Shown here: piece after piece, positions 1 to 64,000 of the stretch | Layout of the letters: each line of letters opens with the position of its first letter | How positions within the stretch are numbered: the stretch's first letter is position 1 | Assembly: GCA_963831755.1 (NCBI GenBank) | Contig: CAWHRC010000022.1 | Location: 64,937 to 128,936 of the forward strand | Reading direction: 5' to 3' | Origin: an uncultured Acidobacteriota bacterium | Lineage (GTDB): Bacteria; Acidobacteriota; Vicinamibacteria; Fen-336 | Length of the DNA stretch: 64,000 nt | Notes under the pieces: generated by a model | What the model saw: the letters and a program-made list of their open reading frames with translations, nothing else | What the model was told of the DNA's origin: nothing | Database searches by the model: none | Translations under genes and position numbers: made by a program

Positions 1-51
1 GCGCTCAACCGCCGCGTGGAGGTCTCGGTCTACCCGCCGGAATCGAAGTGA
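1..51 (+). CDS. 3' end of an upstream gene. The C-terminal peptide ALNRRVEVSVYPPESK contains the NRRVE motif typical of OmpA-like peptidoglycan-binding domains.
   Basis: The frame is open from the window edge to a TGA at 49-51. Only 16 codons are visible. The stop overlaps the next start (GTGA). Confidence 0.3.
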   Translation, partial: ALNRRVEVSVYPPESK

Positions 52-896
52 CGGACACGAAGGCCGCCGCGACCCGGGTCGAGGTGCCGGTCCGCGGCGG
101 CCTGCTGCGCATCCGCGAGCCGCTGCCGGCGTGGCAGGCGTCGCTGCTCGGCGTGCTGCCGGTCGCCGTGCTGCTCGGGGCGTGGTACCTGGTCACGCTG
201 GGTGCGGCGGAGGACAGGGTCATCTCGCCGACGATCCTGCCTTCGCCGGCCGAGGTGGTCGCCTCGTTCCCGCTGCTGTGGTTCGACCGGGCCCTGACGC
301 GCAACTTCGCCGTATCGTTCGTGCGCGTCGTCGAGGGCTTCGCGCTCGCCCTGGCGATCGCCTTCCCGCTCGGCGTGCTGATGGGGGCCTTCACCAAGGT
401 GAAGGCCGCCTTCACGCCGCTCACTGTCTTCGGCGCGTACCTGCCGATCCCGACGCTGGTGCCGCTCACGCTGTCGCTGTTCGGCACGGGCGAGCTGCAG
501 AAGGTGATGTTCCTCGCCATCGCCTTCTCGATCTACCTGGTCCCGTTGTTCGTGGGCGCCGTGGACGCCGTGGACGACACGTACCTGAAGACGGCCTACA
601 CGCTCGGCGCCAGCCGCGCGCAGGCCGTCAGCCGCGTGCTGCTGCCGATCTCCTGGCCGGACATCTACCAGGCGATGCGGCTGGGCTTCGGCGTCGGCTG
701 GAGCTACATCCTGCTGGCCGAGATGGTGGACGTCGGCCGCGGGCTGGGCGGCATCATCATCACCTCGCAGCGTCGCGGGCCGCGCGAGCACATCTACCTG
801 GTGCTGCTGGCGATCGTGCTGGTCGCCTTCGTGACGGACAAGCTCTGGGCCTGGGTCGGCCGGCGCCTGTTCCCCTACCGCGGAGGGCAGAGGTGA
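48..896 (+). CDS. ABC transporter permease, NitT/TauT (nitrate/sulfonate/taurine) type
   Basis: 282-aa ORF with multiple hydrophobic segments and a BPD-transporter-like core (LKTAYTLGASRAQAVSRVLLPISWPDI). Its stop overlaps the next gene's start (GTGA). Confidence 0.85.
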   Translation: MTDTKAAATRVEVPVRGGLLRIREPLPAWQASLLGVLPVAVLLGAWYLVTLGAAEDRVISPTILPSPAEVVASFPLLWFDRALTRNFAVSFVRVVEGFALALAIAFPLGVLMGAFTKVKAAFTPLTVFGAYLPIPTLVPLTLSLFGTGELQKVMFLAIAFSIYLVPLFVGAVDAVDDTYLKTAYTLGASRAQAVSRVLLPISWPDIYQAMRLGFGVGWSYILLAEMVDVGRGLGGIIITSQRRGPREHIYLVLLAIVLVAFVTDKLWAWVGRRLFPYRGGQR

Positions 897-1732
897 GCAC
901 GACGGCGCCCCGGCCGCTGCCGCACGTCGTCGAGTTCCGCAACGTCTCGAAGACCTTCAACGTCGGCGAGCCGACGCAGTTCACGGCGCTCGACGGGATC
1001 AGCTTCGTGATCGAGGACAAGCCGGGCTACGGGGAGTTCGTGGCGATCCTCGGGCCCTCCGGCTGCGGCAAGTCGACGGTCCTCAACCTGATCCACGGCT
1101 TCTCGGACGTCTACCCGCCGACGACCGGTGAGGTGCTGGTGCGCGACCGACGAGTCGAGGGGCCGGGGCGCGACCGCGGCATGATCTTCCAGCGCTACAC
1201 CTCGTTCCCCCACCTGACCGTGTTCGACAACGTGACCTTCGGCCTGGAGCTGAACCGCGACCACCTGAAGCTCGACCACAAGGGCATCCGCGGCCGGGCC
1301 ATGGAGTGGATCGAGAGGGTGGGCCTCGGGCCGCACGCGCGCAAGTACCCCTACCAGCTCTCGGGAGGCCAGCAGCAGCGGGTCGCGATCGCCCGCTCGC
1401 TCGCGCTCAAGCCGCAGATCATCCTGATGGACGAGCCCTTCTCGGCGCTCGACGAGCCGACGCGCGTCGAGATGCAGAAGCTGATCATGGACCTGTGGAA
1501 CGAGGTCGAGGCGACAGTGATGATCGTGACGCACTCGATCTCGGAGGCCGTGTTCCTCGGCGACCGGGTCTGGCTGATGGCGGCATCGCCGGGCCGGATC
1601 GTCAAGACGTTCGAGGACGTGATCCCCAAGACGCGCGGCGCCGATCCGATGGAGGTCCAGGAGTCGAAGGCCTTCAAGGACGCGGTGACCGAGATCGGGC
1701 ACGCGTTTCGCGAGGTCGAGCAGAAGCGCTGA
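893..1732 (+). CDS. ABC transporter ATP-binding protein
   Basis: Walker A GPSGCGKST, signature LSGGQQQRVAIAR and Walker B IILMDEPFSALD. The GTG start at 893 overlaps the permease stop. Confidence 0.9.
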   Translation: MSTTAPRPLPHVVEFRNVSKTFNVGEPTQFTALDGISFVIEDKPGYGEFVAILGPSGCGKSTVLNLIHGFSDVYPPTTGEVLVRDRRVEGPGRDRGMIFQRYTSFPHLTVFDNVTFGLELNRDHLKLDHKGIRGRAMEWIERVGLGPHARKYPYQLSGGQQQRVAIARSLALKPQIILMDEPFSALDEPTRVEMQKLIMDLWNEVEATVMIVTHSISEAVFLGDRVWLMAASPGRIVKTFEDVIPKTRGADPMEVQESKAFKDAVTEIGHAFREVEQKR

Positions 1733-1745
1733 GGTATTCCTGACG

Positions 1746-2663
1746 ATGGCCGGCGAGCCGCTCTCCTACTGGGACTACGTGAAGGCCGCCTTCTGGAAGC
1801 CCGTGCGCTCGCGTGTGCTCGGCGCGATGCCGCTCACGCAGATGCTGCTCGCCGCCTGCGGCCTGGCCGGCTTCTTCAACCCCGGCTTCTGGCTGCTGGG
1901 CCTGGCGGCGGTGGTGGCCGTGGTCGGTGGCCGTTCGTCCTCGGCGCGCTTCCAGAAGCTGATCGAGGCCGAGCGCCTCGCCGCGCGCGCGGAGGGGGCC
2001 GAGGACCGCATGCAGAAGGCGTACGAGCGCCTGCAGCCCGCCTCGCAGTCGCGCTATCGCGCGCTGGTGATGCAGTGCCGCGAGATCCTCGGCATGGGCG
2101 GCGGCATCGACGAGGGCAAGGTCAGCGATTTCCGCGCCGGCAACCTGAACCAGCTGCTGTGGCTCTTCCTGCGGCTGCTGGCCTCGCGCGAGGCGATCCA
2201 GGACACCCTGGCGCGGGTCGACCGCCGGCAGCTCGAGGCGGGGAGCGAGAACCTCAAGACGCGGCTGTCGGCGGTGAGCGACGCCGAGGGCGCGCTGGCA
2301 CGCTCGCTGAAGGCCACGCTCGAGATCCAGGAGAAGCGGCTGGCCAACCTGGAGACGGCGACGAACAACCTGGCCGTGATCGACGCGGAGCTCGAGAGGA
2401 TCGAGCAGCAGGTGCGGCTGGTGCGCGAGGAGAGCGCCGTCAGCGGCTCGCCCGAGGCGCTGTCGGCCCGCCTCGACTCCGTGTCTTCGACCCTCAGCGA
2501 GACCTCGCGCTGGATGGACCAGCACGCGGAGCTGTTCAGCGAGATGGCGAGCGCCGACTTCGACGCGACCGTGCCGCCGGTGCCGCGCCCGCTGGCCGTG
2601 CCGGAGCCGGACGCGTCGTCGCCGCCGCCCCGGCCGCCGCGGCAGGCCCAGCGGCAGAGGTGA
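1746..2663 (+). CDS. Hypothetical membrane-anchored coiled-coil protein
   Basis: 305-aa ORF with two N-terminal hydrophobic helices (LLAACGLAGFF, FWLLGLAAVVAVVG), a long heptad-like Leu/Glu/Arg-rich region and a Pro-rich tail. I recognise no family. The gap to the upstream gene is 13 nt and to the downstream gene 6 nt. Confidence 0.6.
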   Translation: MAGEPLSYWDYVKAAFWKPVRSRVLGAMPLTQMLLAACGLAGFFNPGFWLLGLAAVVAVVGGRSSSARFQKLIEAERLAARAEGAEDRMQKAYERLQPASQSRYRALVMQCREILGMGGGIDEGKVSDFRAGNLNQLLWLFLRLLASREAIQDTLARVDRRQLEAGSENLKTRLSAVSDAEGALARSLKATLEIQEKRLANLETATNNLAVIDAELERIEQQVRLVREESAVSGSPEALSARLDSVSSTLSETSRWMDQHAELFSEMASADFDATVPPVPRPLAVPEPDASSPPPRPPRQAQRQR

Positions 2664-2669
2664 CACGGC

Positions 2670-4514
2670 ATGGCTGAGGCACCCGTCCTTCCCGCGTGGG
2701 CCGAGGAGATGCGCCAGGTCTTCCGCGCCGGCGCGACGAGCCAGTTCGTCCTCCACGGCAACGTCTTCGACCTGGTCCCGGCGCCCGACGGCCAGGGAGG
2801 GACCGCCTGGACCTCGCTTGCCGACTTCCTGACCGGCACCATGTTCCAGCCGTTCGACGTGGTGATCCGCTACGACCGCGGCCGCGGGGTCCGCATCGAG
2901 CCGCCCGACGCGCGCCGGCCCGACGCGTACAAGGGCGTCGAGGAGGTGTTTCGCTTCCTGAAGGGCGTCGACGCCTTTCGCGGGGCGCCGGCCGCCTTCG
3001 ACGCGGTGGCGGACGGCGCCCGCAAGCTCGACCTGCGCAACCAGCTGCCGCGCGACCCGAAGGGCGCGCTCGAGATCGTCGACCGCGTGCTCGCCTTCGC
3101 GCGCCAGCGGCTCAAGGTGCAGGACGGCAAGGCCGTCCCGAGCCCGCTCAAGGTCGCCGTGGTGCTCGACTACGCGCACTTCATCGCGCCACAGGGCGAC
3201 CCGATCTACGTCGCCGACCTCAGCCAGACCCTGATCCAGATCCAGGACTGGGCGGCGAACCCCGACGTCACCAGCTCCTTCGTGGCGACGGTGCTGATCA
3301 CCGAGAACCTGCTCGACCTCAACCGCGCGCTGGTCGAGAGCCCCTACAGCGCGAAGATCAAGATCGACCTGCCCAGCGCCGAGGAGATCCGCGCCTTCGT
3401 CGTCGACCTCGTTCCCGATGTCGCCGAGTTCCAGAAGGCCTCCGAGGTGACCCGCGAGGTGCTGGCGGACAAGCTGGTCGGCCTGTCGCGCGTCGCGATC
3501 CGCTCGCTCGTGAAGCGCGCACTCACCAGCGGCCAGAAGATCAGCGGCGCCTACCTCACGAAGATGAAGAAGGAGTTCATCGAGAAGGAGGCCGCGGGCC
3601 GGCTGGAGTTTCTGGAGTCCACGCGCACGCTCGACGACGTGGCCGGCCACGACCAGGCCAAGGCCTGGCTGCGCGAGGACGCGGTCCTGCTGCGGCGCGG
3701 CCGCACGATGGCGATCCCGATGGGCTACCTGCTCACCGGCCGCATCGGCACCGGCAAGACCTACCTGGTCGAGTGCCTGGCGGGCGAGATCGGCATCCCC
3801 TGCGTCGAGCTCAAGAACTTCCGCGACAAGTGGGTGGGCGCGACCGAGGGCAACCTGGAGAAGGTGTTCTCGATCCTGCACGCGCTGGGCCAGGTGATCG
3901 TCTTCGTCGACGAGGCCGACCAGATGACGGGCAAGCGCGGCGGGGGAGACGGCGACTCCGGCCTCTCCGGCCGCGTCTACGGCATGCTGGCGAAGGAGAT
4001 GTCGGACACGCGGAACCGCGGGAAGATCATCTGGATCTTCGCGACCTCGCGGCCGGACCTGGTCGAGGTCGACCTGAAGCGGCAGGGCCGGCTCGACGTG
4101 CACATCCCGCTGTTCCCGCCGGGTGACGCGGCCGGCCGCGCGGGCCTCTTCGCCGCGATGGCGCACAAGCTCAAGCTGCAGTGCAGGCCCGAGGAGCTGC
4201 CGGCGCTGCCGGACAACGACCAGATCGGCGGTAACGAGATGGAGGGCGTGCTGGTGCGCGCGCTGCGCGAGCGCGAGACGACCCTGGACAGCGAGGAGCG
4301 CGGGTCCGGCAAGGCGGTGCCGCTGCCCGACTGCATCGCGCGCGCGATCGCGGACTTCCGCCCCTCGGCCCACGTGGAGCGGCTCGAGCTGATGGACCTT
4401 CTGGCCGTCAAGGAGTGCACGGACACGCGCTTCCTGCCGGAGCGCTTCCGCACGCGCAGCCTGGCCCAGGTCAACGCCCGGATCGAGCAGCTGAAGGCGG
4501 CGATCGGCGAGTAG
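2670..4514 (+). CDS. AAA+ ATPase: a long non-ATPase N-terminal region plus one classical AAA module
   Basis: Walker A GRIGTGKT and Walker B VIVFVDEADQ, with the sensor/arginine region SRPDLVEVDLKRQGRLD. The N-terminal ~330 aa have no P-loop. Confidence 0.85.
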   Translation: MAEAPVLPAWAEEMRQVFRAGATSQFVLHGNVFDLVPAPDGQGGTAWTSLADFLTGTMFQPFDVVIRYDRGRGVRIEPPDARRPDAYKGVEEVFRFLKGVDAFRGAPAAFDAVADGARKLDLRNQLPRDPKGALEIVDRVLAFARQRLKVQDGKAVPSPLKVAVVLDYAHFIAPQGDPIYVADLSQTLIQIQDWAANPDVTSSFVATVLITENLLDLNRALVESPYSAKIKIDLPSAEEIRAFVVDLVPDVAEFQKASEVTREVLADKLVGLSRVAIRSLVKRALTSGQKISGAYLTKMKKEFIEKEAAGRLEFLESTRTLDDVAGHDQAKAWLREDAVLLRRGRTMAIPMGYLLTGRIGTGKTYLVECLAGEIGIPCVELKNFRDKWVGATEGNLEKVFSILHALGQVIVFVDEADQMTGKRGGGDGDSGLSGRVYGMLAKEMSDTRNRGKIIWIFATSRPDLVEVDLKRQGRLDVHIPLFPPGDAAGRAGLFAAMAHKLKLQCRPEELPALPDNDQIGGNEMEGVLVRALRERETTLDSEERGSGKAVPLPDCIARAIADFRPSAHVERLELMDLLAVKECTDTRFLPERFRTRSLAQVNARIEQLKAAIGE

Positions 4515-4553
4515 GCGCGAAGGGGCCGGCGACGGGCTCGCTCCTGGGTGTGA

Positions 4554-5540
4554 TCAGGCGCCGCCCAGGGCGCGCTCCAGCGCGGCGGCCACCTCCGCGC
4601 GGCCGGCGGCCGCCTCGCGCGCGCGCCCACGCAGCGCCTCGTCGCGCTGGCTGGCGAGCGCGACGGCCGCGTCGCACGCCTCCGGCGGCTCCGCCTCGCG
4701 GACGAGCGACAGCAGGTAGTCGAAGGCCTCGTCGCGGCGCAGCGCGGCGATGGCCCTGAGCGCCGTGCGTCCGAGCCGCCTCGCGGCCGCCTTCGGGTAC
4801 CAGTCGCGCAAAACGGGGAAGGCCTCCTTCAGACGCGACTCGCCGAGCGCCGTGGCGGCGCACAGGACGCGGTCCGGCGCCGGGCGGCCGTGCGGCGTGG
4901 CCGGCTCCAGCAGCGCGGCGACGAACGGCAGCGAGCCCCGCGCGTCGAGCTGCAGCAGGGCGAGCAGGCACTCGCTGACGACCCGAGGCTCTTCGTCTCC
5001 GGCGAGGGCCTTGTGGCGGAGCAGCGAAGTCGCCGCGACCCTGCCGTGCGCGGCAATCGCGCGTGCCGCGGAGACGCGCGCCGGCGGCTCGGGGTCCGCG
5101 AGCAGCTCGGCCAGGAGGTCGAGCACGTCCGCGCGGGAGGTGCGGGCGAGGCCGAGGGCGCACGTCCCCCTCAGGTCCACCGCCGTGTCCACCTGCCCAC
5201 CAAAGACCGGCTCCATCTGTACGTGCCGGATCCCGGCGCGGAGGACATCCTCGTCCTCGTGGTCGAGGCGCAGCAGCGCCTCGATGGTCGCCCGCTTCGC
5301 GGTACAGCCCGGGTCCTTCCTCGCTGGCGCGCAGAGAAACCGCCGGAAGGCCGCGATCAGGTCGGGGACGAGCGAGTCGAGGCCGGCCTCACCCACGATC
5401 GCGGCGGCCTTGGCGACCGCGTGCGCCGACTCGTGGGCCAGCACCCGGCGCAGCTCCGCCAGAGAAGCGGGCGAGGAAGGGTCGTGGCGGACACGTGCCA
5501 GGCCGGTCAGCGCCTCCTGCAGCCGGTCGCGAAGCGGCAC
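4554..5540 (-). CDS. HEAT/ARM-like repeat protein
   Basis: Repeated alpha-helical units (ARVSAARAIAAHG, RVLCAATALGES, RTALRAIAAL). Start set at the GTG at 5540, because the longer track ORF would overlap the upstream kinase. The kinase stop lies 22 nt upstream. Confidence 0.6.
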   Translation of the reverse strand: MPLRDRLQEALTGLARVRHDPSSPASLAELRRVLAHESAHAVAKAAAIVGEAGLDSLVPDLIAAFRRFLCAPARKDPGCTAKRATIEALLRLDHEDEDVLRAGIRHVQMEPVFGGQVDTAVDLRGTCALGLARTSRADVLDLLAELLADPEPPARVSAARAIAAHGRVAATSLLRHKALAGDEEPRVVSECLLALLQLDARGSLPFVAALLEPATPHGRPAPDRVLCAATALGESRLKEAFPVLRDWYPKAAARRLGRTALRAIAALRRDEAFDYLLSLVREAEPPEACDAAVALASQRDEALRGRAREAAAGRAEVAAALERALGGA

Positions 5541-5562
5541 GGCTACGGAGTCCTGGTGCGGA

Positions 5563-7848
5563 TCACGAGCCCTGCTGCCGCAGCGTGGCCGCGAGTGCAG
5601 CCAGCTCGTCGGCGCGCGCCTTCTGCCCCGTCGCGCGAAGCAGAGCAGCGTAGCCATCGAGCGTCCAACGGGCCTGCGGGTAGTACCCGCCGTCGGGTCG
5701 ACGGCAGAGGGCGAGGGAGCGCTCGAAGAGCGCCTGCGCCTCGCGCAGCTGGCCCCGCTGGCGCGCACACTCCGCGAGCCCGTTGAGGCTCTCGGCGACG
5801 TCGTGGTGCTTCGGGCCGAGCACACGCTCGCGCAGGGCCAGGGAGTGCTCGTAAAGCTGGCGCGCCGCGCCCGCGTCGCCCTGCTTCAGGGTCACCCGCG
5901 CCAGGCGGTCGAGGAAGCGGCCCAGCTCGGGGTTGTCCGGGCTGGACTCTTCCAGGATGGCCACCGCCCGGGCGTAGTATGCCTTCGCCGCGGCGTCGTC
6001 TCCCGTGGCCGACACGACGTCGCCGAGGTTCATGAGCCCGGAGGCCAGGTCCGGGTGCTTCGGCCCCAGCACCTTCTCCTGGATGCGCAGCGCGCGCTCG
6101 AGGAGCGGCCGCGCGCCGGCGGGGTCGTTGGAGAACGTGTGAACGACGGCGAGGTTGTTGAGAACCTGGGCGATCAGGGGATGGTCCGGTCCGAGGGCCT
6201 TCTCACGGATCGCGCGCGTGCGCTCCCACAGCCGGCCCGCCTCGGCGAAGTCCCCTCTCTTGTAGGCGATCGCGCCCAGGCTGTTGAGGGTGCTCGCCAC
6301 GTCCGGCCCGTCAGGCGAGTTCTTCTCGCGTATGGCGAGGGCCCTGGTGAGCAGCCGCCGGGCCTCGTCGTACTGCCCTCGGCTCCAGAGCAGGTTGCCG
6401 AGATTGTGGAGGCTGTCCGCCACGAGCGGGCTTTCGGGCGCCAGCCGCTCGCGCATGGCCAGCGCCTCCTCGAGCCGCGACCGTGCGGCGTCGTAGTCGC
6501 CTTTGTGCCAGAGGACGCTCCCCAGGCCCACCAGGCTCTCCGCCACGTCGAGCTGCGGCTCGCCGAGCAGCCTGCGACGCGTCGCGAGCGCGGAGCTGAG
6601 GAGGGGCAGGGCCTGGTCGTAGAGGCCGAGCTGGTCGTAGACGCGCCCGATCGTGTCCATGAGCCGTGCCTGCACGAGCGGCTCGCCCTCGAGGTCCTTG
6701 TCGATCCTCGCAGCGCCCCGGTCGAGGATCTCGCGGGCCGTGATGGTGTTGCCCCGGGCCTCCCGCGGGTCCGAGACCTTGAAGAGGCCGGCAAGGAAGT
6801 CGGCGACCTGGCGGGCGGACCGGGCCTCCTGGTTGGCACGGCTCGCCTCGCGCCGCGCGCGGATGGTCTGCACGGTCGAGAAGATGGAGAGCAGGGCGAG
6901 GGCGATCATCGTCGTGGCCACGAGCGCCCGCCGGCGACGGCGCACGGGCCTCGTACGGATCCACTCCAGCCGCTCCGCCGTGTCTCGGGCCGACGGCCGT
7001 TCCGCAGGTGCGAAGGACTTGAGGCGCCCGACGAGCGCGCCGAGGTCGGGGTCGATCCCGGTGACGGGGAGCGTCTCGCCCTTCTCGGCCCGGGCGAGCA
7101 GGACCGCGCGGTCGGCGCCCGGCTCGTACGGAGGCCGTCCCGTGAAGATCTCCTGCAGCAGGAGCCCGCAGGAGTACATGTCGCTCGCGGTCGTGGCCGG
7201 CTCGCCCCGGGCCTGCTCGGGGCTCATGTAGCCCAGTGTGCCCATGACCTTCCCGAGCCTCGTGCGCACCTCGGCCGCGGTCGAGTCCGGCGAGGGCTCC
7301 GGCAGGTCGTCGCCGCCCACCACGGCCTCCGACGCGTCCGTGAGCAGCTCGAGCGTCAGTGCCTGGGACAGCTCCTCGACGGAGCGCGCCAGGCCGAAGT
7401 CGAGGACCTTGACGTCCCCTCCCGGCTCGACCATCACGTTGTCGGGCTTGAGGTCCCGGTGGACGACGCCCTTGGCATGGGCGACCGCGAGCACGTCCAC
7501 GATCTGCGCCGCGATCCTCATGCGCTGCGCGGGATCGGGCCGGGCCTGGATCGCCTCGCGCAGGCTCTTCCCCTGGATCAGCTCGAGCACGAGCACGTCG
7601 GAATCGCCGGCCTCGATCAGGTCGTGGATGCGGCAGATCCGCGGGTGCTCCAGCTGCGAGAGGATGCGTGCCTCGCGGAGGAAGCGAGCCTTCGCTTCCG
7701 CGTTGAGGCGGTGCTCGCTGCGGATGGCCTTGAGGGCGACGCGCCGGCCGAGCTTCTCGTCGAAGCCGGCGTAGACGTCGCCCATGCCGCCCCTGGCGAG
7801 GAACTCCGTCACCCGGATGTGCCCGAGCTTCTCGCCGAGCACTGGCAT
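5563..7848 (-). CDS. Ser/Thr protein kinase with one TM segment and C-terminal TPR repeats
   Basis: Kinase motifs GGMGDVY, VALK, HRDLKPDN, DFG and SPEQ. A TM segment follows (ALVATTMIALALLSIF), then many TPR units (NLGNLLWSRGQYDEA and similar). ATG at 7848 is preceded by GGAGG. Confidence 0.9.
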   Translation of the reverse strand: MPVLGEKLGHIRVTEFLARGGMGDVYAGFDEKLGRRVALKAIRSEHRLNAEAKARFLREARILSQLEHPRICRIHDLIEAGDSDVLVLELIQGKSLREAIQARPDPAQRMRIAAQIVDVLAVAHAKGVVHRDLKPDNVMVEPGGDVKVLDFGLARSVEELSQALTLELLTDASEAVVGGDDLPEPSPDSTAAEVRTRLGKVMGTLGYMSPEQARGEPATTASDMYSCGLLLQEIFTGRPPYEPGADRAVLLARAEKGETLPVTGIDPDLGALVGRLKSFAPAERPSARDTAERLEWIRTRPVRRRRRALVATTMIALALLSIFSTVQTIRARREASRANQEARSARQVADFLAGLFKVSDPREARGNTITAREILDRGAARIDKDLEGEPLVQARLMDTIGRVYDQLGLYDQALPLLSSALATRRRLLGEPQLDVAESLVGLGSVLWHKGDYDAARSRLEEALAMRERLAPESPLVADSLHNLGNLLWSRGQYDEARRLLTRALAIREKNSPDGPDVASTLNSLGAIAYKRGDFAEAGRLWERTRAIREKALGPDHPLIAQVLNNLAVVHTFSNDPAGARPLLERALRIQEKVLGPKHPDLASGLMNLGDVVSATGDDAAAKAYYARAVAILEESSPDNPELGRFLDRLARVTLKQGDAGAARQLYEHSLALRERVLGPKHHDVAESLNGLAECARQRGQLREAQALFERSLALCRRPDGGYYPQARWTLDGYAALLRATGQKARADELAALAATLRQQGS

Positions 7849-7959
7849 CGGCGCCTCCCCTGAACACGGCCCAGTCGAGCGGCGCAAGCCTCCCACATCC
7901 CCGGTGGGCGGACAAGCCGCCTGCATCCTGGCGGCGCGACGGAGAGCGGGGCGGGACGG

Positions 7960-8829
7960 CTACGCGGCGGCGGTGGCGACCTCCGCCCGCGGCTCCGGCC
8001 GGATCCGGAAGCGCTCCGCGTTCTTCGGCAGCAGGTGGATGTCCCTGACGAGACCCACCGCCGCGAGGGCGCGGATCGCCAGCCAGTTCATGTCGAGCTC
8101 CCAACCGAAGCCGTGGCGCGCCGAGCGCTGGAACGCGTGGTGCGTGTTGTGCCAGCCCTCGCCCCACGCGACCAGGCCGACCCACCACAGATTCCGCGAG
8201 TCTTCCTTCGTCCGCCACGTGCGGTAGCCCCAGGTGTGCGAGGCGGAGTTCACGAACCAGGTGCTGTTCAGCACGATCACGAGCCGCAGCAGCACGCCCC
8301 AGACGACCAGCCCCAGGCCGCCCCAGGCGTAGAGCGCGAGACCGAGCGCGACGTTCGGCACCCAGTGCGCCCGGTTGAGCAGGCGGTGCACCGGGTCGGC
8401 GACGAGCTCGGGCGCGTGGCGGCGCTCCAGCTCGCGGCGGTCCATCCCGACCTTCGTCAGCACCCACCCGATGTGGCTCCACAGGAAGCCGTCCTTCGGC
8501 GTGTGCAGGTCCTGACCCGCCTGGTCGGACTTCGCGTGGTGGACCCGGTGCATCGCGACCCACGAGATCGCGCCGCCTTCGCTGGCCAGCATCCCCGCGA
8601 GCGTGCCGAGGTACTCGACCGCCTTCGGGACCCGGAAGCCGCGGTGCGTCAGCAGCCGATGGTAGGTGAGGCCGATCCCGATCGAGCCCGACAGCCACCA
8701 CAGGAACAGGCACAGGCCGAGCCCGGTCCAGGAAAAATACCAGGGCGCCAGCAGCGCCCCCGCGTGAATCGCCCCGAACCAGGCCACGTTCACCCAGTCG
8801 AATCGCTTGCCGTTCCAGGTCAGCGTCAA
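7960..8829 (-). CDS. Membrane fatty-acid (acyl-CoA/acyl-lipid delta-9 type) desaturase
   Basis: Three His boxes (HRLLTH, HRVHH, HNTHH) and hydrophobic N-terminal helices. Confidence 0.9.
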   Translation of the reverse strand: MTLTWNGKRFDWVNVAWFGAIHAGALLAPWYFSWTGLGLCLFLWWLSGSIGIGLTYHRLLTHRGFRVPKAVEYLGTLAGMLASEGGAISWVAMHRVHHAKSDQAGQDLHTPKDGFLWSHIGWVLTKVGMDRRELERRHAPELVADPVHRLLNRAHWVPNVALGLALYAWGGLGLVVWGVLLRLVIVLNSTWFVNSASHTWGYRTWRTKEDSRNLWWVGLVAWGEGWHNTHHAFQRSARHGFGWELDMNWLAIRALAAVGLVRDIHLLPKNAERFRIRPEPRAEVATAAA

Positions 8830-8993
8830 CTTCCCCTCCCCTGCGCACGACGGCCGCGCTTGCGCGCGGTCGTGGTCCTGCCAACCGCGGAGTAACTGAC
8901 CGAGGCTAGCAGGGCCGGGACGAGGGGATTGTCATCGTTCCGTCACAGGGCAGACTCCCGTCGCCGTACGGGTCCGCGGCCTGCGGGAGCGGA

Positions 8994-9299
8994 CTACGCC
9001 GGGCGTGCGGCCGGGCTGAAGGCCTTCAGGGCCAGCCAGACGATCCCGCCCAGCAGGATCAGCGGTGCGAGCGGGAGCAGCACGAACACGGCCAGCAGCA
9101 CCAGCAGGCCGACGACGAGCCCGATCCCGCCCGCTGCCAGGCCGAAGAGACCGGCCACGAGGCCGAACAGCCCGTGCAGGAGCGCGCCGACGATCCGGAA
9201 CGGCAGCACGAGCAGCGTGAGCAGGACCTTGAACGCCACCGCCAGCAGCACGAAGGGCACCGCGATCAGCGCCAGCAGACCGAGCAGGGCTCCCATCAC
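8994..9299 (-). CDS. Small hydrophobic membrane protein (hypothetical)
   Basis: 101-aa ORF that is almost entirely Leu/Val/Gly/Ala TM-like sequence. Codon usage fits the genome. No family recognised. Confidence 0.4.
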   Translation of the reverse strand: MMGALLGLLALIAVPFVLLAVAFKVLLTLLVLPFRIVGALLHGLFGLVAGLFGLAAGGIGLVVGLLVLLAVFVLLPLAPLILLGGIVWLALKAFSPAARPA

Positions 9300-9403
9300 T
9301 CGACCGTCCTTTCACACCTTCTTACGCGTGCCGGCCATCGGGGGTTCCTTCCCCTGCCGATGTCCAACGGTTTGATCGGCCACCGCCTCCCGGGTTGGCG
9401 CGT

Positions 9404-10309
9404 TCACGAGCTCGCCCTCCCGAGCACGTGTCGCAGCGCCGCCTCGAGGTCGGGGAAGAGGAAGCGGTAGCCGCTCCGCAGCAGCCGCTCCGGCCGGACG
9501 CGGGCGCTGGCCAGCACCGCTTCGTCCGCCATCTCGCCGAACGCCAGGCGCAGAGCGAAGGCTGGCGCCGGGAGAAGCGTCGGCCGGCCGAGCACGCGGC
9601 CCAGCGTCTTCGTGAACTCCCGGTTGGTGACGGGCGCCGGTGCGACGGCGTTGACCGGCCCGGCGAGCGCGGCCGTCGCCAGCGCGTGCCGGACGACGCC
9701 CAACAAGTCGTCGACCGCGATCCAGCTCATGTACTGCGTGCCGGAGCCCAGCACGCCGCCGATGCCGGCCTTGAACGGCGGCAGCATGCGGCCGAGGACG
9801 CCGCCCCGGGGCGTGAGCACGACGCCGCTGCGCAGGCGGACGACGCGGATGCCGGCGCGAGCGGCCGGCTCAGCCGCGGTCTCCCACTCGACGACCAGCC
9901 GACCCAGGAAGCCGCCCCCGGGCTCGCTGTCCTCGTCGAGCCAGGTGTCGCCGCGATTCCCGTAGTAGCCGATGGCCGAGGCGGTGACGAGCACCTCCGG
10001 CGGCCGCGAGAGCCCGGCGAGCGTCTCGGCGAGCAGCCGCGTCGGTCCGACCCGGCTGTCGCGCAGCTCTGCCTTGCGTGCGGCCGTCCAGCGGCCTTCC
10101 GCCAGGTTCGCGCCGGCCAGGTGGACGACCGCGTCCACGCCCGCGAGCGCCGCGCGGTCGATCTCGCCCCGCTCCGGGTCCCAGCGTACCTCGTCCTTCG
10201 TCCCGGGCTTCCGCCTGACGAGCCGGACCACCTCGTGGCCGCCGACCGTGAGGAAGGGAACGAGCGCCGTCCCGATGAGCCCGCTGGCCCCCGTGATCGC
10301 CACCTTCAT
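9404..10309 (-). CDS. TIGR01777/YfcH-like epimerase-family SDR
   Basis: Begins MKVAITGASGLIGTAL with a Rossmann motif, and has a DUF1731-like C-terminus (RVRPERLLRSGYRFLFPDLEAAL). The 301-aa length was verified by residue count. Confidence 0.85.
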   Translation of the reverse strand: MKVAITGASGLIGTALVPFLTVGGHEVVRLVRRKPGTKDEVRWDPERGEIDRAALAGVDAVVHLAGANLAEGRWTAARKAELRDSRVGPTRLLAETLAGLSRPPEVLVTASAIGYYGNRGDTWLDEDSEPGGGFLGRLVVEWETAAEPAARAGIRVVRLRSGVVLTPRGGVLGRMLPPFKAGIGGVLGSGTQYMSWIAVDDLLGVVRHALATAALAGPVNAVAPAPVTNREFTKTLGRVLGRPTLLPAPAFALRLAFGEMADEAVLASARVRPERLLRSGYRFLFPDLEAALRHVLGRASS

Positions 10310-10471
10310 TGCCGGCCTCCCTGGGACTCGACGTGCGCACCGGTCGTTCCGGACCGCCGCGCACCGCCCGCAGCCCAAGGGTAGACCCCACGCACGCGCC
10401 CGTCTCGCTCGTGTCAGAATGTCGGGCCCGCTACGGCGGCGGGATCCCCGGAGGGAGGAGACGAGCCCCGC

Positions 10472-12130
<1,659 letters not shown>

Positions 12131-12139
12131 TCGAGAGCC

Positions 12140-13696
12140 TCAAGGGGCGGCAGGCGCGACGGATGGCACCGCGAAGCTGTGGAGGACCGAGCCGACAGCG
12201 CCGGTCGTCGGGTCGGCCAGGACGACGCGCACCTGCCACTTGCCCGGCGGCACCGTGAGTCGCGTCACGAGCGGCGTCGGGCGATCGGAGTCGGGAGTCG
12301 TGACCTCCTCGGTGAGGTCGACTGTCTCGGGCCCGTCGAGACGGTGTCCCGCCAGCAGGAGATCGAGGCGCCGTTCAGCCGACACGCCGCCGACGGCGAT
12401 CGATAGCGCGACGGCGACGCGGCCTTCCGGCATCGGCCCTTCGATGCGGGATGACACGCGCAGGGACAGGCCTGTCGCATCGAAGACCGAGCTGAGGGCG
12501 CGCCGCTCCGCGTCCTTTGTCGTGCCGGTCGCGGCCGCTTGCGTCGTGACGAAGTAGCGGTTCCGCGCGGCCACGGACACGCCGCGGCGGCGCACGCGCA
12601 CGTTCACGCGATGCTCGCCCTCGCGGGAGTCGAGCGGGCGGATCCCGAGGAGGTAGTAGCACGAGGACTCCTCGAGGACGCGGCGCAGCGGGCCGACGAG
12701 ATCGTTGGTGGCGAACGAGCGGCCGCCCGTCTGTTCGGCGATCTCGGCCGATCCCGCGGCCATCGTCTCCATCCAGCGCTCACCGGGCTTGCCCTCGACC
12801 GGCAAGCCCTGGGCCAGGATGAAATGGACGGTGACGCCGGCCCGGCGTGCCGCAGCGATCACGTCGTCGTAGAGGCTTCGCAGCCTCGGCGCCCGGATGA
12901 AGCCCTCGGACACCAGGAAGAGGGACTTGCGTCCGCGGAACCCCGCCAGCGAGTCGATGGCCTCCCGTAGGGCGGCGACGGTCTGGCGGATCCGGCGCTG
13001 GGCGACCGCGTACGTGGACTCCGCGATGAGTGGAGCCGGAGGGCTGGCGGCGTTGATGCCCAACCGGCTGGCCCTGTCGGCGCCCGTTCGCGAACCGTAC
13101 TCGACGGTCTGCATGGCTTCCCAGTCGGCGTGGCTGTGCTCACTGTCCCCGCTGAACGGATCGCGGACGAGACGGCCGGTGAGACGGCGCACGACCTCGG
13201 CGAGCTGGCGGTGCTCCCACGGCGTCCGCGCCGTCCAGTGGACGCGTCCTTCCGGTGCGACCACGGACACCCAATCGCCGTCCTTCACCTCGCCCTCGAG
13301 GAAGGGCAGCAGGCGGCGCCTGACCCACTCCGCCGTCGACGCGTGGATGTGCACGTCGTCGAAGAAGACGAGGAAGCAGCGGCCGGCCTCGGGCTCGAGC
13401 GTCGCCGGAGCGCTGACGCTCGCCGGCTCGCCCGGCGCGGTCGTCGCGCCCGGACGAACGAGGACCGGTTCGAAGCTCAGGATCTCGTGCGGGTGGCCCT
13501 TCTCCGTGATCTCGAACTCGGCGCGTGTCAGGTCCGTGACCGGACGGCCGTCCCGATCGACCACCGTCACGTCGATCCGCACCAGCTCGACACCCGACGG
13601 GAACGTCGGCACCGCGGGTTGCCTGCCGGCCGCGTCGGCGCGGACGGCAACGGCAAGCAGCAGCGCGCCGAGTCCCAGGCGCACGACGATTCTCAT
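12140..13696 (-). CDS. VWA domain protein, TIGR03436 (Acidobacterial VWFA-related) type
   Basis: Signal peptide, then FPSGVELVRIDVTVVDRDGRPVTDLTRAEFEI and a VWA-like core (CFLVFFDDVH...). Its ATG overlaps the upstream paralog's stop (ATGA at 13693-13696). Confidence 0.8.
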   Translation of the reverse strand: MRIVVRLGLGALLLAVAVRADAAGRQPAVPTFPSGVELVRIDVTVVDRDGRPVTDLTRAEFEITEKGHPHEILSFEPVLVRPGATTAPGEPASVSAPATLEPEAGRCFLVFFDDVHIHASTAEWVRRRLLPFLEGEVKDGDWVSVVAPEGRVHWTARTPWEHRQLAEVVRRLTGRLVRDPFSGDSEHSHADWEAMQTVEYGSRTGADRASRLGINAASPPAPLIAESTYAVAQRRIRQTVAALREAIDSLAGFRGRKSLFLVSEGFIRAPRLRSLYDDVIAAARRAGVTVHFILAQGLPVEGKPGERWMETMAAGSAEIAEQTGGRSFATNDLVGPLRRVLEESSCYYLLGIRPLDSREGEHRVNVRVRRRGVSVAARNRYFVTTQAAATGTTKDAERRALSSVFDATGLSLRVSSRIEGPMPEGRVAVALSIAVGGVSAERRLDLLLAGHRLDGPETVDLTEEVTTPDSDRPTPLVTRLTVPPGKWQVRVVLADPTTGAVGSVLHSFAVPSVAPAAP

Positions 13697-16600
13697 TCCG
13701 GTGCCGGCGGCGGCAGCGCCGCCTTCTCGTCCGTGCGGACCGTGAACTGGCGGAAGTTCGAGTAGCGCGCCGTGGCGTGGGTCGGCGCGTGGAAGATCGG
13801 GCGGGGCGCGTAGGGCAGGTCGCGGTAGTCCTCCTTCATCTCGTAGGGGACCCAGATGCCGAGCCGCGGCTGCGGCCGGTACTCGGTCTCGATCGAGCCT
13901 TCCGCGAGGCGCGGCTCGAAGCGGAACACGACCTCGCTCTTCAGGACGCCGCCGCGCGACGGGTCGATCCAGAAGCGGCCCTTGGCCGGCAGGTCGCCGC
14001 CCGTCGCGTCGGTCACGAGGGTGGGGCGAGAGATCTCCTCGAACCGGACCTCGAGTGCCTCGAATCCCGCGATCCGCCGGCGGGCGCCGGCCTGGAACGA
14101 GAAGCGGAACTGGTTGCGCGGGTAGAGGAAGACGAGCGGCAGGGTCGGCAGATTCAGCGTGCGCGCAGCGCCTCCGATGTTGTAGCGGGCGCTTTCCTCG
14201 AGGATCCTCCGTGCCTGTTCGAGCGCCGACGCAGAAGCGTGGACGAAGAGCCGTTCGAGGCGGCTGTCCCGGTCGCGCACCTTCGCGCCGTTGACCTCGA
14301 AGACATCGCGGAACAGGCCCCAGGGGATGTCGCCGGCAAGCCTCACGAACACGAGGTCCGCGCGCGTCTTCCTTTCTTGGTAGGTGTCGCCGACCAGGGT
14401 GCGGCCGGTCGAGTAGTCGATGCGGTTCACCTGTTTTCCAGGAACCACAGCCGTCTGCGAATAGGCCTCCTCCGCGACGAGGTTACGGAACTTGTCTTCG
14501 TAGTCGACGACGTAGCGCCCCGCGCGCTCGAGGACTGCGACGAGGGCCGGGTCGGGCGCCTTCGCGGCCTGGGCGGGGCGCGCCTCGGCCTTGTGGCCGG
14601 GAACGACGAGGAGCCTCGAGCGTTCCGATGCCGTCACGCCGCCCTGCTTCGCCGTGACGGTGAGCTCGTAGTCGCCGGGCCGAAGGCCTGCGGCCGGGAT
14701 CGCGCCGATCCAGGGGATGCGGCCTGTGGCGTCGGCCTGGGGAAGCTCGGGAGTGGCTTCCGCCACGACCTTCCCTTCCCGACGCAGCTCCACCCTCAGC
14801 TCGACGCTCCCCGCTTCCCTGGCGGGGTAGACGGGCACGAAGATCGGCAGTTCGCCGCTCGAGCCAGCCGTGAAGGCCCCGAGCCGGGGGACGAGCGACA
14901 CGTCGCCGATTCTCAGCGGATCGCCGGCCGGCGTCACCGCCGAGCGGCTCGCCCGCTCGAGCAGGGCGACGCTGCCGAGCGAAAGGCCGGTGCCCGTCGG
15001 CTGCACCTCGAACGGCGTGCGCGTCACGCTCGTACCGCCGCTCTGCCGGTCCTGCACGGCAACGGACAGCACGTAGCGCCCGGGCGCGAGCGGCAGCGTG
15101 CGGCGGAACAACGCGCTGCGGGCGCGGGCGGCATCCCTCTCGCCGAGCGGACCCTCGATCTCCCAATCGTGCGTGAGCCGGGCGACCACGCGGCCAGCTT
15201 CGTCCTTGACGTAGCCGAGCAGCGCGAGGTGGCCGCGGTAGGCGCCGTTCGCCGGGTCCGAATCGATCCGCACTTCGGAGAGAGGCACCTCGGCGAGTAC
15301 GACGCACTCGCGCTCGCTGCCCTTCGAGGCGAAGTGGAGGACCGCGGCCTGCATGGGGAAGTCACGCGCCGGCGTGTCGGCGCCGAGCGCGTCCATGAGC
15401 GGCAGCTCGTAGGCAGCGAGTGTCGGAGCCCGGGACGGCGTCGCGAAGTAGCCGGCGCGCGTGCGCAGGCGGACGCCGTGACGCGACACCTTGACGGCGA
15501 TGCGGCGGAAGGTGCCGTCGAGAGCCGGGTTCGCGGGCGCGTAGACGACCTCGTAGTACTGGCGCAGCTCCTCGGCGACGGCGGCCAGGCCTGCGCCGAG
15601 ATCGTTCGTGTCGGCGATCGCGAGGCCGCCGGTGTCGTCCGCGAGCCGCTGCATCGTCGGGCCCGCGAGCTGCTCCTCTTTCTTCTCCGATTTCGCGCGT
15701 CTGCATGCCACCGGTAGCGAGACCGCCGTTCGCCTCGATCGGCGGTGTGTTGGCTCCCGCACCTGGGCTTCTGGCGTCCACTGTGAAGGCGTCGAGGACC
15801 GAGTCCATCTTCGTGAGCGCCATGGGCTCGTGCGAGGTCAGACCTCGCGCGTCCACCGTGTGCACCGCGACGTTGGCACGATTGGCCGCGCTCACGGCGT
15901 CGTCGTAGACCTGTTGCACGCCGGCCGGAAGGTGCCAGCCCTCCGCGAAGTAGACGATGGACTTGCGCCCTTCGACGGCCGAGAGCGCTCGCGCGATCCC
16001 GATCACGGCGTAGAGCGAGTCGTAGCCGACGTTGCGACGAGCCAGGAGTTGCTCCTCGCCGCCCAACCCCTCCGCCACCGGCCGCAAGTCCGGGATCGGC
16101 GGGCTCGCGGGGTTCACCGGCCGGTCGGCGGGCTGCTCCGCCTGGACGGCGACCGGCGGGAGCGGCGGCTCCCCTGCGGCGCGGAGGTCCACGTTTCCCC
16201 CTGTTGCGGCTTCGATTGCCGAATGGAGGCGCGCGGCGTCGGTCGTGAAGGGCGCGAGCAGGCGCGTGCCGTAGCCGACCTTGAAGACAGCGAACCAGGT
16301 GTCGGGCGGAAACGCGCGCTTCATGAGGTCGAGGGCGCCCTTTCGCGCGAGCGGTGCGTAGAGTGTCGTGAGCCGGTCGAACACGAGCACCACGAGGCTC
16401 GGCCGCGCCGGTGTCGCGGAGGCTGGCGTGGGCGCGCCTGGTGGCGTCGGCACGGCCGAGGTGGCCGGCGGCAAAGGCGGCGCCACCGGCAGGGCCGACG
16501 GGGCCGTTCGCACGAGACGGAAGGACAGGATCTCGCAGGCTTGGCCGTCCTCGGAGACCTGCAGATCCTCCTTCCGCAGTTCGGTGAACGGCCGTCCCTT

Positions 16601-16738
16601 CGAGTCCGTCGCCACGACGTCCAGCACGACGACCTCGGCGCCGGACGGGAAGCTGGAGGGCGGCTCCTGACTCGGTGCTTCGAGAACCCCGAGTGTCAGT
16701 GTGACGGCCAACGTAGAGGTCGCGACCCGGGCTCGCAC
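13693..16738 (-). pseudogene. Large VWA (TIGR03436-type) paralog, split by one frameshift near 15700-15712
   Basis: Track ORF 15362..16738 carries the N-terminus (FPSGAEVVVLDVVATDSKGRPF...). Track ORF 13693..15762 carries the continuation (KSEKKEEQLAGPTMQRLADDTGG...). The frames differ by 1 nt and sense is preserved on both sides. Confidence 0.7.
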
Positions 16739-16884
16739 GGCTGCCTCCCATGGGAGTACTCATCGAGCCGACAGACATCGGCGAGCATACCAGAGGCACA
16801 GGCATGCCTCGGCGCTCAGGATGAAATTCCGCGCCGCCGGGCCCCGCGGCGTGCGATCATTCCCGAGATCGCGGGAGGTGCCTC

Positions 16885-17373
16885 GTGCCGCGACGGATTC
16901 TGCTCGGCCTTGCGCTGGTCGCTCTCCCTTCGACGCCAGGGGTCGCTCTGACGGATGCGGCCGACCGGGCCAGCGAAACGGCCGTGTTCGAGGCCGTCTT
17001 CCGCCAACAGATCCAGGAGCACCTCGATGCCACGGCGCGAGCCGCCCGCACCGTCGTCTGCCTGGCGCTCGACCCGGGCGGCGCCCCGCAGAGCCCGGGC
17101 CGTGAGCTGCTCGCGCGCCTGGCGCAGCAGGACGTCGTTCGCCCTGCCGCAGCGTGCGACCCGCGGCCGAGGGGAGCCGTGGATGCGATGACACGGCGAC
17201 CGGCGGTGATCGTGACGGCCGGCCCCATCGAGTGGATCGCGGCCGACGAGGCGTGGGTGACGGTGAAGTACTTCCGCTCGGCTCGACACTCGGCCATCCG
17301 CCGCTACCGCGTCGTGCGCGAGCGGACCGGCTGGGTGTCGCTCGGCCCGATCCTGCTCGACGCCCCCCTGTAG
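16885..17373 (+). CDS. Hypothetical secreted protein
   Basis: 162-aa ORF with an N-terminal signal-like peptide (MPRRILLGLALVALPSTPG). No family recognised. Confidence 0.45.
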   Translation: MPRRILLGLALVALPSTPGVALTDAADRASETAVFEAVFRQQIQEHLDATARAARTVVCLALDPGGAPQSPGRELLARLAQQDVVRPAAACDPRPRGAVDAMTRRPAVIVTAGPIEWIAADEAWVTVKYFRSARHSAIRRYRVVRERTGWVSLGPILLDAPL

Positions 17374-17451
17374 GCGCTGCCCGGGGCGCTGCCCCGGGGC
17401 GCGGCGCCGCCATCCGTTCGAGGGCTGCGCCGCGGACGCCGCACGACCTGC

Positions 17452-18477
17452 CTACTGACGCGCCGTCGCCGCGTGCACGTGGTCGACCACGGCCTTCACC
17501 GACTCGGGCGGCGTGCCCGGCAGGATGCCGTGGCCGAGGTTGAAGACGTGGCCGGGCCTGCCGCCGGCGCGCCGCAGCACGTCGTCCACTCGCGCGAGCA
17601 GCCGCTCGCGCGGGGCGAAGAGCAGCGTCGGGTCGAGGTTGCCCTGCACGGCGACGCCTTCGCCGACGAGCCGCCAGCCGGAGTCGAGCGGCGTGCGCCA
17701 GTCGAGGCCGATCACGCTGCCGCCCGCCTCGCGCTGTGCTGCGAGCAGGTGCCCCGTGCCGGTGCCGAAGTGGATCTGCGGGACGTCGACGCCGGAGAGC
17801 GCGTCGAAGATGCGACGGACGTGGGGGAGCACGAACTCCCGGTAGTCCGCCTCGTCGAGCGCGCCGACCCACGAGTCGAAGACCTGCACGGCCTGCGCGC
17901 CGGCCTCGACCTGGGCGCGCAGGTAGTCGCCGACCACCTCGGCGAGCAGCGCCGCCAGCCGGTGCCAGGTGGCCGGCTCGCCGTACATGAGGGCCTTGGT
18001 GCGCGCGAAGCTGCTGGAGTGGCCGCCCTCGATCGCGTAGGAGGCGAGCGTGAAGGGCGCGCCCGCGAAGCCGATCAGGGGCACGCGCAGCTCGCGGCGG
18101 AGCAGGCGGACCGCCTCGAGCACCATCGCCAGCTCCTGGCGCGGCTCGAAGCGGCGCAGCGCATCGACGTCCGCGGCCGAGCGCAGCGGTTTCTCGATCA
18201 CCGGGCCCTCGCCCGCCTGAAAGTCGAAGGGGAGGCCCAGCGGAGCGAGCGGGATCAGCAGGTCGGAGAACAGGATCGCGGCGTCGAAGCCGAAGGCGCG
18301 CAGCGGCTGCAGCGTGACCTCGACGGCCAGCTCGGGCGTGCGGCACAGCTCGAGCAGCGAGTGCTTCGCACGCAGGGCCTGGTACTCGGCCATGTAGCGG
18401 CCCGCCTGGCGCATCATCCAGACCGGCGTGCGGTCGACGGGCTCTCGCCGGCAGGCGCGCAGGAAGCGGTCGTGCAT
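17452..18477 (-). CDS. hemE: Uroporphyrinogen decarboxylase
   Basis: N-terminus RTPVWMMRQAGRYMAEY and full-length HemE-like sequence (341 aa). Confidence 0.95.
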   Translation of the reverse strand: MHDRFLRACRREPVDRTPVWMMRQAGRYMAEYQALRAKHSLLELCRTPELAVEVTLQPLRAFGFDAAILFSDLLIPLAPLGLPFDFQAGEGPVIEKPLRSAADVDALRRFEPRQELAMVLEAVRLLRRELRVPLIGFAGAPFTLASYAIEGGHSSSFARTKALMYGEPATWHRLAALLAEVVGDYLRAQVEAGAQAVQVFDSWVGALDEADYREFVLPHVRRIFDALSGVDVPQIHFGTGTGHLLAAQREAGGSVIGLDWRTPLDSGWRLVGEGVAVQGNLDPTLLFAPRERLLARVDDVLRRAGGRPGHVFNLGHGILPGTPPESVKAVVDHVHAATARQ

Positions 18478-18501
18478 CGCGCGATGATAGCCGCTGGCGG
18501 G

Positions 18502-19488
18502 CTAGAGCCGCTTGCGTGCGGCCTCGACGGCCTTCTGGAACGCGAGCAGGCCGTCGGCGCTGTCGGCCGTGAAGTTGTAGGTCTTCCCGCCGCGCTGCCT
18601 CACGCGCAGGTTCTTCTTCAAGTAGTCCACCTGCAACGGCTCCAGCGCGCCGAACGGCGCGCTGAATGCGTCGCGCTCGTCGCTCGTGTCGTAGCGCAGG
18701 CCCCCGATCGTGGCGAGCAGCGTGCCGCGGCAGGAGCCCATCCCGTGCTTGTGCACGACCGCCAGCTTCTCGTCGAGCCGCACCTCCTTGAAGCGCACCA
18801 GCACCTCGTGCGGGCCCGCTCCGAGCTCGAGCGTCTCCGCGTACATCTCGTAACCGTCCGCCGAGACGTTGAGGCGGTGGCTGCCCGGGCTGAGGTCTCG
18901 AGCCTCGAGCGGGGTCGTCCCCAGGAACTTGCGGTCGAGGAACACGTTCGCCCCCGGCACGTCGGCGACGACGCGCAGGCGGACCGACTCGGGCTCGAGA
19001 CGCGCCGTCAGGCGCGCGGTGTGTCCCGGGATCACCTGGACCTCGCGTTCCCACGGCTCGCGGCCCTCCTGGGTCACGCGCACGCGGTGTGGCCCCGGCG
19101 CGAGCTCGCGTCTTTGCGGCGCCAGCCCGAGCTGCTCGCCGTCGACGGCCACCAGGGCGCCGGGCTCGCCGGCGTCGATCTGGAGCGTGCCCGTGGCGGC
19201 CGCGGGCGCCGCCGTCGCCGGCGTGGCCCTCGCGGACGCACGGCGGGTCGTGGGCGCCGCCGCCGATGTCGGCTTGGCAGCGGGACGGCGGAGGAGCAGC
19301 CACGCCGCGGCTGCGATCGCGGCGGCCACGAGCAGGGCCGAGACGACCAGCAGCGGGCCGCGCCCGTGCCGCGGTCCCGGCTCGCCGAGCACGCTCAAGG
19401 TCGCATCCTCCCCGTAGCGGCGTCCGTCTGCGCGGCGCGCCGTGACGCGCAGTCTGCCAGAACGACCGGCGCGCTCATAATCGGCCAT
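18502..19488 (-). CDS. PEGA-domain membrane protein
   Basis: A TM segment (LLVVSALLVAAAIAAAAWLLL) followed by two PEGA-like beta units (GALVAVDGEQLG...GPHRVRV; ANVFLDRKFLGTTPL...PGSHRLNV). Start chosen at the ATG at 19488 (track residue 80). Confidence 0.7.
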   Translation of the reverse strand: MADYERAGRSGRLRVTARRADGRRYGEDATLSVLGEPGPRHGRGPLLVVSALLVAAAIAAAAWLLLRRPAAKPTSAAAPTTRRASARATPATAAPAAATGTLQIDAGEPGALVAVDGEQLGLAPQRRELAPGPHRVRVTQEGREPWEREVQVIPGHTARLTARLEPESVRLRVVADVPGANVFLDRKFLGTTPLEARDLSPGSHRLNVSADGYEMYAETLELGAGPHEVLVRFKEVRLDEKLAVVHKHGMGSCRGTLLATIGGLRYDTSDERDAFSAPFGALEPLQVDYLKKNLRVRQRGGKTYNFTADSADGLLAFQKAVEAARKRL

Positions 19489-20014
19489 GGCTTCCGTGGC
19501 ACGGGCGCGGCTCGTGAAGGCCGTCCGCACGCTGGCGATCGTCGGCCTCGCGGCCGCGGCGAGCTGCAGCCGCCGCCCGGCCGACCCGGTCGCGGCGCTG
19601 CTCGCGGAGCTCGAGGCGGCGGCCGAGGCACGCGACGCGGACGCGTTCGCCGCTCGCCTGTCGGCCGACTTCACGGGCGAGCGAGGCACGGACCGGGCCG
19701 ACACGATCGGGGACCTGCAGCGCACCTTCGCCGCCTACGAGACGGTGGCGATCGAGGTGTACGGCGTCGAGACCGAGCGCCGCGGGGCGGAGGCGAACGT
19801 CCGTTGCGTCGTCGAGTTCTCCGGGCGCGCGCGACGGGTGCTCGGCCTGGAGGGCCTGCTGCCGCCCTCGGCCGTGTACCGATTCGAGCTCGACGTCGCG
19901 GACGAAGCCGGGACCTGGCGCGTGCGCCGCGCGCAGTGGCAACCGGCCGGTGTCGGCGGACGCGGGGAGGCGAAGGACCCATTTCAGTTGACATATGCAG
20001 TAGTTTTTGAGTAG
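19487..20014 (+). CDS. Lipoprotein, NTF2/SnoaL-like fold (hypothetical)
   Basis: Lipobox-like LAAAASC after a signal peptide. It sits divergent to the PEGA gene, sharing CATG at 19486-19489. Confidence 0.55.
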   Translation: MASVARARLVKAVRTLAIVGLAAAASCSRRPADPVAALLAELEAAAEARDADAFAARLSADFTGERGTDRADTIGDLQRTFAAYETVAIEVYGVETERRGAEANVRCVVEFSGRARRVLGLEGLLPPSAVYRFELDVADEAGTWRVRRAQWQPAGVGGRGEAKDPFQLTYAVVFE

Positions 20015-20017
20015 GTT
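19988..20017 (+). promoter_or_regulatory. Possible sigma-70-type promoter for the TonB-dependent receptor
   Basis: TTGACA at 19988-19993, an 18-nt spacer, then TAGGTT at 20012-20017. It lies in an unusually AT-rich stretch at the 3' end of the upstream ORF. Confidence 0.3.
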
Positions 20018-20034
20018 TAGCTCCGAACCTGGGA

Positions 20035-22368
20035 GTGTGTCCTTTGCCGTGGCCGAAGCCCCTCGTCCCCGCACTGGCCCTCGCGGCGCTCGCCCTCTCG
20101 GGGGCGCGCGCCGCCTCCGGCGGGCCGCCTGCGGAAGCCGCGCCCTCGGGCGTCGGGGTGGTGGAGGCCGGGGAGACTGCCGCCGACACGCCTGCGAGGC
20201 CCCGACGCTTCCAGGAGGACGTCGAGGTCGTGGCCGAGGAGCCCGCGACGGCCGAAGGCGCGGCCGAGCTGCCGCTGCGACCCGTCGAGGTGATGGCGGT
20301 CGCGGGCGCGGCGGACAACGTCTTCCGCGCGCTCCAGACGCTGCCCGGCATCGCGGCCACGACCGAGTTCGACAGCCGCATCTCCGTCCGCGGAGGCGCG
20401 CCCGACGAGAACCTGACCGTGATGGACGGCGTCGAGGTCCACAACCCCTACCGGCTGTTCGGCCTCACCAGCGCCTTCAACCCCGAGACGGTGCGCGCCT
20501 TCGACCTCTACGCGGGCGCGTTCTCCGCGAAGTACGGGGACCGCCTGTCCTCCCTGCTCGTCGTCGAGAACCGGGCGGGCTCGGGCGCCCGGCGTCTCTC
20601 CGGCTCCGCGGCGTTGAGCCTCACCGACGCGAACGTCGTGCTCGAGGGCCGTCTGCCCGGCGGAGCGAGCGGCTCCTGGCTCGTGACCGGCCGGCGCACG
20701 TACTACGACCTCGTCGCCAACTCGCTCGTGGGCACCAAGCTTCCCGCGTTCGACGACCTGCAGGCGCACGTCGACTGGCAGCCCGGGCCCGGCACGTCGC
20801 TGTCCTTCGTCGGCCTGCGCAGCCGCGAGGCGACCGACGCCTCCATCGAGGGCGACCGCAGCGGGGAGCAGGGCGTCTTCGTCTCGAACGCGCGGAACGA
20901 CCTGGCCGCCCTCACCTTCAGGGCGCTCGTCGGCACGAGGGCCGTCTCGCGCACGCACGCGTCCTACTACGTCAACCGCGACGCGCTGGGCGCCGACGCG
21001 CAGTTCCGCGCCGAGTCGCGCCGTTCGAACGCTCCGGACGACGCGATCGGCTTCCGCCTCGCCGACGTCCGCTTCACCCGCGACCTGGGCGTGCGCGACC
21101 TCGTGCTGCGGCAGGAGCTGACGCTGGCGGCCGGTCGCCACACCGTCGAAGCGGGCTTCGAGTGGCACCAGCTGCGGACGGACACCGCGTGGCGAATCGT
21201 CGGCGACCGCAACAACAGCGCGGCGAACGGCTCGAGCATCCAGGGCGGGGCCGGGCTGCCGTCGAGCCTCGACTCGGCGCTGGACGGCCCGCGCGCCGGC
21301 GCGTGGCTGCAGGACCGCTGGCAGCCGCGCGGCGCGCTGTCGCTCGAGGGCGGCGTGCGCTTCGACTGGAGCGGCGTCAACCGGCGGTCGACCGTGTCGC
21401 CACGGCTCTCGGCCACGTTGCGCCTGGACGGCCGCACGCGGCTGCGCGCCGCCGGCGGCCTGTTCACGCAGAGCCCGGGCTACGAGAAGCTCGTGCAGTC
21501 GGACTACTTCGTCGACCTCTCCGGCGGGCTCGGCCGCTCGCTGCGCCACGAGCGTGCCACGCACGTCGTGCTGGGCCTCGAGCACGACCTCGACCGCGCG
21601 ATCACGGCGCGGCTCGAGGGCTACTGGAAGGCCTTCGACGACCTCATCGTCGGCAGGCTGGAGACGGAGTCGGAGCGCCTGCAGCGCGTCTCGCGCTACG
21701 ACTTCCCGGCAGCCCTCGCGGCGAGCGTCCCCGCGGACGCGATCGTCACCAGCCTGCCGGTCAACGGCGGCCGGGGTCAGTCGTGGGGCCTGGAGCTGTT
21801 TTTGCAGAAGCGGCCCGCGCCGGGCGCACGGCTGACGGGCTGGGCGTCGTACGCGTACGGGATGGCCAGGCGCCAGGAGTACGGGCGGACCCTGCCGTTC
21901 GAGTACGATCGCCGGCACGCGGCGACGCTGGTCGGCTCCTGGCGCTTCGCCCGCCGCTGGGAGGCGGGGGCGACGCTGCGCGCCTTCTCCGGCTTCCCCC
22001 GCACGCCCGTGCTGGGGCTTCGTGTCGCCGCCGCCGAGGCCGCCGACGGGCGATTCGTGCCGGCGCTGGACGCCGAGGGGCGCTACGTCTACGAGACGAC
22101 CACGGGCGGCGTGTCGAACCTCGGCTCGGCGCGGCTGCCCGCGTTTCTCCGCCTCGACCTGCGCCTGTCGTGGAGGCCGAGGGGCGACGCGGGGCGCTGG
22201 CTCGTCTACCTGGACGTGATCAACGCGACGAACCGCGAGAACGCGGGACAGATCGACACGCGGCTCGAGTACGACGCGGCCTCCCTCCTCGACCGGCCGC
22301 GAATGGTCGAGTCCCGTGCGGCGGCGATCCCGCTGCTCCCATCGCTCGGCGTACGATTCCGCTTCTGA
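20035..22368 (+). CDS. TonB-dependent receptor (plug plus beta-barrel)
   Basis: Signal peptide, plug motifs (RISVRGGAPDENLTVMDGVEVHNP) and a terminal aromatic barrel strand (LGVRFRF). Confidence 0.9.
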   Translation: MCPLPWPKPLVPALALAALALSGARAASGGPPAEAAPSGVGVVEAGETAADTPARPRRFQEDVEVVAEEPATAEGAAELPLRPVEVMAVAGAADNVFRALQTLPGIAATTEFDSRISVRGGAPDENLTVMDGVEVHNPYRLFGLTSAFNPETVRAFDLYAGAFSAKYGDRLSSLLVVENRAGSGARRLSGSAALSLTDANVVLEGRLPGGASGSWLVTGRRTYYDLVANSLVGTKLPAFDDLQAHVDWQPGPGTSLSFVGLRSREATDASIEGDRSGEQGVFVSNARNDLAALTFRALVGTRAVSRTHASYYVNRDALGADAQFRAESRRSNAPDDAIGFRLADVRFTRDLGVRDLVLRQELTLAAGRHTVEAGFEWHQLRTDTAWRIVGDRNNSAANGSSIQGGAGLPSSLDSALDGPRAGAWLQDRWQPRGALSLEGGVRFDWSGVNRRSTVSPRLSATLRLDGRTRLRAAGGLFTQSPGYEKLVQSDYFVDLSGGLGRSLRHERATHVVLGLEHDLDRAITARLEGYWKAFDDLIVGRLETESERLQRVSRYDFPAALAASVPADAIVTSLPVNGGRGQSWGLELFLQKRPAPGARLTGWASYAYGMARRQEYGRTLPFEYDRRHAATLVGSWRFARRWEAGATLRAFSGFPRTPVLGLRVAAAEAADGRFVPALDAEGRYVYETTTGGVSNLGSARLPAFLRLDLRLSWRPRGDAGRWLVYLDVINATNRENAGQIDTRLEYDAASLLDRPRMVESRAAAIPLLPSLGVRFRF

Positions 22369-22385
22369 GCCCACCCGCGCCGTTC

Positions 22386-23060
22386 GTGCCGTTCGGCCCC
22401 GCCCATCTGCTCGCGCTGGCCGCCGTCGCGGCGCTCGCGGCGGCGCTCGTCCGCTGCGTACGCGCGTGGCCGGACGCCTCGCGCCCTCTGCGCTGGCTGC
22501 TGGCGGCGGTGATCCTGGCGCTGGTCTCGTTCGAGCTGTGGACCTGGGCGCGCGAGGGCTGGCTGGGCTGGAAGAGCGTGCTGCCGCTCGAGCTGTGCGA
22601 CGTGGCGATGGTGCTGTCCGTCGTCACGCTGCTCGTGCCCCGGGCCGCGACCGCCGAGCTCGTCTACTACTGGGCCGGCGCGGGCTCGCTCGTCGCGATG
22701 CTGACGCCCGACGTGCAGTGGGACTTCCCGCGCTGGGAGTTCGTGGTCTTCTTCGGGCTGCACGGGCTCGTGCTCGCCGCGGCGCTGCTGCTGGTGTTCG
22801 GTCTCGGCCTTCACCCGCGTCGCGGTGCGCCGCTGCGGGTGCTCGCGATCACGGCGGCCTGGACGGCCTTCGTCGGTCTCGTCGACCTCGCCCTCGGCAC
22901 GAACTTCATGTACCTGCGCTCGCGGCCGTCTGTGGCGACGCCGCTCGACTGGATGGGCCCCTGGCCGGTGTACATCGGCGTGGCGGCGCTCGTCGCGCTC
23001 GCGCTGTTCGAAGCCCTGTCCCTGCCCTTCCGCCGCGAGTGGCGCAGCGGCACGGGCTGA
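22386..23060 (+). CDS. Polytopic membrane protein, TIGR02206/YwaF-like
   Basis: About 7 hydrophobic helices. Ends in the track ORF 20007..23060. The start is uncertain: GTG at 22386, or CTG at 22365 overlapping the receptor stop. Confidence 0.6.
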   Translation: MPFGPAHLLALAAVAALAAALVRCVRAWPDASRPLRWLLAAVILALVSFELWTWAREGWLGWKSVLPLELCDVAMVLSVVTLLVPRAATAELVYYWAGAGSLVAMLTPDVQWDFPRWEFVVFFGLHGLVLAAALLLVFGLGLHPRRGAPLRVLAITAAWTAFVGLVDLALGTNFMYLRSRPSVATPLDWMGPWPVYIGVAALVALALFEALSLPFRREWRSGTG

Positions 23061-23145
23061 GGTGTGCCGCGGTGCGTGCTAGCATCGCTCCGACTCCGCG
23101 CGACGTGCCCGCGAGAGAGGGACTCCATCGGCCCGGGGGGGCCAC

Positions 23146-24060
23146 ATGAGGCGCATCGCGGTGACGGGAGCCAACGGCTTCGTGGGCCGGCACCTGGTGC
23201 GGCAGGCCGTGCGCTGCGGCTGGGAGGTCGTCGGCGTCGTCCGCTCCGAGGCCGCGTCCCAGGCGGTGCGCGCGGACGGCGGCTGCCCCAGCGAGATCGT
23301 GGGCCGCGACCCCGAGGCCCTCGTGAGGGCGTTCGACGGCTGCGAGGCCGTGGTGCACCTCGCCCAGATCGGCGCCGAGCGCGGCGGCAGCACGTACCAG
23401 GCCGTGAACGTCGGGCTCACGGAGCGCATCCTCGACGACGCGCGCCACGCCGGCGTGCCGCGCGCCGTGTACTTCTCGGGCCTCGGCGTCGCCCACTACG
23501 GGATGAGGCAGCGCTGCACGAACCCCTACTTCCTGTCCAAGCTCGCGGCCGAGACGATCCTCTTCCGCTCCGGCCTCGAAGGCGTGGTGTTCCGCCCCTC
23601 GTACGTCGTCGGCCCCGGCGACGCGCTGGTGCTCCAGGTGCGAAAGGCGCTCGCTGGCGGCGAGCTGGAGCGGCCGGGCGACGGCGCCTACCGCATGCAG
23701 CCGATCGCGGTGGCGGACGTCGCCGCCCTCGTGCTGGCCGCGGTGGAGCGGCCGCCCGGCGCGTTCCCGACCGTGTTCGACCTGGTCGGGCCGGAGCCCG
23801 TCAGCTACGCCGAGCTGCTGGAGCGGCTGGCGGCGGTCGCCCGGCGGCCCCATGGCGCCCTGCTGCGCGTGCGCGAGGTGGAAATCGCGCAGGCCGATCG
23901 CCAGGCGCGCGCCGGCGGCTACCAGGGGATGCTGGCCGACGAGCTGGACTGCCTGCTGTGCGACGAGGTCGCGGACGCGGCCCCGCTCGTCGCGCTTTTG
24001 GGCAGGCCGCTCGTTCCGCTCGACGAGGCGCTGGCGACGGCCCTGGCCGGGGCGGTTTGA
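23146..24060 (+). CDS. NAD-dependent epimerase/dehydratase-family SDR
   Basis: Begins MRRIAVTGANGFVGRHL with a Rossmann motif; 304 aa. Confidence 0.8.
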   Translation: MRRIAVTGANGFVGRHLVRQAVRCGWEVVGVVRSEAASQAVRADGGCPSEIVGRDPEALVRAFDGCEAVVHLAQIGAERGGSTYQAVNVGLTERILDDARHAGVPRAVYFSGLGVAHYGMRQRCTNPYFLSKLAAETILFRSGLEGVVFRPSYVVGPGDALVLQVRKALAGGELERPGDGAYRMQPIAVADVAALVLAAVERPPGAFPTVFDLVGPEPVSYAELLERLAAVARRPHGALLRVREVEIAQADRQARAGGYQGMLADELDCLLCDEVADAAPLVALLGRPLVPLDEALATALAGAV

Positions 24061-24094
24061 GCCCGCTTTCGCCCTGCAGTACGCTCTGTGGCCC

Positions 24095-24451
24095 ATGCGC
24101 CTGGGCATCACCGACCACATCGACTGTGCCCACCTGCTGCCCGGCCACGCCAAGTGCGGCCGGCTGCACGGGCACACCTACCGGATCCAGGTGGCGGTCG
24201 ACGGGCAGATGAGCGACGGCATGGTGCTGGACTTCGCCCTGCTCAAGAGCCAGGTGCGCTCGGTGCTCGCGCGCTACGACCACCGGCACTGGAACGAGTT
24301 CCTCGACTACCCGACGGTCGAGAACATCTGCCAGCGGCTGGCCGACGAGATCGCGGACAAGCTCGAGTTCCCGTTCTCGCTCCGCGTCTACGAGGGCCAC
24401 GCCAAGTGGGCGGAGACGCGGGCCGAGCCGCGCCGGAGCGTCAAGGCGTGA
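24095..24451 (+). CDS. queD: 6-carboxytetrahydropterin / 6-pyruvoyl-tetrahydropterin synthase family (QueD-like)
   Basis: Contains CAHLLPGH...CGRLHGHTY, the His/Cys motif of this family. 118 aa. ATG at 24095 verified by residue count. Confidence 0.8.
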   Translation: MRLGITDHIDCAHLLPGHAKCGRLHGHTYRIQVAVDGQMSDGMVLDFALLKSQVRSVLARYDHRHWNEFLDYPTVENICQRLADEIADKLEFPFSLRVYEGHAKWAETRAEPRRSVKA

Positions 24452-25839
24452 TGAGGGTCGACGAGACGCTGCGCCCGGCGGACCTGGGGCCGGCGATCGA
24501 GCGCATGTGGGCGCTCTCCGGCGACAAGATCCTCGCGCTCGAGCAGGCCTGGAACGCCTCGGACGGCGCGCCGGTGTTCACGCTGCGCGGCCGCTACACC
24601 GCGCGCGGCTGGACCGACTGGACCCAGGGCTTCCAGTTCGGCTCCGCCCTGCTGCAGTACGACGCCACGGGCGAGCGCCGGTTCCTGGAGCTGGGCCGCG
24701 AGCGCACCTTCTCGCGCATGGCGCCGCACGTGACGCACATGGGCGTCCACGACCACGGCTTCAACAACGTGAGCACCTGGGGCGCGCTGCGCCGGCTGAT
24801 CCTGGAGTGCCGCTACCAGCCGGACGGGCACGAGCGCGAGCTGTGCGAGCTGGCGCTGAAGGCGAGCGGCGCGGTGCAGGCGCGCCGCTGGACGCGCACC
24901 GCCGACGGTGGCGGCTTCGTCTACTCCTTCAACGGGCCGCACTCGCTGTTCGCGGACACCATGCGCTCGCTGCGTGCGCTGGCGGTGGCGCACCGCCTGG
25001 GCCAGGTGCTGCTCGACGAGGGGGACCGCCCGGTGTCGCTGCTCGAGCGACTGCTGCTGCACGCGCGGACCACGGCGCGCTTCGCGGTCTTCAAGGGCCG
25101 CGGCCGCGACATCTGGGACGAGCGGGGCCGCGTCGCGCACGAGAGCCTGTTCGACCGCATCGACGGCAGCTACCGCTGCCCGGCGACGCAGCAGGGCTAC
25201 TCGCCGTTCTCGACCTGGACGCGCGGACAGGCGTGGGTGCTGCTCGGCTTCGCCGAGCAGATCGAGTTCCTCGAGACCGTGGCCGACGGCGAGCTCGAGG
25301 CGCTCGGCGGCCGGGCCGAGGTCGACGGCTTCATGGTCGAGGCCGGGCGCGCCGTCGCTGCCCACTACGTCCAGAGCTCGCCGCAGGACGGCATCCCGTA
25401 CTGGGACACGGGCGCGCCGGGGCTCGCTCGCCTGCCGGGCCACCGCGAGCGGCCCGCCGACCCGTTCAACGAGCACGAGCCGGTCGACGCCTCGGCGGCG
25501 CCGATCGCGGCCCAGGGCCTGCTCCGGCTGGGGCGTCAGCTCGAGCGGCAGGGCCAGGCCGAGGACGGTCGGCTGCTGTTCCAGGCTGGCCTGACCATCG
25601 CGCGCACGCTGCTCGGGCCTCCCTACCTCAGCGAGGACCCGCAGCACCAGGGCCTGCTGCTGCACTCCGTCTACCACCGCCCGAACGGCTGGGACTACGT
25701 CCCGCCCGGGCGCAGGGTGCCCTGCGGCGAGTCGAGCCAGTGGGGCGACTACCACCTGCGCGAGCTGGCCCTGCTCGTCCAGCGTCTGGCGGACGGGTCG
25801 CCGTACTACGCGTTCTTCGGTCCTCTGGAAGTGCGGTGA
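24451..25839 (+). CDS. Six-hairpin glycosidase-like protein (GH88 / unsaturated glucuronyl hydrolase-like)
   Basis: Motifs HDHGFNN and WTRGQAW resemble GH88/GH105. The ATG overlaps the QueD-like stop by 1 nt. Confidence 0.65.
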   Translation: MRVDETLRPADLGPAIERMWALSGDKILALEQAWNASDGAPVFTLRGRYTARGWTDWTQGFQFGSALLQYDATGERRFLELGRERTFSRMAPHVTHMGVHDHGFNNVSTWGALRRLILECRYQPDGHERELCELALKASGAVQARRWTRTADGGGFVYSFNGPHSLFADTMRSLRALAVAHRLGQVLLDEGDRPVSLLERLLLHARTTARFAVFKGRGRDIWDERGRVAHESLFDRIDGSYRCPATQQGYSPFSTWTRGQAWVLLGFAEQIEFLETVADGELEALGGRAEVDGFMVEAGRAVAAHYVQSSPQDGIPYWDTGAPGLARLPGHRERPADPFNEHEPVDASAAPIAAQGLLRLGRQLERQGQAEDGRLLFQAGLTIARTLLGPPYLSEDPQHQGLLLHSVYHRPNGWDYVPPGRRVPCGESSQWGDYHLRELALLVQRLADGSPYYAFFGPLEVR

Positions 25840-26609
25840 GCGCCCGCGTCGCCCTCGTGACGGGCGCCACGCGGGGCATCGGCTTCGCGATCGCGCGCCG
25901 GCTGGCGCAGGAGGGCTTCGAGCTCGCCGTGTGCGGGACACGGGAGGAGGCGCAGGCTGCGACCGCGGTCGGCGAGCTGCGTGCCGCCGGCCGCGAGGTC
26001 CTCTACGTGCGCGCGGACGTGTCGCAGGCCGCGGACCGCGAGCGGCTGCTGGCCGCCGTGCGCGAGCGCTTCTCTCGCCTGCACGTGCTCGTCAACAACG
26101 CCGGCGTGGCGCCCCTCGTCCGCGCCGATCTCATGGAAGCCGGCGAGGAGAGCTTCGACCGGCTGCTGCGCGTGAACCTGAAGGGGCCGTACTTCCTCAC
26201 ACAGGCTGCGGCCCGCTGGCTCGTCGACCAGAGGCGGGCGGACGAGCGCTGGCTGGGCTGCGTCGTCTTCGTCACCTCGATTTCGGCCAGCAGCGCCTCG
26301 ACGGACCGCGGCGACTACTGCGTCAGCAAGGCGGGTCTCGCGATGGCCGCCCGGCTGTGGGCGGCCCGGCTGGCCGCCGAGGCGATCCCCGTCTACGAGG
26401 TGCGTCCCGGCGTCATCCGCACCGACATGACCGCCGCGGTCGCCGAGAAGTACGAGCGGCGGATCGCCGAGGGCCTGGTGCCCCAGGGCCGCTGGGGCGA
26501 GCCGGACGACGTCGCGCGCGTCGTGGCGGCGCTCGCCCGCGGCGACGCGCCCTACTCGACGGGCGCCGTCGTCGACGTGGACGGCGGGCTCTCGATCCCG
26601 CGCCTGTAG
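25836..26609 (+). CDS. Short-chain dehydrogenase/reductase
   Basis: Motifs TGATRGIG, NNAG and YCVSK. The GTG start overlaps the upstream stop (GTGA). Confidence 0.85.
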   Translation: MSARVALVTGATRGIGFAIARRLAQEGFELAVCGTREEAQAATAVGELRAAGREVLYVRADVSQAADRERLLAAVRERFSRLHVLVNNAGVAPLVRADLMEAGEESFDRLLRVNLKGPYFLTQAAARWLVDQRRADERWLGCVVFVTSISASSASTDRGDYCVSKAGLAMAARLWAARLAAEAIPVYEVRPGVIRTDMTAAVAEKYERRIAEGLVPQGRWGEPDDVARVVAALARGDAPYSTGAVVDVDGGLSIPRL

Positions 26610-26615
26610 GGGTCC

Positions 26616-27071
26616 GTGATCCGCGGGGCGCGCTACGCGCACACGAACCTGATCGCCCGCGACTGGCGCGCGCTGGCGGCCTTCTACGAGCGGCTGTTCG
26701 GCTGCGTGCCCGTGCCGCCCGAGCGTCACTACGCCGGGCCGGCGCTCGAGGCGGGAACGGGCGTGCCCGGCTCGACGCTGGACGGTGTCCACCTGCGCCT
26801 GCCGGGTCACGGCCCGGACGGGCCCACGCTCGAGGTCTACGGCTACTCGGTGACGGCCGCCGGTCCGGCGCCGGCCGTGAATCGCCCCGGCTTCGCGCAC
26901 CTGGCGTTCGAGGTGGACTCGGTCGAGGAGGCGCGGAGCGAGGTGCTGGCCGCCGGCGGCCGCGCGCTGGGCGAGGTCGTGACGCTGACGACGGCCAGCG
27001 GCCGGCGCGTCACCTGGTGCTACGTGAGCGACCCGGAGGGCAACGCCCTCGAGCTGCAGTCCTGGTCGTGA
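26616..27071 (+). CDS. VOC/glyoxalase-family protein
   Basis: 151 aa with a paired beta-alpha-beta-beta-beta-like pattern (HTNLIARD...FAHLAFEV...GNALEL). Confidence 0.7.
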   Translation: MIRGARYAHTNLIARDWRALAAFYERLFGCVPVPPERHYAGPALEAGTGVPGSTLDGVHLRLPGHGPDGPTLEVYGYSVTAAGPAPAVNRPGFAHLAFEVDSVEEARSEVLAAGGRALGEVVTLTTASGRRVTWCYVSDPEGNALELQSWS

Positions 27072-27125
27072 CCGCGCCGGGGCGCCGGTCGGGTCGCGGA
27101 GCGGCCGAACGGGGGATACTGCGCC

Positions 27126-27833
27126 ATGCCCGAAACCCCGGACGGAGTGCCGCAGCCGCAGCCCCCGGCCGCGGACGGCGTGCGCCGCGGCTACGACCGC
27201 TGGGCGCTCGTCTACGACCACGACCAGAACCCGCTTCCCGCGCTCGAGGAGCCGGTCGTGCGCGAGGCGCTGGGCGACGTGCGCGGTCTGCGTGTGGTCG
27301 ACCTGGGCTGCGGCACCGGCCGCCACGCGCTGTGGCTGGCCGCCGCCGGAGCGGCGGTGACGGCGGTCGACTTCTCCGAGGGCATGCTGGAGGAGGCGCG
27401 CCGCAAGCCCGGCGCGGTGTCCGTGCGCTTCGTGGTGCACGACCTCGACCGGCCGCTGCCCTTCGCGGACGCGGCGTTCGACCTCGTCGTGAGCGGGCTC
27501 GTGCTCGAGCACCTGAGCGACCTCGGCGCGTTCTTCGCCGAGGCACGCCGCGTGCTGCGGCCCGGCAGCCGCGCCGTCGTCTCGGCGATGCACCCGGCGA
27601 TGTTCCTGCGCGGCACGCAGGCACGCTTCACGGACCCGGCCAGCGGGGAGAAGGTCCAGCCGGGCAGCCTGGCGCACACGCTCGGCGGGATGGTGCTGGC
27701 CGCGCTGCGCGCCGGCTTCGCCCTCGAGGGCATCGGTGAGCACGCGGCGGACGCCGCGTTCGCGGCCTGCTACCCGCGCGCGGAGAAGTACGTGGGCTGG
27801 CCGATGCTGGTGGTGCTCACGCTGCGTTCGTAG
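27126..27833 (+). CDS. Class I SAM-dependent methyltransferase
   Basis: Motif I VVDLGCGTGRH, followed by post-I/II motifs. Confidence 0.85.
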   Translation: MPETPDGVPQPQPPAADGVRRGYDRWALVYDHDQNPLPALEEPVVREALGDVRGLRVVDLGCGTGRHALWLAAAGAAVTAVDFSEGMLEEARRKPGAVSVRFVVHDLDRPLPFADAAFDLVVSGLVLEHLSDLGAFFAEARRVLRPGSRAVVSAMHPAMFLRGTQARFTDPASGEKVQPGSLAHTLGGMVLAALRAGFALEGIGEHAADAAFAACYPRAEKYVGWPMLVVLTLRS

Positions 27834-27856
27834 CCGACGCAGGAGAACCGGCCGCC

Positions 27857-28678
27857 TCAGAGCGGCTCGGCCTCCCGCTCGACCAGCGCCGCGAAGGCTC
27901 CGATCACGGCTCGCGTCCTGGGACCGACCCGCCCGTCGCCGACCGGCTGGCCGTCGATTCGCACGACCGGCAGCACCTCGCGCGACACGCTGGTCAGGAA
28001 CGCCTCGTCCACCTGCGGCAGCTCGTCGCGCCGCACGGCGCGCGCGTCGAGCGGCAGCACCCCGGCGGCCGCCTCGAGCACCAGCGAACGGGTGATGCCG
28101 ATCAGGACGCGGTCGGCCTCGGTGCGCAGCACCCCCGAGGCGACGGCGAAGAGGTTGCTCGACAGGCCCTCGAGCAGCGAGCCGTCCTCGGCCACGAGCA
28201 GCCCCTCCTCGATGCCCCCGGGGAGCCGGCCGTAGGCGTCCTGGGCTGCGGCGATGAAGCGCGTGTCCTTCGCGTGAGGGTTCTCTCTCCGCAGCGCGAG
28301 CGTCACGCAGGCGACCCCGGTCCGGTACAGCTCCCGAGGCAGGGGTCGAAAGGGCTCGACCGCCACGAACAGCCGGGGCGGAGCGAAGGTCAGGCGCAGC
28401 CGCGACTCGTGAAAGCCGGTGGCATCGAGTGCGGCCGCGACCGCGGCGCGGGCCGCCCCGGCGTCGATGCCGGCCGCGCGGCCTTGCAGCGAGATCGACT
28501 CCTCGAGCCGCGCGAGGTGGCGGTCGAGGCGGACCACGCGCCGGCCCCCGTACGTGCGCAGCGTCGTGTAGGCGCCGTCGGGCAGCGCAGCCGACGAGGC
28601 AGCCAGGCTGTCGTGGCCGGCGATCCGGACGGCGGCGCCGCCGCTCGCCTCGAAGGTGACGACGCGCTCGCCGGGCAT
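27857..28678 (-). CDS. Aminotransferase class IV (PabC/IlvE-like)
   Basis: 273 aa with fold-type IV-like motifs (EGLSSNLFAV, GITRSLVLE, EAFLTSVSREVLPV). Confidence 0.8.
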   Translation of the reverse strand: MPGERVVTFEASGGAAVRIAGHDSLAASSAALPDGAYTTLRTYGGRRVVRLDRHLARLEESISLQGRAAGIDAGAARAAVAAALDATGFHESRLRLTFAPPRLFVAVEPFRPLPRELYRTGVACVTLALRRENPHAKDTRFIAAAQDAYGRLPGGIEEGLLVAEDGSLLEGLSSNLFAVASGVLRTEADRVLIGITRSLVLEAAAGVLPLDARAVRRDELPQVDEAFLTSVSREVLPVVRIDGQPVGDGRVGPRTRAVIGAFAALVEREAEPL

Positions 28679-28746
28679 GGTCGGTAGTGGAACACGATCG
28701 GCGCCTGCTTCGCATCTGGTAGACTCCGCCCTCGGAGGAGTCGCCG

Positions 28747-29883
28747 ATGATCCTTCGTGCCAGCGCCTTCCACGCCACCTTCACCCTCCTGACACTCGGA
28801 GCCACCATGAGCGCACACACCGCCACCCGCATCGAGAAGAAGCCCTTCGGCAAGTCCGCCGCCGGCGAAGCCTTCCTGTTCACGCTGTCGCGCGAGGGCG
28901 CGCCGACCGTCGTGGTCACGAACCAGGGCGGCTTCCTCGTCTCGATCCTGGCCAAGGACCGGACGGGCAAGGTCGCGGACGTCACGCTCGGCTACGCGGA
29001 CTACGCGGGCTATCTGACGGCCAAGGACTACCTCGGCTGCCTGGTCGGCCGCTACGCGAACCGGATCGCCCGGGGCGAGTTCACGCTCGACGGGAAGAAG
29101 CACACGCTGGCGAGGAACAACGGCCCGAACAGCCTCCATGGCGGCCCGACCGGGTTCCAGACGCGCCTGTGGGCGCCGAAGGTCGTCCACGGTGCGGACG
29201 GCGACGCACTGGAGCTGACGTACGTCAGCAAGGACGGCGAGGAGGGCTACCCGGGCACGCTGACCGCCAGGGTCGTCTACTCGCTGCGCGCCGACGGCGG
29301 CCTGGTGATCGACTACACGGCCACGACCGACGCGCCGACCATCGTCAACCTGACGAGCCACGCCTACTTCGACCTGGCCGGCGAGGGCGAGGGCACGATC
29401 CTCGGCCACGAGTTGCAGATCGAGTCGGACGCGTTCACCCCGGTGGACCCGACGCTGATCCCGACGGGCGAGCTGAAGCCGGTCGCGGGCACGCCGTTCG
29501 ACTTCCGCCGCCTGACCGCCATCGGCGCGCGCATCGGACAGGACGACGAGCAGCTCAAGCGCGGCGGCGGCTACGATCACAACTTCGTCCTGCGCGGCAA
29601 GCCGGGCGAGCTGCGGCTCGTGGCGCGCGTGGTCGAGCCGAAGAGCGGCCGCGAGCTCGAGGTGTACACGACCGAGCCGGGCCTCCAGTTCTACTCCGGC
29701 AACTTCCTCGACGGCTCGATCAAGGGCAAGCTCGGCAAGCCGCAGGTCAAGCACGGCGGCCTGTGCCTGGAGGCCCAGCACTACCCGGACTCGCCGAACC
29801 GCCCCGAGTGGCCCTCGGTGATGCTGCGGCCGGGCCAGACCTATCGGCAGACGACCGTCTACCGGCTGACGGTCGCGAAGTAG
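28747..29883 (+). CDS. galM: Aldose 1-epimerase (galactose mutarotase)
   Basis: Motifs NSLHGG, GYPG, TNLTSHAYFNL-like (VNLTSHAYFDL) and HYPDSPN. An alternative start at 28807 (MSAHTATRIEKKPFG) is plausible. Confidence 0.85.
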   Translation: MILRASAFHATFTLLTLGATMSAHTATRIEKKPFGKSAAGEAFLFTLSREGAPTVVVTNQGGFLVSILAKDRTGKVADVTLGYADYAGYLTAKDYLGCLVGRYANRIARGEFTLDGKKHTLARNNGPNSLHGGPTGFQTRLWAPKVVHGADGDALELTYVSKDGEEGYPGTLTARVVYSLRADGGLVIDYTATTDAPTIVNLTSHAYFDLAGEGEGTILGHELQIESDAFTPVDPTLIPTGELKPVAGTPFDFRRLTAIGARIGQDDEQLKRGGGYDHNFVLRGKPGELRLVARVVEPKSGRELEVYTTEPGLQFYSGNFLDGSIKGKLGKPQVKHGGLCLEAQHYPDSPNRPEWPSVMLRPGQTYRQTTVYRLTVAK

Positions 29884-29902
29884 CCGGACGACGTCCCGCG
29901 GC

Positions 29903-30885
29903 TCAGGCCGCGGCGATAGCCTGCAGACGCTCCTCCACCAGGCCGCGCAGCAGCGGCACCTTGTAGCCGTTTCCGGCGAGCGGCTCGGCGCCCTTCGCCG
30001 CCGCCGCGGCCGCGCGGGCGATGGTGCCGGCGCTCAGCCGCTGCCCGTCGAGCGCCGCCTCGGCCGCCTTCGCGCGCCAGGGCACGGCCGCGACGCCGGA
30101 AAGCACCACGCGCGCCTCGCGCACCACGGCGCTCTCCAGACGCAGCGCGAGCGCCACGCCCACCAGGGCGAAGTCCCAGGCGGCGCGCGGCGCGCACCTT
30201 GCGGTACGTGCTGCGTAGATCCGGCGCGGCCGGGGGCAGCAGCACCTCGGCCAGCAGCTCGCCGGGCTCGAAGGACGGTCTCGCGTCGCACGTCGACGCT
30301 CGGCAGGACGTAGAAGCTCTCGAGCGGGACGCTGCGCGTGCCGGCCGGGCCGGCGATCCGCAGCGTGGCGCCGAGCGCCGCGAGCGCCGGCGCCGTGTCC
30401 GAGGGGTGGACGTAGAAGCAGCCCTCGCCGCCGAACAGGCAGTGGTAGCGGTTGTCGCCGGCCGCGGCGAAGCAGACGTCGCCTCCCTTGCGCAGGCAGT
30501 GGAAGTCGCCGCGGTAGTACCAGCAGCGCGGCTTCTGGCAGAGGTTGCCGCCCAGGGTGCCCTGGTTGCGGAGCTGAGGGCTGGCGACCGAGGCCGCGGC
30601 CTCGGCGAGCGCGCGGTAGCCGCGTGCGCACGACCTCGTGGCCGGCCACCTCGGCGAGGGTGGCGAGGGCGCCGATGCGCAGGCCGCCCTCGGCCGTGGC
30701 GCTCGATGCCGCGCAGGGCCGGCGATGCCGCTGAGGCTCACGAGCGTGGGCGTCGCGAGGACGCCGTCGCGCAGGCAGCCCAGGAGGTCGGTGCCGCCCG
30801 CGTGGGCGCGGCCCTGGCCGTCGGCCAGGGCCTTGACGGCCTCGGCGAGTGTCGTCGGCCGCGTGTAGGCGAAGCTCGGCAGCAT
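29903..30885 (-). pseudogene. Xanthine dehydrogenase-family FAD-binding subunit (CoxM/PaoB-like), at least 3 frame switches
   Basis: MLPSFAYTRPTTLAEAVKAL...GGTDLL, then SPQLRNQGTLGGNLCQ and a C-terminus ...PLLRGLVEERLQAIAAA, found across three frames. Coordinates are outer bounds. Confidence 0.7.
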
Positions 30886-30887
30886 GG

Positions 30888-33144
30888 CTACCTCCTCGCT
30901 CCGAGAGCCTGCGGGCCATCTGGACCGGGTTGATCGAGGGCTCGGTGACGCGGACCCCCGTGGCGTCGTAGACGGCGTTGGCGATCGCGGCCGCGGTCGG
31001 GATCGTGGCGGGCTCGCCCATGCCCTTGGCGCCCGATCGTGTTGCACTCCGTGTCGTGGCGGGTCGATCGGGAGGCACGACGGGCTTCGCCGGCACGTCG
31101 AGGGCGGTGGGCAGCTTGTAGTCGTGCCAGTTGGCGTTGACCATGCGGCCGGTGTTCGCGGTCGAGCACCCGCTCCTCGGTCATGGCGAAGCCGATGCCC
31201 ATCGTCATCCCGCCGAAGACCTGGTTCTCGTAGCGTGAGCGGGCTCATCACGCGCCCGCTGTCGTGGGCGCCCAGCAGGCGCAGCACGCGGACCTCGCCG
31301 GTGCGGGTGTCCACCTCCACCTCGGCGAAGTGCGCGACGAAGGGCAGGCCGATCTTGCCCGTCGGGGTGCGGGTGCCGGTGGCCGACGCCGACGACCACC
31401 TGCTGGCGCTGCAGGCGCCTCGAGCTCCTTCAGCGGGAGCTTCTTCTCGGGCGGCCCGGCGGCCACGATCTCGCCTCCCTGCAGGGAGAGCGACGCGGCC
31501 GGGACCTTGAGCTGCTCCGCGGCCATCTCCAGCAGCTGGCGCTTCACCTCGAGCGCGGCCGCCCGCACGGCGGGCGTGTTCACGTGCACGGTCTGGCTGC
31601 CGCCGGAGACGACGCGCGTACGGCGTCGTGCCGGTGTCCGCGTGCTCGATCTGGATGCGCTCGAGCGCGACCCCCAGCTCCTCCGCCACCACCATGGCCA
31701 TGACGGTCTTGGTGCCGGTGCCGAGGTCGCTCGCGCCCATGCACAGGTTGACGCGAGCCGTCGGCGGACAGGCTTGACGATCACCGTCGAGCGCGGCTCG
31801 CCGTCCCAGCCCCACATCCCCGCGGCCACGCCCACGCCGCGCACGACCGGTCCGCGGCTCCGCGGCCGGGCGCGGGCCGCCTTCCAGCCGAAGGCCTCGG
31901 CGCCCTCCTTCAGGCAGCGCGCGAGGCCGGTGGAGGTGTAGGGCATGTTGTTGCGGCGCTGGCTGACCGTCGGGACGTTCTTGAGCCGCAGCTCGACCGG
32001 GTCCATCCCCAGCTTCGCGGCCAGCTCGTCCATCATCTGCTCGAGCGCCCACGCGCCCTGCGGGAAGCCCGGGGCCCGGAAGGCCCGTGCCTTGCCGGCG
32101 TTGATGAAGACGTCCGTCTCCTCGGTGCGCACGTTCGGGCAGAGGTACAGGTCGCTCACCAGGTAGCCCGCGCCCGAGCCGTCCGGGTAGGCCCCGCTCG
32201 TGCCCAGGCCGGTGAGCTCGAGGGCGGTGAGCGTCCCGTCCTTCTTCGCGCCCGCCTTGAGGGTGAGGCGTGTTGGGCGGGCGGTTGCCGACGCACAGGA
32301 AGCTCTCCTCGCGCGAGAGGAAGCACTTGACCGGCCGGCCCGTCTTCCGCGCGAGAAGCGCGGCGATCACCGTGTACTTTCCAGGCTCGATCTTGCTGCC
32401 GAAGCCGCCGCCCATGTAGCGGCTGATGACGCGCACGCTCGTGAGCGGCAGCTGGAACCACTGGGCGAGCGCCGCAGCGGATGTCGAAGACACCCTGGTT
32501 CGTGTCCCACACGGTGAGGCGGTCGCCGTCCCAGCTCGCCACCGAGCCGTGCGTCTCCAGCGGGGTGTGGATCTCGCAGGGCGTCTTGAAGGTCCTCTCG
32601 ACCACGACGTGCGCTTCGGCGAACCCCGTTCGCCACGTCGCCGCGCTCGTACTCCTCGGGGTCGCCGCTGCGGTTGCCGCCCTCGTGCACGGCGGGCGCG
32701 CCCGGCTTCAGCGCTTCCGCGTAGTCCACCACGAAGGGCAGCTCCTCGTACTCGACCGCCACGGCGCGCACCGCGTCGCGCGCCTGCTGCGGCGTGTCCG
32801 CGGCCACCGCGGCCACCTCCTCGCCCTCGTAGCGGCAGTGCGGGTCGAAGAGCAGGCTCGGTGGGGCCCTTCGCGCCGAAGTACCAGGGCAGCTTCGCGC
32901 CGGGGCTCTCGCCCGTCAGGACGGCACGCACACCGGGCATGCGCTCGGCCTTCGAGGTGTCCACGCTCACGACGCGCGCGTGGGCGTGTGGGCAGCGCAC
33001 GATCGCCGCGTGCAGCATGTCGGGCAGCGCGAGGTCCGCGGCGTAGACGGCGCTCCCGCTCACGCGCTCGTAGGCGTCGACGCGCGGCCGCGGCTTGCCG
33101 ACCACCGTCGTCTCGCCCCAGGGTGCGGGCCAGGTCTCGGTCAT
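30888..33144 (-). pseudogene. Xanthine dehydrogenase-family molybdopterin-binding subunit, many frame switches
   Basis: Fragments MTETWPAPWGETTVVGKPRPRVDAYERVSG, AVEYEELPFVVDY, FKTPCEIHTPLETHGSVASWDGDRLTVWDTNQG, FRAPGFPQGAWALEQMMDELA and AKGMGEPATIPTAAAIANAVYDATG are scattered over all three minus frames. Confidence 0.75.
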
Positions 33145-33147
33145 GGC

Positions 33148-33741
33148 TCACCTCCCCCCGCCGCGCTTGAGCTCGGCGGCGCGAGCGGCGGCCTCGAAGA
33201 TGTGGGCGTAGGCACCGCAGCGGCAGAGGTTCCCGCTGACGCCCTCGCGGATCTCGTCCAGCGTCGGGTCCGGGCGCCGGCGGAGGAGTCCCTCCACCGC
33301 CATCACCTGGCCCGACGTGCAGAAGCCGCACTGGAAGCCGTCCTTCTCGACGAAGGCTTGCTGGACCGGCCCGAGCGCCTCGCCGTCGAGCAGACCCTCC
33401 ACGGTCGTGATCTCGGTCCCCTCGGCCTCCAGGGCCAGCGTCTGGCAGGAGTAGCGGGGCTCGCCGTTCAAAAGCACGGTGCACGCGCCGCACTCGCCGC
33501 GCTCGCAGCCCGGCTTGGTGCCCGTCAGCCCGAGCGGACCCCTCAGCACCTGGAGCAGCGTGGTGCGCGGCTCCACGGACACGCGCCGCGCGACGCCGTT
33601 GACCGTGAGCGCGACCGTCACCGCCTCGTCGGCGCCCACGACCGCCGCCGCCGCAGCCTCCGTCGGCGGCGCAGCGAGCGCGGCCGTGCCCACGACGCCC
33701 GCCCCCATCGACGTGATGAAGCCGCGTCTGCTGACACCCAT
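33148..33741 (-). CDS. (2Fe-2S)-binding small subunit with a TAT signal
   Basis: Twin-arginine SRRGFI at the N-terminus. Cys clusters CERGECGACTV and CGFCTSG...CRCG. The ORF is intact. Confidence 0.9.
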   Translation of the reverse strand: MGVSRRGFITSMGAGVVGTAALAAPPTEAAAAAVVGADEAVTVALTVNGVARRVSVEPRTTLLQVLRGPLGLTGTKPGCERGECGACTVLLNGEPRYSCQTLALEAEGTEITTVEGLLDGEALGPVQQAFVEKDGFQCGFCTSGQVMAVEGLLRRRPDPTLDEIREGVSGNLCRCGAYAHIFEAAARAAELKRGGGR

Positions 33742-33968
33742 GCCTGCCTCCTGGGAGAGCCTCGTCCCCGGGGCGAGCGGGCGAGGCGAGAGACCATGCT
33801 CCCGCGCTGCGGCAAGGGCAGGAATGGATCAGATGATCCGGAGCGGAGCGACCCGCGGCCTGACGGGCGTCCCGGCACGGGCGCTCCTGGCTGGGCCACA
33901 GCAAGCGCGTCGAGACGAGGGACCGTAAGCCGTTCTAATCCAGCGTCTGGCAGCTGCTACACGCAAAT

Positions 33969-33993
33969 GACTTGACAAATACGCACTCAAGTC
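33969..33993. promoter_or_regulatory. HAIR-like operator (HspR-associated inverted repeat) overlapping a TTGACA -35 box
   Basis: GACTTGA-N11-TCAAGTC is a perfect 7-bp inverted repeat. Read as CTTGACA-N7-ACTCAAG, it compares with the HAIR consensus CTTGAGT-N7-ACTCAAG. It lies about 50 nt upstream of dnaK, and hspR is in the same cluster. Confidence 0.6.
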
Positions 33994-34043
33994 ATGACGA
34001 TAGAGTCCAGTGGTGCCGTCAGGCGACGGCCAGGAGACTGCGC

Positions 34044-35948
<1,905 letters not shown>

Positions 35949-35973
35949 GCGGGGGGAGCGGGGTAGCCAGGTC

Positions 35974-37083
35974 ATGGAAGCGTACGAGGCGCTCGGGGTC
36001 AGGCGCGGTGCCAGCGCCGCCGAGGTCCGGCGGGCGTGGCAGAGGCTCTCGCGCGCCCTGCACCCGGCGCTCAACCCCGGCGATCCGGCGGCCGCCGAGC
36101 GCTACCGCGAGGCTGCGGCCGCCTTCGAGGTGCTGTCTGACCCGCAGCGGCGGGCCGCGTACGACCGCGGCGAGCGGCCGGCCGCCGCCAAGGTGGCGCC
36201 GCCGGCGGACGGCGGCTTCGAGGGCTTCGACTTCTCGGCGCAGGTGCGCGTCGAGAGCGTCGGCTTCCGCGAGATCTTCGACGAGGCGCTGCGCGCGCCC
36301 GCCCCCGAGCAGGGGCCGAAGGGCGAGGACCTCGAGCAGTCGACGCGCCTCAGTTTCGAGGAGTCGATGACCGGCGCCACGCGGCGCGTGCACCTGGTGC
36401 GCTTCGAGGCCTGCCACGGCTGCTCCGGCCGCGGCGACGTGGCGTTCGGGCCGGTGCGCTGCCAGCGCTGCCAGGGCGCGGGCATCGTGCGCGGCAGCCG
36501 CGGCCACATGATCTTCTCGCGCCGCTGCGGCGAGTGCGAGGGCACGGGCGAGATCCGCCGCATCGCCTGCCCGAGCTGCGGCGGCGAGGGCCGCACGATC
36601 TCGAGCGAGTGGCTCGACGTCCAGATCCCGGCCGGTGTCGACGACGGCAGCCAGGTGCGGCTGCCCGGCGCGGGCAACGCCGGGCGCCGCGGCGGGCCGC
36701 CGGGCGACTTCGTGCTCAAGGTCGAGCTCGAGCCCCACCCCGCCTTCCGGCGCGACGGCGAGGACCTGCACTGCACGGTCGCGGTCGGGCTGATCGAGGC
36801 GGCCATGGGCGGGCACGTCGAGGTCGCGACGCCCGAAGGGCCGGTGACGATCGAGGTGCCGGCAGGCACCCAGCACGGTCAGCGCTTCCGGCTGCGCAAG
36901 CGCGGCGTGCCGCGCCTGGGGGCGGAGGGTCGGGGCGACCTGTGGGTGGAGACGCGGATCGTGGTGCCGCTCGTCACCAACGAGCGCGGGCGCGCACTGC
37001 TGCGCGAGCTCGGCGAGCTGCTGCAGAGGACGGGCAGCGAAGACGAGCACGCGGCGGCGGGCGGCGGCGCCCGGAGGAGCTGA
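35974..37083 (+). CDS. dnaJ: DnaJ-type co-chaperone whose J-domain tripeptide reads HPA instead of HPD
   Basis: J-domain, four CxxCxGxG zinc motifs (CHGCSGRG, CQRCQGAG, CGECEGTG, CPSCGGEG) and a C-terminal client-binding domain. The HPA codons are at 36061-36069. Confidence 0.85.
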   Translation: MEAYEALGVRRGASAAEVRRAWQRLSRALHPALNPGDPAAAERYREAAAAFEVLSDPQRRAAYDRGERPAAAKVAPPADGGFEGFDFSAQVRVESVGFREIFDEALRAPAPEQGPKGEDLEQSTRLSFEESMTGATRRVHLVRFEACHGCSGRGDVAFGPVRCQRCQGAGIVRGSRGHMIFSRRCGECEGTGEIRRIACPSCGGEGRTISSEWLDVQIPAGVDDGSQVRLPGAGNAGRRGGPPGDFVLKVELEPHPAFRRDGEDLHCTVAVGLIEAAMGGHVEVATPEGPVTIEVPAGTQHGQRFRLRKRGVPRLGAEGRGDLWVETRIVVPLVTNERGRALLRELGELLQRTGSEDEHAAAGGGARRS

Positions 37084-37084
37084 C

Positions 37085-37621
37085 ATGCCACGCGGACGGC
37101 GCACCTCGACGGAGCCCACCACCGGGCCGGGCGCGGCCGGCGGGCGCTACTACATGATCAGCGTGGTCGCGAAGGTCTACGGGATCCACCCGCAGACGCT
37201 GCGCCTCTACGAGCGCGAGGGGCTGCTCAAGCCCTCGCGCACCGAAGGCAACACCCGGCTCTACTCCGAGGAGGACCTGCGCCAGCTCGAGGTGATCCTG
37301 AACCTGACGCGCGACCTCGGCGTGAACCTCGCCGGTGTCGAGATCGTGCTCAACATGCGGCGGCGCATGGAGCAGATGCAGGCGGAGGTCAACGACTTCG
37401 TGGCGTGGGTGCGCCAGGAGCTGGCGCGCGCGGCCCAGGACGGCTGGCAGGAACGGCTGCAGCAGGCGCTGGTGAAGCTGCCCCCGACGCCGCTCGTACG
37501 CGCCGCGGCGACACCCCCTCCCGCTCCCGGCGCGCCCTCGGCCCCGCCGAAGTCCGGCGCCGAGGAAAGGCGCGAGCCGGCGCCGGCCGCAAGCGCCTCG
37601 GGCGGCCAGCGGGGCGACTAG
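37085..37621 (+). CDS. hspR: MerR-family heat-shock repressor HspR
   Basis: MerR HTH (YMISVVAKVYGIHPQTLRLYEREGLLKPSRTEGNTRLYSEEDL). Sits immediately after dnaJ (TGAcATG). Confidence 0.85.
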   Translation: MPRGRRTSTEPTTGPGAAGGRYYMISVVAKVYGIHPQTLRLYEREGLLKPSRTEGNTRLYSEEDLRQLEVILNLTRDLGVNLAGVEIVLNMRRRMEQMQAEVNDFVAWVRQELARAAQDGWQERLQQALVKLPPTPLVRAAATPPPAPGAPSAPPKSGAEERREPAPAASASGGQRGD

Positions 37622-37635
37622 CTCAGCTGGCGGAC

Positions 37636-37641
37636 TATAAT
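37636..37641 (+). promoter_or_regulatory. Perfect TATAAT hexamer 27 nt upstream of the sigma-factor start (possible internal promoter)
   Basis: TATAAT seen directly. There is no good -35 (GGCGAC at 17-nt spacing). Confidence 0.25.
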
Positions 37642-37667
37642 CGTCTCTCTCCACCTGCCGAGGGACG

Positions 37668-38564
37668 ATGGCCAGCAAGACAACCCGCAAGCCGAAGGCG
37701 GCTGCGGGGGCCGACCGCGAGGACCACGGCCAGCGGGCCTCCGTCGACACGCTGAACGTCTACATCCGCGAGATCGCCAAGTTCAAGCCGCTGACGCCGG
37801 ACGACGAGAAGGAGCTCGGGCGCCGGATCCAGGAGGGCGACCAGGAGGCGCTCAAGCGCCTGGTCGAGTCGAACCTGCGCTTCGTCGTCCACTACGCGAA
37901 GCGCTATCGCGGGCTCGGCCTCTCCTACATGGACCTGATCCACGAGGGCAGCCTCGGCCTGATGGAGGCGGCCAAGCGCTTCGACCCGGAACGCAACGTC
38001 AAGTTCATCTCCTACGCGGTGTGGTGGGTGCGGCAGGCGATCTTCCACGCCCTCTCCGAGCACACGCGCGTCTTCCGGCTGCCCCAGAAGCTCTCGGGCC
38101 AGGTGTCGCGGCTGACGAACGCGCGCGAGAAGCTGAAGGCCGAGCTGGAGCGGGTGCCGACCACCGAGGAGCTGGCCGAGCGCACCGCTCTCTCGCCGGA
38201 GGAGGTGCAGCAGCTGCTGCTCGCAGCGGGCGACGACGTCTCGCTCTCCGCGGCCGTCGGCGAGGAGGGCAACCTCGAGCTGGGCGACACGCTCGAGCAG
38301 GAGACGGTCCCCTCGGCCGAGCTGGAGATGATCCGCAGCTCGTTCGAGCGGCGCATCAAGTCGATGGTGGAGGAGCTCGACGAGAAGGAGCGCGAGGTGA
38401 TCCGGATGCGCTTCGGGCTCGACGGCGAGGAGCCGAAGACGCTGCAGGAGATCGGCGAGGCCATGGGCCTCAGCCGCGAGCGGATCCGGCAGATCGAGAG
38501 CCGTGCCAAGGAGAAGCTGCGCCGCAGCCGGGAAGCCCAGGGGCTGCGGGGCTACTTGAACTAG
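37668..38564 (+). CDS. Sigma-70-family RNA polymerase sigma factor (alternative, lacks region 1.1)
   Basis: Regions 2-4 are present (DLIHEGSLGLMEAAKRFDPERNVKFISYAVWWVRQAI; TLQEIGEAMGLSRERIRQIESRA). 298 aa. Confidence 0.9.
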   Translation: MASKTTRKPKAAAGADREDHGQRASVDTLNVYIREIAKFKPLTPDDEKELGRRIQEGDQEALKRLVESNLRFVVHYAKRYRGLGLSYMDLIHEGSLGLMEAAKRFDPERNVKFISYAVWWVRQAIFHALSEHTRVFRLPQKLSGQVSRLTNAREKLKAELERVPTTEELAERTALSPEEVQQLLLAAGDDVSLSAAVGEEGNLELGDTLEQETVPSAELEMIRSSFERRIKSMVEELDEKEREVIRMRFGLDGEEPKTLQEIGEAMGLSRERIRQIESRAKEKLRRSREAQGLRGYLN

Positions 38565-38585
38565 GATGGACGGTCCCCGGCCGGC

Positions 38586-39374
38586 GTGCCGGGATGCCAT
38601 GATCGGGTGGTGAGCGTGGCCTGCGAGCGGTGCTCGGGCACCGGATTCGAGATCGTGACGCGCGACGGGCGGGAGTTCGCGCTGGCCTGCGCCTGCCGGC
38701 GGACGTCCTCGGCGCCCGGGGACCCGCTGCGCGGCAGCCGCATCCCGCCGCGCTACGAGCACTGCACGCTCGAGACGTTCGAGCCGGGCAGCACCTCGCT
38801 CTCGGCGGCGCTCGAGAAGGCGATGGCCTTCTGCGCCGGCTACCCGCACCTCGGAGACGACGAGGGGCTGGGGCTGCTCTTCTGCGGGGACAACGGCGTC
38901 GGCAAGACGCACCTGGCCGTGGCCGTGCTGCGCGAGCTGGTCGCGCGCAAGGGCGTGCGCGGGCAGTTCTGGGACTTCCACGAGCTGATCCGCGAGATCA
39001 AGTCGTCCTACGACCCGGAGACGAAGACCACCGAGCTGCAGGTGCTGGAGCCCGTGGTCGAGATGGACGTGCTGCTGCTCGACGACCTCGGCGCCTGGAA
39101 GATGACCGACTGGATGAACGACACGCTGTTCTACATCCTGAACGGCCGCTACCTGGCCAAGCGCTGCACGATCATCACCACGAACTTCCAGGACGTGACG
39201 CGCGAGCAGGCGCTGGCGGCCGACGCGCTGCGGCGGCGCGAGTTCCTGGTCGAGCGCATCGGCCAGCGCCTGCGCTCGCGGCTGATGGAGATGTGCACGG
39301 TCGTGCGCATCCAGGGCAGCGACCATCGCCAGGCGCGCCAGCTGGGGAACCAGGTCGCCCTGCGCCGCTCGTAG
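38586..39374 (+). CDS. DnaC/IstB-like AAA+ ATPase with an N-terminal Cys-rich (zinc-ribbon-like) segment
   Basis: Walker A GDNGVGKTH and Walker B LLLDDLG. N-terminus CERCSGTG...CAC. The start is uncertain (GTG at 38586 or GTGs at 38607-38616). Confidence 0.7.
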   Translation: MPGCHDRVVSVACERCSGTGFEIVTRDGREFALACACRRTSSAPGDPLRGSRIPPRYEHCTLETFEPGSTSLSAALEKAMAFCAGYPHLGDDEGLGLLFCGDNGVGKTHLAVAVLRELVARKGVRGQFWDFHELIREIKSSYDPETKTTELQVLEPVVEMDVLLLDDLGAWKMTDWMNDTLFYILNGRYLAKRCTIITTNFQDVTREQALAADALRRREFLVERIGQRLRSRLMEMCTVVRIQGSDHRQARQLGNQVALRRS

Positions 39375-39381
39375 CGTCACG

Positions 39382-40582
39382 ATGCCGCCTGCCGCCCCAC
39401 GCTCCTCGCCGCGCCGGGCCCCGCCGGGGAGGCTGACGCGCCTGCGCCGGCTGTGGGCCGGGCTGCAGGCCGAGAACGTCCCGCGGCTCGTGCTCGCCTT
39501 CTTCCTGCTGGTCTTCGTCGGGGGGCCGGCCGTGTACCTGCTCGAGCGCGGGAGAAACGACCTCTTCAAGAACGTCGGCGACGGGCTGTGGTGGGCGATC
39601 GTCACCTTCACGACGATCGGCTACGGCGACAAGTACCCGGTCACGGGCGCGGGGCGCCTGCTCTCCGGCGTGCTGATGATGCTGGGCATCGGCCTGCTCG
39701 GGCTGGTGACGGGCAAGATCGCGGCCGCGCTCGTCGAGCGCAGGATGCGGGAGGGACGAGGCTTGGGTGAAGCGCGCGTATCAGGGCACCTCGTGGTCGT
39801 CGGCTGGAAGACGGACATGCTCGCGTTCGTCGAGGGGCTGTTCGAGCAGCCCGGGACGACGCCCGCGACGGTGGTGCTGGTCAACGACGCGGGCGAGGCC
39901 GCGAACGAGGAGCTGCGGCGCCTGTTCCCGGGCATCGGCTACGTGCACGGCGACCCGGTCGACCCGGCCGTGCTGCAGCGGGCGGGCGTGAGCGCCGCCC
40001 GCCGCGTGCTGGTGCTCGCCGACGAGGCGGTGGGCCGCTCCGACCACGAGCGCGACGCGCGGACCGTGATGACCGTGATGGAGGTGGAGAGCCTGGCGCC
40101 CGAGGTCTACACCTGCGCCGAGGTGCTCGACCGCTCGTTCGTCGAGCACCTGCGGCTCGCCCGCTGCGACGAGGTGGTGCTCTCGCGCGACCACGCCCGC
40201 GCCATGCTGCTGAGCGCCTCGGCCGCCACCGGCATGACGCCGCTGGTCGACGGCCTGCTCTCGCCGGACGGCGGGCTGACGACGGTTCCCATGCCCGGAG
40301 CGCTTCGTCGGGCGGCCGTTCGGCGAGCTGGCGGCGCACCTGCGCAGCGAAGGCGGGCGGCTCGCGATCGGGCTGATCGAGAACACCGGGCACACGCTGG
40401 CGATCAAGCGCGAGGCTCTGCGCGCCGCCCAGATGACCGAGGACGTGGGGCAGCTGCTCCACAACCTGCGCGCCGTGCGCGAGCTGGTGCCCAACCACCC
40501 GCTGCTCAACCCGCCCGAGAGCTACAGCGTCCCGCGCCACGCGCTGGCCGTGGTGATCGGCGCTGCGCAGGGCGAGCGGTGA
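39382..40582 (+). pseudogene. K+ channel with an RCK/TrkA-N domain, interrupted by one extra base at 40294-40298
   Basis: Selectivity filter TTIGYGD and Rossmann-like HLVVVGWK. After ...TTVPMP the sense continues in the +1 frame (ERFVGRPFGELAAHLRSEGGRLAIGLIENTGH...) to the TGA at 40580-40582. Confidence 0.8.
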
Positions 40583-41115
40583 GCGCCTCCGAGCGCCGCA
40601 GCGGGCTCGCCGCCTGCCCGCTGTTCGAGGGGCTCGAGGCCGAGGCTCTCGACCACCTGGCCGAGGTGTCCTCGCTGCGCAGCGTGCGCAGGGGCGAGAC
40701 GGTGATTCGCGAGGGCGAGCAGGGGGACTGCCTGTTCGTGATCGTCGAGGGCCGCGTGCGCACCGAGAAGCGCACGCCCGCGGGCGACTCCTGGACGGTG
40801 CGCTTCCACCCGAAGGGCGGTGTGTTCGGCGAGCTGTCGCTGCTCGACCGCGTGCTGCGCTCGGCCACCGTGGTGGCCGAGGCCGACTGCACCTTCGTCG
40901 TGATCGACCGCGAGCGCTTCCACGCCTTCGGCGACCGCCACCCTGGCGCCGGCCTGCTGGTGACCCGCCGGCTGGCGGAGCGGCTCGCGGCCCGCCTGCG
41001 CCGCGCGAACGAGGACGTCGTGACGCTGTTCTCGGCCCTCGTGCACGAGGTCGAGCGGAAGCTCAGCCGCGGATCCTGTCGCGCAGCCGGCGCAGCGTCT
41101 GCTCGACGTCGATGA
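40579..41115 (+). CDS. Cyclic-nucleotide-binding domain protein
   Basis: cNMP-binding motifs (GDCLFVIVEGRV, FGELSLLD...RSATVVA). The GTG start overlaps the channel stop (GTGA). The 3' end overlaps a convergent ORF and may be wrong. Confidence 0.75.
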   Translation: MSASERRSGLAACPLFEGLEAEALDHLAEVSSLRSVRRGETVIREGEQGDCLFVIVEGRVRTEKRTPAGDSWTVRFHPKGGVFGELSLLDRVLRSATVVAEADCTFVVIDRERFHAFGDRHPGAGLLVTRRLAERLAARLRRANEDVVTLFSALVHEVERKLSRGSCRAAGAASARRR

Positions 41116-41952
41116 TCAGCGCCTCGGTCGTGCTCTCGAGCTGGTCGAGGCCGCGGTGGAACTGGTTGTAGTCGGCCTGGGCCGGCTCGTCGGCCTCGGC
41201 CAGGTTCTCGAGCCGCGCCGCCCACTCCATCAGGCTCTGCAGGCTCGCCTCGCCGTGCGCGTCCATGTGGGACGTCTCGGTGTGGCCGAGGTCGAGGCCG
41301 CGCAGGAAAGCGCCGATCTCGCGCCGGCGATGGCGGGCGCGCTCGACGACGCCCTGGAAGGTGCGCCGCAGGTTCGTGCGCGGCGGGATCACGGGCTCGA
41401 TGCTCCCGCGCTCGAAGCGGTCGTGGGCCCAGGCGAGGGGCCTCTGCAGCTCGTCGCGGTCGGCGGGGAACTCGCCCGTAGCGGCCGGCGCGCGAACACC
41501 TCGGCGATCGCCTCCTCGCCCTCGCTCGAGTGCTCGGCCGCCGCCCAGCCCCGGAACAGGTACTGGATCTCCTCGACCCGCTGCGTGCCGCCCGGCAGCA
41601 GCAGGTCGCCGGGGGCCAGGATCTCGCCGTCCGGGCCGCGCCGCAGCAGCGTCGGCCGCCGCGAGGACTTGCGCTTCGCCCTGCCCTTGGCCGGCTTGCC
41701 GTTCCGCCCGCCGCAGGCTTCGCCGGGCCGTGCGCCGCGGCCTCCGCGCCCTTCGCCTTCGCCTGGGGCTGGGCCTTGGCCTTCGGCTGCGGTGCGGGCT
41801 TCGCCGCCGCCTTCACTGCGGCTTCCCCTTGCCGTCCGCCTTCGCGTGCGCCTTTGCCAGCGGCTTGCTGGCTGCCTTGGGCTTGGCGTGCTTCGCCGCG
41901 GGCTTCTTGTCCTTCTTCTCGGCCGGTCCTTCGAGGGCTTGCTCTTGGCCAT
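41063..41952 (-). pseudogene. Hypothetical protein with a Lys/Ala/Pro-rich N-terminus and a conserved-looking C-terminal domain; at least 3 frame switches
   Basis: ATG at 41952. MAKSKPSKDRP, then KKDKKPAAKHAKPKAASKP..., then AKPAPQPKAKAQPQAKAKG..., then a C-terminal 109-aa ORF (41063..41392). The pieces lie in different frames. Confidence 0.4.
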
Positions 41953-42171
41953 GGGCCTACCTCGGTCTCGCGGGGACGCGGGGGAGGGGTTTCCCGGACA
42001 GTACGACCTTGCGCAACGTCCGCGCGAAGGTCCCGACGATCGAGGCCGCGAGCGTCTGGCCCGTCGGCCGCCGACGATCTTCGCCGTCGCTGTCCAACGG
42101 TGCTCCTCCGTCGGGTGGGAAACCCTGAGGAGTGTATCACGCGGGGCCGCCGGGCCCGCGGCTGGCACGCC

Positions 42172-42391
42172 TCAGGCGCTCGCGGGGAGGTCCAGCTCGT
42201 CCCAGAGCAGGTCCATCCCCATCTCGGCCCGACGGAGCAGCAGCTCCTGGTCCTCGATGGAGCAGCGCGCGATGCGACTCCGCGTCTCGTCTCCCGGCCC
42301 GGGCGCCACGAGAAGACCGACGACCGCGCCGACGAGGCCGCCCAGCAGGGCGACCCCGACATAGGTGCTCGTGCGACGAGCGCTCGATCAT
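42172..42391 (-). pseudogene. YtxH-like small membrane-associated protein, with one frameshift just after the start
   Basis: STYVGVALLGGLVGAVVGLLVAPGPGDETRSRI... matches the YtxH pattern (hydrophobic helix, then AP-x-G-x-ETR). ATG at 42391 with GGAGG upstream. ATG and stop are 220 nt apart, which is not a multiple of 3. Confidence 0.45.
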
Positions 42392-42422
42392 GACTGCTCC
42401 ACAACCTCCGCCACGACGTGCA

Positions 42423-42438
42423 TGCAAAACACGTGCCG
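42423..42438 (-). promoter_or_regulatory. Sigma-54 (-24/-12) promoter
   Basis: The minus strand reads cGGCACG-TGTT-TTGCA, against the consensus TGGCACG-N4-TTGCW. GG and GC are 10 nt apart. There are 31 nt to the ATG at 42391, with a GGAGG in between. Confidence 0.55.
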
Positions 42439-42554
42439 CGGTCTGGCAAGCTCCTTGCGAGATGCGAAACAGGCCGAAAACGGGCGAATTCCGCGATTTT
42501 GCGTGCCGGGCAGCTCCTCCAACGTCGAGAAGGTGCGTGTCCATTTGTCCGTAA

Positions 42555-42574
42555 TTGCCGTGTCACAACGGCAA
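42555..42574. promoter_or_regulatory. Perfect 7-bp inverted repeat TTGCCGT-N6-ACGGCAA; candidate enhancer (bEBP) site or weak terminator
   Basis: Seen directly. Its centre is about 135 bp upstream of the sigma-54 promoter. It also lies about 35 nt downstream of the beta-lactamase-family gene's stop, but has no U-tract. Confidence 0.35.
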
Positions 42575-42608
42575 CAATTGCGACAGCGCCGGAGGAGCGC
42601 CGACGTCG

Positions 42609-43810
42609 TCAGCGAACGACGCGGTCGGCGGTCACGAGGTCGGCGATCCGTCGGGCGAGGTGCAGGAGCGGCGTGCCGACGCCTCTCGAGGTTCGAGAGC
42701 AGGGCGACCACGACGCCCGCTGTCGGGCCGGGTGTAGAGGACCGTGCTGACGCGCTCCTGGCCGCCGGTGTGCCAGGCCTCGCGCCGGCCGCCGTGGAAG
42801 CCGACCGTGATCCCGAGGCCGAAGCCGGTCACCCGCCCGGTCGCGGGTCTTCTGGGGCGTCAGCATCTGCCGGAGCGTCGGGCGGTCGAGGAGCCTGCCG
42901 GAGAGGAGCGCCAGGCCGAAGCGGGCCACGTCGGGAGCCGTGCCGCACAGGCCGCCGCCGGGCACCTTGTAGCTGGTGTCCGCGAGCGCCGAGTTCAGCA
43001 GCTCGCCGCTCCCGTCGCGGACGTAGCCGCTCGCTCGGTGGGGGATGAGCGCGCGGACGTCGTCCGGCTGCGTGCTCGTCATCCCCGCGGGAGCGAACAC
43101 CTCCTCCCGCAGGACCTCGGCGAACGGCCGGCCGGCCGCGCCCTCGACGGCGCAGCCGAGCAGGCTGTAGCCGTACGTGCTGTAGAGCACCTTCGTGCCC
43201 GGCTCGAAGGCGAGGGGGTCGTCCTTGAAGAGCACGAGCCCCTCGGAGAGGGACGAGTAGCGGCGAACCTGCGGCGTGCTCGCCCGCGTCGGTAGGAGCG
43301 CACGCCGCCCTGGTGGCAGAGCAGCTGGCGCGTCGTGACCGGCCAGGGCTTGGGCGGGTAGGCGCCGCAGTAGCTCCAGACGGGCGGGTCGAGGTCCAGC
43401 CGGCCCTTCTGGGCGAGGCGCAGCGCGGCGACCGCCGTCATCGGCTTGGAGACGGAGGCGAGCCGGTAGACGGTTTCCGGGCGCCGCGACGACCTCGTTC
43501 TCGACGTCCGCGAGGCCGTAGCCTGCCGCGAAGCGCAGCTCGCCCCCGTCCCCGATCGCCACCGAGAGGCCCGGGATGCCCCGCTGCGACATCTCCTCGG
43601 CGATCGCGCGTGCGCGATCGGCCTCGGCACGAGCGGCCGGCGGCAGTCGGCGCGCGCCAGCGTCCGCGACGGCGGGTCGCGCTGCGGCGCGGCGGCTGCG
43701 GCGGCGCCGGCGGCTCGTGCCCGCCGGGGCGGCCGGCCGGGCGGCGGCGTGAGCAAGGCGACGCGCCAGGACAGCGAGACGGCGAGCGAGCGGCGACGCG
43801 GCGGCCGCAC
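42609..43810 (-). pseudogene. Serine hydrolase, beta-lactamase (class C/EstB-like) family, at least 5 frame switches
   Basis: Fragments IPGLSVAIGDGGELRFAAGYGLAD, YRLASVSKPMTA (SxxK), LLCHQGGVRSY, YSTYGYSLLGCAVE and TGFGLGITV...WHTGGQ lie in three frames. The start is uncertain. Confidence 0.7.
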
Positions 43811-43813
43811 TCG

Positions 43814-44939
43814 CTACTCCAGCCAGTCCCGGTCCCGCAGCTTCTTCGGCAGGTACTCCTCGGTGATGAAGCTGATGCCGCGCCGGGAGAGCGCCTCGAG
43901 CTCGAACTTGAGGCCGCTCCTGCACCATCTCCTGGATCTCCCGCTGCCAGCGCGGCGTGCTTGAACCAGGGGTAGGCGAGCATCTGCTTCGCGCGGCTGT
44001 TGTCGCCGTCGTCCATCTTGATGGCGACGTTCGTCGGCAGGGCGTACTTCTCCTTGTCGAAGGAAGAGAGGCCGACGAAGCGCGCGTCGGGCACCGCCAT
44101 GCGCATCGACTCGTAGGCCAGGTTGATCGAGCCCTGCTTCATGACGCTGTAGATGTAGAAGCCCCACGGGTCGTTGTCGACCAGCACGTAGACCGGCAGC
44201 TTGAGCTCGCTGTGCAGCCGCTGCACGAGCCGCCGCACGCCGCGCGGCGGCTGGCCTCCGCCGTGGACGATGATGCAGTTGTTGCGCTTCCAGAACTTGT
44301 CCTCGTTGAAGCGCGTCCAGACCGCGTCCTTCTCGATCAGCAGGACGTACTTGGCCTCGTGCTTGCGGAAGCGGATGACGTTCTCCTCGACGATCGAGGG
44401 CACCGCCCAGCCGCCGGAGCCCATGCGCCGCAGGTCGATGGTGTCGCCGCTGTCGGCGATCGGTGATCGGCCCCACCATCGAGCCCTTGCGCGCGGCGAA
44501 CAGGTGCAGCTCCTCGCGCAGGGCGTCGACGGTGACCTCGAGGTCCTCGATGATCGGATCGGACTCGTCCTGCTCCTCGAAGGTGTTCTGGCGCGTGTCG
44601 CCGATCGTGTGCTTGGCGACGTAGTAGAGGTCGCGGATGCTGGTCGTCTTGCCCGACGTCGATCAGCTCCTTGCAGGCCTCGCTGACCAGGAAGGTCTGC
44701 ATGAACTTCCTGGCCATCGACACGTTGAAGAAGTAGCGCTTCTGCTTCTGGTTGCCCAGCTCGACCAGCCGCTTCTTCTCGCTCCAGGTGACGTTGGCGA
44801 GCGAGCGCACGGGGATCTCGAGGGACGGGTTCCTGCCCTTGCTCACCGTCTTCAGCACGCCCTCGGCGAGCTTCTCGATCTTGGCCGCCGTCTTCTTCGA
44901 GACGGCGTCCGTCTTCCTGGAGGCCGCGTCCTTGCGCAT
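43814..44939 (-). pseudogene. top6A: DNA topoisomerase VI subunit A (Spo11/Top6A family), at least 4 frame switches
   Basis: Catalytic-Tyr region IRDLYY. Toprim motifs VLLIEKDAVW and YVLVDNDPWG. C-terminus GLKFELEALSRRGISFITEEYLPKKL. ATG at 44939, 4 nt after the top6B stop. Confidence 0.8.
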
Positions 44940-44943
44940 GGCG

Positions 44944-47120
44944 CTACTCCTCCTCTGCCTCGCGGCGCGCCCTCGCCTTGCGCCGGGCCTCGCGCGCCTC
45001 GAGCTCCAGCCGCCTTCTGCTCCTGCTTCATCTCCGCCGCCGTCACCTTGTGCGCCACCTCGAGGAATTCCCTCTTGATCGGACCGGGCTTCCTGCCCGT
45101 GATCTTGCCGATCGCCGCGGCCACCTCCTCGATGTAGAGCTCGAAGATGCTGCGGCGCTGCGCCTGGTAGTCGGCCGCCTTCCGCTTGCGGATGAAGGTG
45201 GCCAGCTTGCGGCCGCACTCCTGGGCCGCGAGCTGGATCTCCTTCGTGATCTCCGGGTAGTGGGCCACCGCCTCCTTGGACTCGCTGGTGAACGGCACCC
45301 AGACCGAGGCGATGTGGACGAGGAGCGCCATCGGCCCCACGGGCAGCGAGCCCTTGGGCTGGCTCAGCAGGTAGTTGCGCCAGTCGGTGCGCACGATGGC
45401 GTCGGTGATCCCGCAGGCGCCGCGCTGGAAGAGCAGCGGCACGCGGTTGGCGAAGCGGAACAGCTCGATCGTCTTGTCGGGCGGCCAGCTCCCGCCGTAG
45501 GCGAGGCCGACCTCCACCTGGAACGGGTTGCCGCGGTACACCTTCGGCGAGCGGGTGACCGTGGCGATGAAGTAGTTGTGGCCCTTGATCTTCTCGACGC
45601 CCTCTTCGGGCGGCGCGTCGGGGACCGACGGCGCGGACTCGGGATCCGCCGGCTTGCTTCGCCGCCGCCTTGCCGGCCTTCTTCGCCGGCTGCATGCCGG
45701 CCGAGTCGAGATCGAGCTGGGTGTTCTCGTCCCCGCTCTCGCCCTCGCTCTCGATCACGTTCAGGAAGCTGACCAGGCCCTTCCTCATCAGCTCGTCGCC
45801 GATCGGGCGACAGGCAGTTCGTCGGCGGGCTCATCAGCTTGGTCGCGGCGATCGCCTTGTGCAGCTCCTCCGCCAGCGCGCGGTTCTCGCCGAGGACGCG
45901 CGGCCTCGTGGCCTTCTTGCCCCAGGGCACCTTGGCCAGGATCTCGCCGGCGGCCGCGGCCGAGACGCGGCTGAAGGCCGTCTGCAGGAAGCCGCGGACG
46001 TCGTGGCTCTTCGACTCCCGCGCCATCAGCATCAGCGCGCCCAGCTCGACGCCGTGGGGGTGCGGCTTGATCTCGAGCGACTCCTTGGGCAGCTCGGTCG
46101 TGGCCCGCGGGAAGGTCAGCGTCTCGTTGCCCGGGACGGCTGGCGTTCGCGCGCTGGGCCGCGCTGACCGGCCGGCGTGTAGCGGATCGTGGCGTGCGGG
46201 TTCGCGAGCGCGGTGTGCTCGACGTAGCGGTTGACGAAGCGCTGGCCCTGCTGCCAGTTGGCGACGATCTCCAGCTCGACGCGCGTCCCGTGCTCCTGGT
46301 GCCACTCCGCGAGCGTCTCGTCGTGGGTCACGACCGGCTCGTTCTTGCGGGTGTCGATCTGGATGTCGAAGACGTGGGCCGCCTTGCTCTTGCCCACGCG
46401 GCTCGTGACGCGGATCGGCTTGCCGGTCGTGAGCTGTCCGTACATCGCCGCCGCCGAGATGCCGATGCCCTGCTGCCCGCGCGCCTGCTTCAGCCGGTGG
46501 AACTTCGAGCCGTAGAGCAGCTTGCCGAAGATCTTCGGCACCTGGACCTTGACGATGCCGGGGCCGTTGTCCTGCACGACCACGACGAAGCGGCCCTCGC
46601 CCTTGGTCAGCTCGGCGTCCGCCTTCTTCGCCTCGAGCGCGAGGTCGTGGACCTCGATCTGCAGCTCGGGCAGGATGCCGGCCTCCTCGCAGGCGTCGAG
46701 CGAGTTGTCGACGGCCTCCTTGATCGTGGTGAGCAGCGCCTTCGAGGGGTTGTCGAAGCCGAGCAGGTGGCGGTTCTTGACGAAGAACTCGGAGACGGAG
46801 ATCTCGCGCTGCCCCTGCGCCAGCGACTCGGCCGTGACGCGCGGTGCGGGCGGGCTCCGGCGCGCGGCGTCTCGGGCTCCGCGGCCGGCGGTCGGCCGCG
46901 AGCGGCTTCGCTGGGCAGCACCGGGCTGCGCCGCGCTGCGCCGGTCTGGCGGCGGTCTTCGCGGCCCTCGGCCTCGCGGCCTGCGGCTGGCGGCCGGGGC
47001 GGGTCTCTGCTGCCTCGGCGGCTGCAGGCCCTGCTCGCGAACAGGTCCAGCTGGCGGCCGGCCGATCCTTGCGGGCGTTCCTGCGTGACGGGGGTCTTCC
47101 GGGTGCTGCGGCTTCGGCAA
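44944..47120 (-). pseudogene. top6B: DNA topoisomerase VI subunit B (GHKL ATPase), at least 5 frame switches; N-terminal boundary uncertain
   Basis: Bergerat-fold motifs [17 protein letters not shown] and [10 protein letters not shown]. Transducer fragments YRGNPFQVEVGLAYGG and FANRVPLLFQRGACG. TAG at 44944-44946. A TTG at 47120 is preceded by AGGAGGAAGAGGAG. Confidence 0.75.
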
Positions 47121-47219
47121 CGGCGCTCCTCTTCCTCCTGCGGACTCCGCCCTCGGCGCCGGTCCGGCGCGCCGAGCTTAGCATCCGCCCCTGCAGCCCG
47201 GCTGCCGGATCCGCTACCA

Positions 47220-48101
47220 TGGGCGCCGATGTCCCGTCCGCGAGCGGGCCGAGTGGCTGCTGGCGACGCTCGTCGTCGTCGCCGCTGCTGAGCCGCCTGA
47301 CCGGCCGGCTGTGCGACCTGCGCCTGCCGCGGCCGCTGCTCGTGCGCGCTGATCCGCGCGTACGCCCGCGCCTTCGCCGTCGACCTCTCGGAGGCCGCGC
47401 CGCCGCTCGAGGCCTACGCGACGCTTCAACGAGTTCTTCACGCGGCGGCTCGCCGAGGGCCGGCGGCCGGTCGCACGCGAGCGCGGGCGTCGTCGTCTCG
47501 CCGTGCGACTCGCGCGTGAGCGTCGATCGGGGCGATCCCGGCCGACGGCCGGCTCGAGCAGGTCAAGGGGCCGGAGCTACTCGGTCGAGGCGCTCCTCGG
47601 CTCGGCGGAGGACGCGCGCCGCTTCGGCGGCGGCGTGCAGGCGACGCTCTACCTGAGCCCGGCCATGTACCACCGCGTCCACTCGCCGGTCGACGGCCGG
47701 ATCCGTGCCTGGCGCTACGTGCCCGGCCGCCTGTTCACCGGTCAACCGGCATCGGGCGTGCGCTCGATCCCGGGCCTCTTCACGCGCAACGAGCGCGTGT
47801 GCGTGTTCCTGCGACACGCGAGGCGCACGGGCCGCGTGGCCGTCGTGCTGGTGGGGGCGGCCAACGTCGGCCGGCATCAGCCTGGCCTTCACGCGACCTC
47901 GTCACGAACCGCGGCGCGCGCGGCGGGCGCGTCGAGCCGGCCGCGCCGATCGCGGTTCGCCGCGGCGACGAGCTCGGCGCGTTCAACCTCGGCTCGACCG
48001 TCGTGCTGCTGCTGGCCGACCCCTCGCTGGCCGCCGCTCGTGGCGGCCGGGCGAGCTCGTCCGCATGGGGCAGCCGCTGTGGCGCCGCGCCTCGAACGTA
48101 G
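47220..48101 (+). pseudogene. psd: Phosphatidylserine decarboxylase proenzyme, at least 6 frame switches
   Basis: Fragments FFTRRLAEGRRP, VVSPCDSRVS, LYLSPAMYHRVHSPVDG, NERV and the self-cleavage site FNLGSTVVLL lie in different frames. The 3' end is ambiguous. Confidence 0.65.
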
Positions 48102-48583
48102 GCGTCATCTCCGACACGCACGGGCTGCTGCGGCCCGAGGCGCTGCGCGCGCTCGCGGGCTCGCGAGGTGATCCTGCACGCCGGCGACGTCGGCGGCAGG
48201 ACGTGCTCGAGGCCCTCGCGCAGATCGCGCCGGTGCTCGCCGTCCGTGGCAACACCGACGGCGGCTGGGCGCGCCTGCTGCCGGAGCGCCGGCGTGCTCG
48301 ACCTCGGCGGCGTGCCCGCGTGCTGCTCCTCCACGATCGGGCGCTGCTGGACCGTGGCCTTCGCGCCACGCCGGGCGCCGGCGCACACCGCCTCGCAGAC
48401 GGCGGAGCGCGTCGTCGTCTTCGGCCACTCGCACCAGCCGCTCGCCGAGCGACGGGACGGCGTGCTGTGGTTCAACCCCGGCAGCGCGGGCCGCGGCGCT
48501 TCCGGCTGCCCGTCTCCGTCGGCCGACTGGTGATCGAGGGCGGCGTCGCGTGCGAGCCGACCTGCTCGACCCTCGACGTCTGA
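48065..48583 (+). pseudogene. Metallophosphoesterase (YfcE/MJ0936-like), several frame switches
   Basis: Fragments VGVISDTHG, ILHAGDVG, VRGNTDG, VVVFGHSHQP and WFNPGSAG, spread over different frames. Confidence 0.55.
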
Positions 48584-49068
48584 GCCGGCCGGCCGCTCCG
48601 GGTTACGATCGAAGGACCCCGCAGTCAGGCTGGACGGCGGCGAATGGGAGGTGCCCGGTGTCGAAGCTGCGAACCGTGAGCTGGATACGTGCTGGTGCTC
48701 GTGGGCGCGCTGGTCCTGGTCGGCGCGCTCGGCTCGGCGAACCTCGCGTACCGCGGGCGAGTTCCCGCTCGGGGGCGTCTCGATCGTCCGAGATCGCCCT
48801 GGGGCGCGAGCCGGTGCTGGCTGGCCTGCGCGGGGCGCGTGGCACGGCCGCGGCGTGGGCGGCGGCGCTCGGCCGCTGCTCGTGTCCTGGTGGTCGTGCT
48901 CGGCCCGTACCGGCGCGGCAGACGTCGCGAGCTGGTGGGGGATCCTGGTCTCGAGCTGGCGCTGCTGGGCCTGTGCTGGCGCCCGCGTCCCGCTCGTCGG
49001 CGTCCGCGCTGGGGACCGGCGAGCCGCTGGTGCTCGCTCGCGTCGTCGTGGTCGCGCTGCTGCTCGAC

Positions 49069-49949
49069 GTGCGCCGGCTGAGCGCGCCACGCTGAGCCAA
49101 GGCGACGCTGCGGCTGGCGGCTCCGGGCGTCGCTGGCGGCCTGTTCGTTCTCTGCCGCGCCGCTCTCCTCGCGCCGCCGGCCGCCGCCGCGGCCACGCCC
49201 GTCGTGCGACCCGGCACGCTCGTGCGCTGGCCGGGCCCGGGCATCACGGCCTGCGCGATCGGCGGGCGGCGCTTCGCGCCGATCGCCGGCGCGTGCCTGC
49301 TACCCGATCGACCTGCTGCACCCGCCGGGAGCGCTCGCGCCTCCTGCGCTGGCGCGCCGGCCGCCGCGAGGCCAGAACGGTTCGCGTGGGCCGCTTCGAC
49401 TATCCGGTGCAGCGGCTGACGCTGCCGCGCGGGCATGGTCGAGCTGTCGCCGGACGACGCCGAGCGCGTGCGGCGCGAGAGCCGGGAGGTCGCACGCGCT
49501 GTGGGCGCGCGACGGGCCAGCGCCGCTTCACGCTGCCGCTGCAGGCCCCGCTCGACCCGCTGCCGGAGGGCGGCAGGCTTCGGCAGCCGCCGCGTGATCA
49601 ACGGCCGGCCGCGCAGCCCGCACGGCGGGACCGATTTCGGCGCACGCCGAGGGAACGCCGGTGCTCGCCGCGGCCGACGGCGTGGTGGCGCTGGTCGCCG
49701 ACCACTTCTTCTGCGGCCACAGCGTCTTCCTCGACCACGGGGACGGCCTGATCACGATGTACATCCACCTCTCGCGCGTGTCGACGTCTCGAGGGGCAGC
49801 AGCTGCGCCGCGGGGCGCAGGTCGGCGCGGTTGGCAGCACGGGCCGCGCGACCGGGCCGCACCTGCACTTCGGCGTGCGCTGGCGCGCCGCGCGCGTCGA
49901 CCCGCGGCTGCTGCTCGGCGACCCCGGGCGGCTTCCGGCGATCGAGTAA
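49069..49949 (+). pseudogene. M23-family metallopeptidase, several frame switches
   Basis: Fragments [43 protein letters not shown] and [18 protein letters not shown] at 47947-49949 is incorrect by typo-proofing: the stop is TAA at 49947-49949. The start is a guess (GTG at 49069 before a signal-like peptide). Confidence 0.6.
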
Positions 49950-49960
49950 GATCGCGCCGC

Positions 49961-51522
<1,562 letters not shown>

Positions 51523-51532
51523 CGGAAGGGCG

Positions 51533-51904
51533 TCAGGGCCGCGGCGCGAGCAGGGCCTCGAGCTTGGCCAAGAGCTGCGGGAAGTCGATCGGCTTGGTGT
51601 CGTAGTCGTCGCAGCCGGCGGCGAGCGCACGCTCGCGGTCGCCGGCCATCGCGTGCGCCGTCAGCGCGACCACCGGCACCCGGGCCGTCGTGGGCGAGGC
51701 CTTCAGCCGGCGCGCGACCTCCCAGCCGTCGATCACCGGCAGCGACATGTCGAGCAGCACGAGGTCGGGCGTCTCGCTCTCGGCCATCAGGATGGCCTGC
51801 ATGCCGTCGGCGGCGAGCAGCAGCTCGTGGCCCCTGCGCTGCAGCCGCCGCGACAGCATGTCGCGGTTGAGGTCGTCGTCCTCGACCAGCAGGATCTTCG
51901 CCAT
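51533..51904 (-). CDS. Single-domain response regulator (receiver only)
   Basis: [14 protein letters not shown]..., phospho-acceptor LVLLDMSLP, and TAHAM...KPI. 123 aa. Convergent with the kinase. Confidence 0.9.
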
Positions 51905-52018
51905 CCGGCGCGCCCCCGGCGCACGCTGCCACCGCGCAGGCAGGGTTATCACAACGCCGCGCCCCGCTCAATCCGCGCCTGCCCGCGCGGTGGTACGCTT
52001 CGCTCCCGGGGGTGGGGG

Positions 52019-53986
52019 GTGGCGCTCGTTCCGGGGTCCAACGCGGGCCCCTACCGCATCGTCGAGCCGCTCGGCCGCGGCGGCATGGCGTCGGTCTACA
52101 AGGCTTACGAGGCGGCGCTCGACCGCTACGTCGCGCTCAAGGTGCTGCCCCGCGAGTTCCTGCACGACCCGGACTTCGCCAAGCGGTTCGAGATCGAGGC
52201 CAAGGCGATCGCCCAGCTCGAGCACCCGAACATCGTCCCCATCTACGCCTACGACATCGACCGGGAGGACGGCATCCCGTGGATGGCGATGCGGCTGATC
52301 GACGGCGGGTCGCTCTCGCAGCTCATCAAGCGCGAGCGGCCTCCCCTTGCGCGGGCGGTCGCGATCCTGCGCGGCGTGGCGGACGCACTCGACTGCGCGC
52401 ACGGCAAGGGCATCGTCCACAGGGACATCAAGCCGCAGAACGTGTTGCTCGACACCGCGGGCCGCGTCTACCTCGCCGACTTCGGGATCACGAAGATGCT
52501 CGAGTCCTCGGGCGGTCTGACGGCGACCGGCATGATCATCGGGACGCCGCAGTACATGGCGCCCGAGCAGGCGACCGGCAAGAACGTGGGGCCGGCGGTC
52601 GATATCTACGCGCTCGGCATCGTCGCGTACGAGTTGTTCACGGGCGCCGTGCCGTTCGCGGCGGACACGCCCGTCGCGATCATGATCAAGCACATGCAGG
52701 AGCCGCTGCCGATCCCGCCGGCGAGCACACTGCCCGAGCCGCTGCTGCGGCCGCTGCTCAAGTGCACCGCCAAGAAGGCCGAGGACCGCTGGCCGAGCGC
52801 CGGGGCGTTCGCCTCGGCGCTGGAGGCGGCGCTCGCGGCGCCGACAAGGGCCATCGACGCCCTGCCGACCGTCGAGGCGCGCCTGCCGTCCGGAACGACC
52901 GTCCCCGTGGGCACGGCGGTGTCGGCGCCGACGGCTCCCGTCCCGCGGCCCACCCTGCGGACCCCCGCACCGGCGATCTCCCGGCCGACCACGCGACCTT
53001 CGGCTCCGGCCCCGCCTCCGGCCCGTGCCGGCGTCCCGGTCGCGTGGCTGGGACTGGCCGCGGCCGCCGTGGCGGTGCTGCTGGTCGTGGCGGGCGCCAC
53101 CGTGCTGTGGCTGCGTTCCGGCGGACCCCCGCCGTCGCAGGAGACGAGGGCCCTCACCCCGGAGGATCGCGGCGCGGTCCCGCCGACACCAGGACAGACC
53201 TCGCCCGCCTCGCACGGGCCGACGCCCGCGCCCCCGCCGCCGGCGGTCGCTTCCGCGGCAGCCTCGCCGGCACCTGTCGTCACAGCGCCCGCACGGGTCG
53301 TCACCGCGGTCTCGGTCCCACAGCGCACGGTGGTGAATCCCGTGGCGACGCCAACCCCGGTCGTTGCAGCCACGCCCGCCCCGGCGCCGACCGTCGACCC
53401 GCAGATCACGCAGCTGGCCGCGGCCCTCGGCCAGGGGGATGCCGGCTCGCGCTGGCGGGCCGCACAGGCCCTCGGCACCTACCGGGCGGACGCGGCGCCG
53501 GCCGTGCCGGCGCTCGTCGCCGCGCTCGCGGACTCCAGCTCCGAGGTCCGCTGGCGGGCTGCCGAGGCGCTGGGCCTCGTCGGCCCGCCCGCCGCCGCCG
53601 CCGTCCCCGCCCTGGCGCGCTGCCTCTCGGACGCGGACCCGCTCGTGCGCACGGAGGCCACGAAGGCGCTGGGCCTCGTCGGCCCGCCGGCGTCGGCCGC
53701 CGTCTCGCAGCTCGCCAGGGGCCTGGGCGCGTCCGACGTCGCGATCCGCCGCGAATCGGCCCGCGCCCTGGCGCGCGTCGGCGTCGCTTCCGCGCCGGCC
53801 GTCGGCGCCCTGGTCGGGGCCCTCGTGGACAAGGACAAGTTCGTGCGCATGGAGTCGGCCCGTGCGCTCGGCCGCGTCGGGCCCTCCGCGCGAGAGGCCG
53901 TCCCCGCGCTCACGTCTGCAGCCCGGGACCCCGAGCTGCTCGTCTCGCGCGAGGCCCGGGCCGCCCTCAAGGCCATCGGCAACTGA
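52019..53986 (+). CDS. Ser/Thr protein kinase: one TM segment, a Pro/Ala-rich linker, then PBS-lyase-type HEAT repeats
   Basis: Kinase motifs [24 protein letters not shown] and APEQ. TM segment [19 protein letters not shown]. Five or more repeats of VRxxAAxALGxVGP. GTG start at 52019. Confidence 0.9.
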
Positions 53987-54063
53987 GCGCGGCGGTTCGG
54001 TATGTTCTTTGCTTCAGGGAACTCGGTGACGGGCCGGTCGTCTGTCCTCGAACGGGGGGTTCG

Positions 54064-55395
54064 ATGATGCGAAGCATGCGGAGCGGGCTGCTGTGGGGGT
54101 TGGCGCTCGCCGCCTTCTCGGTGGCGGGTGCGGCCGCGCAGGACGAGGAGTCGTGGCGCGGCGAGAAAGTGGACGGCTACGCCGAGTGGCATGCCGGCAA
54201 CTGCGTCGTGGCCGACGGGCAGAAGGTCTGCCCGGGGCCGGGCCTGAAGTTCAAGGGCGGGGGTGAGGCGAAGGACATGGCCTCGGTCCCGCTCGGCTAC
54301 GAGTTCAAGGCGAAGGGCAAGCGGCTGGCGGACGGCTCGCTCCTCGCGCAGGAGGTCGAGGCCAAGCCCAACGGCTCCGCTTTGTTCGAGGGCGAGGTCC
54401 GCTCGGCGACCGACCAGGCGGAGAACCAGGCCAAGGCACGCGGCTTCTTCGTCGAGGGCGGGGGCGGCAAGGAACGGAACGTCGGCCGCCTCTACGAGGA
54501 CGGGCCCTACGTCGAGCGCGTGCGAGGCATCGTCGACAACCTGCTGCCTCCCTACCTGCACCCCGAGGAGGTGCGGATCTACGTGATCCAGAACAAGGAG
54601 TGGAACGCGTTCGCGATGGGGAACTACTCCATCTACGTGTTCACGGGCCTGCTCGACGACATGGACGACGACGAGGTGGCGATGGTGCTGGGCCACGAGC
54701 TGGTGCACGCGACCCACGAGCACACGCGCAAGGAGTTCAAGCGCGCGATGTGGGTGCAGCTGCTCGCGCTCGGTGTCGTCGGGGCCGCCAACTCGATCGA
54801 CGACAGCAAGAAGCGCGCGGTCGTGGACCTGGCGGCCGTGCTGGGGGCCACCGCCTACAGCAACGGCTACAGCCGCGCCATGGAGGACCAGGCCGACCGC
54901 GTCGGCCTGCGCTACGCGTACGAGGCGGGCTACGACATCACGAAGGGCCCGCGGCTGTGGAACCGCTTCGCCAAGAAGTACGGCGAGGGCAGCAAGGCCG
55001 TGAACTTCTTCTTTGGCAACCACTCGCAGTCGGCGGCGCGCGCCGCGAAGCTCGAGAAGGAGATCGCCTACAACTACCCGGACGGGCCGAAGCCCGGCGG
55101 CCCGGCGCGCACGGCGCACCGGCCGATCCCCGCGCCCGCGACGGCCACGGCCCGCAGCGCGCCCGTGCCGGGGGGCGCGACCCGCGCGCTCGTGTCGCCC
55201 CAGACGGCGCACGGCGCGCCGGCGGCGGGCACCACGACCCACGCCGACATCAGGCGCGGCATGAGCGGGGACGAGGTGCGCAAGGCGCTGGGCGACCCGC
55301 AGGCCGAGGTGGTGTTCGGCGACAAGACGCGCTGGAGCTACCCGGACCTGACGATCGTGTTCGAGAAGGGCCGGGTCGCCGACGTCAAATTCTAG
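54064..55395 (+). CDS. M48-family Zn metalloprotease, secreted
   Basis: Signal peptide, HELVHATHEH (HExxH), and a downstream E in AMEDQADRVG. Confidence 0.85.
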   Translation: MMRSMRSGLLWGLALAAFSVAGAAAQDEESWRGEKVDGYAEWHAGNCVVADGQKVCPGPGLKFKGGGEAKDMASVPLGYEFKAKGKRLADGSLLAQEVEAKPNGSALFEGEVRSATDQAENQAKARGFFVEGGGGKERNVGRLYEDGPYVERVRGIVDNLLPPYLHPEEVRIYVIQNKEWNAFAMGNYSIYVFTGLLDDMDDDEVAMVLGHELVHATHEHTRKEFKRAMWVQLLALGVVGAANSIDDSKKRAVVDLAAVLGATAYSNGYSRAMEDQADRVGLRYAYEAGYDITKGPRLWNRFAKKYGEGSKAVNFFFGNHSQSAARAAKLEKEIAYNYPDGPKPGGPARTAHRPIPAPATATARSAPVPGGATRALVSPQTAHGAPAAGTTTHADIRRGMSGDEVRKALGDPQAEVVFGDKTRWSYPDLTIVFEKGRVADVKF

Positions 55396-55419
55396 GAGCC
55401 GATTGCCGGCTCAGCCGGC

Positions 55420-55947
55420 TCACTGACGCTTCGGCGCCCCGAGCTGCGCCAGCCGTGCCGCGACGTCGGCGCCGGCCGTGTCGACCTTGACGTCCTTGTC
55501 GACGTACACGATCTTGCCGTCTTTGCCCACGTAGAACGTCCAGCGCTTCGCGATCCCGATCGCGGGCATCAGGACACCGTAGGCTTCGGCCGTCTTCTTC
55601 TCGGGGTCGGCCAGGATCGGGTAGTCCGCGCCCAGCGACTCCGCGAACTCCTTGTTCTTCTGCGGCGTGTCGACGCTCGCCGCGAAGTAGGACACGTCGT
55701 ACTGACGAAGGGCGTCGCCGCTCTCCCGGAGCGACTTGCACTCCTTCGTTCAGCCGCCGGTGAACGCCTTGGGGAACCAGGCCAGGACCACGAAGCGGCC
55801 CTTGCAGTCCGCGAGGCGATGCGTCTTGCCGTCGGAGCCGGGCAGCGCGAAATCCGGGGCCGCGTCGCCCACGGCGAGCTCGGCCGCGCGCGCGCCGGCG
55901 CAGGACAGCAGCAGGCCGAGGCCCGCCACGAGAACCGGCAGCTTCAT
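55420..55947 (-). CDS. Candidate selenocysteine-containing peroxiredoxin (AhpC/TSA, Bcp-like) with a lipoprotein-type signal; in-frame TGA at 55750-55752
   Basis: Track ORFs 55750..56001 and 55420..55695 are in the same frame (offset 330 nt), separated only by a TGA. The read-through gives WFPKAFTGG-U-TKECKSLRESG, with U at the peroxidatic Cys of the PxxxTxxC motif. ATG at 55947 is preceded by AGGAGGAG. Confidence 0.65.
55717..55735 (-). promoter_or_regulatory. Hairpin starting 14 nt after the TGA codon (mRNA nt 18-36 counted from the U of UGA); candidate bacterial SECIS apical stem-loop
   Basis: mRNA GUCGCUC-CGGGA-GAGCGGC forms a 7-bp stem (one G-U pair) with a 5-nt G-rich loop. The flanking bases could extend the stem. 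Confidence 0.4.
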
Positions 55948-56031
55948 CACTCCTCCTGAGGGGGTTCCGGCATTATGGGCGTCGGGCGAGCCGGGGGTCA
56001 ACGCTTCTCCAGCGGTCTAGAATGCGGCGGC

Positions 56032-58656
56032 TTGAGACGCCTCCTGTCGTGGCTCGGCCGGCTCGGCGTCGCGCTGACGCTGACGCTCCTGGCGCTGGCC
56101 GTCGCGCGCTGGGAGCCGATCGGCGCGCGCAGCCCGCTCGACGTACGCGCGCTGCCGCTGGCGCTGCCGCTCGTCGGCTGCGCGATCCTGGCGGCGCTGT
56201 GCGGGGGCGAGCGGCCGGGCACGCGCTGGCGGCCCGTGGCGGCGGCGCTCGTGGCCGCGCTCGCGGCGCTGGCACTGGCCGTCGCCCTGCGCGGGCCCGC
56301 GGGCTTGGAGGGCGCGGTCCGGAATCCCGCCGGCAGCCTCGTCGGGAAGACTCCTCCCGGCGCCGTCGACCTGATCGGCCGCGACCTGCGCCCCTTCGCG
56401 CCGGTGCGGCGGCTCCGGGTCGCGTGGGCGGGCGAGCTGCGCGTCCCGCAGTCCGGGAGGTACCGGCTGTGGCTCGAGGGCCGTGGCCGCGGGTCGGTCG
56501 CGCTCGAGGGGCGCCCGCTGCTCGAAGGCGAGGGCGATCCGCTGCGCGCCGGCGTCGAGACCGCGCTCGCCCGCGGGCCGCTGCGCCTCGAGGTCCGCTT
56601 CGAGCAGACCGGCCCCGGGCCGCGCCTGCGGCTGGGCTGGACGCGGCCGGACGGGCGCAGCGAGCGATCCCCGCGCGCGACCTCGGCCCGGCCCTCCCTT
56701 GGTGGGAATGGGCGCTCGTCGACGCGCTGTCGTTGCTGGTGGCGCTGCTCGCCGGCGCTCTCGCGTGGCTCGCGCCGTGGGAACGCCCGCACCGCCCGCC
56801 GCTGCCAAGAGCCGTGACACCCGGCGAGATCGCGCTCTCGGCCCTCGGCTACGCCGTGCTGCTCGCGGTGATGAGCTGGCCGATGGTGCGCGACCTCGCC
56901 CACACCGGCCCCCTGGACCGCACCGACGCGCGGCTCAACGCCTGGATCCTCGCCTGGGCGGGCGAGGCACTGTGGACGGCGCCGGCGCGGCTCTTCCAGG
57001 CGCCGGTCTTCCACCCGCTGCCGGACGCGCTCGCCTTCTCCGAGAACCTGCTGCTGCCGGCGGCGGTCGTGGCTCCGCTGCAGCGGCTCTCGGGCCCCGT
57101 GCTCGCGTACAACGTGGCGCTCCTCGGCAGCCTGCTGCTGTCCGGCCTCGGCGCGCAGCTGCTGGTGCGGCGCGTGAGCGGCGACCGGCTGGCCGCCTTC
57201 GTCGCCGGCGCCTGCTTCGCCGCCGGTCCGCAGCGCTGGATCCGCCTCGCGCACCTGCACGCGCAGGTGACCGTCTTCCTGCCGCTCGCCCTCCTGGCGC
57301 TCGATCGCTTCTGGGAGCGCCGCACGCTGCGGCGCGCGCTCGTCGTGGGCCTGGCGCTCGCCCTGCAGGGCCTCGCCTCCGTCTACCTCGGCGCGATCAC
57401 GGCCGCGGCGCTCGCCGTCGCGATCGCCGTCGGCCTGTGCGGCGGGCTGCGCGCCCGCGAGCTGGGCCGCCTGGCCGTGGGCTTCCTGCTGGCGGCCGCC
57501 ATCCTGTGGCCGGTGGCCCGGCCGTACCTGCGGATGCGGGCCTTCGAGGGACAGGAGTTCACGCAGGAGATGGTCGCGGCGTCGGCCGCCACCCTGCCGT
57601 CCTACGCCGCCGCGGGCACGCCGGCGTGGGGACCGCTCAGCGAGCGCCTGCTCGACCCCACGACGCTGCGCGACGCTCTGTTCCCGGGCGTGGCGGCGCT
57701 CGTGCTCGGGATCGTCGGGCTCGCCGCGGCCCCGCGCCGCTACCGGGCGGTCGCGCTCGCTGCCTCGATCGTGGCGGTCGTGTTCTCGCTGGGGCCCGAG
57801 ACGGCCCTCTACCGCTTCCTGTACGAGCACCTCGTGCTCGTCCGCGGCGTGCGCGCCCTGTCGCGTTTCGCGCTCGTGCCGAGCGCTCGCCCTGTCGGTG
57901 CTCGCCGGCCTCGCGCTGTCCGGCCGGCGCCGGCCGCTCGCGCTCGCGGCGCTTCTCGCGATGATGGCCGAGTCCGCCAGCCTGCCGCTGCGGCTCGAGC
58001 GCTACCTTGGGCCCTCGCCGGCGGCGGGCTGGCTCGCGGGCCGGCCCGGAGCCGTGCTGTCGCTGCCGCTGGCCGAGGACGACACGCGCGTGATGCTCGA
58101 CGGCCTCGCGCACGGCCGGCCGCTGGTGAACGGCTACTCGGCCTTCATCCCGCGCCCCTTCGATCGCGCGATGGAGCTGTTCGGCGAGGGGGTCGACGAG
58201 CAGGGCCTGCGCTTCCTGCGCGCGGTCGGCGTGACGCACGTGGTCTCGCCGGCGCCGCTCGGCCTGCCCGAGGCGGCGGAGCTTCCGGGGCAGTGGATCG
58301 GCGAGGTCCCGCCGGGACCGGCCGCCGCCGTGGTCGAGGCTGGCGAGCCCGTGCCCGCGCTGTGGACCTCCGACGGGATCGTCGTCGTGCTGCCCGAGCC
58401 GCGCACGATCGGGCGTGTCGCCTTCGAGCTGGCCGACGCCGAGTGGGTTGCGCGACCGACGCTTCAGACCTCGGACGACGGCGTCGCCTGGCAGCCGGTC
58501 GAGGCCACCGCGAGCCTCGCCGACGCCACGCTCTCGCTCTACCGCGACCCGCGAGGGGCGCGCGGGGAGCTGCGCCTGCGCCCGCTGCGCACGCGGCTGC
58601 TGCGCCTGGACCGCCGCCTTCCGCTGCGACCCGGAGTGGTGGAGGTCGGGCCCTGA
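56032..58656 (+). pseudogene. Large polytopic membrane protein with an N-terminal PA14-like module and a C-terminal discoidin-like domain (possible glycosyltransferase-like); frame switches near 56665 and near 57880
   Basis: Sense is continuous across three track ORFs (55975.., 56022.., 57898..). There are about 10 or more TM helices. The family assignment is tentative, and the TTG start at 56032 is a guess. Confidence 0.55.
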
Positions 58657-59163
58657 CTACGGCCGGGGCGAGGTCGGCGGCACCGGCGCAGCCGACGCCG
58701 GCGGGCCGGCCGGCAGGCGCGTGGAGTGCCACAGCGCCCAGCGCCAGGCGCCGCCCTGCTTCACGTACAGCTCGCTGAAGTACAGGTCGATCTCGGTCCG
58801 CCTGCCGCCGGGCTCGATGACGACGTGGCACGGGCCGGAGACGACGGCGGAGTCGCCGTGGACGCGCACGCGCCGGCCCGGGGCGTCGATCACCTTGTAC
58901 ACGTGCTTGCCGCTGCGCAGGGCGTCGAGGAACTCGGCCTTCGTCTCGGTCACGCCGCTCGAGTGCGTGTAGGTGAGGTCGTCCGTCATCATCGCGCCGA
59001 GAGCCGCGACGTCCGCCTTGATCGTCGCGGCGATCCGCGCGTCCTGCGCGGCCAGGACGGCCTCCCCGGCGTCCACCGTCCGTGCGCTCGAAGCGGCGGG
59101 AATCAGGGCCAGCGCGAGCGCCGTGGCCAGGAACGAGCTGCAGCGGACCGTCGTCCTCGTCAT
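58657..59163 (-). CDS. Secreted NTF2-like (DUF4440/SnoaL-like) protein
   Basis: Signal peptide, then a pattern typical of the fold (DDLTYTHSSG...EFL...WRWALWHST). Confidence 0.55.
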   Translation of the reverse strand: MTRTTVRCSSFLATALALALIPAASSARTVDAGEAVLAAQDARIAATIKADVAALGAMMTDDLTYTHSSGVTETKAEFLDALRSGKHVYKVIDAPGRRVRVHGDSAVVSGPCHVVIEPGGRRTEIDLYFSELYVKQGGAWRWALWHSTRLPAGPPASAAPVPPTSPRP

Positions 59164-59185
59164 GGGACCTCCTCGGGTCGAGCCG

Positions 59186-59515
59186 TCAGTCGAGCGGCGC
59201 GCCGCAGCCGTGGCAGCGCGCCTGTGAGCCGCGCGTCGGCAGCCGCTCGCCGCAGCGCGGGCACTTCCAGTTGACCAGTCGGAAGCCGAGGCCGAGCAGC
59301 GCCAGCGCCCCGACCGCCGGCACCCACCACGACTCCGGGGCGCGCAGGACGACGCCCGCGGCGACCAGCCCGATCACGGCGACGGCGAACCAGCGGCCGA
59401 AACGGTGCTGGCGCTCCCGGCGCCCGGCCACGGCCAGCCGGTACGCGCGGCGCTCCCCGTCGCCCCACGCCTCGGGCGTGTCCGGCGCGGGCTCCTCTCG
59501 CTCGTCCGTTTCCAT
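59186..59515 (-). CDS. Small membrane protein with a C-terminal zinc-ribbon (CPRC...CHGC)
   Basis: 109-aa ORF with two hydrophobic helices and a CxxC-N13-CxxC arrangement. Confidence 0.5.
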   Translation of the reverse strand: METDEREEPAPDTPEAWGDGERRAYRLAVAGRRERQHRFGRWFAVAVIGLVAAGVVLRAPESWWVPAVGALALLGLGFRLVNWKCPRCGERLPTRGSQARCHGCGAPLD

Positions 59516-59630
59516 GGCCCGTGCCCTTGGCCCCCGGAAAGCCGAAGTCGGCAGATCCGCGGGGGCGGCGCTGCGCCATTCTATGCCGGCCGGCTCGCTG
59601 TAGGATGGCGCTCCACGGGAGGGTGGCGGC

Positions 59631-60161
59631 GTGAACGAAGGCGCGACGAAGCGGGTCGAGGTGCTGCGGACCTACCTGGAGCTGACGGAGCCCGCCACCG
59701 GCGCGGCGCCCGTCCCGCCCGACCCGAGCGCACGCATCGAGCGCGTCGTCGACTGCCCGGCGTCGTTCTTCCGCTACCTCTACGTCGAGGTGGGCCGCGC
59801 CTATCACTGGCGGGACCGCCTCGGCTGGACGGACGAGCTCATCCGCGACCGGCTCGCCGACCCGTCCGTCTCGCTGTACCTGCTGAGCGTGGCCGGCGCG
59901 CCCGCGGGCTACTTCGAGCTGCAGCGCCACCCGGACCGCTCGGTCGAGATCGTCTACTTCGGCCTGTTGCCCGAGTTCATCCGCCGCGGCCTCGGCAGGT
60001 ACCTGCTCGGCGAAGCCGTGGCCGAGGCGTGGCGGCTCTCTGCCTCGCGCGTCTGGCTGCACACCTGCTCCCTCGACGACGAGGCGGCGATGCCGAACTA
60101 CCTGGCGCGCGGCTTCCGGCCGTTCAGGACCGAGACCTACGAGGCGGAGCTGCCCGAGTGA
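59631..60161 (+). CDS. GNAT-family N-acetyltransferase
   Basis: Acetyl-CoA-binding-like motif (RRGLGRYLLGEAV) and beta-strand pattern; 176 aa. Confidence 0.75.
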   Translation: MNEGATKRVEVLRTYLELTEPATGAAPVPPDPSARIERVVDCPASFFRYLYVEVGRAYHWRDRLGWTDELIRDRLADPSVSLYLLSVAGAPAGYFELQRHPDRSVEIVYFGLLPEFIRRGLGRYLLGEAVAEAWRLSASRVWLHTCSLDDEAAMPNYLARGFRPFRTETYEAELPE

Positions 60162-60191
60162 GGCGATTGGCGCGGCCTCGGCCGCGAGCCG

Positions 60192-61244
60192 TCACTCGGT
60201 CGCCGTGACCTTCGCCGCCCGCTCGAAGCGGCCGGCCTCGCGGCCGTCGAGCGCGGCCAGGGCCAGCGTGATCATCTCGACCGGCAGCAGCTCGACCAGC
60301 GGCCGCGCCACGGCCGGCACCGCCGGCAGGCGGAACGGCGGCTCGGGCGCGTCCTCGGCGGCGAGGTACACCCTCGCGCCAGCCGCTCGGGCGTCCGCGA
60401 CCAGCGCCTCGTTGAGAGCCCGCGTGGTCGCGTCGCCCGCGAAGACCAGCAGGAAGACGTCGGCGTCCAGCATCTCCAGCGGCCCGTGGCGGAGCGCGGC
60501 GCTGCCCATGCCCTCGGCCGGGTGGTGTGTCGACTCCTTGGTGATCAGGCCGGCGGTGAAGGCCGCCGCCAGCGACGGCCCGCGCCCGGCGTAGTAGAGG
60601 GCGCGCACGCCGCGCAGCAGCGGGAAGAGCGCCCGGACGTGCTCCCGCCAGCCCGAGAGGTACGCTGCGACGCGCGGGACGGCCTCGAGCAGGACGCTCC
60701 GCACGCCGTCCGCGTCGCCGCCGGCGAGCGTCTCGCCGAGCAGCGCGAGAGCGGCCTGGGCGGCGAGGTATGTCTTGCAGGAGACCGTCGCCTCCTCGCC
60801 GGCGGCTGTCAGCACGACGGCCGTGCTCGCCGCGGCGAGCGGGCTCCCGGCCGTGTTCGTGACGCCGATCGTGTCGACCGAGCGCCCGCGCACGGACTCG
60901 ATCAGCCGCACGATCTCCGCGCTCCGGCCCGACTGGGAGACGAGGACGAGCAGCGTGTCGTCCGTCAGCAAGCCGCGCTGGTAGTGCAGCAGCTCCGACG
61001 ACTCGACCGTCAGCGGCGCGTGGCCTGCGCGCACCAGGCGCAGGTGGAGCGGCGCGAGCCCGTGGTGGGACGAGCCCATGCCGCTCAGCACGAGACGCCG
61101 ATAGTCGCCGTGCGCGAGACGGCGTGCGATCCTGGCGAGAGGCTCGCCCACGGCGAGCTCGCGGAGCGTCCGCTCGAGAGCGCGTGGCTGATCGAGGATG
61201 TCGCGCAGGTAGCCGCCCTCGACGATGTTCAGGCTGTTGGGCAT
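60192..61244 (-). CDS. SIS-domain sugar-phosphate isomerase/aminotransferase-like protein (GlmS C-terminal / AgaS / FrlB-like)
   Basis: Two SIS modules (VLSGMGSSHH; VLVSQSGRSAE). 350 aa with no glutaminase domain. Confidence 0.8.
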   Translation of the reverse strand: MPNSLNIVEGGYLRDILDQPRALERTLRELAVGEPLARIARRLAHGDYRRLVLSGMGSSHHGLAPLHLRLVRAGHAPLTVESSELLHYQRGLLTDDTLLVLVSQSGRSAEIVRLIESVRGRSVDTIGVTNTAGSPLAAASTAVVLTAAGEEATVSCKTYLAAQAALALLGETLAGGDADGVRSVLLEAVPRVAAYLSGWREHVRALFPLLRGVRALYYAGRGPSLAAAFTAGLITKESTHHPAEGMGSAALRHGPLEMLDADVFLLVFAGDATTRALNEALVADARAAGARVYLAAEDAPEPPFRLPAVPAVARPLVELLPVEMITLALAALDGREAGRFERAAKVTATE

Positions 61245-61317
61245 GGACGCTCGCCTGCTCGGCCGGCCTTTTCTCGACGCCGCGGCAGTCTAGCGCGCAG
61301 ACGCTCACGTGTGCGCT

Positions 61318-61347
61318 GACGTTGGCCGGACGTTGGCCGGACGATGG
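61318..61347. repeat. Tandem direct repeat GACGTTGGCCG x2 plus a partial third copy (GACGATGG)
   Basis: Seen directly at 61318-61328, 61329-61339 and 61340-61347, in the intergenic region between the SIS gene and nrdJ. Confidence 0.6.
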
Positions 61348-61544
61348 AATCGTTCGTTCTGGTAGAAGCTTGCTTCGCCAATGATGACAAGAGCGCCACT
61401 TCATCAATCATAACTCACTGTCATCATTGAATAAACGACTCACCTGAGTGGCCAGTTCTCCGGCTGCCTCGCCCACGACAGACGCCCCAAAAGGATCAAA
61501 GCAGCCTGCGCCTTCGACTCGGCCCGTCCCCGTAACTCACTGAC

Positions 61545-61591
61545 CTGCCATATAATGGTGTTGGGCTGGCTAGTACTACTACATGTTGTGT
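61545..61591. promoter_or_regulatory. Two AT-rich partial palindromes about 31 bp apart; candidate tandem NrdR boxes
   Basis: CCATATAATGG (61548-61558) and ACTACATGTTGT (61578-61589). The second matches about 11 of 16 positions of acaCwAtATaTwGtgt; the first matches only about 8 of 16. Both lie just upstream of, or overlapping, the nrdJ promoter. Confidence 0.3.
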
Positions 61592-61598
61592 TTTTCTC

Positions 61599-61627
61599 TT
61601 GACACCCTCCCGGCGCTTCCCGATAAT
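61599..61627 (+). promoter_or_regulatory. Near-consensus sigma-70 promoter for nrdJ
   Basis: TTGACA (61599-61604), a 17-nt spacer, then GATAAT (61622-61627). The nrdJ ATG is about 120 nt downstream. Confidence 0.5.
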
Positions 61628-61746
61628 CGCGGTCGCCGATTCGGCAGAACAGCCCCCGCGCCGGTCGGGCTGGCGAGCGCATCCGCTGGTCGCCGGAGAG
61701 TCGTCGCCAGTTGAGCCCGATTGCCCCGTACAGAGAGGTAGCACCG

Positions 61747-64000
61747 ATGTCGACCCACCCCGTGGAGAACCCGAGAGCAGACTCCCGCGCGGCGCAGCAA
61801 CCCGAAAAACGCGCGGGTCTGGCTTTCAGGCGCCACTTCACGAAGGCGGGACGGCACCCCTACGACGAGGTGACCTGGGAGCTGCGCTCGGCCGTGATCA
61901 ACGACGAGCGGGGCCAGGCCGTCTTCGAGCAGCACGGCGTCGAGGTTCCCAGCTCGTGGAGCCAGACCGCGACCAACATCGTCGCCTCCAAGTACTTCCG
62001 CGGCCAGCTCGGCGCGGAGGACCGCGAGCGCAGCGTGCGCGGCCTGATCTCGCGCGTGGTCGACACGATCCGCGGCTGGGCCGAGGCTCAGGGCTACTTC
62101 GCGACCCCGGAGGACCTGCAGGCCTTCTCCGACGAGCTGGCGCACCTCTTGGTCCAGCAGAAGGCCGCCTTCAACAGCCCAGTCTGGTTCAACGTCGGCA
62201 TCGAGAAGCACCCGCAGTCCTCGGCCTGCTTCATCAACGCCGTCCACGACACGATGGAGTCGATCTTGGGCCTCGCCCGCACCGAGGGCATGCTGTTCAA
62301 GTTCGGCTCGGGCACCGGCTCGAACCTCTCCTCGATCCGCTCCTCGCGCGAGCCGCTGGCCGGCGGCGGCACCGCCTCCGGCCCGGTTTCCTTCATGCGC
62401 GGCTACGACGCCTTCGCCGGCGTGATCAAGAGCGGCGGCAAGACGCGCCGCGCCGCGAAGATGGTGATCCTCAACGCCGACCACCCCGACGTGGTCGAGT
62501 TCGTCAACTGCAAGGCGGACGAGGAGAAGAAGGCCTGGGCGCTGATCGACGCCGGCTACGACGGCGCCTTCAACGTGCGCGGCGGCGCCTACGACTCGGT
62601 GTTCTTCCAGAACGCCAACCACTCGGTGCGCGTCACCGACGAGTTCATGCGCGCGGTGATCGACGACGGCGAGTGGCAGACGAGGTACGTGCTGTCGGGC
62701 GAGCCCTGCGAGCGCTTCCGCGCGCGCGAGCTGATGAAGATGATGGCGGACGCGGCCTGGCAGTGCGGCGACCCGGGCATCCAGTACGACTCGACCGTCA
62801 ACGACTGGCACACCTGCACGAACACGGCTCGCATCAACGGCTCGAACCCGTGCGTCACCGGCGACACGCTCGTGGCCACGGCCGAGGGTTGGCGCCGCAT
62901 CGACTCGCTGGTGGGCAAGACGGCGCGCGTGGTGGGTCTCGACGGCCAGCCGCACGTCGTCACTCGCGTCTTCCCGACCGGCAGGAAGCCGGTCTTCCGG
63001 CTGCGGACCCGCGCCGGCTACGAGCTGCGCCTCACCGCGGACCACAAGGTGTGGACACTCGATCGGGGCGACGTGCCGGCGAGCCGGCTCGAGGCCGGTG
63101 ACCGGCTTCAGCTCCAAGGCCCCGGCTTCGGCCGCCGCGCGCTCGGCGAGCGGCTGGCACTCGCGGTCGGCGTCGCCGTCGGCGACGGCTGCCTGACGCG
63201 TTCCCACGCCTCGGGGCGGACGCAGGAGATCGTGATCCTCACGATGGCGGCCCAGGAGCGGGGAGTGCTCGACCGGATCGCCGGCGTGCTGAACGAGGTG
63301 AAGGCCGAGCGCCGCGCCGTTGGTGCGGCCGGAAACCCCGGGCCCGTGCACGTCACGGCGAAGGGCACCGGCTCGCGCCTCAGCTTCTCGTCGCAGCCCG
63401 TGGTGGACCTCTTCAAGGAGCTCGCCGTCCTCGACGAGGGTAGCCATCGCAAGCGGTTCACGCCGGCGGTGTTCGAGCTCGACAAGGCGTCGATGGCGGG
63501 CCTGCTGCGCGGGCTGTTCACCGCCGACGGGACGGTGGCGAGTTCGAGCAGCGCTTCTCGCTACGTCTCGCTAGAGTCGAGTTCCCTCGATCTCCTTCAG
63601 CAGGTTCAGCTCTTGTTGCTCGGGTTCGGAGTCAAGGCGAGGCTCTACACGAATCGTCGCGGGGGTGTGACCGAACAGCTTCTTCCTGACGGCCGGGGCG
63701 GCGAGCGCACCTATCCCGTGCGCGAGATGCACTCGCTTCGCATCACCCGCACGTCGCGCTTCCTCTTCGAGCGCGAGATCGGCTTCGACCCCGCGAGCCC
63801 CAAGGCCGCGGCACTGCGGGCGATGAACGAGGAGTTCGGCGCCTACCAGGACGAGCTGGTAGACGAGGTTGCGGAGATCGAAGCCCTCGGTGAAGAGGAC
63901 GTCTTCGATCTGACGGAAGCATCCACTAAACACTTCTGCGCCAATGGTTTAGCGGTTCACAACTGCAGCGAGTACATGTTCCTCGACGACACCGCCTGCA
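61747..64000 (+). CDS. nrdJ: Class II (adenosylcobalamin-dependent) ribonucleotide reductase NrdJ, interrupted by an intein; 3' end lies beyond the window
   Basis: The frame is open from the ATG at 61747 to the window end and is absent from the ORF track because there is no stop. Motifs: WSQTATNIVASKYF, SACFI, FKFGSGTGSNLS, FMRGYDAFAGVIKSGGKTRRAAKM, INGSNPC ... SEYMFLDDTAC. Confidence 0.9.
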   Translation, partial: MSTHPVENPRADSRAAQQPEKRAGLAFRRHFTKAGRHPYDEVTWELRSAVINDERGQAVFEQHGVEVPSSWSQTATNIVASKYFRGQLGAEDRERSVRGLISRVVDTIRGWAEAQGYFATPEDLQAFSDELAHLLVQQKAAFNSPVWFNVGIEKHPQSSACFINAVHDTMESILGLARTEGMLFKFGSGTGSNLSSIRSSREPLAGGGTASGPVSFMRGYDAFAGVIKSGGKTRRAAKMVILNADHPDVVEFVNCKADEEKKAWALIDAGYDGAFNVRGGAYDSVFFQNANHSVRVTDEFMRAVIDDGEWQTRYVLSGEPCERFRARELMKMMADAAWQCGDPGIQYDSTVNDWHTCTNTARINGSNPCVTGDTLVATAEGWRRIDSLVGKTARVVGLDGQPHVVTRVFPTGRKPVFRLRTRAGYELRLTADHKVWTLDRGDVPASRLEAGDRLQLQGPGFGRRALGERLALAVGVAVGDGCLTRSHASGRTQEIVILTMAAQERGVLDRIAGVLNEVKAERRAVGAAGNPGPVHVTAKGTGSRLSFSSQPVVDLFKELAVLDEGSHRKRFTPAVFELDKASMAGLLRGLFTADGTVASSSSASRYVSLESSSLDLLQQVQLLLLGFGVKARLYTNRRGGVTEQLLPDGRGGERTYPVREMHSLRITRTSRFLFEREIGFDPASPKAAALRAMNEEFGAYQDELVDEVAEIEALGEEDVFDLTEASTKHFCANGLAVHNCSEYMFLDDTAC
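62851..63963 (+). mobile_element. Intein (371 aa) with a LAGLIDADG homing-endonuclease domain, inserted at the NrdJ NPC|SEY active-site motif
   Basis: Block A CVTGDTLV, block B LTADHKVW, DOD motifs LAVGVAVGDGC and LLRGLFTADGTV, block G GLAVHN followed by a +1 Cys (63964-63966). Boundaries verified against flanking track-ORF frames. Confidence 0.9.

What the first reader, a model, noticed from the sequence alone, without database searches (positions are those of the whole stretch)
42172..42574. Near-consensus sigma-54 promoter with an upstream perfect inverted repeat driving a YtxH-like small protein
The minus strand at 42423-42438 reads GGCACG-TGTT-TTGCA. It matches the consensus at every position except the first T, lies 31 nt before an ATG, and has a GGAGG in between. 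About 135 bp further upstream is a perfect 7-bp inverted repeat, TTGCCGT-N6-ACGGCAA. That distance is typical for bacterial enhancer-binding-protein sites. The downstream ORF has the YtxH signature (hydrophobic helix, then APGPGDETR), which suggests an envelope-stress-type, Psp-like response. No bEBP gene is present in this window.
Basis: partly seen in the sequence, partly recalled or inferred. Interest (0 to 1): 0.6.

Follow-up and report, generated by a model that had tools for sequence, protein, structure and literature searches.

The report
Conserved sigma-54 promoter for mini-YtxH gene
This is a genuine sigma-54 (enhancer-dependent) promoter, with a conserved upstream activator-site module, in front of a 72-residue YtxH-type membrane protein gene of an uncultured soil acidobacterium (class Vicinamibacteria); it is a well-supported example of a known kind of switch, and its activator and the protein's function remain unknown.

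Summary
The minus strand reads C-GGCACG-TGTT-TTGCA at 42438-42423. GGAGG and an ATG lie 31 nt downstream, and TTGCCGT-N6-ACGGCAA sits at 42574-42555.

The genome is a Vicinamibacteria MAG (72% GC). It has one intact rpoN and about 27 enhancer-binding-protein (bEBP) genes, none on this contig.

In 15 congeneric genomes the eight core promoter bases (GGCA, TTGC) are invariant, while the spacer and most of the intergenic region vary. Every short YtxH-like gene that could be placed elsewhere in the class carries a sigma-54 motif 43-85 nt before its ATG. YtxH genes sampled in other phyla do not, and nearly all in other acidobacterial classes do not.

The conserved upstream unit is a rigid ~50-bp module, not the perfect 7-bp repeat alone. 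Its distance to the promoter is mostly 100-103, 112 or 88-91 nt (about 11-bp steps), but 106 nt in the window. The module is unique in the genome, so the activator cannot be named.

The ORF has one extra base just after the ATG. This is probably an assembly indel, because the neighbouring gene shows at least 5 frame switches. "Psp-like" holds only as an analogy.

Verdict: new member of a known kind, modest interest.

The parts
42537..42586 (-). Conserved ~50-bp upstream module, the candidate bEBP enhancer (UAS): CTGTCGCAATTGTTGCCGT-TGTGAC-ACGGCAATTACGGACAAATGGACAC
   Evidence: The blocks GTCnCGAATGTTGCCGT...CACGGC...TCCGnC..ATGGACAC are conserved in 15 congeners and in a second genus. Internal spacing is fixed at 33-34 nt. 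The module is unique in the genome by PWM scan: 41.9 bits against 20.3 for the next hit.
42555..42574 (.). Perfect inverted repeat TTGCCGT-N6-ACGGCAA inside the module
   Evidence: The GCCGT-N6-ACGGC core is kept in about 8 of 15 orthologous loci. That core occurs 50 times in the genome, but only this copy lies within 300 nt of a sigma-54 motif.
42518..42522 (-). Conserved TTGGA pentamer between module and promoter (role unknown)
   Evidence: TTGGA or TTGAA is present in all 15 aligned loci and in genus g15.
42474..42500 (-). A/T-rich tract (AAAATCGCGGAATTCGCCCGTTTTCGG), a possible bending or IHF-type site between enhancer and promoter
   Evidence: A T-run is conserved at this position in congeners and in g15. 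A bending function is inferred only. By eye it did not fit the IHF consensus WATCAANNNNTTR.
42423..42438 (-). Sigma-54 promoter C-GGCACG-TGTT-TTGCA (-24 GG at 42437-42436; -12 GC at 42425-42424)
   Evidence: GGCA and TTGC are invariant in 15 species while the spacer varies. The pattern is enriched genome-wide, and 36 of 48 looser matches are intergenic and co-oriented with a gene.
42412..42412 (-). Predicted transcription start (+1, counted from C of the -12 GC at 42424)
   Evidence: Inference from the canonical sigma-54 geometry; not measured.
42405..42409 (-). Ribosome-binding site GGAGG
   Evidence: GGAGG/GGGAGG is conserved at the same position in the orthologues.
42389..42391 (-). Start codon ATG of the mini-YtxH gene
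   Evidence: GTCATGA is conserved in 14 of 15 loci. Orthologues read M-T-S/I-A-R-R-T-S-T-Y.
42387..42387 (-). Extra base (T) relative to all orthologues, putting the ATG out of frame; probably an assembly indel
   Evidence: Alignment. The adjacent serine-hydrolase gene shows at least 5 frame switches in 1.3 kb. 14 of 14 orthologues are intact, with dN/dS 0.22.
42172..42387 (-). Reading frame of the YtxH-like protein (71 codons SSARRTSTYVGV...DLPASA plus TGA stop at 42174-42172)
   Evidence: AlphaFold model of the orthologue: helix 3-28, break at APGPG, helix 32-58.
42140..42160 (-). GC-rich hairpin after the stop codon (possible terminator without a U-tract)
   Evidence: A stem-loop sits at the same place in about 13 of 15 orthologous loci with differing sequence. 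Energies are not better than shuffles, and RNAalifold found no consensus. Weak evidence.
42129..42140 (-). Conserved box GTGATACACTCC (TGnTAnnnT, extended -10-like), marking the probable start of the next transcription unit
   Evidence: GTGnTAnnCT is conserved in 15 loci and followed by a conserved GGAGG-type site. The promoter function is inferred.

Best explanation
The element is a sigma-54 (RpoN) dependent, enhancer-activated promoter that drives a small gene for a 72-residue YtxH-family protein. The transcript is probably monocistronic. The protein has one N-terminal hydrophobic helix, an APGPGDETR hinge, a second helix and an acidic tail.

Proposed mechanism:
- RpoN-RNA polymerase binds GGCACG-N4-TTGCA (42437-42423) as a closed complex.
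- A bEBP encoded elsewhere (one of about 27) binds the conserved ~50-bp module centred about 125-150 nt upstream, which includes the TTGCCGT-N6-ACGGCAA repeat.
- The bEBP contacts the polymerase by DNA looping across an A/T-rich tract and opens the promoter.
- Transcription starts near 42412, giving a ~21-nt leader with GGAGG.

What is shown: the motif, its conservation, the presence of rpoN and bEBPs, the genome-wide use of this promoter class, and the rigid module.

What is inferred: bEBP binding to the module, the start site, the terminator, and a role of the protein in membrane or envelope stress.

The one-base frameshift after the ATG is most likely an assembly error.
For: - Motif and geometry.
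- Intact RpoN with RpoN box; 27 Sigma54_activat hits at E<1e-40.
- Eight of 8 core bases are invariant in 15 congeners whose intergenic regions are 54% identical, with only 29/206 invariant columns (P~6e-8). The distance from promoter to ATG is constant at 43-47 nt from the GG.
- The motif is present 43-85 nt before 18 of 18 short YtxH-like genes whose start could be placed, in other genera and families of the class. Sixteen score >=6/8, against a 0.6% background rate.
- YtxH genes in Dehalococcoidia, Cyanobacteria, Bacteroidota and Nitrospirae lack it. In other acidobacterial classes only 2/27 score >=6 (4/27 >=5).
- Genome-wide there are 28 strict matches against 8.7 expected. 36 of 48 looser matches are intergenic and co-oriented with genes for two HtrA proteases, a BON protein, DUF5670, HlyD, LpxC, CydA, DnaK and a second mini-YtxH.
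- The upstream module is conserved across two genera with internal spacing fixed at 33-34 nt. Its distance to the promoter is 88-91, 100-103 or 112 nt, i.e. steps of about 11 bp.
- No sigma-70-type promoter and no Rfam family are found in the region.
- The ORF is under purifying selection, dN/dS 0.22.
Against: - There are no transcript data.
- The module-to-promoter distance in the window itself is 106 nt, half a helical turn off the 101-nt mode.
- The perfect repeat is not conserved as such.
- No second copy of the module exists in the 84%-complete genome, and no bEBP gene lies within 1.5 kb of any of the 75 loci then held (orthologues, more distant YtxH loci and controls). The activator is therefore unassigned.
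- In this assembly the ORF is out of frame with its ATG.
- The Pfam YtxH score is below the gathering cut-off (34.2 vs 37.5).
- The terminator hairpin is not statistically supported.
Confidence: 0.82

Rival explanations
1. The promoter is a real sigma-54 promoter, but the conserved upstream module is not the bEBP enhancer. It could instead bind another regulator (a repressor, a nucleoid protein or an IHF-like bender) or belong to another transcript, with the bEBP binding elsewhere or acting without a specific site.
For: - The module has no second copy and no shared k-mers with the upstream regions of 35 other predicted sigma-54 promoters.
- The perfect repeat is species-specific.
- Spacing in the window (106 nt) is off-phase relative to the 101-nt mode.
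Against: - The module sits at the classical enhancer distance.
- It moves with the gene when the upstream neighbour differs: in L010 the upstream gene is topo VI A rather than the hydrolase.
- It is partly palindromic and keeps fixed internal spacing.
- Its distance to the promoter changes mostly in ~11-bp steps.
- No sigma-70-like promoter or RNA family is detected.
Confidence: 0.2
2. The gene is a true pseudogene in this strain. The one-base insertion after the ATG is real, so the promoter drives a dead ORF.
For: As assembled, the ATG frame (MIERSSHEHLCRGRP...) does not encode the YtxH sequence, and the YtxH frame has no start codon before V28.
Against: - The neighbouring 1.3-kb hydrolase gene has at least 5 frame switches.
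- Three bEBP genes are split in the same assembly.
- Completeness is only 84% in 26 contigs, which fits a long-read assembly with indel errors (inference).
- Earlier readers' notes on this window report extra bases in other genes.
- At about 1 indel per 250 nt, one hit in a 219-nt ORF is expected.
- All 14 orthologues are intact and under purifying selection.
Confidence: 0.12
3. The transcript does not stop after the YtxH gene. It continues into the downstream Lys/Ala-rich histone-H1-like gene, so the promoter controls an operon.
For: The genes lie on the same strand. The hairpin after the stop lacks a U-tract and is no more stable than shuffled sequence.
Against: - A conserved TGnTAnnnT box followed by a conserved GGAGG site sits between the genes in all 15 loci, which suggests a separate promoter.
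- A GC hairpin is positionally conserved in about 13 of 15 loci.
- 220 nt separate the stop from the next annotated ATG.
Confidence: 0.2
4. The match is a chance occurrence with no promoter function.
For: About 9 strict matches are expected by chance in this genome.
Against: The core bases are invariant in 15 species amid 54% intergenic identity. The motif recurs before homologous genes across the class. Its orientation and its distance to the start codon are both correct.
Confidence: 0.03

Closest known systems
Canonical sigma-54 (-24/-12) promoters with remote bEBP enhancers (e.g. E. coli glnAp2, pspA, Klebsiella nifH; consensus TGGCACG-N4-TTGCW, Barrios et al. 1999, from my own knowledge)
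   Same: GG-N10-GC geometry and 14 of 15 consensus positions. An upstream, partly palindromic module lies about 100-150 nt away, with an A/T-rich tract in between. rpoN and many bEBPs are present in the genome.
   Different: C instead of T at -26. The activator is unknown and not encoded nearby. The enhancer is a ~50-bp composite that is unique in the genome. There is no experimental start site.
Comparative-genomic sigma-54 regulons linked to the 'bacterial exterior' (Francke et al. 2011, PMC3162934)
   Same: Co-oriented motifs within 300 nt of a start codon in an rpoN-positive genome, the criterion that paper uses. The predicted targets here are largely envelope proteins: HtrA, BON, LpxC, HlyD and small membrane proteins.
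   Different: A text search of that paper found no mention of Acidobacteria or of 'stress protein'. No paper in the searched library links YtxH with sigma-54.
Bacillus subtilis YtxH (ytxGHJ operon, sigma-B general stress regulon; from my own knowledge) / Pfam PF12732
   Same: An N-terminal hydrophobic helix followed by the AP-x-x-G-x-ETR motif. A small protein regulated like stress proteins.
   Different: Only the first ~30 positions of the 71-position model align, and the score is under the cut-off. The protein is shorter (72 aa) and has a distinct acidic tail (SIEDQE...DLPASA). It is controlled by sigma-54 rather than a sigma-B type factor.
E. coli phage-shock (Psp) system: PspF bEBP and a sigma-54 pspA promoter
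   Same: A sigma-54 promoter in front of a small membrane-associated protein, so the regulatory logic could be similar.
   Different: The protein is not PspA/IM30. There is no adjacent PspF-type activator. The genome's PspA homologue lies 44 kb away and has no sigma-54 motif.

Membership tests
Sigma-54-dependent promoter | -24 GG and -12 GC elements exactly one helical turn apart (GG-N10-GC) within TGGCACG-N4-TTGCW | tested here: met
   CGGCACGTGTTTTGCA at 42438-42423. The only mismatch is T->C at -26.
Sigma-54-dependent promoter | The genome encodes RpoN with its DNA-binding domain | tested here: met
   PF04552 hit at 219.9 bits. The ORF is an intact 476 aa with region I and the RpoN box ARRTVAKYRE.
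Sigma-54-dependent promoter | The genome encodes AAA+ enhancer-binding activators | tested here: met
   27 PF00158 hits at E<1e-40, none on contig C22.
Sigma-54-dependent promoter | Correct orientation and distance to a downstream gene, with core bases conserved in orthologous loci | tested here: met
   31 nt from TTGCA to the ATG. GGCA and TTGC are invariant in 15 species. The motif is present before 18 of 18 related genes in the class sample.
Sigma-54-dependent promoter | An upstream activator sequence bound by a bEBP | tested here: inconclusive
   A conserved rigid ~50-bp module lies 88-112 nt upstream, with spacing that changes mostly in ~11-bp steps. No binding protein was identified and there is no second copy.
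Sigma-54-dependent promoter | Transcription start about 12 nt downstream of the GC, and dependence on rpoN | not testable with these tools
This needs 5'-end mapping and an rpoN mutant or a heterologous test.
YtxH family (PF12732) | Pfam model match above the gathering score | tested here: not met
   34.2 bits against a cut-off of 37.5, E=3.5e-8, aligned to model positions 4-32 only. All 16 aligned relatives match at E<=0.01 (best 1.2e-12). The paralogue on C6 scores 45.0, above the cut-off.
YtxH family (PF12732) | An N-terminal hydrophobic helix followed by the AP-x-x-G-x-ETR motif | tested here: met
   VGVALLGGLVGAVVGLLVAPGPGDETR. G17, G18, G21, G25, A29, P30, G33, T36 and R37 are invariant. 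The AF2 model has helix 3-28, a break, then helix 32-58.
Psp (phage-shock) system | The effector is a PspA/IM30 family protein | tested here: not met
   The only Pfam hit of the ORF is YtxH. The single PspA_IM30 homologue is at C22:62439-63095.
Psp (phage-shock) system | A dedicated PspF-type bEBP encoded next to the sigma-54 promoter | tested here: not met
   No bEBP AAA+ domain is found in the window or within 1.5 kb of any of the 75 loci then held (orthologues, more distant YtxH loci and controls). The PspA homologue has no sigma-54 motif upstream.

The most novel reading that the evidence does not exclude
The short YtxH-like proteins of Vicinamibacteria are the output of a lineage-specific sigma-54 membrane-stress circuit. 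Each paralogue would be driven by its own single-target enhancer and a dedicated orphan bEBP. This would be part of a wider, undescribed sigma-54-run stress and envelope regulon (HtrA, BON, DUF5670, DnaK, LpxC) that stands in for the sigma-B/RpoS type general stress response in these soil acidobacteria.
Probability: 0.3. Interest if true: 0.5.

Novelty: new member of a known kind. Interest (0 to 1): 0.33.

Why it matters
Vicinamibacteria are abundant, mostly uncultured soil bacteria whose gene regulation is essentially unstudied. This locus is a clean, phylogenetically footprinted sigma-54 promoter with a defined candidate enhancer. It could be used to de-orphan one of about 27 activators and to get a first experimental handle on YtxH-type proteins, a widespread 'general stress' family of unknown function. 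It also shows that sigma-54 in this genome mainly fronts envelope and stress-type genes. The mechanism itself is textbook.

Tried and rejected
- Finding the activator:
  - a PWM of the module found no second site;
  - the GCCGT-N6-ACGGC core occurs 50 times but never near another sigma-54 motif;
  - no k-mers are shared with 35 other sigma-54 upstream regions;
  - no bEBP lies within 1.5 kb of any of the 75 loci then held;
  - a phyletic-profile approach was judged too costly and too noisy with incomplete MAGs.
- Alternative identities of the conserved spacer: no sigma-70-type promoter and no Rfam family. An upstream ORF starting at the conserved ATGGACAC was rejected because alignment gaps are not multiples of three. 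NifA-type TGT-N10-ACA fits the window but is not conserved.
- Terminator: RNAalifold gave no consensus. Single-sequence folds show a positionally conserved GC stem that is not better than shuffles.
- Psp link: the PspA homologue has no sigma-54 motif.
- Phylum-wide link: longer YtxH genes in other Acidobacteriota classes mostly lack the motif, so the association is confined to the short subfamily in Vicinamibacteria.
- Literature: no paper links YtxH with sigma-54. The search for Acidobacteria, sigma-54 and enhancer-binding returned one unrelated paper.

Full report
**1. Observation**

On the minus strand the window reads CGC-GGCACG-TGTT-TTGCA-T at 42438-42423.
- The -24 GG (42437-42436) and the -12 GC (42425-42424) have the exact GG-N10-GC geometry.
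- Fourteen of 15 positions of TGGCACG-N4-TTGCW match; the T at -26 is a C.
- GGAGG lies at 42409-42405 and ATG at 42391-42389, 31 nt after TTGCA.
- TTGCCGT-TGTGAC-ACGGCAA lies at 42574-42555 and is a perfect repeat. Its centre is 134.5 nt from the promoter centre.
- The frame ending at TGA 42174-42172 reads SSARRTSTYVGVALLGGLVGAVVGLLVAPGPGDETRSRIARCSIEDQELLLRRAEMGMDLLWDELDLPASA. Its only meaningful Pfam hit is YtxH (E=3.5e-8; 34.2 bits, under the 37.5 cut-off; model positions 4-32 only).

The ATG is not in frame with the YtxH frame, which opens directly after the TGA embedded in cATGAtc and has no start codon before GTG 42309.

**2. Organism and machinery**

- The window is C22:64937-128936 of a 6.15-Mb, 26-contig, 84%-complete genome with about 72% GC.
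- Public contigs carrying the orthologous gene are titled Vicinamibacteria or uncultured Acidobacteriota MAGs.
- The genome has one rpoN. It encodes an intact 476-aa protein with region I and the RpoN box.
- It has 27 strong Sigma54_activat (bEBP) hits, none on contig C22.
- tblastn with a bEBP AAA+ core finds nothing in the window.

**3. Is the promoter more than chance?**

Genome-wide evidence:
- GGCAC[GA]N4TTGC[AT] occurs 28 times against 8.7 expected from a first-order Markov model.
- Of 48 matches to a slightly looser pattern, 36 lie in stretches without coding-type GC3 and point at a nearby high-GC3 ORF with a Shine-Dalgarno site.
- The target genes include two HtrA/DegP-type proteases, a BON-domain protein, a DUF5670 (lmo0937-type) micro-protein, an HlyD adaptor, LpxC, a cupredoxin and a second YtxH-like gene, all confirmed by Pfam. 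By eye they also include DnaK, CydA, an NtrC-type bEBP, kinases and many signal-peptide proteins.
- This promoter class is clearly in use in this genome, largely in front of envelope-related genes. That fits the criterion and theme of Francke et al. 2011 (PMC3162934).

Comparative evidence is decisive:
- Orthologues (73-90% identical) exist in 14 of 16 other genomes of the genus.
- In a MAFFT alignment of the 15 loci, the intergenic region is on average 54% identical, with 29 invariant columns out of 206.
- All eight core bases (GGCA and TTGC) are invariant, while the five spacer positions vary freely. The probability for eight pre-specified columns is about 6e-8.
- The distance from the -24 GG to the ATG is 43-47 nt in every locus.

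The pattern extends beyond the genus:
- Short YtxH-like genes in other genera, in a sister family (g11) and in family f9 carry TGGCA(C/T)-N5-nTGC(T/A) 43-85 nt before their ATG.
- This holds in 18 of 18 loci where the start could be placed (6 further loci gave no recognisable start). Sixteen score >=6 of 8.
- Random 203-nt windows of the same loci reach >=6 in 0.6% of cases and >=5 in 4.7%.

Negative controls behave as expected:
- YtxH-like genes in Dehalococcoidia, Cyanobacteria, Bacteroidota and Nitrospirae have no such motif.
- The longer (80-130 aa) YtxH genes of other acidobacterial classes mostly lack it; 2 of 27 score >=6.

The sigma-54 link is thus a trait of the short YtxH subfamily within Vicinamibacteria. 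The window's own genome has a second such gene, at C6:231878-232060, with its own motif CGGCACCGTCCTTGCAC.

**4. The upstream repeat**

- The perfect 7+7 repeat is specific to this species; the closest relative has 6/7. A core GCCGT-N6-ACGGC is kept in about 8 of 15 loci.
- What is conserved is a larger module, 42586-42537 in the window: GTCnCGAATGTTGCCGT - N5/6 - CACGGC - n - TCCGnC - n - ATGGACAC.
- It is followed by a conserved TTGGA and a T-rich tract.
- The same architecture is present in a second genus: GTCTCGATTGTCGCC...ATGGAGACA...TTGGAT...TTTTT-GTGATC...CGGCA(C/T)A-N4-TTGCA.
- The two ends of the module are always 33-34 nt apart.
- The module as a whole lies 100-103 nt from the -24 GG in 11 of the 14 congener loci in which the script placed the promoter, 112 nt in one, and 88-91 nt in the other genus. 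These are steps of about one helical turn.
- The window itself is at 106 nt, which does not fit this pattern.
- The module travels with the gene when the upstream neighbour changes; in L010 the neighbour is topo VI A instead of the hydrolase.

This is the behaviour expected of a bEBP enhancer acting by looping, but binding is inferred, not shown.

The activator cannot be named:
- The module is unique in the genome: PWM 41.9 bits against 20.3 for the next best hit.
- The core repeat occurs 50 times, but only this copy is near a sigma-54 motif.
- No k-mers are shared with other sigma-54 upstream regions.
- No bEBP gene lies within 1.5 kb of any of the 75 loci then held.
- No sigma-70-type promoter and no Rfam family are detected in the region.

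**5. The gene and its frameshift**

- Orthologues read M-T-(S/I)-A-R-R-T-S-T-Y-(V/I)-G-V-A-L-L-G-G... and are 69-73 aa long.
- The window has ATGATCGAGCGCTCG where they have ATGA-CGAGCGCTCG, so there is one extra base at about 42387.
- The adjacent 1.3-kb serine-hydrolase gene matches its orthologues in at least five alternating frames.
- Three bEBP genes are split in the same assembly.
- Earlier readers noted extra bases in other genes of this window.
- At roughly one indel per 250 nt, a hit in a 219-nt ORF is expected.
- All 14 orthologues are intact, and dN/dS is 0.22.

I therefore read the frameshift as an assembly artefact (about 85%).

An AlphaFold model of the closest public orthologue (mean pLDDT 67.9) has helix 3-28 (the hydrophobic, Gly-rich segment; pLDDT 83-88), a break at APGPG, helix 32-58 and a disordered acidic tail. 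Topology and function are not known. A role as a stress-induced membrane protein is an inference. It rests on the family's sigma-B regulated Bacillus member (my own knowledge) and on the company it keeps in the predicted regulon.

**6. Transcription unit**

- After the stop codon there is a GC hairpin (42160-42140). It recurs at the same place with different sequence in about 13 of 15 loci, but it is not more stable than shuffles and has no U-tract.
- It is followed by an invariant GTGnTAnnCT box (42140-42129; TGnTAnnnT, extended -10-like) and a conserved GGAGG site.

I read this as the end of a monocistronic unit and the promoter of the next one, the Lys/Ala-rich H1-like gene. Read-through is not excluded.

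**7. Comparison with known systems**

- This is a member of the sigma-54 promoter class on every criterion that can be tested in silico.
- It is not a Psp system. The product is not PspA, there is no adjacent PspF, and the genome's only PspA homologue (C22:62439-63095, just outside the window) has no sigma-54 motif.
- The protein is YtxH-like at its N-terminus but falls below Pfam's threshold and has its own C-terminal half.
- No paper in the searched library links YtxH to sigma-54. The search for Acidobacteria, sigma-54 and enhancer-binding returned one unrelated paper.
- Earlier AI notes of this scan report sigma-54 motifs before small stress-type genes in other phyla. They are leads, not evidence, but this locus fits the same theme.

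**8. Verdict**

- It is a new member of a known kind and of modest interest.
- Its main use is as a well-defined promoter-enhancer pair for de-orphaning an acidobacterial bEBP and for studying a YtxH-type protein.

Noticed in passing
window 42612-43908 (- strand): The serine-hydrolase (beta-lactamase family) gene upstream matches its orthologues in at least five alternating reading frames. That is about one indel per 250 nt and points to long-read assembly errors across this window.
   Followed up: partly
window 42095-42140 (- strand): An invariant box GTGATACACTCC (TGnTAnnnT, extended -10-like) is followed about 25 nt later by a conserved GGAGGAG and a TTG at 42097-42095. It may be a separate promoter with a short ORF or long leader ahead of the Lys/Ala-rich H1-like gene (ATG 41952). 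In one relative (L007) the sequence after the box reads like a topo VI A N-terminal segment.
   Followed up: partly
G000 contig C6:154000-200000 (outside the window; L077): A ~45-kb stretch holds eight sigma-54 motif matches. They precede small membrane peptides, a BON protein, an HlyD adaptor, DnaK and DUF5670. The stretch also carries a hybrid kinase, an NtrC-type bEBP (C6:195654-197102), an M23 peptidase, a GlsB/YeaQ-YtxH pair and an EncFtn-encapsulin pair. It looks like a sigma-54-driven stress island.
   Followed up: partly
G000 C6:231878-232188 (outside the window; L078): A second short YtxH-like gene (MNHSYKYAGWALVGG...; Pfam YtxH 45 bits) has its own sigma-54 motif, CGGCACCGTCCTTGCAC, about 100 nt upstream. 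It resembles the g11-type orthologues more than the window's gene does.
   Followed up: partly
G000 C22:62439-63095 (about 2 kb before the window start; L079): This is the only PspA/IM30 homologue of the genome. Upstream it has TTGACG-type sigma-70-like sequence and no sigma-54 motif.
   Followed up: yes
L030 (CAZHCO010000043.1): A 2.5-kb contig binned as 'Aestuariivirga sp.' (Alphaproteobacteria) carries a Vicinamibacteria-type mini-YtxH gene nearly identical to L029 and L031. It is probably a mis-binned contig.
   Followed up: no
L082, L084, L086 (another Acidobacteriota family): TGGAAAGGGGATTGC(A/G/T) lies about 175 nt upstream of a 113-aa YtxH gene in three related genomes. It has -24/-12 spacing, but GGAAA replaces GGCAC. 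It is unclear whether this is a variant sigma-54 site or shared ancestry.
   Followed up: no
G000 upstream regions of C2:410152, C20:91777, C6:167674, C12:234337: The 9-10-mer TAGTGCGGC(T) is shared by the upstream regions of four predicted sigma-54 promoters. It may be the enhancer of a different bEBP.
   Followed up: no

Follow-up and report, generated by a model that had tools for sequence, protein, structure and literature searches.

Organization and identity of the topo VI operon

The window analyzed here, a whole stretch of 64,000 nucleotides (nt) of metagenome-assembled DNA, carries on its minus strand two adjacent and co-oriented genes, top6B followed by top6A, that encode the B and A subunits of topoisomerase VI (topo VI) (Table 1). 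Topo VI, an enzyme that untangles DNA and is most familiar from archaea, carries out ATP-dependent strand passage (relaxation and decatenation) and makes double-strand breaks with 2-nt overhangs. The corrected Top6A matched the Pfam profile TP6A_N (PF04406) at 64 bits (cut-off, 26), so that the winged-helix 5Y-CAP domain was recognized, as well as Topo_VI_alpha (26 bits), the Top6A/Spo11 Toprim domain (PF21180; 209 bits), and the NCBIfam model NF003333 (613 bits), and its nearest solved structure was that of S. shibatae (2zbk_A; 1e-80). Top6B matched HATPase_c (PF02518), PF13589, Topo-VIb_trans (PF09239; 185 bits), NF003218 (732 bits), and TIGR01052 (484 bits), its nearest solved structure being that of M. 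mazei (2q2e_B; 1e-129), and the N, G1, and G2 boxes of a GHKL fold were present in it, as were an H2TH domain and a transducer domain with the switch lysine. An earlier note, made from the sequence alone, had named both subunits and had pointed to an RDLYY region, the Toprim E, and the DxD in Top6A and to the three GHKL boxes in Top6B. Domain profiles, solved structures, and all catalytic motifs agreed with this identification, with each of the Top6A motifs aligned to 2zbk and all of the Top6B boxes found and aligned to 2q2e_B. A ParC identity for Top6A was considered and rejected, as PF00521 was absent from the protein and the sole PF00521 locus in the genome was gyrA, on C23. The NCBIfam product name attached to Top6A models (NF003333), "DNA topoisomerase IV subunit A," is a misnomer that can corrupt topoisomerase inventories.

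Like archaeal topo VI (M. mazei 2Q2E and S. shibatae 2ZBK), the enzyme consists of two subunits with the same domains, and the active-site features of both can be aligned: in Top6A, the catalytic Tyr and the Toprim E and DxD; in Top6B, the N, G1, and G2 boxes and the switch Lys. Unlike archaeal topo VI, the Top6B of the window has a disordered basic N-terminal tail with a Q[LM]xLF motif, as well as an insert of approximately 68 amino acids between the H2TH and transducer domains that, among the sequences aligned, was confined to the Anaeromyxobacteraceae and the clade of the window. It also lacks the immunoglobulin-like C-terminal domain of the M. mazei protein, with which the alignment ends at residue 494 of 621, and a charged helical tail takes the place of that domain. 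Overall, the product of the region is probably a type IIB topoisomerase that is functional and heterotetrameric (Top6B2-Top6A2), in a high-GC, soil-type Acidobacteriota metagenome-assembled genome (MAG).

The junction from the top6B stop to the top6A start was read directly as TAG-CGCC-ATG (...GGAGTAGCGCCATGCGC), in keeping with the B-then-A order and the 4-nt spacing of TAG and ATG described previously. The GAGGAGGAG codons of the top6B tail may double as a Shine-Dalgarno-like sequence located 7 to 15 nt upstream of the top6A ATG. After frame correction, the C-terminal tail of Top6B read ...KQEQKAAELEAREARRKARARREAEEE; its charged character was as reported before, but the "RLEL" opening quoted for it proved to be a product of the insertion at about 45008. 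Similarly, the extent of 43814 to 47120 given for the gene pair was correct for the top6A and top6B region but not for its upstream end, since top6B starts further upstream, with the ATG at either 47184 or 47220 as candidate start. The start is uncertain because at least three frames are used across the N-terminal tail, and sequence variation among relatives is too great in this part to fix exactly how the three frames of the window's own tail should be read. The peptide MVAD is conserved upstream of the tail in two congeners and may be start codon context or, instead, promoter DNA.

Table 1. Features of the topo VI locus, in window positions; extra bases are given relative to two intact congeners, G007 and G002
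Feature	Position	Strand	Remarks
Beta-lactamase-family serine hydrolase gene	42627..43592	-	Downstream of top6A; frame-shifted
top6A	43814..44939	-	373 aa once 4 extra bases removed; winged-helix/5Y-CAP, all-beta, and Toprim domains
Extra base, top6A	43921 (+/-2 nt)	-	Frame shift
Extra base, top6A	43953 (+/-2 nt)	-	Frame shift
Toprim DxD, VLVDNDPWG	44161-44187	-	VDNDPWG aligns to TDADPYG in 2zbk
Toprim Glu, LLIEKDAV	44320-44343	-	LLIEKD aligns to VVEKD in 2zbk
Extra base, top6A	44461 (+/-2 nt)	-	Frame shift
Catalytic tyrosine motif, IRDLYY	44621..44638	-	Aligns to IRDLYY in 2zbk_A
Extra base, top6A	44656 (+/-2 nt)	-	Frame shift
top6B	44944..47220	-	About 700 aa; stop at 44944-44946
End of charged Top6B C-terminal tail	44944..44967	-	RREAEEE, then stop
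Extra base, top6B	about 45008	-	Frame shift
Transducer switch-lysine motif, TSESKEA	45269..45289	-	Aligns to TSESKDA in 2q2e_B
Top6B insert of ~68 aa	45569..45773	-	VSFLNVIESEG...QLDLDSAG...EKIKGHNYF; between H2TH and transducer domains
Extra base, top6B	about 45661	-	Frame shift; variable region, placement least certain
Extra base, top6B	about 45807	-	CCC versus CC
Extra base, top6B	about 46136	-	
Extra base, top6B	about 46176	-	
G2 box, RGQQGIGIS	46455-46481	-	Aligns to 2q2e_B
G1 box, DNGPGI	46554-46571	-	GHKL ATPase motif
N box, EAVDNSLDA	46692-46718	-	GHKL ATPase motif
GHKL domain start	46746..46802	-	19 residues; domain runs from 46802 downwards
Top6B N-terminal tail	46803..47220	-	About 90-110 aa; basic, Arg/Pro/Ala-rich
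QLDLF, beta-clamp-binding-like pentapeptide	47039..47053	-	In Top6B tail; context GRQLDLF
Phosphatidylserine-decarboxylase-like gene (psd)	about 47352-48029	+	Divergent neighbor; frame-shifted
Metallophosphoesterase-like gene (mpe)	about 48104-48580	+	Divergent neighbor; frame-shifted

Distribution of topo VI and the topoisomerase inventory

The earlier note took topo VI to be only sporadic in bacteria, a premise that found little support here. Top6A was detected in 34 of 41 relatives, with the gene pair present in 15 of 16 high-quality genomes, and in 50 of 301 genomes (17%) of a phylum sample. In the species-genome collection, a relative is encoded on at least 589 stretches. Moreover, replacement of topo IV by topo VI is already published for bacteria: topo VI alongside gyrase and without topo IV has been described for 17 families (Allen & Maxwell 2024, PMC11302465), although the Acidobacteriota are absent from the phyla catalogued there and the present case is not in that publication. 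Because the gene pair is clade-wide and bacterial topo VI without topo IV has been published, the placement in a common bacterial clade that the earlier note had said would render the genes unremarkable is essentially what was found. The role of topo VI in bacteria was called unresolved by the same authors (Allen & Maxwell 2024, PMC11302465).

The topoisomerase inventory that had been proposed as a check yielded an intact gyrB-gyrA pair with a GyrA box (QKRGGRG) and two type IA topoisomerases, and neither ParC nor ParE was found in the genome by profile searches with PF00521 and PF00204; PF00521 gave one match in nearly all relatives, and PF00204 gave one match in the genome. The combination of gyrase with topo VI and without topo IV is also that of Anaeromyxobacter dehalogenans (Allen & Maxwell 2024, PMC11302465). 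One gyrB-gyrA pair plus topo VI and no ParC is the state of the window's order, whereas in the sister orders of the class at least two PF00521 matches were present in 25 of 26 genomes and Top6A was present in 0 of 26, the second PF00521 copy being without a GyrA box, i.e., ParC. Across the phylum, most genomes have gyrase only and neither topo IV nor topo VI. A phylum-wide exclusion between Top6A and a second GyrA/ParC protein was considered and rejected (at least two PF00521 matches in 7 of 50 Top6A-positive versus 63 of 251 Top6A-negative genomes); there is no strong phylum-wide anticorrelation because most of the phylum is gyrase-only, and the mutually exclusive distribution of topo IV and topo VI is clean only within this class. 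This class-level exchange (ParC without Top6A versus Top6A without ParC) supports topo VI as a decatenase, and topo VI would do the decatenating and relaxing work of topo IV. The operon is normal for its lineage, in which topo VI would stand in for topo IV. The presumed role, ATP-dependent decatenation and relaxation beside gyrase, would resemble that of topo IV (ParC/ParE), even though, unlike topo IV, topo VI is a type IIB enzyme with a two-gate mechanism and a nonhomologous A subunit (no PF00521).

Frame breaks, operon types, and host

Both genes were described in the earlier note as carrying multiple frame breaks, and aligning the DNA with that of two intact congeners, G007 and G002, gave their positions. 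Relative to these, nine single-base insertions and no deletions were found, four extra bases falling in top6A and five in top6B (Table 1); at least two further frame changes occur in the Top6B N-terminal tail, for at least 11 across both genes as assembled. Once the nine extra bases were removed, the proteins were stop-free, with no nonsense substitutions and with dN/dS values of 0.15 to 0.20, which indicate purifying selection, rather than the mixed indels, nonsense changes, and dN/dS near 1 of a pseudogene. Genome-wide, a Viterbi frame-switch counter returned at least 2,340 frame switches, 76% of them in the +1 direction on both strands. This count is a lower bound and not a rate, since the counter applies a conservative "no stop nearby" filter and picked up only 2 of the 9 known breaks in the topo VI region. 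The switches were patchy, 208 of 601 10-kb bins having none versus 14 expected (Poisson), and since gyrB and gyrA were unbroken on a contig among the highest in frame-switch density (0.83 per kb), errors must be very unevenly spread. Global DNA alignment of a 6.3-kb syntenic block (72 to 80% identity) was too noisy for single indels outside the topo VI genes, and only its 1-nt gap asymmetry was usable: extra bases were in excess in the window versus three congeners (65/41, 58/36, and 60/31), and control comparisons of congener versus congener were symmetric (44/47, 36/38, and 34/39). Counting against an artifact, most of the inserted bases lay outside homopolymers, unlike in the classic nanopore error signature. 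MAGs with few contigs yet low completeness are common in this genus.

Two operon types were distinguished, namely, T1, the type of the window, and T2, a very different resident type whose Top6A is 34 to 37% identical to that of T1. The psd and mpe neighbors (47352..48580) flank both types in congeners, the locus so flanked holding T1 in the window and T2 in two congeners and in sister families; the catalogued bacterial topo VI differs from the window's in this respect. The downstream beta-lactamase-family gene is conserved among genomes with the T1 operon. The phylogenies called for in the earlier note placed the window's operon next to or inside the Anaeromyxobacteraceae in both trees, T1 nesting within the sequences of that family (SH-aLRT of 85 to 91 for the nested versus the sister position). 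In addition to tree placement, the two have the 68-amino-acid insert in common and are 73 to 78% identical in Top6B, but the tail of the window reads QLDLF versus QLELV-type sequences in the Anaeromyxobacteraceae. No remnants of a resident T2 top6A were found near the T1 operon. T1 would have entered by cross-phylum transfer and then have taken the place of T2 in situ. The host appears to be a member of the Acidobacteriota, as judged from the submitters' MAG titles, which supplied the taxon labels, and from one Acidobacteria-typical domain (TIGR03436).

It is very unlikely that the frame breaks are real and the operon a pair of pseudogenes decaying after horizontal acquisition. The presence of at least nine frame shifts within 3.3 kb, a foreign, Anaeromyxobacteraceae-like operon type, and the many bacteria of the phylum that live with gyrase alone would all fit such decay, but every one of the nine located breaks is a +1 insertion, equally biased frame switches occur throughout the genome and in the flanking genes, and intact copies occupy the same locus in congeners; were the breaks real, thousands of pseudogenes would have to exist in a 6-Mb free-living genome. 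With the insertion bias common to the whole genome, in patches, the topo VI breaks are taken as assembly artifacts. On these comparative and statistical arguments they look like errors of sequencing and assembly, in which case the organism's own top6A and top6B would be intact, and the proposal that the breaks are disabling was not upheld. A mis-binned or mislabeled contig of the Myxococcota (Anaeromyxobacteraceae), which would involve no cross-phylum transfer and would merely represent the published Anaeromyxobacter topo VI, is just as improbable. The position of the window in both trees, the similarly high GC content, and Top6A matches at 85% identity that bear the NCBI name Anaeromyxobacter sp. 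are what mis-binning would lead one to expect; however, the window itself contains an Acidobacteria-typical TIGR03436 VWA gene (156 bits), and the nearest records among the matches listed (84 to 89% identity) are labeled Acidobacteriota or Vicinamibacteria, one of them on a 4.7-Mb contig. Moreover, a T2-bearing congener shares the psd-mpe flanks at congener-level identity, these flanks are absent from Anaeromyxobacteraceae loci, and the other families of the order carry T2, which groups with Acidobacteriota-labeled MAGs.

The N-terminal tail and the 5' end of top6B

The low-complexity N-terminal extension of Top6B pointed out in the earlier note was recovered as a basic, Arg/Pro/Ala-rich tail, which is predicted to be disordered (pLDDT below 50 for residues 1 to 83 in the AlphaFold2 model of an 89%-identical relative, L020). 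Its QLDLF pentapeptide lies in another frame, and no other site in the 64-kb window, on either strand, codes for Q-L-x-L-F. The [RK]P-Q[LM]xLF of the tail is invariant: Q[LM]xLF occurred in each of 15 Acidobacteriota Top6B tails, and its Q, L, and F were 100% conserved amid tail columns at 20 to 40% identity. The genome's own DinB and MutS have PQLELF and RQLALF, respectively, both near the C terminus. Proteins with clamp-binding motifs admit QxxL(x)F variants. The beta-clamp-binding consensus is reportedly QL[SD]LF, as attributed to Dalrymple et al. in 2001. The Top6B tail resembles known clamp clients (the N terminus of Hda and the C termini of Pol IV/DinB and MutS) in that the pentapeptide matches and lies beside basic residues in a disordered terminal segment, one that is conserved among orthologues. 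From these features of the sequence, we infer that the tail would bind the clamp, its [RK]P-Q[LM]xLF docking topo VI onto the beta sliding clamp in the wake of replication forks. No description of a type II topoisomerase as a clamp client was found in the searched literature, and tails and clamp motifs are not discussed in the survey of bacterial topo VI (Allen & Maxwell 2024, PMC11302465).

At its 5' end, top6B seems to have kept sequence of the resident gene. DNA distance curves crossed exactly in the codons of an invariant 11-residue stretch at the GHKL start (46746..46802), and informative sites were divided 4:0 on the upstream side of the junction, which was chosen after the data had been seen, and 5:96 on its downstream side (Fisher P = 2.6e-5). 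A 5' crossover within these codons would have kept the resident N-terminal tail. Trees and approximately unbiased (AU) tests of segments around the junction were underpowered and rejected neither history (P = 0.115 for the 75-nt 5' segment and P = 0.70 for a 102-nt segment).

Convergent host adaptation, rather than recombination, could also account for the likeness of T1 and T2 in the Acidobacteriota over the tail and the first GHKL residues. Only 4 sites and the motif make up the short informative segment, low-complexity tails evolve fast, and a nonmosaic history was left standing by the AU test of the 5' segment; nevertheless, the partition of informative sites, the crossing of the distance curves within invariant codons, the replacement in situ with an unchanged upstream flank, and the extended context common to the tails (e.g., GRPQLDLFGE) make convergence unlikely. 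Somewhat less unlikely, but still doubtful, is the idea that Q[LM]xLF does not bind the clamp, the tail being a nonspecific polycationic DNA-binding arm and the motif serving another partner or an intramolecular contact. In the Anaeromyxobacteraceae, the donor clade, this position is taken by QLELV, QIELV, or QLSLL, without the terminal Phe, the putative clamp motif is absent from the N-terminal tails of the Nitrospirota and most Planctomycetota, and a second, internal QLDLD element occurs within the ~68-amino-acid insert. Against this stand the exact consensus match in a predicted disordered terminal tail, the invariance of Q, L, and F where the rest of the tail varies, the resemblance to the motifs of the genome's own DinB and MutS, and the presence of a similar C-terminal motif in some lineages that lack the N-terminal one (e.g., SQIALFE in Nitrospira).

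Discussion

Combining retention of the tail with clamp binding, we tentatively propose, at somewhat less than even confidence, that the topo VI of this order is a clamp-tethered replicative decatenase that displaced topo IV. One family would later have exchanged its catalytic core for an Anaeromyxobacteraceae-type operon through homologous recombination while keeping the host-adapted clamp-binding tail that it already had. If this is true, the locus would be a natural domain-swap experiment, showing that in a type II topoisomerase able to move horizontally it is the tail, and not the core, that is specific to the host. Frame-break-rich long-read MAGs can make ordinary genes resemble pseudogenes.

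On the use that bacteria make of an archaeal-type type II topoisomerase, the locus offers three testable handles: the class-level exchange of ParC and Top6A, the probable in situ replacement of one type by another, and the apparently retained clamp-motif-like tail. Such a replacement, in situ and across phyla, would show that the core of the enzyme is interchangeable. If the tail binds DnaN, this would be, within the literature searched, the first case of a sliding clamp recruiting a type II topoisomerase, and the apparent retention of a disordered tail with a clamp-like motif suggests how topo VI may couple to the bacterial replisome.

Topoisomerase VI subunits of the window

The A and B subunits of topoisomerase VI (topo VI) that the earlier note recognized from sequence alone were confirmed as present and correctly named, because the family matches, the aligned motifs, and the CGCC spacer between the top6B stop and the top6A ATG all checked out. 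The window (C22:64937-128936, where C numbers are contigs of its genome) belongs to a genome of 6.15 Mb in 26 contigs that has 72% GC and is estimated to be 84% complete. Family matches were scored on conceptual proteins from which extra bases had been taken out. Top6A matched Pfam TP6A_N (64 bits), Topo_VI_alpha (26 bits), and the Top6A/Spo11 Toprim domain (209 bits), as well as NCBIfam NF003333 (613 bits), with 2zbk_A of S. shibatae as its best solved structure (1e-80). Top6B matched Pfam HATPase_c and Topo-VIb_trans (185 bits) and NCBIfam NF003218 (732 bits), with 2q2e_B of M. mazei as its best solved structure (1e-129). The catalytic-Tyr motif IRDLYY and the Toprim Glu and DxD of Top6A align with those of the archaeal enzymes, as do the GHKL N, G1, and G2 boxes and the switch-lysine motif TSESKEA of Top6B. 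The one correction concerns the start of top6B, which lies upstream of 47120.

Conserved codons for the AEEE end of the Top6B C-terminal tail (GAGGAGGAG) look like a Shine-Dalgarno sequence of top6A; since they would then serve twice, RNA-level constraint may act on the acidic end of the tail. The NCBIfam Top6A models NF003332 to NF003337 name their product "DNA topoisomerase IV subunit A," and NCBI-annotated relatives of the window's Top6A bear matching names, a misnaming that can suggest ParC in a genome that really has Top6A.

Locations of features (positions without a prefix are those of the window)
Feature	Location	Strand	Remark
top6B, then top6A	~47220 to 43814	minus	Each spread over all three frames as assembled
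Top6B tail motif	47039-47053		Sole Q-L-x-L-F coding site on both strands of the 64 kb
Top6B insert	45569-45773		68 aa
Acidic/QLDLD/Lys-rich element of insert	45696-45719	minus
Codons for Top6B AEEE end	44940-44967	minus	7-15 nt before top6A ATG
gyrB-gyrA	C23:42861-47828		Adjacent, unbroken; 815 and 840 aa
Type IA topoisomerase gene	C7:17391-18728		Broken by frame shifts into three fragments
Other type IA topoisomerase gene	C23:71460-72752		Unbroken
DDE transposase ORF copies	C2:515300, C6:319453, C6:359733, C9:670118		At least four, identical
Tandem 15-nt repeat, congener G007	Locus L011, ~4290-4400		In Top6B tail

Origin of the frame breaks

DNA alignment with the intact genes of two congeners, G007 (Top6B, 684 aa; Top6A, 386 aa) and G002 (701 aa and approximately 368 aa), revealed nine places where the window carries one base too many, four of them in top6A and five in top6B, and none where a base is missing; just one or two of the nine are in a homopolymer context. 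The Top6B N-terminal tail needed at least two more frame changes. The earlier note had allowed that such breaks might be real and disabling, as in a decayed copy. This reading is made unlikely by the exclusive occurrence of insertions, by the fact that both genes were stop-free once the extra bases were taken out, by dN/dS values of 0.15 to 0.20 versus congeners (third codon positions hold most of the differences), and by a genome-wide +1 bias. A codon-usage Viterbi scan, which counted a frame switch only if it stayed on one strand and had no stop nearby and is thus a conservative lower bound, found at least 2,340 switches in the genome; 1,788 (76%) were +1 versus 552 others, and they were seen on both strands. 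The switches were strongly overdispersed, with 208 of 601 10-kb bins empty versus 14 expected under a Poisson distribution and up to 25 switches elsewhere, and 12 lay in the 30- to 33-kb stretch of the window alone. Across a 6.3-kb syntenic block, one-base extras numbered 58 to 65 in the window versus 31 to 41 in each of three congeners and were symmetric in congener-to-congener comparisons. The neighboring genes, namely, the divergent phosphatidylserine-decarboxylase-like (psd) and metallophosphoesterase-like genes and the beta-lactamase-family gene, were likewise frame-broken. Few contigs with low completeness is a mark of indel-rich long-read MAGs, and the two occur together in several genomes of the genus. 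The breaks in top6A and top6B are almost certainly insertion errors left in the consensus where polishing was poor, and not decay. One broken and one intact type IA gene, together with the intact gyrB-gyrA pair, illustrate the patchiness of the errors.

A tandem 15-nt repeat (GGCGGAGGTACCCCG), which reads as RAEVP or GRRYP, lies in the Top6B tail of G007. The QLDLF codons of this tail are not in the frame of the listed ORF, indicating that the G007 assembly also has a frame problem in the tail or a change in repeat length.

Distribution of topo VI and the topoisomerase complement

The earlier note considered topo VI a bacterial rarity, a view that did not hold for this lineage. Of 41 genomes from the window's genus, family, and order, 34 had TP6A_N, including 15 of the 16 high-quality ones, nearly always in one copy, and topo VI of this kind has been published from bacteria (PMC11302465). 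Of the 17 families listed in that study, Anaeromyxobacteraceae is one and none is from Acidobacteriota; our literature search brought up no study of topo VI in Acidobacteria. Among 301 genomes sampled across the phylum, 50 had Top6A, and it was absent from the sampled genomes of other orders in the window's class.

An inventory of gyrase, topo IV, and topo I, which the earlier note had proposed, yielded a single gyrB and a single gyrA, the latter with the GyrA box QKRGGRG, and two type IA loci; no second GyrA/ParC or GyrB/ParE homologue was found in the window's genome. Nearly all of the 41 relatives likewise had exactly one PF00521 locus, and at least two were present in 25 of 26 sister-order genomes of the class. 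Three complete sister-order genomes have a full-length second copy; in the two of them that were read, it lacks the GyrA box, which identifies it as ParC. Topo VI and topo IV are thus mutually exclusive within the class. This exclusion, seen in gene content, fits a role for topo VI as a decatenase, an idea published for other bacteria (PMC11302465). Phylum-wide, most genomes have only gyrase, and the exclusion is correspondingly weak.

Proposed replacement of a resident operon

Among the matches listed, the closest named Top6B records (84 to 89% identity) were from MAGs labeled Acidobacteriota or Vicinamibacteria, one of them on a 4.7-Mb contig, and the next closest (73 to 78%) were labeled Anaeromyxobacter or Anaeromyxobacteraceae. 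The window also carries a TIGR03436 "acidobact_VWFA" gene (156 bits). Maximum-likelihood trees of Top6A and of Top6B both placed the window's clade (SH-aLRT, 100) within a clade otherwise made up of Anaeromyxobacteraceae (SH-aLRT, 100 and 99 in the two trees), with other Myxococcota as the next relatives; nesting inside that clade versus a sister position received SH-aLRT values of 85 to 91. Moreover, the insert between the Top6B H2TH and transducer domains was common to the window's clade and Anaeromyxobacteraceae only, among the aligned sequences. The insert holds a second conserved element, an acidic run followed by QLDLD-[SQ]AG and a Lys-rich patch, which is kept in both groups and, in the model of the L020 protein, lies in a stretch predicted to be disordered after a modeled helix (residues 444 to 479).

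A second, very different operon type (T2) occurs elsewhere in the window's order; it shares 34 to 37% identity in Top6A and 55% in Top6B with the type found in the window (T1) and groups with other Acidobacteriota-labeled MAGs. T2 was found in families f2 and f3 and in four genomes of the window's own family (f1), two of them in its genus (G004 and G009). T1 was assigned by Top6A bit score to 16 other f1 genomes, and tblastn confirmed it in G002, G006, G007, G014, G018, G024, and a genome of the phylum sample, G300. In no genome examined did the two types occur together. Behind the divergent psd-metallophosphoesterase pair, where the window and its congeners have T1, G004 has its T2 operon, with flank identities at the congener level; these flanks are missing at the Anaeromyxobacteraceae loci compared. 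On the simplest reading, the resident operon gave way in situ to one of Myxococcota type. In T1 genomes, 4 nt separate top6B from top6A, and the beta-lactamase-family gene comes after top6A; at two T2 loci, L101 (G020) and L013 (G025), top6B and top6A are separated by a beta-lactamase-family gene or a gap of approximately 1.4 kb.

Upstream of the invariant codons at the start of the GHKL domain, 4 of 4 informative sites joined Acidobacteriota T1 with T2 and none joined it with Anaeromyxobacteraceae, versus a ratio of 5 to 96 downstream (Fisher's exact P = 2.6e-5, with the breakpoint picked post hoc). DNA distance curves crossed at the same codons; AU tests on the short segments were not significant. 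From the site ratios and the distance crossover, we place the 5' crossover of the replacement in these codons with moderate confidence. Such an event would have joined an incoming catalytic core to a resident, host-adapted tail.

A candidate clamp motif in the Top6B tail

The Top6B tail upstream of the GHKL domain is basic, Pro/Ala rich, and approximately 90 to 110 aa long. AlphaFold2 modeling of the L020 protein, which is 89% identical, gave pLDDT values below 50 at residues 1 to 83 and confidently folded catalytic domains. Near the N terminus, [RK]P-Q[LM]xLF occurred in all 15 readable Acidobacteriota sequences, T1 and T2 alike, as QLDLF, QMDLF, QLALF, QLTLF, QLSLF, or QMRLF; Q, L, and F were invariant, and the remaining tail columns were 20 to 40% identical. 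The tail motif matches QL[SD]LF, the bacterial beta-clamp-binding consensus. Clamp-binding motifs are expected at the C termini of DinB and MutS, and near these C termini the window's genome encodes PQLELF and RQLALF, respectively. Donor-side (Anaeromyxobacteraceae) tails have QLELV, QIELV, or QLSLL in the motif's place, and similar motifs occur in N- or C-terminal Top6B tails of several other lineages. No link between topo VI and the bacterial clamp turned up in a literature search.

Some Top6B proteins of other phyla have no N-terminal motif; their long C-terminal tails hold peptides resembling the clamp motif, namely, SQIALFE in Nitrospira (L063, L073, and related loci), EQLKLLD in L091 (Myxococcota), and RNLFGE in L072 (Phycisphaerales). 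An internal QLALF, within ...DDPAHGQQQLALFNGYYGEWCYLP..., is also contained in all of the DDE transposase ORF copies of the window's genome.

What is worth keeping from this analysis is the class-level exchange of topo IV and topo VI, the apparent cross-phylum replacement in situ of a topo VI operon, and the probable retention of a Top6B tail with a candidate clamp motif.

Follow-up and report, generated by a model that had tools for sequence, protein, structure and literature searches.

The nrdJ gene of an uncultured soil acidobacterium, coding for a class II, B12-dependent ribonucleotide reductase (RNR), is interrupted at positions 62851-63963 of the 64,000-nucleotide stretch of DNA analysed here (the window). 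Taking all the evidence together, we consider it highly likely that the insert is best explained as a class-1 LAGLIDADG intein, situated before the radical cysteine of NrdJ and recently acquired by horizontal transfer.

The interrupted nrdJ gene and the structure of its intein

The nrdJ gene lies on the plus strand, as do all the features described below, and runs from 61747 to approximately 65655, i.e., beyond the end of the window at 64000, and the full open reading frame (ORF) was taken from the genome. It encodes 1302 aa, made up of a 931-aa NrdJ and a 371-aa intein. The N-extein (61747-62850; GC3 0.96) ends in ARINGSNP and matches PF08471 (E 3.8e-21) and PF02867 (E 4.9e-51). The C-extein (CSEYMFLDDTAC...; 63964-64000 within the window, GC3 0.98) starts with Cys+1, which has a dual role as splice nucleophile and thiyl-radical cysteine. 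The layout is that of a class II RNR, with PF08471, PF02867 and a Cys-rich TSCPD/zinc-ribbon tail at the C-terminus, which was read directly (CHYCGS...CYRCANCG) and for which PF12637 is precomputed in the relatives. When the flanks are joined without the insert they read ...INGSNP-CSEYMF... (junction peptide ...INGSNPCSEYMF...), identical to the empty site of congeners, and the N-P-C-x-E radical loop is restored. Profile searches of the assembly returned a single match to PF02867 and none to NrdD, and no RNR catalytic gene other than nrdJ was detected there; since the genome is a metagenome-assembled genome (MAG) estimated to be 84% complete, its missing part may hold another.

The insert of 1113 nt (371 codons) is in frame and stop-free, and is located directly N-terminal to the thiyl-radical cysteine. 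Its junctions are exact (NP/C...VHN/CSEY): Pro (CCG, 62848-62850) is followed by Cys1 (TGC, 62851-62853), and His370-Asn371 (CAC AAC, 63958-63963) by Cys+1 (TGC, 63964-63966), with VHN/C spanning 63955-63966. The Pfam profile Intein_splicing (PF14890) matches with E 4.4e-12 and 46.5 bits (cut-off 35.8). Splicing block A (CVTGDTLVATAEG, 62851-62889), with motif CVTGDT and Cys1 as N-terminal nucleophile, aligns to DnaB mini-intein structures, and its residues C1, G4, T10 and G13 are invariant in an alignment of 121 sequences, comprising 120 relatives and our own NrdJ. Block B (GYELRLTADHKVWT, 63016-63057) carries the TxxH motif as T62-A-D-H65 (T430/H433 in P0001 numbering, invariant in the 121 sequences), block F reads DVFDLTE..HF and block G VHN/C. 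The junction NP/C...HN/CSE is common to all 120 relatives; C1, T62, H65, D112, H370, N371 and C+1 (the last three being H738, N739 and C740 in P0001 numbering) are invariant across the 121 NrdJ proteins, as are S741 and E742 of P0001, and D353 is likewise invariant in the sequence alignments. An Rfam scan of 61200-64000 returned nothing above threshold (asX3 reached 22.7 bits, its gathering score being 40).

Sequence and profile matches in the PDB (the DnaB, GyrA, RecA and DnaX mini-inteins) covered the N- and C-terminal splicing regions only; the endonuclease domain was unmatched in these searches and needed a comparison of folds. The AlphaFold2 (AF2) model of the intein (pLDDT 88.6, pTM 0.88) was matched in Foldseek by the TliVMA intein, PI-PfuI and PI-SceI with E values of 1e-13 to 1e-17, and further by the PhoVMA intein, PI-TkoII and, for the endonuclease core, I-DmoI (target TM 0.70-0.77). 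The LAGLIDADG homing-endonuclease domain (approximately aa 95-330, 63133-63840; PF14528, LAGLIDADG_3, E 2.3e-16) has in the model a two-fold pseudo-symmetric alpha-beta-beta-alpha-beta-beta-alpha layout. Motif 1 (LALAVGVAVGDGC, LALAVGVAVGD112GC, 63154-63192) places the acidic D112 at the end of helix 100-112; this residue (D480 of P0001) is invariant in the 121 sequences, and two more distant genome loci have Glu in its place. Motif 2 (LLRGLFTADGTV, LLRGLFTAD226GTV, 63502-63537) places D226 at the end of helix 212-226; it (D594 of P0001) is conserved in at least 90% of the 121 sequences and invariant in alignment A4.

Judged by sequence and model, the insert is a class 1 intein with a HINT splicing domain and a nested double-motif LAGLIDADG endonuclease. 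These results bear out the earlier note, which had placed a homing-endonuclease intein at 62851-63963 in the NrdJ active site: Pfam, the AF2 model with Foldseek, 120 allelic relatives and intein-free orthologues all agree. They also uphold its view that the element splits the NPCSEY catalytic region, a typical conserved homing site, and contains all splicing blocks and both LAGLIDADG motifs with their acidic residues, which could be read in the sequence and are conserved in the alignment. The proposed comparison with catalogued RNR insertion sites gave a match to the commonest one: Dassa et al. 2009 (PMC2677866) describe the position just N-terminal to the thiyl-radical cysteine as the one where contiguous inteins of class I/II RNRs occur most often. 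Among bacterial proteins, those of Acidobacteria included, RNR ranks second in richness of inteins (PMC4760082).

The dN/dS of the endonuclease domain against close relatives is 0.16-0.18, similar to that of the splicing domain, and 0.16 even in the divergent tract described below, which indicates that the endonuclease was under purifying selection at the protein level until recently. Splicing of the NrdJ precursor is predicted from the intact residues, the fold, purifying selection and the sole detected RNR gene, and cleavage of the intein-free nrdJ site is probably retained as well, given sequence, fold and selection and, indirectly, the patchy distribution with similarity across phyla and the conservation of the empty site. 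The NrdJ precursor would be inactive because its radical loop is split by the intein. Cys1 would carry out an N-S acyl shift, Cys+1, the future radical cysteine, would mediate trans-thioesterification, and cyclisation of Asn371 would release the intein and leave the native NPCSE loop. With no second RNR catalytic gene detected, splicing would have to be efficient. It might also be speculated that the adjacent Cys1 and radical Cys+1 could form a disulfide and make NrdJ maturation conditional on redox state. In another genome, the conserved nrdJ site without an intein would be the target of cleavage by the released intein or by the precursor, and repair from the intein-bearing copy would spread the element (homing); the empty-site alignment shows this target to be strongly conserved, nearly invariant, at the DNA level.

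Codon usage and the divergent tract

GC-ending codons make up 884 of 901 in the exteins and 322 of 371 in the intein (Fisher p = 8e-15), which corresponds to a GC3 of 0.96-0.98 vs 0.87. The earlier note had described a shift towards A/T-ending codons from about 63570 onward, forming a lower-GC C-terminal third of the intein. The fall is real (0.92 upstream of 63570 and 0.77 downstream), but it consists of two troughs, at about 63508-63747 (0.70-0.77) and 63838-63987 (0.57-0.70), separated by a stretch with GC3 0.93-0.97 (63688-63867), and not of a uniform third. The further suggestion, of a foreign origin or a recombinant endonuclease module behind the low GC, holds in part: one patch coincides with a recombination-like tract, but the other falls in splicing blocks F and G, outside the endonuclease, and the GC3 of the intein is ordinary for the genome. 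Long ORFs genome-wide have a median GC3 of 0.90, with 35% at or below 0.868, and approximately 8% of the 40-codon windows of the genome have a GC3 of 0.70 or less. The contrast therefore exists only against an extremely biased host gene, and GC3 was discarded as stand-alone proof of foreign origin. An intein GC3 below that of the exteins is found in most high-GC hosts.

The first patch overlaps a divergent, lower-GC3 mosaic tract (63535-63681, aa 229-277; GC3 0.65-0.70) in the second endonuclease half-domain. Compared with the closest relative, L023, mismatches amount to 35% inside the tract and 8.5% outside (2*dLL = 66), and dS to 1.42 inside vs 0.28 outside, with a similar dN/dS of 0.16 inside vs 0.11 outside. 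This pattern makes 63535-63681 a probable gene-conversion patch; locally fast evolution or repeated exchange may also be its source. The tract is private to this allele. Scanning metagenome contigs with the 89-aa region recovered 80 family members, none above 72% identity, and the best identity within the tract among the 120 relatives was 77%, so that no donor was identified in either set.

The second patch covers splicing blocks F and G (…EDVFDLTEASTKHFCANGLAVHN, 63859-63963), within the last 40 or so codons, with 27 of 41 GC-ending codons vs 233 of 250 in the rest of the intein (p = 7e-6). Its AT-ending codons are identical in the closest relatives, L023 and L024. A functional role, in which rare codons delay translation and give the intein time to fold ahead of the emerging C-extein, seems very improbable to us. 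In its favour, a low GC3 over the last approximately 11 codons is present here (0.64) and in L023 (0.55), L024 (0.36), L011 (0.27), L007 and L008 (both 0.73), but it is missing in the close relative L026 (0.91) and in L012-L016, L020 and L021 (0.91-1.00), and the hosts that have it carry closely related inteins with the very same codons, as shared ancestry would give.

Distribution, acquisition and competing explanations

Related inteins are present in at least 1,789 database proteins, and the 120 that were aligned come from many bacterial phyla, besides a few viral contigs. Several database relatives are labelled merely 'LAGLIDADG family homing endonuclease'. The best identity of our protein to any in the searched protein collection was 90%. 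Allelic inteins occupy the same nrdJ site on viral contigs, which are thus a possible vector. Nearer to the host the distribution is patchy. The intein was found in 0 of 16 genomes of the same genus, 12 of which have a contiguous nrdJ across the site (88-93% amino-acid identity), and approximately 40 genomes of the same family or order also have clean empty sites; in this test the joined extein query (1-266) matched uninterrupted in the 12 congeners and the 40 or so further relatives. A full-length homologue at the same site occurred in just one other of the 60 relatives' genomes searched (G024, 69% identity), and another member of the class (G056) has related inteins within a multi-intein ORF.

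Comparing the phylogeny of the intein with that of the extein, as had been proposed, gave a divided answer: distance ratios favour transfer, but the well-supported branches do not force host clades apart. The ratio of intein to extein maximum-likelihood distance is 2.1-2.9 between close hosts and 0.4-0.5 between distant hosts, in a set of 120 relatives that were chosen by intein similarity and that bias the comparison to similar inteins in distant hosts. The intein distance levels off at approximately 0.7 while the extein distance continues upward: distant hosts reach an extein distance of approximately 1.9 with an intein distance of approximately 0.66-0.70, and some hosts of the same clade, with extein distances of 0.2-0.25, already have intein distances of 0.64-0.67. 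On the intein tree host clade A needs five changes, of which the well-supported branches force only one. Because these branches alone do not split host clades, the case for transfer rests on the distance ratios together with the patchy distribution. Based on the absence from congeners and on the plateau of intein divergence against rising extein divergence, we infer that the intein entered this lineage by horizontal transfer, and did so fairly recently. By this evidence of distribution and phylogeny, and not of GC, the whole intein is judged foreign to the genus.

It is improbable, by contrast, that the intein is ancient and vertically inherited here and was precisely lost many times elsewhere in the genus and family. 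The accepted homing cycle includes precise loss through recombination with empty alleles, which would fit such a history, as would the inteins of close hosts (our own and P0002-P0004), which follow their exteins, and the well-supported branches, which do not make host clades polyphyletic. Against it, the empty sites in at least 12 congeners and approximately 40 genomes of the same family or order would need many independent precise losses, inteins of distant hosts are no more diverged than some of the same clade, and intein GC3 lies under extein GC3 in most high-GC hosts. That the 371 aa form a lineage-specific NrdJ insertion domain without intein blocks, the case which the earlier note had named as its refutation, can practically be dismissed: we found no evidence in its favour, no intein block is missing and all are invariant, the HINT and LAGLIDADG folds are recognised by Pfam, PDB and Foldseek, and the insert splits a radical-Cys loop that is contiguous in orthologues.

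We regard it as rather unlikely, yet well ahead of these two, that splicing works while the endonuclease is already inactive, late in the homing cycle, leaving a fixed, immobile passenger. The unusual divergence in this genome of the DNA-binding half of the second LAGLIDADG subdomain (63535-63681) would agree with it, and so would the flanks, where no trace of co-conversion from a very recent invasion is seen: identity to empty alleles does not fall towards the junction. A co-conversion tract marked by the AGC codon of Ser+2, shared with some intein-bearing relatives, was considered and rejected, as congeners without the intein show this AGC/TCS polymorphism too. The two catalytic Asp residues and the two LAGLIDADG helices are preserved, however, there are no deletions relative to the intein family, and dN/dS is as low as in the splicing domain, inside the divergent tract too. 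We therefore retain a recently acquired intein whose endonuclease is probably functional. Its source would be a large allelic pool shared by many phyla of soil and sediment bacteria and by some viral contigs; later recombination with other alleles would have produced the divergent tract of approximately 150 nt, and the codon usage would still fall short of the extreme GC3 bias seen in nrdJ itself. Only tentatively might this be extended to one allelic pool of soils and sediments, now homing among phage-like contigs and bacteria of at least eight phyla, in which short gene-conversion tracts in the second half-domain (e.g., 63535-63681) swap DNA-contact modules and retune target recognition.

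Significance and relation to known inteins

Overall, the intein is an unexceptional member of a familiar kind and does not change what is known of inteins or RNRs. For annotation, the 1302-aa ORF should read as NrdJ plus intein and not merely as a 'LAGLIDADG family homing endonuclease'. The locus also illustrates the homing cycle clearly in a natural setting, with an occupied allele among many empty congeneric alleles and a target nearly invariant in DNA. Since the intein appears to be the sole barrier to maturation of the only RNR detected, it could be used to test how mobile inteins are in uncultured soil Acidobacteriota, or could supply a new Cys1/Cys+1 splicing domain.

Taken as a whole, the model is matched best in structure by the PI-SceI/VMA1 inteins (PDB 1LWS, 1VDE; TliVMA 7QSU; E 8e-18 to 1e-13), the classic case of splicing and homing combined in one intein, although their host is V-ATPase subunit A, their identity is 12-18%, and PI-SceI has an additional DNA-recognition region. 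PI-PfuI (PDB 1DQ3), an intein-encoded homing endonuclease from the Pyrococcus furiosus RNR, likewise combines a splicing domain with a double-motif LAGLIDADG endonuclease (Foldseek E 1.7e-16, query TM 0.65), but shares only approximately 14% identity and is larger (454 aa), with an extra domain. The NrdJ-1 split intein (Dassa et al. 2009; PDB 8UBS) has the same type of host and the same NPCSE loop, whereas it is inserted one residue further C-terminal (NPC/SE, Ser+1), is naturally split with a free-standing endonuclease gene and no nested LAGLIDADG domain (PMC2677866), and is only marginally similar in sequence (E 0.0055). The contiguous RNR (RIR1) inteins (InBase; PMC2677866) share with the one described here the enzyme family, the NP/C insertion point, the Cys1/Cys+1 nucleophiles and a LAGLIDADG domain nested in HINT, and ours differs from them as another allele and lineage, from a soil acidobacterial MAG, with its own divergent tract in the second endonuclease half-domain.

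The insert in nrdJ and its predicted fold

The nrdJ ORF starts at 61747 and leaves the window; in the genome copy, where the window equals G000:C22:64937-128936, it ends at the equivalent of window 65655 and encodes 1302 aa. Read directly from the DNA, the last N-extein codon (Pro, CCG) lies at 62848-62850, the first insert codon (TGC) at 62851-62853 and the last two (CAC AAC) at 63958-63963, followed by TGC AGC GAG TAC. The insert of 1113 nt (371 codons) is in frame with zero stops, and its junctions (...ARINGSNP/CVTGDT... and ...GLAVHN/CSEYMFLDDTAC) are exactly those reported in the earlier note. Ten residues ahead of the junction, HTC-T-NTARING carries a Thr (ACG, 62818-62820) at a position occupied by Pro (CCG/CCC) in 13 of 14 intein-free relatives and in the closest intein-bearing relative. 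An NrdR-box-like 16-mer, CTACTACATGTTGTGT, precedes the start of nrdJ by ~155 nt (61576-61591); with 2 mismatches to the consensus, it is the sole such match in the 64-kb window (0.14 expected by chance).

Pfam assigned Intein_splicing (PF14890) and LAGLIDADG_3 (PF14528) domains to the insert, nested between the class II ribonucleotide reductase (RNR) N-terminal domain (PF08471) and the RNR barrel (PF02867), and the Cys-rich tail typical of NrdJ is present at the C-terminus of the ORF. PDB sequence and profile searches matched the N- and C-terminal parts of the insert to the mini-inteins of DnaB, GyrA, RecA, and DnaX. The AlphaFold2 model, based on an alignment of 14 sequences (mean pLDDT 88.6, pTM 0.88), predicts two long helices with their ends at D112 and D226. 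In Foldseek, the endonuclease-bearing inteins TliVMA, PhoVMA, PI-PfuI, PI-SceI, and PI-TkoII were matched across the whole model (E 1e-13 to 8e-18), and I-DmoI by its central domain (TM 0.70-0.77 on the target). All features that define an intein or a double-motif LAGLIDADG endonuclease, as far as they are open to in silico checks, are present; these data and the allelic relatives support the proposal of a LAGLIDADG homing-endonuclease intein in NrdJ.

Constraints on splicing and endonuclease

Compared with the three closest relatives, dN/dS was 0.14-0.21 for the N-terminal splicing region, 0.06-0.09 for the C-terminal one and 0.16-0.18 for the endonuclease domain, the low value of the latter pointing to purifying selection on the endonuclease until recently. 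PF02867 has one match in the whole genome and NrdD (class III) has none, leaving nrdJ with its intein as the only RNR in the 84%-complete assembly. The insert parts Asn-Pro from the radical Cys-x-Glu, so NrdJ works only after splicing. Given a sole RNR that depends on this reaction, we infer that splicing is probably efficient.

Codon composition and a divergent tract

The GC3 of the intein (0.868) is lower than that of the N-extein (0.96) and C-extein (0.98; Fisher p = 8e-15), and within the intein it falls from 0.92 before 63570 to 0.77 after. The drop noticed earlier is thus real but not uniform, as it consists of two patches, at about 63508-63747 and about 63838-63987, separated by a stretch of 0.93-0.97. 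Against the genome background the intein is no outlier: long ORFs have a median GC3 of 0.90, with 35% at or below 0.868, and ~8% of the 40-codon windows do not exceed 0.70. The intein stands out only next to the nrdJ exteins, whose bias is extreme, as in a highly expressed gene, and across the family the GC3 of the intein is below that of the extein in most high-GC hosts. GC3 alone, within the ordinary genome range, was therefore rejected as proof of foreign origin.

The first trough coincides with a tract (63535-63681) far more diverged from relatives than the remaining intein, with 35% mismatch to the closest relative versus 8.5% elsewhere (2*dLL = 66), and dS of 1.42 inside versus 0.28 outside, at similar dN/dS (0.16 versus 0.11). 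It is also the most divergent segment compared with the next two relatives. The tract is consistent with gene conversion by an allele absent from the sample; a search for its donor found none. Exchange in this region seems to be recurrent, since it is more diverged in other close pairs too and the tract of one relative resembles a Thermoanaerobaculia allele. The second trough corresponds to splicing blocks F and G, outside the endonuclease, and its AT-ending codons (AAT GGT TTA GCG GTT) also occur in the closest relatives, which indicates that they were inherited from a shared ancestor with less GC bias. Hence, a recombinant endonuclease module, as suggested in the earlier note, agrees with the first patch, a probable recombination tract, but not with the second, which lies in the splicing domain.

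Distribution, spread, and insertion site

The intein was found in none of the 16 other same-genus genomes, where weak matches represent a different intein, in DnaB. The joined extein flanks matched 12 of these 16 uninterrupted (88-93% identity), as well as about 40 further genomes of the family and order, and the DNA of the empty site is nearly invariant over the 45 nt that follow the junction. Among 60 relatives, only one (G024) has a full-length homologue at the site (69% identical), and G056, in the same class, carries related inteins within a 2616-aa multi-intein ORF. The genome itself has a second intein outside the window, in the replicative helicase DnaB (G000:C4:184260-185069, minus strand; junctions ...LSDLRE/CVTGDT...VSHN/SGALEQDADV), 36% identical to its NrdJ intein; putative homologues (29-37% identity) were found in six further genomes of the genus and one of the family, seven in all.

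A search with the full protein, confined to its intein part, matched at least 1,789 proteins, and the best 120 of these are all NrdJ, with identities among the matches listed of 90% for the top one and 84% for the next two. N367-P368-C369, H738-N739-C740-S741-E742, T430 and H433 (block B), and D480 (LAGLIDADG-1) are invariant in all 121 aligned sequences, so these inteins are allelic and share a single site. Matches in named genomes belong to Thermoanaerobaculia, Vicinamibacteria, and other Acidobacteriota, Eisenbacteria, Rokubacteria/Methylomirabilota, Chloroflexota, Armatimonadota, Nitrospirota, and Latescibacteria. Related inteins occur on five IMG/VR viral contigs, and the two whose junctions were read (L141 and L142) have an allelic intein in their NrdJ genes, with the identical NP/C junction (42-47% identity); such contigs may have carried the intein from phylum to phylum. 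Second to fourth inteins within a single nrdJ gene are common among relatives (e.g., L017:2401-5004; P0024, P0028, P0031, P0117, of 1,900-2,200 aa); in the Limnocylindrales locus L017, a second one, upstream, ends ...VSHN/SGGKTRR and a third, downstream, opens after ...LAPTG/C. In the locus of the closest relative (L023, JGI 3300039444), an N run and frame break at about 3090-3110 in the N-extein, with the gene called in two pieces, look like an assembly gap, not biology.

In its own host clade, the intein evolved 2-3 times faster than the extein, while among distant hosts, with relatives picked by intein similarity, intein distance reaches a plateau at ~0.7 substitutions per site and extein distance up to 1.9 (ratio 0.4-0.5). 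This plateau and the patchy distribution argue that the intein spread horizontally and reached this lineage fairly recently, giving the foreign origin proposed earlier a basis that GC3 alone did not. As caveats to this reading, the supported branches of the intein tree alone do not split host clades, and the extein flanks show no visible co-conversion tract.

Both the kind of intein and its site are already known from previous studies. RNR ranks second among bacterial proteins for intein richness, with Acidobacteria among the hosts (Novikova et al., PMC4760082), and, in class I/II RNRs, contiguous inteins are most often found directly N-terminal to the thiyl-radical cysteine, with the NrdJ-1 split intein inserted one residue further on than the intein described here (Dassa et al., PMC2677866). 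The NrdJ intein of this genome belongs to a familiar type and occupies the RNR site best known for inteins.
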